Shown: piece by piece, positions 1-29,106 of the stretch | How positions within the stretch are numbered: position 1 is the stretch's first letter | How the letters are laid out: the number at the start of each line of letters is the position of its first letter | IMG/VR virus record: IMGVR_UViG_3300020457_000060 | Location: 1 to 29,106 of that record | DNA: 29,106 nucleotides | Source of the DNA: a virus | Lineage: Duplodnaviria > Caudoviricetes | Reading direction: 5' to 3' (one strand) | Translations under genes and position numbers: made by a program | The notes under the pieces: generated by a model | Told to the model about the DNA's origin: nothing | The model's input: only the letters and a program-made list of their open reading frames with translations | Databases searched by the model: none

Positions 1-591
1 ATAGAACTTTGTGAAAAAAGCAGAGCTTATACTCATGACCTAGACCCAATAACTACTATATCGGGAGTTCATGAGTATGAGTTTGATCAACCAAGTGGTA
101 CAGATGTACACCAAATACAATGGGCTACTTTTGATGGCAATGACTTAGATCCTATAAGCCCAAGAAGTTTAGAATTAAATTATCCTGATTGGAGAGATAA
201 ATCAGGTATACCTACAGTATATTTGCAGAAAACAGCTAATACTTTTTGGTTAGTACCAGTACCAAATGCAAAAACTGTTGATGGGTTATTGGTGAATGTA
301 GCTTTAAAACCAACAAGAACTACTAACAATATAGATACAGAATTTAGTAACACTTATCGCGACGGGATTATTTATGGTGCTATTTACAGGTTGTTAAGAA
401 TACCTGGTAAAGAGTGGACTAATCCTATGGCGGCTGCTGATTATTTTAACCTGTTTCAAGCTGAAGCGTCTGATGCAGAGTTAAGAGGTAGAGGAGGCAA
501 CATAGGTGTTAAAAGAACAGTAAAATATAAAAGTGCTGGTTTATCCCCAAGGAAGAGGTATGGACGATACGGAAAAGAGTTGGACAACTGA
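1..591 (+). CDS. Head-tail adaptor / tail tubular A-like protein (5' partial)
   Basis: Frame 1 is open from base 1 (IELCEKSRAYTHDLDPITTISGVHEYEF...) to TGA at 591, so the track's 223 start is internal. The segment YRDGIIYGAIYRLLRIPGKEWTNP resembles podophage adaptor proteins, and the gene precedes the ejection genes. Confidence 0.65.
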   Translation: MELCEKSRAYTHDLDPITTISGVHEYEFDQPSGTDVHQIQWATFDGNDLDPISPRSLELNYPDWRDKSGIPTVYLQKTANTFWLVPVPNAKTVDGLLVNVALKPTRTTNNIDTEFSNTYRDGIIYGAIYRLLRIPGKEWTNPMAAADYFNLFQAEASDAELRGRGGNIGVKRTVKYKSAGLSPRKRYGRYGKELDN

Positions 592-1012
592 TGGTGTGAC
601 TTTCAAACATGTTCCTCAAGAGGAACTAAAGTTTGTTTATAGTAATATAGAGCCAGATTTAGTAAGGGTAACTCAAAAAGCGACAGCGGATTGGATTCCT
701 GCTGATATATACGCAGCCGTAAGAAGTGGTAATACACATCTTTACGTAGCATTTAAAGATAATTATTATGCTGGCTTTGTTGTAGTATCGATTTTAAGAG
801 ATGCTGTAGGAGAAAAAACATTACATATTTGGGTAGGGTACAGCCGACCTAAATATAATATAATAGGTGCAGGTGTGGAGTTTTTAGAGTATCTAATACA
901 AAATACCGACATAGTAGGAATGGAATTTCATTCCGACCGCCCTGGATGGAACAGAGTGGCTAACAAGCATGGATTTAAAGCAGTAACAACAGTTTATAAA
1001 AAAGGTAGGTAA
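560..1012 (+). CDS. GNAT-fold-like virion assembly protein (position analogous to T7 gp13 / P22 gp14)
   Basis: ATG at 560 follows GGAAGAGGT and is preferred to GTG 533. The pattern LYVAFKDNYYAGFVVV..LHIWVGY..RPGWNRV..GFK suggests an acetyltransferase-like fold. It lies directly before the internal virion genes. Confidence 0.55.
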   Translation: MDDTEKSWTTDGVTFKHVPQEELKFVYSNIEPDLVRVTQKATADWIPADIYAAVRSGNTHLYVAFKDNYYAGFVVVSILRDAVGEKTLHIWVGYSRPKYNIIGAGVEFLEYLIQNTDIVGMEFHSDRPGWNRVANKHGFKAVTTVYKKGR

Positions 1013-1014
1013 AA

Positions 1015-1716
1015 ATGGTAAGTGGACCAAAAGCATCAGAATATGCACCGGGGCCAGATGAAAAGAGACTGGCCGCAGAAGGTAAAAATGATCTAGATTT
1101 TTTTCAAAATTCTGGTATGCAAGATTTGTTAGTTAGACAAATACAAGAGGTTAGTAAAACTAACCGTGCTTCTACAGTAAGAGGTTTTAGAAGCGCTGAT
1201 ATAGCACAAACTTTACAAAACGATATTAATCTGCAGTTAGCGAGAAGCTTTGCAGATACTACAATGCAAACTATCGTTTCTGCAAAAGAAACAATTAAAG
1301 CAAACTCAGATGCTTTAAATGCGGGAATACAAGAAAAACAAACCGCATTAGCTAATGCTTATGGTTTTTCTGGAAATGCTACTAATGCACTTACTACAGC
1401 GGCAAAAATTGATAATCTGGGAACTTTGTCAGATGCTAAGGCAATACAGTCAGAACGTTTAGCTAGAAATAAGATGGTGTTTGAAGGGGCAAAAGCTGCT
1501 GGGACATTTGGAATAAGTATGCTTGGAAAACGTAATGCAGCTAGAGCTATAACAGGTGACGACACTTTAGGATTTGGTAATTATAATTTTACTCCTGGTC
1601 AGGGTGGAGGAATTAATGTAAGCAAAGGGAGTCTTTTTGGTCCTACAACGTTTTTTGGTGAAAAAGACGGGACAAGAGGCTTTGGTTCTTACGCCGACAG
1701 GATAAGGTTTGGGTAG
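1015..1716 (+). CDS. Putative internal virion (ejection) protein, 233 aa
   Basis: Ala/Gln-rich and helical-looking with a Gly-rich C-terminus, no Cys. RBS AAGGTAGG. First gene of the ejection cluster. Confidence 0.55.
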   Translation: MVSGPKASEYAPGPDEKRLAAEGKNDLDFFQNSGMQDLLVRQIQEVSKTNRASTVRGFRSADIAQTLQNDINLQLARSFADTTMQTIVSAKETIKANSDALNAGIQEKQTALANAYGFSGNATNALTTAAKIDNLGTLSDAKAIQSERLARNKMVFEGAKAAGTFGISMLGKRNAARAITGDDTLGFGNYNFTPGQGGGINVSKGSLFGPTTFFGEKDGTRGFGSYADRIRFG

Positions 1717-1725
1717 AGTTTAATT

Positions 1726-2565
1726 ATGGATGCTTGGACTGAAATAGGTAAAACAATGGGTGTTTTAATGCAGAACCCATATAATATTCCTTTTGATTTT
1801 AGTGGAATGAGTATTCAACTTAATAATACACAGTTTCGAAAAGACCTAGAAGAAGCGACCTTAACAAAAAATATTGCAGCGGCTCAACAAACAACAATGT
1901 TGGACCCTATTGCACAATCACAACAGGTTTCGTCTCCAGCAATAGTAGACACTGGTTTAGCTAGAACTCCCGAAGGACAAATGATAGATCCCGAAACAAA
2001 TAACCCTACGCCACCCCCTAATTTTGGTAATGTAGATTATTCTCCGAGAGCTGCTGGAGAGTTAGCGGAGGTTACAGACCCTGCTCAAACATTCGCTGAT
2101 ATAGCTAAAAGGCAAGGTGAGTTTAAAAGAGCTAATATTAGACCGTTTGAGGAAGCTTTGATTAAACAGATAAGAGAAGGAGAAGATGAGCTTGTAGCTC
2201 AAGCCCCTTTAGATGTAGCTAGGCAAGCTACTAAAGTAGAAGGTATAGCTAGGCGTAATGTTAGTAGATATGGTTTTCAAGAAACGGGAGCTACTCGACA
2301 AGCTAGAAATACAGCACAATCGCTTGCAAGAACAGTAGCGGTTACTGATGCAGTTAATAATGCAAGACTAGACCAAGATTCTAGTAATAAACAATTATTA
2401 AATGTTTTAGTAAACGCTGGTAGCAGCGTACAACAAATGGGATTAGGTGCATTAGGGAGTGCTGCATCAATGCAAGGGTCAAGAGATAATGCTTTCAGGC
2501 AAGCCCAAGCTAGCTCAAAAGCACAAAAATATGGCTTCATAGGAAGTCTATTTAGTATGATATAG
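1726..2565 (+). CDS. Putative internal virion (ejection) protein, 279 aa
   Basis: Ala/Gln-rich, no Cys. The C-terminus GLGALGSAASMQ...YGFIGSLFSMI is typical of DNA-transfer/pilot proteins. Confidence 0.6.
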   Translation: MDAWTEIGKTMGVLMQNPYNIPFDFSGMSIQLNNTQFRKDLEEATLTKNIAAAQQTTMLDPIAQSQQVSSPAIVDTGLARTPEGQMIDPETNNPTPPPNFGNVDYSPRAAGELAEVTDPAQTFADIAKRQGEFKRANIRPFEEALIKQIREGEDELVAQAPLDVARQATKVEGIARRNVSRYGFQETGATRQARNTAQSLARTVAVTDAVNNARLDQDSSNKQLLNVLVNAGSSVQQMGLGALGSAASMQGSRDNAFRQAQASSKAQKYGFIGSLFSMI

Positions 2566-2567
2566 AT

Positions 2568-5150
2568 ATGGCTAAGACTTTTTTTGATATATATGATCAG
2601 GCGGTGTACAACACTACTCGCCAAGCGCAGCAGGCTCTTACCCTGTCTCAAGGTTTATACAAACAAAATGTAGGCTACTATGCTGGTAATCATGAGAAAT
2701 TACACAATACTTTGATAAGTGAGGATCCATCTAATTCGTTTGCAACTGAGAACCCAAACGATAATCCTCTAATAATGAGCTTTTCCGAAGTTTTAAAAAG
2801 AACCCAACCAGAGTTTGCTAACTCAGGAGCAACCTTTCCAGAACTAGTGAATAGTGATGTAGGTAAAAAAATTCTTGCAGATACTGGTCTTATACAAGCT
2901 ATTACAAACAATAGAACCTTTTTAAAAAGTCTTACACCTACAGACCAAAGACTTAATGGAGAAATTTTGTATGCTGTAGAACTCGCAGAGGTAGATGCTC
3001 AAGAAGGGGGTGGGCTAGGAGTTAACTACAACTCTCTTTCTAGATCTTATGGAAAAGAGAATGAGGAAGAACCAGGGCAACTTTTAATAACAGAAAAACA
3101 ATTAGGCCAGGCCTTTGAAGACCACCAAGCGAACACCTATATAGAAAACGCACGTCTTAATGGTGGTGGTTCTACAATGATGAAATCCAATACTTTTCAA
3201 TTCTTTAAAGGGCAAAACATAGCAGAAGAAATAACCCTACAAGATGGTCAAGATATACATGGAACAAATATAGGTAAACAAGCAGAAGATGAGAAGGGTA
3301 ATATTCAAACTTACTCTAGAGATCTGGCAGAGTCCCAAAAATTTATAAGTGAGTTAGCAGAAACTCTTAATCAACCAAAAGAAACTTTAGCTGGGCTAAC
3401 TGGTGAAGAGTTAATTAATTTAGATGATGAAAGTATTCAAAATTATGTTCGTTCTAATGTAGCAGAAGTTAACCCTATAACACAAATAGTTAGAGGACCG
3501 GTTACAGGAGAAAAAACTACAGGTGGGTTGGAACGTGATTTAATACGTGCTAGAAATAGGTTAGTAGGTTTACAAAGGCGAAAATTAAAACTTGAGAGAA
3601 GGTTAGACAATTTTTCTAAAGATAATGCGGATGGCAGAAGGGATAGATTAATACGAAATACAGAAAAAGAAATAGAAAAAGTTAATAGAGATATAGCTAA
3701 TTTTGATGAAAGAGTCTTAGAACCAACTACTGATGTCCTTACTAGACGTATGGAAAGACAGAAAGCTAGCACAGAAAGAAAACTAGAAACTGATCCAAAA
3801 CTAAGACGTCTTAGGGAGAATTTACGAGATTTAGAAGACTCTTTACAAGTATATTCTGGTAATAAACAAAGTAATCTTTATAAAGCTGCCGAAAAGTCAT
3901 ATAACGCAACTATAGATAGTATCGAAGAAAGAGAGAAAAAACTTTCAGTATCACCTCTTGAAAAAACGGTTTCTTTAAGACAATTCAATAGCATGATAGA
4001 TTCTTTTAATGCAGAACAACCTATTAAAAATGTTCCTCCTGCTCAGTTCCTTGTGCGTAAATTAAGTTCTGGTGTACTTAAAGATGACCAAGGAAATTCT
4101 ATATCCATACCTATGAATACTGAAACAAAAATTAAATTAGAAGATTATGTAGCAAAAAACTTTGACCCAAAAACTGAAAAAATAGCATTACTTACTGAAC
4201 CAGAAGCTGCCAAACATGGTGTAAGAACAACAACTACTCGAAATGGAACTTTTGTTGCGGATGGCTCACGAAAAAATCAAAGAGACGCCGGCGGAGAAGC
4301 TATGATAAAAGGATTCATGGTACTTCAATCTTTATCACAGGATAAACAACTAACTGGGGCACAACTAATTGATTTTATGGAGTCATTAAAAAACGGCTAC
4401 ATGCTAGATACTAAGGCATACCAAGCTGCCTTAAACGCACAAAAATCAATGGGTACATCTAACTATAATCTTTTGAAAAACCAATACAAAGGCTTCAATG
4501 CCATGTTTGAAAGAGGAGACAAGGCTGGTTCGGGTGAGAAGGCTAGGGGTGTTCTTGCACTTCTCGGGCCCAATAGCGATGAAGATGCAATTGAAGACGC
4601 ATTGGTAGGTGGTATAAACGCATTAAGCGAGGCAAAAGGAACACTTGGATATAAAAACAAATTAAAAGACATAAACGGCAACCAATATAATTTTTATGCA
4701 GTTGGTAAAAACGGCTTTAACGAATTAGAAGACCAAGTATTCGAGAAGAGTATATATTGGGCAGCTCAAAATAGCACTAGCATGGGTGAATCGCTTAGGA
4801 ATGCACTTGGACTTATTAGAAGCCTTGGCTCAGGAGTGGATCCTTTTCGAAAAGGCTTAGGTGGATTAGATTTAGTAGCTGTTTATGGTGAGGACGGTAG
4901 AGCTGATCGGTTTGACAATCCCATTGAAGGTATGGCAACAAAAGAGGCTCAAAGGGTAAATCCGACTGGTTACATTTTAGTAGACTCTAATACCGGGCAA
5001 GATATTAGTGGGCCTATTAATTATGAAGATTGGAAAGACTTAAGTAGCAAGTTAGCTGGCAGAATATCTGGGTTTAAAGCAGATACATTTATGCAAACGT
5101 TAAAAGACAAAGCTACAGACGACTTAGAGGTTAGATTCAGACCCCGATAA
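2568..5150 (+). CDS. Putative internal virion (ejection) protein, 860 aa, with central coiled coil
   Basis: Long ORF with no Cys and a charged heptad-like region (LERDLIRARNRLVGLQRRKLKLERRL...). It sits between the small ejection proteins and the giant protein, like T7 gp15. Confidence 0.6.
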   Translation: MAKTFFDIYDQAVYNTTRQAQQALTLSQGLYKQNVGYYAGNHEKLHNTLISEDPSNSFATENPNDNPLIMSFSEVLKRTQPEFANSGATFPELVNSDVGKKILADTGLIQAITNNRTFLKSLTPTDQRLNGEILYAVELAEVDAQEGGGLGVNYNSLSRSYGKENEEEPGQLLITEKQLGQAFEDHQANTYIENARLNGGGSTMMKSNTFQFFKGQNIAEEITLQDGQDIHGTNIGKQAEDEKGNIQTYSRDLAESQKFISELAETLNQPKETLAGLTGEELINLDDESIQNYVRSNVAEVNPITQIVRGPVTGEKTTGGLERDLIRARNRLVGLQRRKLKLERRLDNFSKDNADGRRDRLIRNTEKEIEKVNRDIANFDERVLEPTTDVLTRRMERQKASTERKLETDPKLRRLRENLRDLEDSLQVYSGNKQSNLYKAAEKSYNATIDSIEEREKKLSVSPLEKTVSLRQFNSMIDSFNAEQPIKNVPPAQFLVRKLSSGVLKDDQGNSISIPMNTETKIKLEDYVAKNFDPKTEKIALLTEPEAAKHGVRTTTTRNGTFVADGSRKNQRDAGGEAMIKGFMVLQSLSQDKQLTGAQLIDFMESLKNGYMLDTKAYQAALNAQKSMGTSNYNLLKNQYKGFNAMFERGDKAGSGEKARGVLALLGPNSDEDAIEDALVGGINALSEAKGTLGYKNKLKDINGNQYNFYAVGKNGFNELEDQVFEKSIYWAAQNSTSMGESLRNALGLIRSLGSGVDPFRKGLGGLDLVAVYGEDGRADRFDNPIEGMATKEAQRVNPTGYILVDSNTGQDISGPINYEDWKDLSSKLAGRISGFKADTFMQTLKDKATDDLEVRFRPR

Positions 5151-5153
5151 TGT

Positions 5154-8100
5154 ATGTCAGAAAAAATACGCCAAATTTTACTTGCCGAAAGAACGGATCT
5201 TGCTAGAGACGCACGAAGAAGGGAACGAGAACTACCAGACATTTTAGTAAGGGAAGCGCGAGAACCTATTAGTGAGTACAACCCTCCGGAAAGAACTTTT
5301 AACTATGGTACAGCAGAGTATTTTGCCGAAGGGTATCGCGCAGGTTTTGAACAAGTAGCTGGATCTTTTGATGGTATCTCTGCCATTGGTAATTTACTAG
5401 TTGGGGATAAAGAAAGTGCAGAAAAAGATCTTGCTCGAATGGAGATGCATGATAAAAATATTCAAGCAGCTCTTTCCGAACTAGACACCTTTGAAGGTTT
5501 CGTAGATGACCCTACTTTAGACGGTGCTTTTAAACAAGTAGCTAGAGGAGCTGGACAACTTATATTCCCAGCAGCTTTAACTATAGGAGAAGGTTTAGCC
5601 ACTGGTTTTACTGCTACTGCTGCTAGAACCGCTTTTACACAACCTGGTAGAGCCGCTCTAAAAGATTTATATACTTCTACGGTAAGAAAAGTAGGGGGCA
5701 TACGCGCGGATAGAGATTTCATACCAGATACAGACATGGCTATGGGCGCTTTTTCTGGGCAAGGTTGGCAGAAAGCTGCTAAAACACCTAACGCATTTGA
5801 AGAGATGTGGTTTAAAACTCTACAAAACAAAGGTGTTGAAAATTTAACACCGGAAGAAAAAGTAGTTATGGATGTTACTCGTAAGTATTTACGAGAAGCA
5901 AAAATTGGTGGAGCCATAGGTGCTTTTGCTGCTGCAGAAACTATGATTGCTCCTGAAATTTTAAGGGAGTACCAAGAAGCTGGTTTAGAGTTAGGACCAA
6001 CAGAGGCTCTAATGGCAACTTTAAGTGGAGTTCCAGCTGCTGCTCTAGATGTACTAGCAGAGTCAGTTTTCTTTGGTGCTATGTTTAAAATGGCCACACA
6101 GTCTACTCGACTTAATAAAGCCAAACTAAGATTACAAAGAGGCGATAAATTAAATGAGTCGGATATGCAGGCTTTGGCTATAGACCAAAAAGCCCGTATT
6201 GAAGGCGTGGATAGTTTAGACAGAATAGAAAAAGAATTTTTAAAAAGATACGAAAAGAGAAGTGCTTTAACTCTAATGGGGGATGTAGCTAAAATGTCTC
6301 TTGCTAGTACTGCAGCAGAAAGTGCTACAGAGGGTTTACAGGAAGAAATAATAATGAGTCAAAGAACTCTAGTTGACCCTTCTTTTGATAACCAAAGCCA
6401 AGAAGCTAATTTAAGAAGAATGCAAGCCTATTTTGATGGCGGTGTAGGAGGGGGTGGACGTGGTCTTATTGGTGGAACAAGTGCTGCTATATTTAGACAA
6501 TCTAGGGAATTTCTTTCTCAAGTACGAGAAGATAAAGAGTGGGCAAAAATACAAGCTGAAAAATATGCAGATTTAGAGGAGCTTGGCGGATTGCCAGAAA
6601 CCAGAGAAGATATCCAAGCACAGTTAAATGCTATGGTTGACCCCGACTACGAAAGAGAGGCGGTGTGGCTTACCACAGAAGCGTTAGCTGCTAATGATTT
6701 AACATATCGTTTCTCTACTCCGGAGGCATCTCCAACACTTAGAGAAAGGTTAAGGCAGCCCACTGCAGAAGAAATAAATGCAGCCATAAGCGAACGTCCA
6801 ACCGATCCTTTAATAACTGGGGCTGCTCGTTTAAGTGCTAAAAAATTTAGAGAGTTTTTAAATGAGGCTTTTGCTACAAAGGGCAGAAAAGAACAAGATA
6901 TTCCTAAACTAGGTATATCAATAGACCCTGACGGATTTGGTATTTTAATAACGCCTAACCCAAAACTAAGGGAGTTTTACCAAAGTCAAAGAGCAGATGG
7001 TGCAAACATTAGAAATGTGTTGGCACAAATTTTACAGTTTGAGCCAGAAGTAGAACCTGAAGACGGTGAAGTACAAGCTGAAACAGATGTTGTAGCTACA
7101 GACGAAGCTGGTTTAAGTGGACAACAGCAAGTAGTGCAATTAACAGAGGACGATAAGGTCGTCTGGGAACAAACAACAAGCACTAGTAATTTACGTAAAG
7201 TAGTTAAAAAAGCCGAACAACAATATAAGGGCCCAGAAAAAATTAAAAACGCACCTACAAAAGGTCCACAACCTGAACAACTAACTCTTCCTGGTATGGG
7301 AGAGGGGTACACAATTCAGTACCCAATGTCAGAGCAAAATATTGAAGACCAATTAAATGCATTAGACAGTTATGAACAACAACTTTTAAGTGGTATAGAA
7401 CAAGCAATTATAGATGATGACTTGCCTAAAATGCGCGAGTTAAAAGCTAATCTTGAAGGTACTAAAAAAACTCGAAAAAATTTAAAGATTGTTATCAAGA
7501 GCCCAGAAGAAGTAGCTGATGAACGTTTAGCAGCTAATAAAAAAGATGATAAAGAAATTATTACTAGAAATATGGTTTTGGATGGCGGGCTTGACGAAGA
7601 TGAGGTCAACAATACTCTTAAGTCTACTACAGAGCAATATGGTACTAGCATAATAGGACCCTTGGCTAAAGATCAAGATGCTGATTTAGCTTATGAAACC
7701 TCTAACCTTTTGGGTATGGGTAGAAGTGATAATGAGATAGTTCAAGGTAAAAAAGGAGCATATGCTTTTTCAACATTACCCCTAGAAAAATTTAAACTTT
7801 TAGATAGAAAAGCACAAGATAAAGTAAGGCTTCAAAGAGCTGAGGCGATGTTTGCAACCGTAAGAGCACAATTACTAATTGACGATGTATTTCTGCATAC
7901 AGAAGACTCCGATAGGGTTGCAGACTTTAATGAACAACTTACAGTTCTTAATCAAGGGATAGATAAAACTGAAAAAGAATTTACTAATTTACAAGATTCT
8001 GAAACTGCAAAAGCCTTACAAAGAACAAACGCTTTAGCACTCGAGGTTTTTCTGAAAGATCCCAAGAATAGTAAATTTAGTCGAAATAAACTAACAGAAC

Positions 8101-11100
8101 AATATTCAAAATTAGACGGATCGGCAAAACGTAAATTAATAATAGATAGTTGGAAGAAAAACGTAGATAGACCGGTAGAATCTTTAGAGCTGTATTTACA
8201 AGCGATTAGTAACAAAAAGAAACATATAAAAAAATTAACACTTCAAAGGGAACAGTTAATACAGCTTCGTGATGAGTTTTTACGTGAAGCGCCTACAACA
8301 GACCAAAGTAGTTTTAGTACTGCTAAAAATGCTAGGTTTAGAAAAACTAGAACTTTTATAGAAGAGAAACTTTTAGGCACAATCCCTGAAGATAAGAGAA
8401 CACAGGTGTTAGGTAAAGATAGTGACCCTGTAGCATTTATGGAACTTTTGGAAGAAGTATACAGCGATATTGAAGACCATATGCTTTTAGAACCCTCTGG
8501 GGCTGTAGTATCAGATGCTACTAAAGATAGTATAAGAGAATTAATAAGAAAAAACGAAGCCATACTAGCACAGCGTGATTTAGATATCATAATAAATAGG
8601 CAAAATAAAGCTAGAGAAACACGTAGTAAATTACGTCGCGAAAACAAAAACAATATTGTTAACCCTGGTGCTGTAGAGGGGAGAATAGCCAAAGAGAATT
8701 TAGTTGAGAGGGCTGATAATTTTTTTGATGACAGCATTCTTTCTAGAAGAAGATTAGAAGCCTTAGAAATGGTAGCTGAAAACTATGTGCTTGGAGAGCA
8801 GGGAGTTGCTTTAAGTGACTTAGGGTATAGGCAGGGGGAATCTATTACCTCTACGTTAGGTGGCATTTTGGAGGATAGTAAATCTGCTTTATATGACCCA
8901 GAGGTTTACAGGGCCAATGGTACTATTTTAGAAGTTTTAAAAGAGACACAAGAGGCCGACCCAAATTCTATCTATGAGATAGTTGGCTCTTCTGCAGCGG
9001 AAGCGCCCGCAAGTGACTTTATACTTAACCCTAAAACAACAAGAACAATCGAAGATACAGCCACTCATATAATGATGGCAAAGAAGATTAAAAAAAATGG
9101 CGAAGGTTTTGACGCACTTCAAATTCCTGCTTATATTGAAGCGGCAAGGAGCGTTGCAAATGTACAAGGGCAAAAAATTGTTGTTTCTTTTGAGGCTTTA
9201 GATAGCAAATACGGGCCGCAAGCTAGAGAAATAAAAGCGTTCCTTAACCAATTAAAAGATATAAACATTTCAGATGATTACCAATCTATAGTTAAAAAAA
9301 TAACTCCAGAATCTGAAGTAGGTTTATATGGTGCAAAATATATAGACGGTGTGACTGGCAAACAAATGCCAGCTAGAAAAGCAGTACAAAAAGCAGTTAG
9401 TAATGCTAGGCAAATTAATAGGGATCTAAGTGAAACAGAACATATAAACAAAAATGAATACACAAATATACCTGGTTCAATGCCTTTAAAATATGGGTGG
9501 TTTTACAGAAGTTATAATAAGAAAAACGAATCAAGCGATAACGCTCTTGCTATGAATGAAGTGCTCAGTGCCGGAGTCTCTATTATAGAAAGCAGACTAG
9601 ATTCGATAGAGAGGTCAACTGCAGATTTTAATTTTAAGTTAGCTACTGGTTTTGGACATTTATTGTCTGATGGTCACCTAATAAGTTTTCAAGATATGGA
9701 TGGTAAAAACGGAGACATTGTATTTAAGTATCGAACTTATGATAAGAAAAAGAAGGAATACACCGCTATACAAGAAATAGTTGTAAAAGATTTTGAACAA
9801 CGAATAGAGGACAAGGCTTTACAAGGACACCTTAAACCTACCGCTGTTATTGAGACTCAAACAATAAAAGAAGGAAAAGACGGAGAAGTTGTTGAGGGTG
9901 TAAAAACATCAAAATATACAACAAGAGTTCTTGTAGACAAAAAAAGTAGAGTACCTGCTAAATATATAAGGTTTAACCCTACTGTTTTTAAAAAAGCGAT
10001 TAAACCTGATTATTTCATGTCAGAGAAACCTTATAGTGCTACCTCTATGAAAGATAGAGATCGAATATTTGAAAATGAATATAGTTTATTTAATTTACCT
10101 ATTTACTATAACCCTAAAAACCAAAGAGCTACAGACCAACACCAAAGTGCTCAAGACCTTATGGAAGAGAGCCAGCAAACTCCATTTTATTACACTACAA
10201 ATGAGTCAGGGCAAGTTACTATAAAAAAACTTAGAAAAGAAGATTTACATTCTACTATAAGAAACAAAAAGAAAATGCTAGCGAACCCAGATGCTGAGGA
10301 TGTAGCAGATGTAAAAATGAGCGAAGTAGAGGGTTTAGTAGAGGGGTTAAATGAATCTGAAAAAGAAGGTGCTTTACTTGGCTATGGGAGTATAGAAGCC
10401 GTAGAGGATCGAATTAAGGCAATATATCTTGATAAGTATAAATTACCAAAGGAATCTTTTGATGATGAAAAGTTTTTACTTGAAAATTTAGATATAAAAA
10501 ATGATTTAGTTTTAGAAGAGATTTACACCGGTCTACAGGAAGGTGTTGATTTTGTAGGGTTTGATATAGCTCAAAAGCTAGGTTACAACGTAGTGGGTCT
10601 CGCTCCACAAATGAAACAATTTGGTAGAAAACAAAAGGCACTAAAAACCGAAAGTTTAGGTTTGATGTCTGTAATTTATGGAGAGGACCCTAATCTTGTA
10701 CAAGAAGGGCCGCCTGTTCCGGGATCGGTAGACGTTACTGGAGTACCCGTAAAAGGTTTAGATAGATTAAGACAACAAAGAATTGCAATAAGAAAAGCTA
10801 TTCAAAAAACAATGTCTGAACCACCTCCAAAAATACCTGTTACTACAGTAGTGCCTTTTAATAAAAACAAACAAGGGAAAAATATCCTACCTAAAGGGGC
10901 GGTAAATGTATTACGAAACTCTAAAAAACCTAACGAGCATTATGGAAACCCTTTTGTTTTCAGTAAGGAATTATTTGAGAATATAAAGAAAAAAGGCACA
11001 AAAGCTATTTTAGTAAAAAATAGAGCGAGAGCGGTAAATAATTATAGGGATTGGTTAAATGGCAAGATGCCAGAGTTAGAACCGGAAAGACGTCAATGGA

Positions 11101-14100
11101 TACTTGATCAAATAAAACAAGGTAAATTAGATGGTAAAAAATTAGCATATTCCACAGGAGGTAAAGCTACTGCCTCATCGAATATGAGTCATGCGAATGT
11201 TTTAGCTGAAGCTGTAAATAAACGAACCTTAAATAAATTAGACCAACAAAAGTCTAAGACAAAAGTTATTGCCGGGATGATGGATCCTAAAGTTGTGGGC
11301 AACGTAGAAAGCTATTCTGCACGTACTGAAATTATAACAAGAACTTCTGATGCAATAGTTATGTTTGCTGAGGCTGATGCTAAAGGATTTTTTACTCCTG
11401 GGAGTCAACTTACAAAAAATCTTGCAGAAAGATATGGTAAACCAATATTAATAAACCCTACTTCTGAGTATGAAATTATTAACTTCCTTACTAGTAATAA
11501 GGTTAAAAAGTTAATGATTGCTGGTAGTGGTCTGGATGTAAATCTTTTAAAAGAAACAAAGTATGATCAGATTTTGCATGATGCTTTAAAAGAGGTAAAA
11601 GATCTACAAGGCAAAAAAGGAAAAGAATTAGCTGAATTTAAAAGAAAAGCCCTAGAAACCCCAGAAAAATTTGTCTACCCTAGTTTGGAAGAAGAGAACG
11701 AAATACTAGACGCAATGATAATTGAAGCAAATTTAAAAATAAAAGATCCTTCTGTTTATGCTACTTATATTGGTGATCAAATAGGTACTAGTTCAGATTC
11801 TGACCCTTTAAATATAGCGGAGGATCTTGAAGGGGAAGCAGCGGCCTTAGCTAGGTCTAAAAAAATGGTAAAAACGGATTTACCTTTAAAGACAGTTCTT
11901 TCCAGACAACAAGTTATAAATGGTGAGGTTATTGATGGAGTGCAAGATTTAGATGTAAAAAATGGCATATATATTGAGGATGATGTTAGTCGTGATTTTG
12001 AAGATTTAGAAGTCCCAAGAGGTGAAGATGCTGGTACTTTAGTAGCTAACCAACTTTTAAGTTTAAGACGTAAAAAGTTATCTGATTTAACTTTTGCAGA
12101 AAAAAGGGCAAAAGAAATAATAGAGCAAAAAACTAATAAAATATTCGCTACTCCTAGAGACTTATATTTAATGTATAAACAATTAGGACAAGATTTAAAC
12201 TTAGACGTAGCAAAAGCCGGAAGAATTGTAGACCCTATTAAAAGACTATCTGAAATTGCAAGGGACAAGTTAGGTTTAAAAAGAAGAAAAATATTTATCA
12301 TGTTCGATGACAAGCTAATTAAATTTAGCGACCCCGAATTGAATAGAGCTATCCAAAATGCTTTATTTGAAGCAAAAGAACCGGCGAGTGTTAACAGAGA
12401 TGGTAAACAGGTTACTGAATTATTAACTTGGGCAGAAAATTATCAAGCGCCAGAAAAATATATAAACAGAGGTAATGTAGATGTTATTGTATTAAAGAGA
12501 CCTAGTAGATATCAAAACCTGATAAAACAAGACCTCCAAAAAGCTGGACTTCCTGCGGATTTACTTCCAGATACAAGTGAGCTGGAGGGGGTTGTTGCAG
12601 GTGGATTAGTGCATGGTTTTGGGCATTCTTTCTTTAATGAATATGTTACCGAAAGAACTCTACAGGAAACAAAAGAGGGTAGAGCTATTTATAAAGAATG
12701 GCAAAACCTTAGTAAAGAAGCTACTGCTCCGACTCAGTGGAAAGATTCTGTGTTGGGTTTTGAAGAGTACATAGCAGACCTTGCTGGGGGTGATATTTTT
12801 AATACAGCTCTAGCAAAAAGAAAAGAAAGTGACAAATTTATTAAAGATTTAACTAAAAGATACCAGACTACCCTAAGCACTATGAGAGTTAGTTTTGCTA
12901 AAAGTATGGGACTTAGGCTTAATAGACCTAAACAAAAAACTTTTACAGATTTCGTAGCTGTAGTCAAAGAACAATTTAGAGGCACACAAAAAGACCGTGG
13001 CAGTGGAACTGTTACTGCTGCTGTGCGTGAACAACTGGACTTATTCGACACGAGCATAAAAGAAAAACTTGTAAAAGAAAAAATTATTACAAGAGATATG
13101 AAACTTGATGATGTGTTAGATAAGTATGATGAAGTTGTAGGCACTCCGGGTTCTGCAAAAGAAGCCATTGATAAACTTAATGACATGGTGCGTTTTACAG
13201 TTTCTTCTAGTACAGACTATTTACGTTTTCAAGGTGCAGATGATACTTTCGTAAATATGTTAAATAGAGAAACTCAATCGCCTACTGGTTTAGGGTTTGT
13301 ACAAGAAGAGGTTGATGAGTACCAAAGGGTTATTAATTCTTTATTTAAACCTCTTGCAACAATGTTAGATATACCCGTGGGCACTTGGGGAGACGACACG
13401 GAGATAGGTGCAAAACATAGACCTAGATTAAGGCAGGCCTTTATTCAATATTCTGCAGATATGAAAATTTTTGGGGAAAAAGAATTAAGAAAACAATTAA
13501 AAAATCCTGAGTACTTAAGCCCTAAAGCAGATAAAAAAGGTAGGGAACAATCCAAACGTGTAACAGCGTCAAGTTTGCACATATTTAAAACAATGCAAAA
13601 AATAAAAAGACAAATGGAACTTAATGGTTTAGCTGTTAGGGAAAATCATGATTTAACTAGAAACTATGATATAGAAGCTATTAGTGTTAAACCTGTTTTA
13701 TTCAACACTATGGCTCGATTAATTTATGAAGCTGAAGGTAATGATGTATCTTATGAAGAGTCTGTAAAGGCGGTAGAAGAAGCTATTAAAAACAGAGAAC
13801 AAAACGATACTTTAATAAAAGATGATGAAGAGCTATCTCCTTATGTTGCTAGTTTAGCTATCGGAATGTCTCCAAAAAGAGCTCAACTTTTTAAAAACGT
13901 ATCTACTTATGACTTGGTAAGATATGGGTTGGTTACAGATATATTAGATTCTCAAATACAAGGTATTCGTAACATTGTTAAAAAATACATGTATAACAAT
14001 AAAGTACAAAAAGTTTTAAGAGACGAAGAAATATTGAGGGCAAGAGAGTTAGTAGGTTTAAAAAGATTTAAAACACCTTCTGGTAACGTAGTTGACGACG

Positions 14101-15434
14101 CTTCGTTTTTAGAGTTTTTAGCAGAAAAAGAAACTAGAGCTGAACAGAAAAAACGTATTTCAAAAACGGGAAAAAAAGGTAAAAAGAAAGAAGATTTTAC
14201 GGAAGCACCCTATCTCCTTAGAGGGTGGCAAGCTGCTACTGCTTACGTATGGTTAGATCCAAATGTTAAAGATCCAATAGCAGTTAGTAATACTGTAGGT
14301 GCGATTACAGGAAAAATAGGTTTGGAAATTAATAGCATGCCTTACTTTAGATCAGCACAATCAGGAGCTATGTTACTAAACCAAATGACTTTTCTTACTT
14401 TTAGTGGTCTTTCTAGCTTACCAGAGTTAGCTGGTCCAGCTATACAAAGAGGAGACTTTGAAGGATTACTACTAACTTTTCAGGGCATTGGTAAAAACTT
14501 AAGAAATAAAGAAGAAGTAGATAACTTTTTACTAGCTTTAGGGACTATGGGTATTTCTCAATCTCTAGAGAATAGTGTTTATGCAGGAGACATGGCGTGG
14601 GCTACCAGCACCACTCAAGAGTGGTCTAAATTTTTCTTTAAGAGCATTGGTGTAACTAAACTTATGGGTTTCTTATATAGAAACGCGGCTTTTGTATCTT
14701 ATAAAGCAATTGAAATGGATACTAAAAGAGCGTTGCAGGGGGATGCTAAATCTATAGAAAGACTAGCAGTAATTGGTTTAACCCCTAACGTAGCTAAAAA
14801 AGCTTTGACCGAGGTAGATTTCTTAAAAAAAGGAGACCCTAAAACTTTTCCAGATTATGAAAACAGGTTAAAAGGTAGTTCAGAAGCTAGGCAGTTTAGA
14901 AACTCTATGCAAAAATTAATTAAAGAAATGGTATTAAAACCAACATCAGCACAAAGGACAGTGTGGATGAATAACCCTTTCTTTGCTTTAATCGCGCAGT
15001 TAAAACCTTTTTATTATTCTTTTGGTAAAAATTATATTGGGGGTACTTACAAAAATATGCAGAGAGAGTACAGGTATGGTAACTATGTAGGAGCTTTACT
15101 ACCGCCTATGATATTAGTTGCAGGTATGTTGCCTTTAGCAGCAATAGGGCTCCATTTAAGAGAGTTATTTAAGTTTATTGTAAATGGTGGGGATCCAGAA
15201 CAATTTAAAGCTTTCAATCAATCCACTCCTACACTTATGTTAGATTTAGTTGATAGAGCAGGTTTATTAGGTAGAGCAGGTTTATTAGTTCCAATGTTCG
15301 AAGCTGAAATGTATGGAAGTACTTTCTTTAGTCCAGGGTTAGGTCCTACTATAGAAAGGGGTATTGATGTTATAGAGGGTAGAGGTAATATTTGGGATTA
15401 CGTACCATATGCCGGTGCATTTGGTTATGATTAA
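5154..15434 (+). CDS. Giant internal virion / large polyvalent protein, 3426 aa
   Basis: A 10.3-kb ORF with no Cys seen. The N-terminal region is Gly/Ala-rich with AESATEGLQEE. The C-terminal PTSAQRTVWMNNPFFALIAQLKPF plus hydrophobic segments resemble gp16-like DNA-transfer proteins. Internal SLOG-, DUF4326- and zincin-like motifs are present. Confidence 0.8.
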   Translation: MSEKIRQILLAERTDLARDARRRERELPDILVREAREPISEYNPPERTFNYGTAEYFAEGYRAGFEQVAGSFDGISAIGNLLVGDKESAEKDLARMEMHDKNIQAALSELDTFEGFVDDPTLDGAFKQVARGAGQLIFPAALTIGEGLATGFTATAARTAFTQPGRAALKDLYTSTVRKVGGIRADRDFIPDTDMAMGAFSGQGWQKAAKTPNAFEEMWFKTLQNKGVENLTPEEKVVMDVTRKYLREAKIGGAIGAFAAAETMIAPEILREYQEAGLELGPTEALMATLSGVPAAALDVLAESVFFGAMFKMATQSTRLNKAKLRLQRGDKLNESDMQALAIDQKARIEGVDSLDRIEKEFLKRYEKRSALTLMGDVAKMSLASTAAESATEGLQEEIIMSQRTLVDPSFDNQSQEANLRRMQAYFDGGVGGGGRGLIGGTSAAIFRQSREFLSQVREDKEWAKIQAEKYADLEELGGLPETREDIQAQLNAMVDPDYEREAVWLTTEALAANDLTYRFSTPEASPTLRERLRQPTAEEINAAISERPTDPLITGAARLSAKKFREFLNEAFATKGRKEQDIPKLGISIDPDGFGILITPNPKLREFYQSQRADGANIRNVLAQILQFEPEVEPEDGEVQAETDVVATDEAGLSGQQQVVQLTEDDKVVWEQTTSTSNLRKVVKKAEQQYKGPEKIKNAPTKGPQPEQLTLPGMGEGYTIQYPMSEQNIEDQLNALDSYEQQLLSGIEQAIIDDDLPKMRELKANLEGTKKTRKNLKIVIKSPEEVADERLAANKKDDKEIITRNMVLDGGLDEDEVNNTLKSTTEQYGTSIIGPLAKDQDADLAYETSNLLGMGRSDNEIVQGKKGAYAFSTLPLEKFKLLDRKAQDKVRLQRAEAMFATVRAQLLIDDVFLHTEDSDRVADFNEQLTVLNQGIDKTEKEFTNLQDSETAKALQRTNALALEVFLKDPKNSKFSRNKLTEQYSKLDGSAKRKLIIDSWKKNVDRPVESLELYLQAISNKKKHIKKLTLQREQLIQLRDEFLREAPTTDQSSFSTAKNARFRKTRTFIEEKLLGTIPEDKRTQVLGKDSDPVAFMELLEEVYSDIEDHMLLEPSGAVVSDATKDSIRELIRKNEAILAQRDLDIIINRQNKARETRSKLRRENKNNIVNPGAVEGRIAKENLVERADNFFDDSILSRRRLEALEMVAENYVLGEQGVALSDLGYRQGESITSTLGGILEDSKSALYDPEVYRANGTILEVLKETQEADPNSIYEIVGSSAAEAPASDFILNPKTTRTIEDTATHIMMAKKIKKNGEGFDALQIPAYIEAARSVANVQGQKIVVSFEALDSKYGPQAREIKAFLNQLKDINISDDYQSIVKKITPESEVGLYGAKYIDGVTGKQMPARKAVQKAVSNARQINRDLSETEHINKNEYTNIPGSMPLKYGWFYRSYNKKNESSDNALAMNEVLSAGVSIIESRLDSIERSTADFNFKLATGFGHLLSDGHLISFQDMDGKNGDIVFKYRTYDKKKKEYTAIQEIVVKDFEQRIEDKALQGHLKPTAVIETQTIKEGKDGEVVEGVKTSKYTTRVLVDKKSRVPAKYIRFNPTVFKKAIKPDYFMSEKPYSATSMKDRDRIFENEYSLFNLPIYYNPKNQRATDQHQSAQDLMEESQQTPFYYTTNESGQVTIKKLRKEDLHSTIRNKKKMLANPDAEDVADVKMSEVEGLVEGLNESEKEGALLGYGSIEAVEDRIKAIYLDKYKLPKESFDDEKFLLENLDIKNDLVLEEIYTGLQEGVDFVGFDIAQKLGYNVVGLAPQMKQFGRKQKALKTESLGLMSVIYGEDPNLVQEGPPVPGSVDVTGVPVKGLDRLRQQRIAIRKAIQKTMSEPPPKIPVTTVVPFNKNKQGKNILPKGAVNVLRNSKKPNEHYGNPFVFSKELFENIKKKGTKAILVKNRARAVNNYRDWLNGKMPELEPERRQWILDQIKQGKLDGKKLAYSTGGKATASSNMSHANVLAEAVNKRTLNKLDQQKSKTKVIAGMMDPKVVGNVESYSARTEIITRTSDAIVMFAEADAKGFFTPGSQLTKNLAERYGKPILINPTSEYEIINFLTSNKVKKLMIAGSGLDVNLLKETKYDQILHDALKEVKDLQGKKGKELAEFKRKALETPEKFVYPSLEEENEILDAMIIEANLKIKDPSVYATYIGDQIGTSSDSDPLNIAEDLEGEAAALARSKKMVKTDLPLKTVLSRQQVINGEVIDGVQDLDVKNGIYIEDDVSRDFEDLEVPRGEDAGTLVANQLLSLRRKKLSDLTFAEKRAKEIIEQKTNKIFATPRDLYLMYKQLGQDLNLDVAKAGRIVDPIKRLSEIARDKLGLKRRKIFIMFDDKLIKFSDPELNRAIQNALFEAKEPASVNRDGKQVTELLTWAENYQAPEKYINRGNVDVIVLKRPSRYQNLIKQDLQKAGLPADLLPDTSELEGVVAGGLVHGFGHSFFNEYVTERTLQETKEGRAIYKEWQNLSKEATAPTQWKDSVLGFEEYIADLAGGDIFNTALAKRKESDKFIKDLTKRYQTTLSTMRVSFAKSMGLRLNRPKQKTFTDFVAVVKEQFRGTQKDRGSGTVTAAVREQLDLFDTSIKEKLVKEKIITRDMKLDDVLDKYDEVVGTPGSAKEAIDKLNDMVRFTVSSSTDYLRFQGADDTFVNMLNRETQSPTGLGFVQEEVDEYQRVINSLFKPLATMLDIPVGTWGDDTEIGAKHRPRLRQAFIQYSADMKIFGEKELRKQLKNPEYLSPKADKKGREQSKRVTASSLHIFKTMQKIKRQMELNGLAVRENHDLTRNYDIEAISVKPVLFNTMARLIYEAEGNDVSYEESVKAVEEAIKNREQNDTLIKDDEELSPYVASLAIGMSPKRAQLFKNVSTYDLVRYGLVTDILDSQIQGIRNIVKKYMYNNKVQKVLRDEEILRARELVGLKRFKTPSGNVVDDASFLEFLAEKETRAEQKKRISKTGKKGKKKEDFTEAPYLLRGWQAATAYVWLDPNVKDPIAVSNTVGAITGKIGLEINSMPYFRSAQSGAMLLNQMTFLTFSGLSSLPELAGPAIQRGDFEGLLLTFQGIGKNLRNKEEVDNFLLALGTMGISQSLENSVYAGDMAWATSTTQEWSKFFFKSIGVTKLMGFLYRNAAFVSYKAIEMDTKRALQGDAKSIERLAVIGLTPNVAKKALTEVDFLKKGDPKTFPDYENRLKGSSEARQFRNSMQKLIKEMVLKPTSAQRTVWMNNPFFALIAQLKPFYYSFGKNYIGGTYKNMQREYRYGNYVGALLPPMILVAGMLPLAAIGLHLRELFKFIVNGGDPEQFKAFNQSTPTLMLDLVDRAGLLGRAGLLVPMFEAEMYGSTFFSPGLGPTIERGIDVIEGRGNIWDYVPYAGAFGYD
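10518..11590 (+). other. Split cpYpsA/SLOG (putative molybdenum-carrier-like) domain within the giant protein
   Basis: N-half EIYTGLQEGVDFVGFDIAQKLGYNVVGLAP (family pattern KIISGGQTGVDRAALD.A...G....G..P). C-half YSARTEIITRTSDAIVMF..PGSQLTKNLAERYGKPILI..KVKKLMIAG (family pattern Y..RT..NV..SD.T..F..GT..T...A....KP..LNVAG). Confidence 0.65.
10896..11219 (+). other. DUF4326-like domain nested inside the SLOG domain
   Basis: VNVLR..HYGNPF..RARAVNNYRDWL..LDGKKLAY..SHANVLAEAVN follows the family pattern R..WGNPF..R..A...Y..WL..L.GK.L.C.C..CH..VL, with the cysteines replaced. Confidence 0.65.
12612..12783 (+). other. Zincin-like (MPTase-type) motif lacking the catalytic Glu
   Basis: LVHGFGHSFF followed about 45 aa later by FEEYIADL. 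This is the HExxH...EE..A arrangement with E replaced by G. Confidence 0.5.
15254..15288 (+). repeat. Exact 17-nt tandem direct repeat (18-nt period) in the giant gene
   Basis: TAGAGCAGGTTTATTAG occurs at 15254-15270 and 15272-15288 and encodes RAGLLG-RAGLLV. Confidence 0.9.
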
Positions 15435-15452
15435 TATATAATGAGGTAGATT

Positions 15453-15827
15453 ATGGCTTATTCATCAACAATTAAATTAGTAGTAGGTGACACTTTACCT
15501 ACTTTAAATTTTACATTAAAGGACAGCAATACCGCAGCTGCTGGTAAAACTCTGGATGCCGATGATAGTACAACATGGGCTGCTGTAAATTTATCTGGCA
15601 GTACTGTACGTTTTAGGATTCGTGAGGTAGGTACTACAACTGTACTAAAAACAATTACCGGTACAATTACAGGCGCTGCAGCTGGAGAAGTGAGTATAGC
15701 TTTTCCTAGTGATACTTGGACAGCTGCTGGTACTTTTGAAGGCGAAATAGAACACACTACAAGTGGTAGTGGGATCCAAACTGTACAAGATTTAATTAAG
15801 TTCCAAGTGCGTGATGACTTTGATTAA
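15453..15827 (+). CDS. BppU N-terminal-like tail/baseplate protein
   Basis: IKLVVGDTLPTLNFTLKD..VNLSGSTVRFRIR..GEVSIAF..AGTFEGEIE..IKFQVRDDF is a typical BppU-like beta sandwich. RBS GAGGT. Confidence 0.65.
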   Translation: MAYSSTIKLVVGDTLPTLNFTLKDSNTAAAGKTLDADDSTTWAAVNLSGSTVRFRIREVGTTTVLKTITGTITGAAAGEVSIAFPSDTWTAAGTFEGEIEHTTSGSGIQTVQDLIKFQVRDDFD

Positions 15828-16789
15828 TGGCACTTCGAGCAATAGTATCAAGCAATAACCTACGCGCTATAGTAGACACTGACTCGTTAGAGCCAGTTAC
15901 GGTATTTCAAAACATACAATCTTTAGTTAATTTTGTTAATTTAGAATATGGTATAGATTTTCTTAATCTCTCTGCTGTAGATATAGTTCTTGATGCAGAT
16001 TCTAAAGATTTGTACTTTGCTCCCGGATATCAAGAAGATAAAGCTTTAACAGTAACTATTACAGAGTCTTTAGCTAATGCTATTGCCAAAACTGTAACTG
16101 CAGATACTACCTCAATACTAGAAGTAGCTGCTTTAGAAACAGGCAAACTTGCTTCAGACACTTTTAGTGTAACCGAAAGTATTGTGACACTACTAATTTT
16201 TGAACGTGCGTTTTCGGATACACTTAGTGTAGCAGAAAGTTATGTTTCTAACTTCGGTAAAAATCCGTCAGATTCGGCGAACGTCGCAGAATCGTACGCG
16301 AGTTCATTTGGTAAACCAGCTTCTGATACCACAACAATCAGTGAAACTTATACCCCAGACTTTGGTAAGAATCCCGCTGACACTGTGTCAGTAGCGGAGT
16401 CTTTTGCTAGTGTGCGTACTTTTGTAAGGGCCTTTAGTGATTCGTATAGTTTGGATGATACTGCAAGTGCAAGTGATGATTTGGCTACAGAATCCGGAGT
16501 AAATAAAAATAATGTGGTTTCCGTAGGAGAAAGCTTAGGTCCATTTGCAGTTAGTAAACCTTTAACTGATACCTCTACAGTTTCAGAAAGTTTTGCTCAT
16601 GCCTTCAGCCCTGCAACCATAGCAGATTCTACAAGTGTAGGAGAAGCCCATGCGGTTAGTTTTGGGCAAGGTGCTATTGCAAATAGTGTTTCAGTATCTG
16701 AATCAATTAATGTACAATTATTTGTGGGTAGCACTGACGGAGCCCTGCTTAACAAGTCTGCCCTTAATACGTATTCAATTAACTCTTAA
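15827..16789 (+). CDS. Virion structural protein with ~18-aa repeats (putative fibre shaft)
   Basis: Repeats FGKNPSDSANVAESYASS / FGKPASDTTTISETYTPD / FGKNPADTVSVAESFASV. TAATG overlap with the upstream gene. Confidence 0.6.
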   Translation: MALRAIVSSNNLRAIVDTDSLEPVTVFQNIQSLVNFVNLEYGIDFLNLSAVDIVLDADSKDLYFAPGYQEDKALTVTITESLANAIAKTVTADTTSILEVAALETGKLASDTFSVTESIVTLLIFERAFSDTLSVAESYVSNFGKNPSDSANVAESYASSFGKPASDTTTISETYTPDFGKNPADTVSVAESFASVRTFVRAFSDSYSLDDTASASDDLATESGVNKNNVVSVGESLGPFAVSKPLTDTSTVSESFAHAFSPATIADSTSVGEAHAVSFGQGAIANSVSVSESINVQLFVGSTDGALLNKSALNTYSINS

Positions 16790-16798
16790 GAGGTTTTT

Positions 16799-17230
16799 AT
16801 GTCAAATATAAATGACGCATTAAAAATGAAAGGACGTCTACAAATACATTTGAACGACGAACTTGTACAAGAAGTTGACAACTTAGTTGTTACTGCTGGT
16901 AAAGGTTACGTCGCTTCTCGTATGAAAGATGCTAGTGCAACTGCTATGTCACACATGGCTATTGGATCTGGAAGCACTGCCGCTGCTGCAAGTGATACTG
17001 CTTTAGGTAATCAATTAGGTAGAGTTGCGCTTACAAGTACAACCGTGTCTAGTGCTGTAGTTACTTATGTAGCTAGTTTTGCAGCTGGTACTGGTACTGG
17101 TGCTGTAACCGAAGCTGGTATTTTAAATGCCAGTTCTGGCGGTACTATGTTATGTAGAACAGTCTTTTCCGTTGTAAACAAAGGTGCATCAGATAGTATG
17201 ACAGTCACTTGGACAGTGACAGTTAGTTAA
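16799..17230 (+). CDS. Tail-collar/fibre attachment-like structural protein
   Basis: NLVVTAG..MAIGSG..DTALGNQLGR..TEAGILNASSGGTMLCRTVF..VTWTVT is a common phage tail structural pattern. RBS GAGGT. Confidence 0.6.
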   Translation: MSNINDALKMKGRLQIHLNDELVQEVDNLVVTAGKGYVASRMKDASATAMSHMAIGSGSTAAAASDTALGNQLGRVALTSTTVSSAVVTYVASFAAGTGTGAVTEAGILNASSGGTMLCRTVFSVVNKGASDSMTVTWTVTVS

Positions 17231-17247
17231 ACCAAGGAGGTTCTACT

Positions 17248-18663
17248 GTGGGATTGCTTTTTAAAAACAATGCCGAAACTACTTTATCGAGTGGGATAAA
17301 TAACTCTACTACGACAGTCCCCGTAGCATCTGCAGCTGTTTTTCCCACACCTGATTCTAATAATGTTTTCTTTGCAACCATCGATGACGGTACTAATGTA
17401 GAGACTGTCAGAGTTACCGGTATCTCTAGTAACGACCTTACTGTGGTAAGAGCTCAAGACAATACCTCAGCGGCTGCTTTTAGTACAGGTGCCAAAATAG
17501 AACTTAGATTAAACGCTAAAGTGCTCGAAATGGGTACAAGCAGTCTTACTGATTTGGATGGTGATACTCAAGTTCTTGTAGAAGAAGCCGCTGACGAAGA
17601 TAAAATTAAGTTTAAAACCGCTGGTACTGAGATAGCTAGAATAGATAGCACGGGATTGGGTATAGGGGGAATAAATCCAACAAAAAAATTTCACGTTTCA
17701 ATAGCTGGTGATGCTTCACTATTTGACAGAACAGGAAGTGCAGGTGGAGTCATGCAGTTTGCTAATGGTGGTACTGTTAAAGGTAATGTTGGAGTTCAAT
17801 CTGGTGGTTTTGGTCTTGGTGGTGGTTTTAGAGACCCTGATTTATTTATTACTACAGGTGGAGTTGTAGGTATTGGTACTGTAAGTCCTACAGCAAAATT
17901 AGATATAAAATCAACAGGGGCTACTTCAACTGCTTTGAGGGTTTTAAAAAGCGATGCAGGACAAAATCTACACGCTATGACAGAAATATCAGGTCATGGC
18001 AGATTAAGTGTTTATGATTCTTCTGAAAACGAAGATATAAGATTGGATAGTAATGGTGTTTCTTATTTTAATGGGGGTAATCTTGCTATTGGAGCTACAA
18101 GTGCTTCTTCAAAGCTAACTGTAGATGGAGATATATCAAACGTTTCTGGAGATATGACCATAGATGTAGTAGGAGATATTGTTCTTGATGCAGGTGGTGA
18201 AAACATTAAGTTTTCAGATGATGGCACAGAAATAGGACAAATTGATATGGGTTCACAGAACCTGACATTTAGGTCGCAAATTGATGATAAAGATATAATA
18301 TTCAGAGGCCAAGATGGTACTTCAGAAATTGTAGCTCTTACTCTTGATATGTCAGAAGCAGGTGCTGCAACCTTTAATAACAACGTCACAGCTTTCTCAG
18401 ATGAAAGACTTAAAGATAATATTGAAACCCTAGAAAATGGTTTAGGTAAAGTTGAACAGCTTAGAGGTGTAACTTATACAAGAGACGAAAAAGAAAATAT
18501 AGGAGTTATTGCCCAGGAAGTAGAAAAAATATTACCAGAAGTAGTATTAACTGCTGATGATGAAATGGGCACAAAGTCTGTAGATTACAGTAGATTAACA
18601 GCAGTATTGATTGAAGCTGTAAAAGATTTATCAGCCAGAGTAAAAGAACTAGAGGGTAAATAA
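17248..18663 (+). CDS. Tail fibre with C-terminal Peptidase_S74 intramolecular chaperone
   Basis: GTG start with RBS AAGGAGG. GIG..P..KL fibre repeats. SDERLKDNI (from 18397)..LRGVTY..IGVIAQEVEKILPEVV..SVDYSRLTAVLIEAVKDL. Confidence 0.9.
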   Translation: MGLLFKNNAETTLSSGINNSTTTVPVASAAVFPTPDSNNVFFATIDDGTNVETVRVTGISSNDLTVVRAQDNTSAAAFSTGAKIELRLNAKVLEMGTSSLTDLDGDTQVLVEEAADEDKIKFKTAGTEIARIDSTGLGIGGINPTKKFHVSIAGDASLFDRTGSAGGVMQFANGGTVKGNVGVQSGGFGLGGGFRDPDLFITTGGVVGIGTVSPTAKLDIKSTGATSTALRVLKSDAGQNLHAMTEISGHGRLSVYDSSENEDIRLDSNGVSYFNGGNLAIGATSASSKLTVDGDISNVSGDMTIDVVGDIVLDAGGENIKFSDDGTEIGQIDMGSQNLTFRSQIDDKDIIFRGQDGTSEIVALTLDMSEAGAATFNNNVTAFSDERLKDNIETLENGLGKVEQLRGVTYTRDEKENIGVIAQEVEKILPEVVLTADDEMGTKSVDYSRLTAVLIEAVKDLSARVKELEGK

Positions 18664-19316
18664 TGGCACTAACTAGTTCCGGTGCCATAAGTTTAAATGA
18701 GATACACGTTGAAGCAGGTGGCTCTTCTGGCAGTATATGTTCTATAAATGACTCTGATATTAGGGGTCTAATTAGTAAAGGCCCCGGAGCAACCATGGCA
18801 TTCAATGAATGGTATGGAGCTTCAGCTGCTGCAGCAGATGTTTCTACAACTATGACTATTGGCGGTGATTCATCAACTGAGACAATACAATATGTAGGTA
18901 CTACGAGAGTTAGATTTAGAGGTTTTAGCTCCAGTACCCAAACTTATGATAGCGGTGCTACAAGCCTTGGAAGTCTAGGTTCTACATCTTTTACTGGTTA
19001 TTTTGGTGGGAATACTATTACTGATCTGCATGTTCGTGGAACCTCTTTTTCAAGTTTTGGAAATCCACCGTATGGAGCCACTACATTACAATTTTCAGTA
19101 AATGCGGAAAATGTTTCTAATTCTAATTCATCATTTAAAAAACTGTTAGTAGGTAGCACTACCTATAATAGGTCAGATGCTACTTATTCAACCGGTAGTG
19201 GTAAAACTCATTGGACATGGACTGCAGGATCAAATGCACCAGATAATAATACTAGTACGATGACACCATTCGGTTCCGCTGGAGGAACTGTAACAATTAC
19301 TTTTAAACAGGTTTAA
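18663..19316 (+). CDS. Putative fibre-tip adhesin / receptor-binding protein
   Basis: The N-terminus MALTSSGAISLNEI..E.GG..FNEWYGAS is typical of proteins that follow S74 fibres. The body is Ser/Thr/Gly-rich and beta-like. It is coupled to the fibre gene by TAATG. Confidence 0.6.
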   Translation: MALTSSGAISLNEIHVEAGGSSGSICSINDSDIRGLISKGPGATMAFNEWYGASAAAADVSTTMTIGGDSSTETIQYVGTTRVRFRGFSSSTQTYDSGATSLGSLGSTSFTGYFGGNTITDLHVRGTSFSSFGNPPYGATTLQFSVNAENVSNSNSSFKKLLVGSTTYNRSDATYSTGSGKTHWTWTAGSNAPDNNTSTMTPFGSAGGTVTITFKQV

Positions 19317-19317
19317 T

Positions 19318-20358
19318 ATGACTGAAATTAAATTACAAAAAGAATCTATAGACAGTCGTATTACAGGGATTACGCCAGACATAGATGAAAACAATACTTC
19401 TTTTAACAGACTAACTTTTTCTGTTAAACACCCTGCAACTGCAAAAATGCATTATTGGGAATTAAATAAAAGCGATAGTGACAGTCTTTTAATTAAAAAA
19501 GAAGATGGAATATATACAGACACTAAAGATGTAAATTATTTGAAAGATAATTGGAGTGCTGAAGAATATGAATCACGTTTACGTCAAGCATGGAGAGATG
19601 CAGAAAAAGAGGATATTCCAAAGCAGTGGTGGGAAAAAGTACAAATTATCCCTAGATATACAGCGATGTGGGATGATGTTTATGTTGATAAACAAAAAGT
19701 AAAAGTGGATTACAGTGTTGGTTGTACCGGCGCTCCTTTAAATAAACTCAATAATTTAATATCTTTAGTTAGAGGTAAGTTTCCCGGTGAATATAATTTT
19801 AAAAGCCATGGAAACAATATTATTGGTATGTATCTACCAGACCATTCAATAAGACCTCCGTACAAATCAAACAATACAATTACTGTTTATCATATGTACT
19901 ATGAGATAGATATTTTTAATAAACTTCTTAAAGATTATAAAGTGCCAGAGTATGATTATAATTATAGGTTTTGGTATGGTTTAAAATATGACTTAGATTC
20001 TCAAGTTCGTTATTTAAAAATTGTTATAGGGGATGATGATAAAACCAGTAATTACCAAAAATACCCAGATTCCTTTATACCTAGGCCGCAGCTACCGGTA
20101 TGCACAACACCTTATTTTGCAAAAATATACTCTCCAGATGGTACAGAGGCTGACGAGTATGATGTTTTCTTTTCAACTACTCCCGAGATAATGAAAAAAT
20201 ATTGTGAAGAAAATAACCTTAAGTTCCCTATCCCAGAACACAGAGAGGACGAGTATATTTGGACTTATGGCATAGTGTATGACAAAAGTACTTTAGAAGT
20301 TAAACAAGTTAAAGGTTACATTAAGGTAGCTCAAGAACCTTATGCGCTCCCCTTTTAA
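19318..20358 (+). CDS. Hypothetical protein, 346 aa, Tyr/Lys/Asp-rich
   Basis: Clean ORF in the operon. No family was confidently recognised. Confidence 0.75.
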   Translation: MTEIKLQKESIDSRITGITPDIDENNTSFNRLTFSVKHPATAKMHYWELNKSDSDSLLIKKEDGIYTDTKDVNYLKDNWSAEEYESRLRQAWRDAEKEDIPKQWWEKVQIIPRYTAMWDDVYVDKQKVKVDYSVGCTGAPLNKLNNLISLVRGKFPGEYNFKSHGNNIIGMYLPDHSIRPPYKSNNTITVYHMYYEIDIFNKLLKDYKVPEYDYNYRFWYGLKYDLDSQVRYLKIVIGDDDKTSNYQKYPDSFIPRPQLPVCTTPYFAKIYSPDGTEADEYDVFFSTTPEIMKKYCEENNLKFPIPEHREDEYIWTYGIVYDKSTLEVKQVKGYIKVAQEPYALPF

Positions 20359-20359
20359 A

Positions 20360-20464
20360 ATGAATTTAAAACTAGACACAAAAGAAACAGATAAAAAGTT
20401 CTATAAAAAAATAGAAGAAGAAAAGAAATTACGCAAAGAATTTAGGAAAAAATTTTATAATTAG
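20360..20464 (+). CDS. Small charged hypothetical protein, 34 aa (not in ORF track)
   Basis: MNLKLDTKETDKKFYKKIEEEKKLRKEFRKKFYN exactly fills the gap, starting 1 nt after the upstream stop and ending 2 nt before the endolysin ATG. Confidence 0.5.
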   Translation: MNLKLDTKETDKKFYKKIEEEKKLRKEFRKKFYN

Positions 20465-20466
20465 TT

Positions 20467-20838
20467 ATGTGGAAATATTTTAGTGAAGACGAGCTCAAGT
20501 GTAAGCATACTGGTATTTGCGGTATGGACCCAGAGTTCATGGAAATTCTTGAAAAAATACGTGAAGAAGTAGGAATTCCGTTTATAATAACAAGTGCCTA
20601 TAGAGATCCAACGCATCCTATAGAAGCAAGAAAATCACAACCAGGAGCTCACGCAAGTGGCAAGGCTGTAGACATACTTATTCGGGGCTCGGATGCCTTA
20701 AAGTGTATAGAAGTAGCGTTAAAACATGGTATAACCGGGCTTGGTGTGAAACAACATGGCGACTCTAGATTCATACATCTAGACACTTTAGAAGCTACTA
20801 GCACCAGACCAAGACCTTGGGTTTGGAGTTATGAGTGA
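20467..20838 (+). CDS. Endolysin, peptidase M15 family (Zn peptidase)
   Basis: YFSEDELKCK..ITSAYR..GAHASGKAVDI..FIHLD, containing the H-x6-D and HxD zinc ligands. Confidence 0.88.
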   Translation: MWKYFSEDELKCKHTGICGMDPEFMEILEKIREEVGIPFIITSAYRDPTHPIEARKSQPGAHASGKAVDILIRGSDALKCIEVALKHGITGLGVKQHGDSRFIHLDTLEATSTRPRPWVWSYE

Positions 20839-21109
20839 TACACAAGACCAAAGACTAGAGAAAATAGAAGAAAAACTAGATCGACTAGCAGATGCAGTCG
20901 TGTCTATTGCTCGTATTGAAGAACGAGTAGCTACCGTGTTAAGGCAGAACGATAGGTTCTTTATTAGAATGGATAAGATAGAGCAACGTTTAGACGATGT
21001 AGAAGCACAATCTGATGTCAATTCTAATACAGGACGGTTCATAGAGAGATTTATGTGGATTGTCGTAGCCGCAGGAATAGGATTATTAGTATATTTTTTA
21101 CGCACATAG
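20831..21109 (+). CDS. Coiled-coil protein with C-terminal transmembrane helix (lysis accessory, XhlA-like)
   Basis: RLEKIEEKLDRLADAVVSIARIEER coiled coil and FMWIVVAAGIGLLVYFL TM helix. It lies between the endolysin and the holin. Confidence 0.6.
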   Translation: MSDTQDQRLEKIEEKLDRLADAVVSIARIEERVATVLRQNDRFFIRMDKIEQRLDDVEAQSDVNSNTGRFIERFMWIVVAAGIGLLVYFLRT

Positions 21110-21118
21110 GAGGTATTT

Positions 21119-21520
21119 ATGGCGGATCCAATAACAAACTCAGTAGTAGGTATTGCTGGTAGCGTTCTAAACAAGTTCGTTGCTGATAAAAACCTAAAGA
21201 TGAAGCTTGAGCATGAGCTCAAGACACAATTACAAACAGCTAACCTTTCACAGATTGAGGTAAATAAAATAGAAGCAGCCAGTAAAAACTGGTTTGTGGC
21301 AGGCTGGCGTCCGTCTGTAGGTTGGGGTTGCTCAATTGCAATGATGGTGCACTTTATTGTACTGCCTGTAGGTGAGTGGATTGCTGCACTATCTGGTGTA
21401 AAAGTAGATATGCCAGAGTTTGATTTTACTCAATTATCTACCATACTCATGGCGATGCTCGGCATGGCAGGGCTCAGGACTTTTGAAAAGCAAAAGAAAG
21501 TAGCTAGAGGAGACGATTAA
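21119..21520 (+). CDS. Holin, GTA_holin_3TM-like
   Basis: IEVNKIEAAS..FVAGWRPSVGWGC..MLGMAGLRTFEK signature. RBS GGAGG. Confidence 0.88.
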   Translation: MADPITNSVVGIAGSVLNKFVADKNLKMKLEHELKTQLQTANLSQIEVNKIEAASKNWFVAGWRPSVGWGCSIAMMVHFIVLPVGEWIAALSGVKVDMPEFDFTQLSTILMAMLGMAGLRTFEKQKKVARGDD

Positions 21521-21522
21521 GA

Positions 21523-23295
21523 GTGTACTTTAAGTTAATTTCATTCAATGGTATTGCTCCCATTTTAGAACCTCGGTTGTTAAAAGACGAGGTGGGAGTT
21601 ACATCTCAAAATGTTAACTTAGAACGCGGTAATTTAAACCCACTATTTACTAATGGTAGTTACGCTAACTTAAATGCAAGTAGTATAACTAGTTATTACC
21701 AATATAAATTTGGTGGCACTATATATAATCTTGAGTTTGATGATGATGTAAATGTACAGCCGGGACCGATTGCAGATGATGCTTTTGATCGTTTGTATTG
21801 GACAGGACAAACTTTCCCACGTATGGCAAGTTCTACACAAATTACTACCGGAGGTTCTGGTGCATTTCCACGTAGTTCTTTTAGATTAGGTATCGAAGCT
21901 CCTGCAGCCACGCCAGCCGCTGCTAATCCTACAGGAACAGATGATGGTACTCAAGTAAAGTACAGTACTGCTTATGTTTATACCTTTGTTTCTGCTTTTG
22001 GAGAAGAAGGCCCGCCTTCATCACCTTCTAACGTAGTAACAAAAGTAGATGGTCAGTCAGTTGTAGTAAGTAATTTATCTACCGCCGCTGCTAAAAGTAA
22101 CACTAATTATGGTAGTGGTGTAGGCACTAAACGTATCTATCGTTCTAACACTGGTTCTAATACTACTGACTTTCAGTTTGTCGCAGAGGTAACTATGGCT
22201 ACTACTAGTTTTACAGATACTGCAAACAATGATGCCTTAGGTGAAGTTATACCTTCCACTTTTTGGATAGCTCCGCCTGATGATGACAGCACTTTATATC
22301 CAAACGGACAGATGAAAGGCTTAACTGCCATTGGTAATGGTATTTTTGCTGGTTTTAGTGGTAAACGACTTTGTTTTTCTGAACCATTCTTACCACATGC
22401 TTGGCCTGTTGCGTACCGTATAACATTAGAAGATGAAATCGTAGGTATATCTATGGCGGGTAGCGTATTATTTATAGGTACAAAAGGTACAAACTACATA
22501 GCAGCAGGTACAGACCCACAAGCAATGACTATACAAAAATTAGAAGCAGCTGAACCCCTACTATATAAAAGAAGTTTAGTTGATATGGGTGGATATTGTA
22601 TCTACTCAGGACCTGATGGTTTGATAGCAGTTGAGAATGGGCAGGTTACTAATTTAACTCAGGGGCTTATTAGTCCTGACCAATGGAAAGGTACATTTGT
22701 AGTACAGAGTGCTGGCATGCACGAAGGCAAATATGTTGGTCAACACTCTCTCCCCGGTCAAACTCCACAAGCCATAATTTTTGATCCTCGAGGTGATGTA
22801 AATGCTCTTACGACTGTAGATACATTATTAAATAATTTATCTAATACAAACAGAGGGTTTTATACTGACCCCGATACTAATCAATTATTTTTAATTAATA
22901 AGCCAGCTTCTGGTAATTGTACGATAGAAAGTTTTGATGATTCTGCTACTGATACAAAACGAACTTTTGTTTTTAAAAGTAAAGAATTTGTATTGCCTAG
23001 ACCTAGTAGCATGAACTTTGTAAAGGTTGAAGCTGACTCTTATGCAGGAGCAGGAGTAACAGTAAAAGTGTTTGGTGATGGTACAGAAATATTTGAGGCT
23101 ACAATTACAGCTTCTGGATCCGTGTTTAGTGCAACAGGCGCTGCTCCTACTTCTTTTAGTGCTACACAGATACAGGAACCTATACTACGTTTACCTACAG
23201 GTGTACATAAGGTATACCAGGTAGAAGTTGCTAGTGCAAATCCAGTGCATGAAGTATGTATTGGAGAGTCTATAGATGAACTGAGGTCAATCTAA
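21523..23295 (+). CDS. Tail nozzle / stabilization-like protein (tail tubular B analogue), 590 aa
   Basis: FNGIAP..PRLL N-terminus, YVYTFVSAFGEEGPPS, RIYRS, LCFSEPFLPHAWP and FKSKEF, all typical of beta-propeller-type podophage tail proteins. Confidence 0.65.
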   Translation: MYFKLISFNGIAPILEPRLLKDEVGVTSQNVNLERGNLNPLFTNGSYANLNASSITSYYQYKFGGTIYNLEFDDDVNVQPGPIADDAFDRLYWTGQTFPRMASSTQITTGGSGAFPRSSFRLGIEAPAATPAAANPTGTDDGTQVKYSTAYVYTFVSAFGEEGPPSSPSNVVTKVDGQSVVVSNLSTAAAKSNTNYGSGVGTKRIYRSNTGSNTTDFQFVAEVTMATTSFTDTANNDALGEVIPSTFWIAPPDDDSTLYPNGQMKGLTAIGNGIFAGFSGKRLCFSEPFLPHAWPVAYRITLEDEIVGISMAGSVLFIGTKGTNYIAAGTDPQAMTIQKLEAAEPLLYKRSLVDMGGYCIYSGPDGLIAVENGQVTNLTQGLISPDQWKGTFVVQSAGMHEGKYVGQHSLPGQTPQAIIFDPRGDVNALTTVDTLLNNLSNTNRGFYTDPDTNQLFLINKPASGNCTIESFDDSATDTKRTFVFKSKEFVLPRPSSMNFVKVEADSYAGAGVTVKVFGDGTEIFEATITASGSVFSATGAAPTSFSATQIQEPILRLPTGVHKVYQVEVASANPVHEVCIGESIDELRSI

Positions 23296-24200
23296 TGGCT
23301 ACTTCTGGCAGTAAACCACCTTCTTTACCACCTTTACCAACTAACTTAGATCCACAACTAAGAAATTATCTCAAACAAGTGGACACCCATTTGAAGATAA
23401 AAGCAGGCGATTCAGGTAATCCAAAAGACCGTAATCTTACTCTTAGAGATTTAGAAGAAAGTGGTATTGTGTCTAGTGCTCCTACAGTAAACGATTTTAG
23501 TATTACAGCTGGAGACCCTACTGTTAAGGTTATTGCACCAAACCAGTTGGTTACTGACCAAATAGGTGAAGAAAACACCTCTAAAAAGTTTAGTAAAACA
23601 GGAGTTATTTTTGCTAGTAGCTTTTCTAGCAGTACAGGCGTAGGTTCTGCTCAACATTCTGGCTTAAGTAATTTTGATTTTCTTTTTAATAGCAATGGTT
23701 CCTTTGGGTTTCCTAATAATCATATGGTGGGCAGCCACCCCAGCAGTGGTAGTAAATATCAATTGTTTGCTAACTTATCTTCTTCTTTTTCCTTTAAGAC
23801 TCCGGTACATACAAGGGGTGGTAAGAAACCCTATTTAATAAGTTTTAGTGGTGATAAAGCTGGCTCCGTCATTTCAACAACTCCTGTAGATATAGTTGTT
23901 GTACATGTATTATTATTGTCTGGTATCCTTGGTAGTCAGACGCACAGCGGTAATCCCGGAGTTTATAATACTGTTGGTGGTACTTTTTTACAGGCAAATG
24001 AGGGTGAGTTTCAAATAAGTCGAAGAGTTGTTGCAGGCGGAAGCCACGCTGCCGCAGCTTTTTTACCTCTGAACGTTCAAACTGTTGTAGAGTTACGTGA
24101 ACAACAAGAATATATAATCTTTACTGGGGTTGGTATGATTGGAGTCACATCTCAATCTATAGAAGAAATGCAATATACAGTGCAAGGATTAACAACATGA
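23295..24200 (+). CDS. Putative tail fibre/spike protein, 301 aa
   Basis: N-terminal PSLPPLP..LRNYL..GDSGNPKDRNLTLRDLEESGIV attachment-like segment and a beta-rich C-terminus. A tail assembly chaperone gene follows. Confidence 0.55.
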   Translation: MATSGSKPPSLPPLPTNLDPQLRNYLKQVDTHLKIKAGDSGNPKDRNLTLRDLEESGIVSSAPTVNDFSITAGDPTVKVIAPNQLVTDQIGEENTSKKFSKTGVIFASSFSSSTGVGSAQHSGLSNFDFLFNSNGSFGFPNNHMVGSHPSSGSKYQLFANLSSSFSFKTPVHTRGGKKPYLISFSGDKAGSVISTTPVDIVVVHVLLLSGILGSQTHSGNPGVYNTVGGTFLQANEGEFQISRRVVAGGSHAAAAFLPLNVQTVVELREQQEYIIFTGVGMIGVTSQSIEEMQYTVQGLTT

Positions 24201-24436
24201 AAATGTATTCATACGACAGCCGTAAAGACGACAATCCCGTCAACGATCCATTAGCTAATCTTAGGACTAGTAGAGATTATGTATTAAGCGCAACAGATTG
24301 GACTCAGTCTTCAGATAGCCCGTTATCAGATGAAAAGAAAGCAGAATGGGCTGTTTTTAGGCAGAAATTAAGGGACTTACCTACAACTTATAATGAAGCA
24401 ACAGGAGAATATGATTGGCCTGTAGCCCCTAATTAA
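24197..24436 (+). CDS. Phage tail assembly chaperone (Phage_tail_APC-like)
   Basis: LRTSRDYVLSATDWTQSSDSPL..AEWAVFRQKLRDLP..WPVAP signature. Confidence 0.85.
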   Translation: MKMYSYDSRKDDNPVNDPLANLRTSRDYVLSATDWTQSSDSPLSDEKKAEWAVFRQKLRDLPTTYNEATGEYDWPVAPN

Positions 24437-24829
24437 ATGTATGATATGACCATGTTTGAGATTACGTTAAACGATTTTTATATTGAATTCATAGGGTTTG
24501 TACTAACTCTATTAGTTGGTTTAGCTATTAAAGATTGGGCAGTAGGTTTTGTAAAAGGCGCTACTTTCCGTTTGACGTCTTCATTTAAAGAAGGTGATAA
24601 AGTAATTTTAGATGGTGATACTGCACTTATTATAAAAGTAGGGTTTTCACAAACAGTATTTGGGGTGTACAACGATGACGGTTACACGTGGCGTTATATA
24701 TCAAATCAAAAAATTGATGCATTAAAGTTAGAGAAGATTGTAGACTCTGAGCTACATGCTGATACAGCTGAGGAGAAGGCACAAAAACTAAGGTCTTTTT
24801 TGAAAGACGATAAAAATGAGGTAAAATAA
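24437..24829 (+). CDS. Miniature MscS-like protein (pore-helix region plus beta domain)
   Basis: LVGLAIKDWAVGFVKG..SFKEGDKVILDG..IIKVGFSQTVF..YISNQKI follows the MscS TM3/beta-domain pattern GLA.Q....N...G....PF..GD.V...G.V..I....T....IPN. Confidence 0.7.
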   Translation: MYDMTMFEITLNDFYIEFIGFVLTLLVGLAIKDWAVGFVKGATFRLTSSFKEGDKVILDGDTALIIKVGFSQTVFGVYNDDGYTWRYISNQKIDALKLEKIVDSELHADTAEEKAQKLRSFLKDDKNEVK

Positions 24830-24832
24830 AGT

Positions 24833-25006
24833 ATGGCTACTAGAAAAATGAAAGAAATGGGTCCGGGTATGGTAGGCACAACACCAGTGAATGAGCGCAG
24901 ATTAGTGCCTCAAGGAACTGCGAATAGTGCTAATGACCCAACCCCTGAACCTAAACAAATAGATATAGGTCAACTAACGGAGATGTTAAAAAATGCCCAG
25001 AGCTAG
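24833..25006 (+). CDS. Hypothetical protein, 57 aa (not in ORF track)
   Basis: MATRKMKEMGPGMVGTTPVNERRLVPQG...MLKNAQS fills the gap, starting 3 nt after the upstream stop. Confidence 0.6.
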   Translation: MATRKMKEMGPGMVGTTPVNERRLVPQGTANSANDPTPEPKQIDIGQLTEMLKNAQS

Positions 25007-25184
25007 AAAAAAACCTTCAATGAAACTTAAAAAGCAGAAACTTACTAAGCGTCAAGAAGGAGCGATGAAGCGTCATTCTAAGCATCATACTGCAAAACAT
25101 TTGAAATTTATGAAACGTAGAATGCTTATGGGTGATACATTTAGACAAGCGCATAAAAAGGCGCAAAAAAAGGTAGGTACATAA
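24993..25184 (+). CDS. Small basic His/Lys/Arg-rich protein, 63 aa
   Basis: MPRARKKPSMKLKKQKLTKRQEGAMKRHSKHHTAKHL... with GGAG upstream. Confidence 0.75.
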   Translation: MPRARKKPSMKLKKQKLTKRQEGAMKRHSKHHTAKHLKFMKRRMLMGDTFRQAHKKAQKKVGT

Positions 25185-25363
25185 TGCCAGCAAAGAGAAA
25201 AAGAAAGACAACTAAAAAGAAGAGTGGCGCTAAGCCAACTAATCCAGCTTTGTATGCTAGAGTAAAAGCTGAAGCTAAACGTAAATTTAAAGTTTATCCT
25301 TCAGCATACGCTAACGGTTGGTTAGTTCGTACGTACAAGAAACGTGGTGGCGGTTATAGGTAA
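25184..25363 (+). CDS. Small basic protein, 59 aa, resembling the N-half of DUF5872-like viral proteins (not in ORF track)
   Basis: MPAKRKRKTTKKKSGAKPTNPALYARVKAEAKRKFKVYPSAYANGWLVRTYKKRGGGYR, with TAATG overlaps at both ends. Confidence 0.8.
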   Translation: MPAKRKRKTTKKKSGAKPTNPALYARVKAEAKRKFKVYPSAYANGWLVRTYKKRGGGYR

Positions 25364-25668
25364 TGGCTAACACAAAACCCAAAGGAGGCTTAACAGCTTG
25401 GTTTGGTAAAGGTAAAAAAGGTGATTGGGTAGACATTGGTGCACCTAAGAAAAAGGGTAGGTATCAAGCTTGCGGTCGTAAATCGGCTAAGAAAAGTAAA
25501 CGTGCATACCCGAAATGCGTACCACGGTCTAAGGCCCGTAGTATGACAGCTGCTCAAAGACGTAGTGCGGTAGCACGTAAACGTAGAGCAGGTAACCCGG
25601 GTGGTAAACCCACAAATGTAAAAACTATAGTAAAAAGGAAAAGACGTGGCACAAAGAAAAAGAAGTAA
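25363..25668 (+). CDS. Basic protein resembling the C-half of DUF5872-like viral proteins, 101 aa
   Basis: GGLTAWF..WVDIG..CGR..YPKCVP..MTAAQRRSAVARKRRA. Confidence 0.75.
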   Translation: MANTKPKGGLTAWFGKGKKGDWVDIGAPKKKGRYQACGRKSAKKSKRAYPKCVPRSKARSMTAAQRRSAVARKRRAGNPGGKPTNVKTIVKRKRRGTKKKK

Positions 25669-25933
25669 AATGCCTGCTAGAAACAAGAAGAACTTCCGTT
25701 CTACGAAGTCTGGTGCAGGTATGACTCGTGCAGGTGTAAAAGCTTACAGACGTATGAATCCCGGATCTAAATTAAAAACTGCTGTTACTGGTAAAGTAAA
25801 GAAAGGCAGTAAAGCTGCAAAAAGGCGTAAATCATTTTGTGCACGTTCTGCAGGACAAATGAAGAAGTTTCCAAAAGCTGCGAAGAATCCTAACTCTAGG
25901 TTAAGACAAGCACGTAGGCGTTGGAAATGTTAA
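25646..25933 (+). CDS. Basic protein, DUF6321-like (alternative start ATG 25670)
   Basis: GAGMT..GVKAYRRMNPGSKLKTAVT..RRKSFCARS.G..NSRLRQARRRWKC is a pattern recalled from marine phage proteins. Confidence 0.75.
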   Translation: MAQRKRSKMPARNKKNFRSTKSGAGMTRAGVKAYRRMNPGSKLKTAVTGKVKKGSKAAKRRKSFCARSAGQMKKFPKAAKNPNSRLRQARRRWKC

Positions 25934-25936
25934 TTA

Positions 25937-25975
25937 ATGTATTACAAATACATGGATTTAGATCCTGTATTTGTG
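25937..25975 (+). promoter_or_regulatory. Overlapping inverted repeats (two alternative hairpins) in an intergenic gap
   Basis: ATGTATT-ACA-AATACAT (25937-25953) and ACAAATACA-T-GGAT-TTAG-ATCC-TGTATTTGT (25944-25974). They are followed by TGTGTAAAAT, which resembles an extended -10 element. Confidence 0.55.
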
Positions 25976-25990
25976 TAAAATGAAGTTAGT

Positions 25991-26263
25991 ATGACAAACG
26001 GAACTAGAGAAAAAAAAGATAAGGGTACTTCTACAGTTAAAAATACTGTTACGGGTGAATCAACTAAAGTCCAAAATTCTCAAATGGAGAACACTTACAA
26101 GAATAAAAGGTTTAAAGATTACCAACGAGAAGGAAACCCGTTAAATAAAATTACTAACAAGGGTGGAATTTTTGATTATGTTCCGGACCCGAGACAAATA
26201 GGTGATTATTTATTAGATAAAATGGGTAGGACAAAGCCAAAACCCCCTAAAAAACAGAAATGA
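25991..26263 (+). CDS. Hypothetical basic protein, 90 aa
   Basis: ORF in the operon with an ATGA overlap to the next gene. Confidence 0.65.
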   Translation: MTNGTREKKDKGTSTVKNTVTGESTKVQNSQMENTYKNKRFKDYQREGNPLNKITNKGGIFDYVPDPRQIGDYLLDKMGRTKPKPPKKQK

Positions 26264-26430
26264 TAAATAGACCTATAAACCACAAAGAACCTCATACTTA
26301 TAAAGATATTTGTAGTAAGAAGTATTCTACAGTTCCGAATCACGACGGTTCTGTACCAGGTGAAAAACAATCTATATTTGTTGACACCAAATCACATCGT
26401 GAATTTAAAAACACTAAAACGGAGTATTAA
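26260..26430 (+). CDS. Hypothetical protein, 56 aa (not in ORF track)
   Basis: MINRPINHKEPHTYKDICSKKYSTVPNHDGSVPGEKQSIFVDTKSHREFKNTKTEY. It has an ATGA overlap upstream and ends 1 nt before the next ATG. Confidence 0.6.
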   Translation: MINRPINHKEPHTYKDICSKKYSTVPNHDGSVPGEKQSIFVDTKSHREFKNTKTEY

Positions 26431-26431
26431 T

Positions 26432-26563
26432 ATGCCAATGGGACCGGGAACATACGGAAAGAAAAGAGGAAGACCTGCAAATAGCAAGAAGAAAAAGAAA
26501 CCTATGAAGAAGAAGGGCATGACTAAAAGAGCCAAGCCTATGAGAATGAGGGGCGGATACTAA
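26432..26563 (+). CDS. Small basic peptide with AT-hook-like KKRGRP motif, 43 aa
   Basis: MPMGPGTYGKKRGRPANSKKKKKPMKKKGMTKRAKPMRMRGGY. GGAG at 26421 supports ATG 26432 rather than the track's 26360. Confidence 0.7.
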   Translation: MPMGPGTYGKKRGRPANSKKKKKPMKKKGMTKRAKPMRMRGGY

Positions 26564-26808
26564 GCTTTTCTTCCGTTCTTATCTCTTCTAAAAGATCGGT
26601 TTTGACTTTTATGAGCAACTACTAAGTTGCTTCTACTATTATTCATTGGATTACCGTCCCTGTGATGTATATCAAAACCACTACCTTTAGTTACTAAACC
26701 TTCACGTATAGCCATACGTCTTGCACGATTTCGTTGTGCACGTCTTTTCTTTTGTTCTGGAGTGCCTTGGTAACGAGCGTATTCTTGTTGGTAATTTCTA
26801 TCGGACAT
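26560..26808 (-). CDS. Small HNH endonuclease-like protein
   Basis: DIHHRDGNPMNNSRSNLVV..SQNRS matches the HNH/HNN pattern. Confidence 0.8.
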   Translation of the reverse strand: MSDRNYQQEYARYQGTPEQKKRRAQRNRARRMAIREGLVTKGSGFDIHHRDGNPMNNSRSNLVVAHKSQNRSFRRDKNGRKA

Positions 26809-27107
26809 TAGTATTGTGTTGAAGGGTCTTCTTTTGTGGGTCTATTTGCAACAGCTTTAGGCACAGGTCGGGCATTACCGCGTAGTTGTTTTATTTGATA
26901 ACCCGCAGCAGCATTACGCAGATTAATAAGTTTTCTTATTAGTTCTGGCGCATTAAACCAGAAGGTAGAATCAGTTTCAAAGTCATATCGTCCACAACCT
27001 TTACACCTTTTATCTCCAAACTGGCGAGCTGTACACCACCCAATACAAGGTGAGTCAGCTAAGCTATTACACTCTCCACGTAGAGCAGAGAGGTTTTTAC
27101 CACTCAT
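26808..27107 (-). CDS. DUF1289-like Cys-rich (putative metal/Fe-S) protein (alternative start 27125)
   Basis: DSPCIGWC..RCKGCGR...E....W signature. Confidence 0.7.
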   Translation of the reverse strand: MSGKNLSALRGECNSLADSPCIGWCTARQFGDKRCKGCGRYDFETDSTFWFNAPELIRKLINLRNAAAGYQIKQLRGNARPVPKAVANRPTKEDPSTQY

Positions 27108-27112
27108 GAGTG

Positions 27113-27505
27113 CTATTTTACACATAAATTCTCTAATTTGGCTACAAATTCTGAAATACTAATGGCTTCTTTCATAAACGTCGCTTTAGTTATTTTATTA
27201 GCATGCTCAAATTTTTGAGTAAACATAATTAATTTACCTACGCCAAGTGCTACATAACACGGCACACCTTCTGCTTTACGCTCTTTAAGCCAGGCACACT
27301 GTTGTAGAGTTAATTTAAAAGAAATACATGTGCTATCTTTTTTGGGTAATTCTTTTTTATATTTGTATTCTACAAAACAAAGGCCGCCATTGCCTGAATA
27401 GAAACAGTCTGGCACACCACCATGGTAGGCGTCGTTAATTTTCCATTTATAGATAGTGGGGGGAAGTTTTTGATGGATTAGTTGTATAAAGTGTCTTTCT
27501 TGCAT
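27113..27505 (-). CDS. PD-(D/E)XK nuclease (VRR-NUC / Holliday junction resolvase-like)
   Basis: GVPDCFY..FVEYK..LTLQQCAWL motif set. Confidence 0.8.
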   Translation of the reverse strand: MQERHFIQLIHQKLPPTIYKWKINDAYHGGVPDCFYSGNGGLCFVEYKYKKELPKKDSTCISFKLTLQQCAWLKERKAEGVPCYVALGVGKLIMFTQKFEHANKITKATFMKEAISISEFVAKLENLCVK

Positions 27506-27577
27506 ACATTACACCGGATCTTGGCCGGATGTAATGTATTGTAACACATACGACGACGCATTTTGTCGCCGTATGTG
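27504..27577 (-). promoter_or_regulatory. Twin RNA hairpins between the SSB-like and nuclease genes
   Basis: On the minus strand: CACATACGGCGAC-AAAATGC-GTCGTCGTATGTG (13 bp including one G-U), then ATACATTACA-T-CCGG-CCAAGAT-CCGG-TGTAATGTAT, which overlaps the nuclease ATG. Confidence 0.7.
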
Positions 27578-27586
27578 CAATCACTT

Positions 27587-28273
27587 TTAGGAGTCGGTTG
27601 GACCTAAGTTAAGTTTCGTGTATACCTCCTTGGCATACTCGTAATCTTCTTCAGTTACCCAACCTTGGTTTTCTGCATTCAAGTTATAAAACTTTTGTGC
27701 AGCTCTGTTTTGTGTTTGTAGAGAACCTAGTTTCCACAAAGCACTGAATCTATCGCCTCCTAGCTGTCCAATCTGAGTGTTCCACTCTCGTGAAACTCTT
27801 AGTTTAGATGAAGCAAAGTCCATTAGAAATGGAGTTTTATCTAACTCTCCTGTTTCTGGATCTTTACGAAGTAATAGATGTGATTGAGTTTGAATGATCT
27901 CATGATCATCAGCTTTTAACCCTTCTTTTGCAAGATGGTCAAGGGCTGCTGATTGGCTACTGTAAGTACCAACTAAGCCACCGCCGCTCTCACGCTTTTT
28001 CCAAAGAACAAAGTCTTCTTTAAAATGTACGTTGATAACATATAGCTCTGTGCCATAATTTTTACCATCTATACTATTTATAAAGTCTCCTGGTTTAGCA
28101 CCGTCAATGTACGCGTCGTGGTTAGGATCCACTTCGCTGTTCATTTGTTGGAGTAACTTTACTCTTGGGGTTTGTAAATGCTCAGCAGTGATATTCTCAT
28201 TACCAAGCCCTGATGCTTCTTTGACGTGCGCTGGCACGTTGTTAGAAACTAGTGATATAGCTGTTTCGCTCAT
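27587..28273 (-). CDS. Conserved phage replication-module protein, putative ssDNA-binding protein
   Basis: GLGNENIT..LQTPRVKLLQQMNSEV..GAKPGDFINS..FVLWKKRESGGG pattern. RBS AAAGGTGA. Replication context. The function is inferred. Confidence 0.55.
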   Translation of the reverse strand: MSETAISLVSNNVPAHVKEASGLGNENITAEHLQTPRVKLLQQMNSEVDPNHDAYIDGAKPGDFINSIDGKNYGTELYVINVHFKEDFVLWKKRESGGGLVGTYSSQSAALDHLAKEGLKADDHEIIQTQSHLLLRKDPETGELDKTPFLMDFASSKLRVSREWNTQIGQLGGDRFSALWKLGSLQTQNRAAQKFYNLNAENQGWVTEEDYEYAKEVYTKLNLGPTDS

Positions 28274-28302
28274 TGTTCACCTTTCTTTTTTCGTGTTTAA
28301 AT

Positions 28303-28683
28303 TTACTTACTTCGGTAATTAACTTTAGTAAGCTCCGTGGAACGTACGCCCGGAACCGAAGGTTCCATAGCGATAAGTTCCCTATAAGCTGTAGCAGACA
28401 TACGTTTTTGTAACAACTCAAACCGACCTGTGTCGCTTATGTGTTGATGCAAAGCATCCCAGTCTTCTACAGTTGGTACTGTTTCTGTTTTAAGAGAAAT
28501 AGTACATACATCGTTACCGGTTTGAGTAAGACCTTGTCTTTCCATATCGGCACCGATTTCTGCTTCCAAAGCATTTTGTACTTGCTTTAGTTCTTTCTCT
28601 TGTTCGAGTAAGACCTTAAGCTTTGCACGTGTGTCTGCAAGCATATTCATTTTATCATCAAGAGTAACTTGTTGATTTTCCAT
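28303..28683 (-). CDS. Coiled-coil phage protein (Gam/gp157-like)
   Basis: N-terminal coiled coil and VEDWDAL..FELLQKRMSATAYRE..VPGV. RBS AGGAG. Confidence 0.55.
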   Translation of the reverse strand: MENQQVTLDDKMNMLADTRAKLKVLLEQEKELKQVQNALEAEIGADMERQGLTQTGNDVCTISLKTETVPTVEDWDALHQHISDTGRFELLQKRMSATAYRELIAMEPSVPGVRSTELTKVNYRSK

Positions 28684-28691
28684 AATAACTC

Positions 28692-28970
28692 CTAGTGGAT
28701 GACTTGATTTTCTGTCAAGTCAATATGTAAGTCATCATATACAATATTGACTCCTTTAGTAAGTTCAACAGCAAACTGTGCTGCTTCTTTTACAATTTCT
28801 CTAATATCTGGTTCTACGTTTTGGTCTAGATAACTAGAGACAATAAGTTCAGATATTGAATAAATTAAAGCTGTAGCTAATACAGTATTGTCTGTTTTAG
28901 TAAGCTCATGTAATTCTTTTTTAGGAAGCCTACCTAGTTGTAATACTTTTTTTGCTTCTGACATTTCCAT
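28692..28970 (-). CDS. Hypothetical protein, 92 aa
   Basis: ATG 28970 follows AAGGT and lies 1 nt after the upstream stop. It is preferred to GTG 28991. Confidence 0.65.
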   Translation of the reverse strand: MEMSEAKKVLQLGRLPKKELHELTKTDNTVLATALIYSISELIVSSYLDQNVEPDIREIVKEAAQFAVELTKGVNIVYDDLHIDLTENQVIH

Positions 28971-28971
28971 A

Positions 28972-29106
28972 TTATACCTTATGTAATTCACTAAGTACGT
29001 TAAGTAAACTTTCCATACGATTTAGTTTACCGTTTAGTTTGTTGTATACCTCTGATTCCCATGTACCTCTAGCTGATATAAGTATAGTTTCAGTCTTTTG
29101 AGTTTG
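28972..29106 (-). CDS. SNF2-like helicase, C-terminal end (5' partial; not in ORF track)
   Basis: QTQKTETILISARGTWESEVYNKLNGKLNRMESLLNVLSELHKV* matches the segment after motif VI (R.GQ...V....GT.EE....L..K) of phage SNF2 helicases. Confidence 0.65.
   Translation of the reverse strand, partial: QTQKTETILISARGTWESEVYNKLNGKLNRMESLLNVLSELHKV

Follow-up and report, generated by a model that had tools for sequence, protein, structure and literature searches.

Viral proteins in which a SLOG domain is fused to DUF4326 have been published (PMC9503650, PMC7824862) and, in the excerpts of PMC9503650 that were available, both families are assigned to viral counter-ADPr networks. SLOG, DUF4326 and their fusion are thus in print, and the functions of both families are putative. 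The locus described here resembles these fusions in that one phage polypeptide carries both families, in a virion or early context and with a predicted counter-ADPr role. However, unlike the fusion presented in the excerpts of those two papers, its DUF4326 lies inside the SLOG domain, is devoid of cysteine and is exchangeable with AlkB. No account of SLOG/DUF4326 nesting or of a swappable loop was found in the literature, to the extent that its texts were available.

Three further systems come close. One is ORF83, a phage SLOG protein with an anti-type III Avs listing in the available part of the EVADES preprint (10.1101/2025.06.06.658234), where homologs from amoeba viruses carry a fused DUF4326. 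ORF83 shares with our module the phage SLOG, the DUF4326-fused relatives and the retained Arg of the RN/RT helix, a likeness drawn from its description; in contrast with our module, it is a small stand-alone protein, and the DUF is C-terminal in its relatives. The phage polyvalent proteins (PMC5512222) are comparable with regard to their very large virion-type chain, variable accessory domains and MPTase-like motif, whereas in the window (the whole 29,106-nucleotide stretch of Caudoviricetes DNA that was analysed) the Glu of this motif is lost and the cargo varies inside a domain rather than between domains; SLOG, YpsA, 4326, NADAR and AlkB have zero occurrences in PMC5512222. Finally, the cpYpsA family (PF12694; PDB 3imk) displays the same permuted fold and the same GxQxGxD, RT, SD, GxxLT, KP and AG elements, while the SLOG in the window is split by approximately 210 residues and embedded in a 3,426-aa protein.

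Host protein and split SLOG domain

The module resides in a large protein of many domains whose accessory domains differ between lineages, as is typical of polyvalent proteins (Table 1). The C-terminus of this host protein matched the virion structural PHROG 30152 and, over approximately 300 aa, the 'virion structural protein' ORF088 of Pseudomonas phage KPP25 (Kochitakasuvirus; 24.8% identity, E 2e-10), a protein of about 2,000 aa for which the comparison covers the C-terminal region only. Adaptor, internal-virion, tail-fibre and lysis genes were found as neighbours. In line with the virion-protein context originally proposed, gene order and the 25%-identity match suggest that the protein probably travels inside the phage head and enters the host together with the DNA; a literature search for virion proteomics on KPP25 retrieved none. 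Polyvalent proteins often, though not always, carry a zincin MPTase HExxH; the Glu of HExxH in the MPTase-like motif was missing in all eight close orthologs, while the distant ortholog L081 carries HEFGH.

Table 1. Positions of the host protein, the parts of its nested module and the MPTase-like motif.
Feature	Residues (aa)	Positions in the window	Strand	Evidence
Virion/ejection-type polyvalent protein with nested module	3,426 in total	5154..15434	+	single ORF
cpYpsA/SLOG N-half (strand-helix-strand, GxQxGxD)	1787-1820	10512..10613	+	custom profile, pLDDT, 3imk superposition
Spacer 1	1821-1911	10614..10886	+	mostly pLDDT <60; conservation poor
Cys-less DUF4326 domain, cargo in the window lineage	1912-2024	10887..11225	+	PF14216 E 1e-6
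Linker 2	2025-2051	11226..11306	+	position of AlkB in ortholog L015
cpYpsA/SLOG C-half	2052-2147	11307..11594	+	PF12694 E 3e-7 on C-half alone; pLDDT
HGFGH, degenerate zincin (MPTase)-like motif	2487-2491	12612..12626	+	motif comparison with orthologs

The original prediction had placed a GNPF...SHANVL domain between two SLOG halves, named both families and noted their deviation from consensus, and the data agreed with it on each of these points; the closing of the halves into one Rossmannoid fold, which it had offered as a check, was borne out by a predicted model. Within a single ORF, 235 aa separate GLAP (1815-1818) from YSART (2054-2058; nt 11313). TGLQEGVD (1792-1799; nt 10527) precedes them in the N-half, GNPF (1931-1934) and SHANVL (2012-2017) lie in the insert, and LMIAG (2120-2124) follows in the C-half, whose elements run in the order RT helix, SD strand, GSxLT, KP strand and permuted last strand. 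PF12694 reached 27.8 bits on the whole protein and 34.1 on the region (cut-off 26.2), covering only profile positions 51-125, which correspond to the C-half; a Pfam search with the N-half alone gave no match, so annotation misses SLOGs split in this way. The N-half was recognized by a custom cpYpsA profile built from 56 stand-alone proteins and run on the unspliced host protein, in which positions 2-35 aligned to aa 1787-1820 (E 1.3e-4, a single-sequence E) and positions 59-149 to aa 2051-2147 (E 7e-13), that is, in the permuted order with the GQxGxD strand first and the AG-bearing strand last. The N-half sub-profile scored 9.8 bits, a value reached by none of 300 local shuffles (best 8.6).

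The approximately 210 extra residues comprise DUF4326 (~113), a Pro-rich/helical spacer (~90) and a linker (~27); the spacer contains the remainder of the SLOG loop, a Pro-rich stretch and a single long helix (aa ~1869-1887). Across the loop, the distance between motifs was 55-66 residues in 54 stand-alone proteins, 92-99 in 'empty' orthologs, which already have ~35-40 extra residues there, and 265 in the window.

In an AlphaFold2 model, the SLOG halves closed into a single fold around the insert. Model residues 1..364 superimposed on residues 3..157 of 3imk with a Z of 17.9 (rmsd 2.6 Å, 138 of 158 residues), the next-best structural match having a Z of 6.2; pLDDT was 90-94 in the N-half and 88-97 over most blocks of the C-half. 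The pTM was 0.50. Intact SLOGs were abundant in the input alignment, which also wrongly set about 13 columns of the SLOG loop against the DUF. When modelled as separate chains, the halves scored 0.46 against 0.02 for the best control, with runs agreeing in at least 82% of contacts and partner pLDDT of at least 60; among benchmark pairs, 116 of 157 solved ones attain this mark, as do 2 of 215 mismatched ones, and no more than 18 of the 157 lie at or below 0.60. The separate chains lend weak support to co-folding, probably driven by likeness to 3imk. Foldseek retrieved 3imk at E 2.6e-5 without spanning the insert, which the VIA comparison does span. PTP rows also appeared in the module comparison (Z of 5.1 or less); they cover the SLOG sheet and were set aside as uninformative on the DUF. 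Taken as a prediction, the halves form one Rossmannoid, 3imk-like domain.

The consensus pocket of the family (GGT, RTxxN, SDGT, NxAGNR) is not kept, GGT being changed to VGL, RTxxN to RTxxI, SDGT to SDAI and NVAGNR to MIAGSG (V1814, L1816, I2061, A2067, I2068, M2121, S2125 and G2126); the replaced residues show 95-100% conservation across 45 stand-alone rows, an overstated figure because the rows derive from one query. Two of these changes, Gly at 2126 and the absence of Thr at 2068, were common to all six other ortholog rows. LOG-type phosphoribohydrolases combine Arg/Lys, Thr and a catalytic Glu (R115, K116, T175 and E178 in Cg1261). By motif only, R2057, T2058, S2084 and T2087 occupy these places in the window and the last one lacks Glu, a feature shared by all 45 stand-alone cpYpsA rows. 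The window SLOG may be a non-catalytic phosphate- or nucleotide-binding scaffold rather than a LOG-type hydrolase. In each of the seven orthologs compared, conservation was higher in both halves than in the flanks (N-half 29-65%, C-half 39-59%, flanks 21-42%), and dN/dS in the module comparison across these orthologs was 0.12-0.37. By these measures, SLOG and DUF4326 are both under purifying selection, yet the SLOG is without several family-conserved pocket residues and DUF4326 without all of its family's cysteines.

Cysteine-less DUF4326 insert

PF14216 scored 29.6 bits on the insert alone, above its cut-off of 25, and 23.6, below the cut-off, on the whole protein. Across 33 DUF rows, G1931, N1932, P1933, W1967, W1982 and H2013 were invariant and Y1999 nearly so. 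Cysteine was found in 0 of 60 domains of this subfamily, and the entire host protein contains none. This was in contrast with the canonical P0153, which retains the C-x-C...C-H motif (LGCFC...CH vs. LAYS...SH in the window). The active-site Cys required of a rhodanese-phosphatase superfamily enzyme is therefore not present in the window DUF4326.

The DUF model had a pLDDT of 86.5. In a BFVD fold search, 12 of the 25 top rows were named DUF4326 (TM ~0.35-0.55; best E 0.02, none at or below 0.001). Against 48,161 solved chains no match reached a Z of 5, so the chemistry of the DUF is a guess; the best of these matches, NADAR 8bau (Z 2.9, rmsd 5.6, 91 aligned), was not taken as evidence. Three NADAR entries and no rhodanese/PTP rows stood among the 24 rows for this model. 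A PDB sequence search with the DUF alignment gave nothing below E 0.5, and an ESM Atlas search no usable match. The basic charge of the window DUF (+13, top 3% of windows) was rejected as a sign of DNA binding because it is not a family trait (median about -1).

These data bear on a coupled two-step enzyme, in which SLOG would split adenine from ribose in an ADPr derivative before DUF4326 takes off the terminal phosphate, as predicted for viral SLOG-DUF4326 fusions in the available part of PMC9503650. Judging from conservation, a catalytic role is conceivable for H2013 (invariant) and Y1999 (nearly so), and tandem DUF-SLOG arrangements recur in P0004, P0005, P0009, P0011 and P0012. However, the same excerpts make the active-site Cys a requirement of rhodanese-phosphatases, and the subfamily lacks it, unlike P0153. 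Further, the window SLOG is without equivalents of N2061, T2068, N2121, N2125 and R2126, all within the conserved set given above. We consider the two-step enzyme unlikely; the Cys-less DUF would rather bind phospho-ribose or ADP-ribose, or process it via His/Tyr/Arg-based chemistry, than act as a Cys phosphatase.

Tenants of the loop in orthologs and unrelated proteins

Tenancy was counted over eight full-length ortholog lineages, all of which kept the SLOG. The loop held no domain in three (L010/L011, L013 and L018), DUF4326 alone in three (the window, P0002/L008 and P0003), AlkB alone in one (L016; PF13532 E 2e-11) and DUF4326 together with AlkB in one (L015); DUF4326 is thus missing in four and AlkB present in two. 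L015 and L016 are 98% identical over their last 1,000 aa and differ in the loop by an in-frame block of 354 nt which is exactly DUF4326. Flanking repeats, sought at the ends of this indel as its cause, were not found.

In the distant ortholog L081, the DUF is 79% identical to that of L015 (dN 0.12, dS 0.56) while the C-termini share only 33% identity, which indicates recent lateral movement of the DUF. The DUF tree conflicts with the host tree, but we do not claim that the window DUF arose independently, since monophyly was not rejected in AU tests (p 0.066 and 0.38). The record of L042 carries a distant ortholog in the same frame, so L042 is read as a case of transfer between distant orthologs and not as an unrelated host. 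A search of genome contigs found no ortholog among 79 candidates, and a metagenome scan gave only two identical copies.

Insertions at the same place were also observed in unrelated host proteins. In L075, the SLOG is split in this loop by DUF4326 plus about 200 aa; in P0189, the insert is not DUF7831 but a PHROG 2072 domain (E 2e-13), which we take to be macro-like; and P0209 and P0228 carry inserts of 110-130 aa. Large inserts are rare: of 150 SLOG representatives, a set drawn with the C-half profile and hence biased against splits inside the C-half, 142 were A-then-B, 136 of these being intact and three having spans above 110 aa. The SLOGs of P0009, P0012, P0029 and L071 are B-then-A, with chain ends at the insertion junction, and the loop might tolerate cargo because permuted SLOGs have their chain ends there.

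A virion-delivered sponge or decoy, in which SLOG and DUF4326 would sequester an NAD-derived immune signal (gcADPR, His-ADPR or a cyclic oligonucleotide), had been the original prediction. The loss of catalytic-type residues suits a binder, the SLOG retains Q1795, G1797, D1799, R2057, T2058, S2065, D2066, G2083 and T2087, and the anti-type III Avs listing of ORF83, with its DUF4326-fused homologs, is compatible with it as far as the available part of that preprint goes. However, SLOG and DUF4326 are not obligate partners, and AlkB, a nucleic-acid lesion enzyme, occupies the same place. Known immune-signal sponges of the Tad1, Tad2 and Acb2 type are small, abundant oligomers made in excess, whereas our module is internal to a giant protein. 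Ejection proteins of podophage cores are delivered in few copies, which cannot titrate an enzymatically made signal, so an enzyme or a DNA-tethered protector fits better than a stoichiometric sponge. The absence of the DUF from half of the lineages, the AlkB tenants, the DUF of L081 without detectable SLOG and the scarcity of cpYpsA halves near this DUF (in frame with it and no more than 2.5 kb away at just 5 of 42 loci) do not support one purpose-built sponge module, and we regard this reading as very unlikely. The AlkB tenant speaks for the alternative originally offered, a module that protects DNA.

The SLOG might also be a relic that now serves the ejection protein as a permanent structural element, with nearly neutral passengers as cargo. 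Its retention in all close lineages despite common pocket changes, the dispensability of the DUF and the adjoining, equally degenerate MPTase motif agree with this. Neutrality is at odds with the dN/dS of the DUF (0.22-0.37) and of AlkB (0.07, L015 vs. L016) and with the intact HxD...H...R of AlkB; moreover, L081 has no detectable SLOG, which is therefore not essential in the wider protein family. We hold a relic to be quite unlikely. Against the socket preferred below, L081 shows DUF and AlkB in this protein family without a SLOG, so insertions may favour the middle of the protein as a whole, the SLOG loop being only where this hot spot now falls.

Candidate role of the loop

We lean towards the SLOG loop being a socket that tolerates insertions and whose putative cargo function is early counter-defence or the protection of nucleic acids. 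A diverged SLOG in a giant, probably injected protein would fold intact around one surface loop, an insertion site at which the phages of this group carry DUF4326, AlkB, the two together or no domain. Such cargo would act in the first minutes of infection on ADP-ribose-type or alkyl marks and metabolites directed by the host against the entering phage DNA, and would be exchanged by in-frame recombination between co-infecting phages.

Two bolder versions were weighed against this socket. In one, ligand binding by the split SLOG would be mechanically coupled to the cargo, so that a host NAD/ADPr signal activates or releases it. Domain insertion is a classic layout for allostery, and the insert connects the strand-3 loop to the RT helix with its likely phosphate-binding Arg. 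Regulation of fused nucleic-acid domains by SLOG sensing is suggested in the available part of PMC9503650. Long low-confidence spacers (~90 and ~27 aa) would, however, uncouple the domains, and three cargo types fit one site, which makes such a switch highly improbable. In the other, the cpYpsA SLOG would be a nucleotide-sensing scaffold repurposed in several phage lineages as a universal plug-in socket of injected proteins, whose loop accepts any eraser (DUF4326, AlkB or macro-like), coupling its activity or its position on incoming DNA to the host NAD/ADP-ribose signal, with the Cys-less DUF4326 as a new His-based ADP-ribose/phospho-ribose chemistry; this we view with strong doubt.

For the preferred socket, the ortholog series provides a natural experiment: a single site occurs in four cargo states, two orthologs of 98% identity differ only by DUF4326, and AlkB is a tenant of assayable chemistry. 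It identifies a site in a phage ejection protein that naturally tolerates 200-380 extra residues, and it places payload exchange in injected polyvalent proteins inside a folded domain.

Evidence for a split SLOG fold

The motif positions given by the original prediction, which placed a DUF4326 domain inside a cpYpsA/SLOG domain, were all confirmed in the 3,426-aa ORF. Pfam detected DUF4326 at aa 1909-1998 and cpYpsA at aa 2052-2125 (profile 51-125 only), with no Pfam match for the SLOG N-half. By employing a cpYpsA profile of 56 stand-alone proteins (140-185 aa, drawn from 120 matches listed), both halves were recovered on the unspliced protein (profile 2-35 at aa 1787-1820 and 59-149 at aa 2051-2147). 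The N-half sub-profile scored 9.8 bits, a value reached by none of 300 local shuffles, and the GxQxGxD-to-RT motif distance was 265 aa in the window vs. 55-66 aa in 54 stand-alone proteins.

Residues 1783-2150 were modelled with AlphaFold2 from a 53-row alignment; the mean pLDDT was 70.9 and the pTM 0.50, with pLDDT values of 90-94 in the N-half, 85-97 in most of the C-half and below 60 in the spacers. In the model, the halves closed into one fold, which matched the solved cpYpsA structure 3imk with Z 17.9 and rmsd 2.6 Å (138 of 158 residues superposed, model range 1..364); the second-best chain among 995 reached Z 6.2. Since the C-half comprises only about 100 residues, the N-half must belong to this superposition. 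Modelled as separate chains, the two halves scored 0.46 vs. 0.02 for the best control, a weak pass, perhaps owed to their resemblance to 3imk. The model alignment was rich in intact SLOGs and, therefore, co-folding suggests compatibility of the halves with one fold around the insert, not proof of it. An allosteric switch appears highly improbable.

The host protein and its genome setting

The window record (29,106 bases, approximately 52% complete) carries a podophage-like structural module in its left part, encoding an adaptor (PF24175), a 279-aa virion protein, an 860-aa ORF, the 3,426-aa ORF, tail fibres, an M15 endolysin, a holin and an internal virion protein. The C-terminus of the 3,426-aa protein matched PHROG 30152, annotated as 'virion structural protein' (E 1e-10), and, in Pseudomonas phage KPP25, ORF088 (24.8%, E 2e-10; 7 records matched among 50,697 phages). 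Gene context and C-terminal matches suggest that it is an ejection protein which enters the host together with the DNA. Cysteine is absent from the entire protein, which would fit periplasm crossing in an unfolded or loosely folded state.

Features of the window and of related viral loci (L) and proteins (P) found by homology searches
Feature	Location	Remarks
3,426-aa ORF	window 5154-15434	holds the whole SLOG/DUF4326 module
HGFGH zincin-like motif	window 12612-12626	catalytic Glu missing in 8/8 close orthologs, retained in distant ortholog L081; EE..D 3' of motif kept
159-aa ORF	window 533-1012	between adaptor gene and internal-protein genes; weak GNAT match (E 0.036)
Second 'internal virion protein' gene	window 21523-23295	PHROG 511 (E 8e-125), only profile 320-861; past lysis genes, away from structural block
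Raised DNA divergence vs. L016	L015:11419-11479	immediately 5' of DUF indel
Helical sequence, ~200 aa	L075:2816-3442	alongside DUF4326 in SLOG loop of unrelated giant protein; no Pfam or PHROG match
Reversed-order SLOG	P0009 aa 2651-2806	C-half (RT helix onward) precedes GQxGxD half in giant phage proteins, a further circular permutation
Reversed-order SLOG	P0012 aa 3781-3938	
Reversed-order SLOG	P0029 aa 3914-4067	
Reversed-order SLOG	L071	
KKAPEVK linker	P0011 aa 960, ~1084, ~1239	at every domain boundary around DUF4326 and SLOG
Cys-less DUF4326 split by 40-160-aa inserts	P0004 aa ~2150-2310; L067, L068, L071, L077, L078	second layer of nesting in several giant proteins
SLOG-like domain of other type	L047 frame 2, aa ~150-300	upstream of DUF in giant protein; weak N-half score only; no Pfam match at E 0.01

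Tenants of the loop

Ortholog searches yielded 8 full-length lineages, while a further 4 loci (L009, L012, L014 and L024) stop outside the module. What occupies the site varies among them, and DUF4326 is one of several inserts: the loop contains DUF4326 in the window, P0002/L008 and P0003, AlkB in L016 (PF13532, E 2e-11, HxD...H...R present), both domains, with DUF4326 first, in L015, and no domain, only a helical extension of ~35-40 aa, in L010/L011, L013 and L018. L015 and L016 share 98% identity across the last 1,000 aa and differ by a single in-frame 354-nt gap corresponding exactly to the DUF, with no flanking repeats found. The adjacent divergence patch resembles what a recombination tract would leave.

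L081, a distant ortholog whose two ends show 27-33% identity, has no detectable SLOG, yet its DUF and AlkB are 79% and 55% identical to those of L015. The cassette has therefore moved laterally and can do without the SLOG. Host trees grouped the window with P0002/L008 (100/100), unlike the DUF tree, which grouped P0002 with P0003/L015 (99/94). As AU tests did not reject monophyly (p 0.066 and 0.38), a separate origin of the window's DUF is not claimed.

The same loop is also occupied elsewhere. In L075, whose record showed no match to the C-terminus of the window's host protein and whose protein carries what we take to be an RNA-polymerase-like motif, a canonical cpYpsA is split there by DUF4326 and ~200 more residues. 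The large loop insert of P0189 is a PHROG 2072 domain (E 2e-13). Of 735 representatives retrieved by a C-half profile, the best 150 included 142 SLOGs with the N-half first, 136 of them intact; long loop spans of 77-93 aa (three) and 172-246 aa (three) all fell in this loop, and 9 further SLOGs were cut at the N-terminus. No splits inside the C-half were found in this set, the query being biased against them. Reversed half order in four cases places the chain ends at the split-loop junction, which is likely the structural reason why the loop tolerates inserts.

DUF4326 precedes an intact SLOG in tandem in P0004, P0005 and P0011, and repeated linkers such as KKAPEVK could drive domain shuffling. 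Among 42 viral loci carrying this DUF (some duplicate or incomplete), only 5 had same-frame cpYpsA halves within 2.5 kb, 3 of them from the window's ortholog family; thus, the DUF4326-SLOG association is loose.

Conserved residues and possible function

In each of the 7 orthologs compared, both SLOG halves showed higher conservation than the sequence flanking them. The dN/dS values were 0.12-0.37 for the window vs. L008, a pair with dS close to saturation, and 0.22 for the DUF of L015/L042, the latter locus belonging to the record with the distant ortholog. The window's SLOG retains G1793, Q1795, G1797, D1799, R2057, T2058, S2065, D2066, G2083, T2087, A2123 and G2124. Compared with 45 stand-alone rows, it lacks G-x-T at 1814-1816, N2061, G-T at 2067-2068, N2121, N2125 and R2126; all 6 other ortholog rows have likewise lost the Thr and the Arg. 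That the module is a structural relic seems rather improbable.

Across 33 DUF rows, GNP, H2013 and two Trp do not vary. The DUF model was confident (pLDDT 86.5) and weakly resembled predicted DUF4326 proteins, with no match to solved structures at Z of at least 5. None of 60 domains of the window's DUF subfamily contains Cys, whereas canonical DUF4326 P0153 (PF14216, E 2e-22) carries C-x-C...C-H at the aligned position. In PMC9503650, DUF4326 is predicted to act on the terminal phosphates of ADP-ribose products, and viral SLOGs to be sensors or cleaving enzymes of ADPr derivatives; by the same paper, rhodanese-phosphatases require a cysteine. As this cysteine is missing, the window's DUF more probably serves as a binder or works by some other chemistry. 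A coupled two-step enzyme of SLOG and DUF4326 is unlikely.

The original prediction was borne out with regard to nesting, and its interpretation is supported in part; the reading as a sponge for an immune signal does not go well with a low copy number in the virion or with the separable SLOG and DUF, and is quite improbable. We lean, with reservation, towards an insertion-tolerant SLOG scaffold, whose exchangeable, putative counter-defence cargo would act early against the host. AlkB, the sole loop tenant with known chemistry, removes alkyl lesions from nucleic acids.

As far as their available text goes, PMC7824862 and PMC9503650 describe phages and giant viruses in which SLOG is fused to DUF4326, 10.1101/2025.06.06.658234 lists the phage SLOG ORF83 as anti-Avs, with relatives fused to DUF4326, and PMC5512222, which defines polyvalent proteins, mentions neither SLOG, DUF4326 nor AlkB. 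The fusion is thus already known; neither nesting nor a swappable SLOG loop turned up in a literature search that covered text passages of PMC9503650, whose figures and supplements may bear on novelty. The natural series of cargo states makes two function-untested families directly testable.
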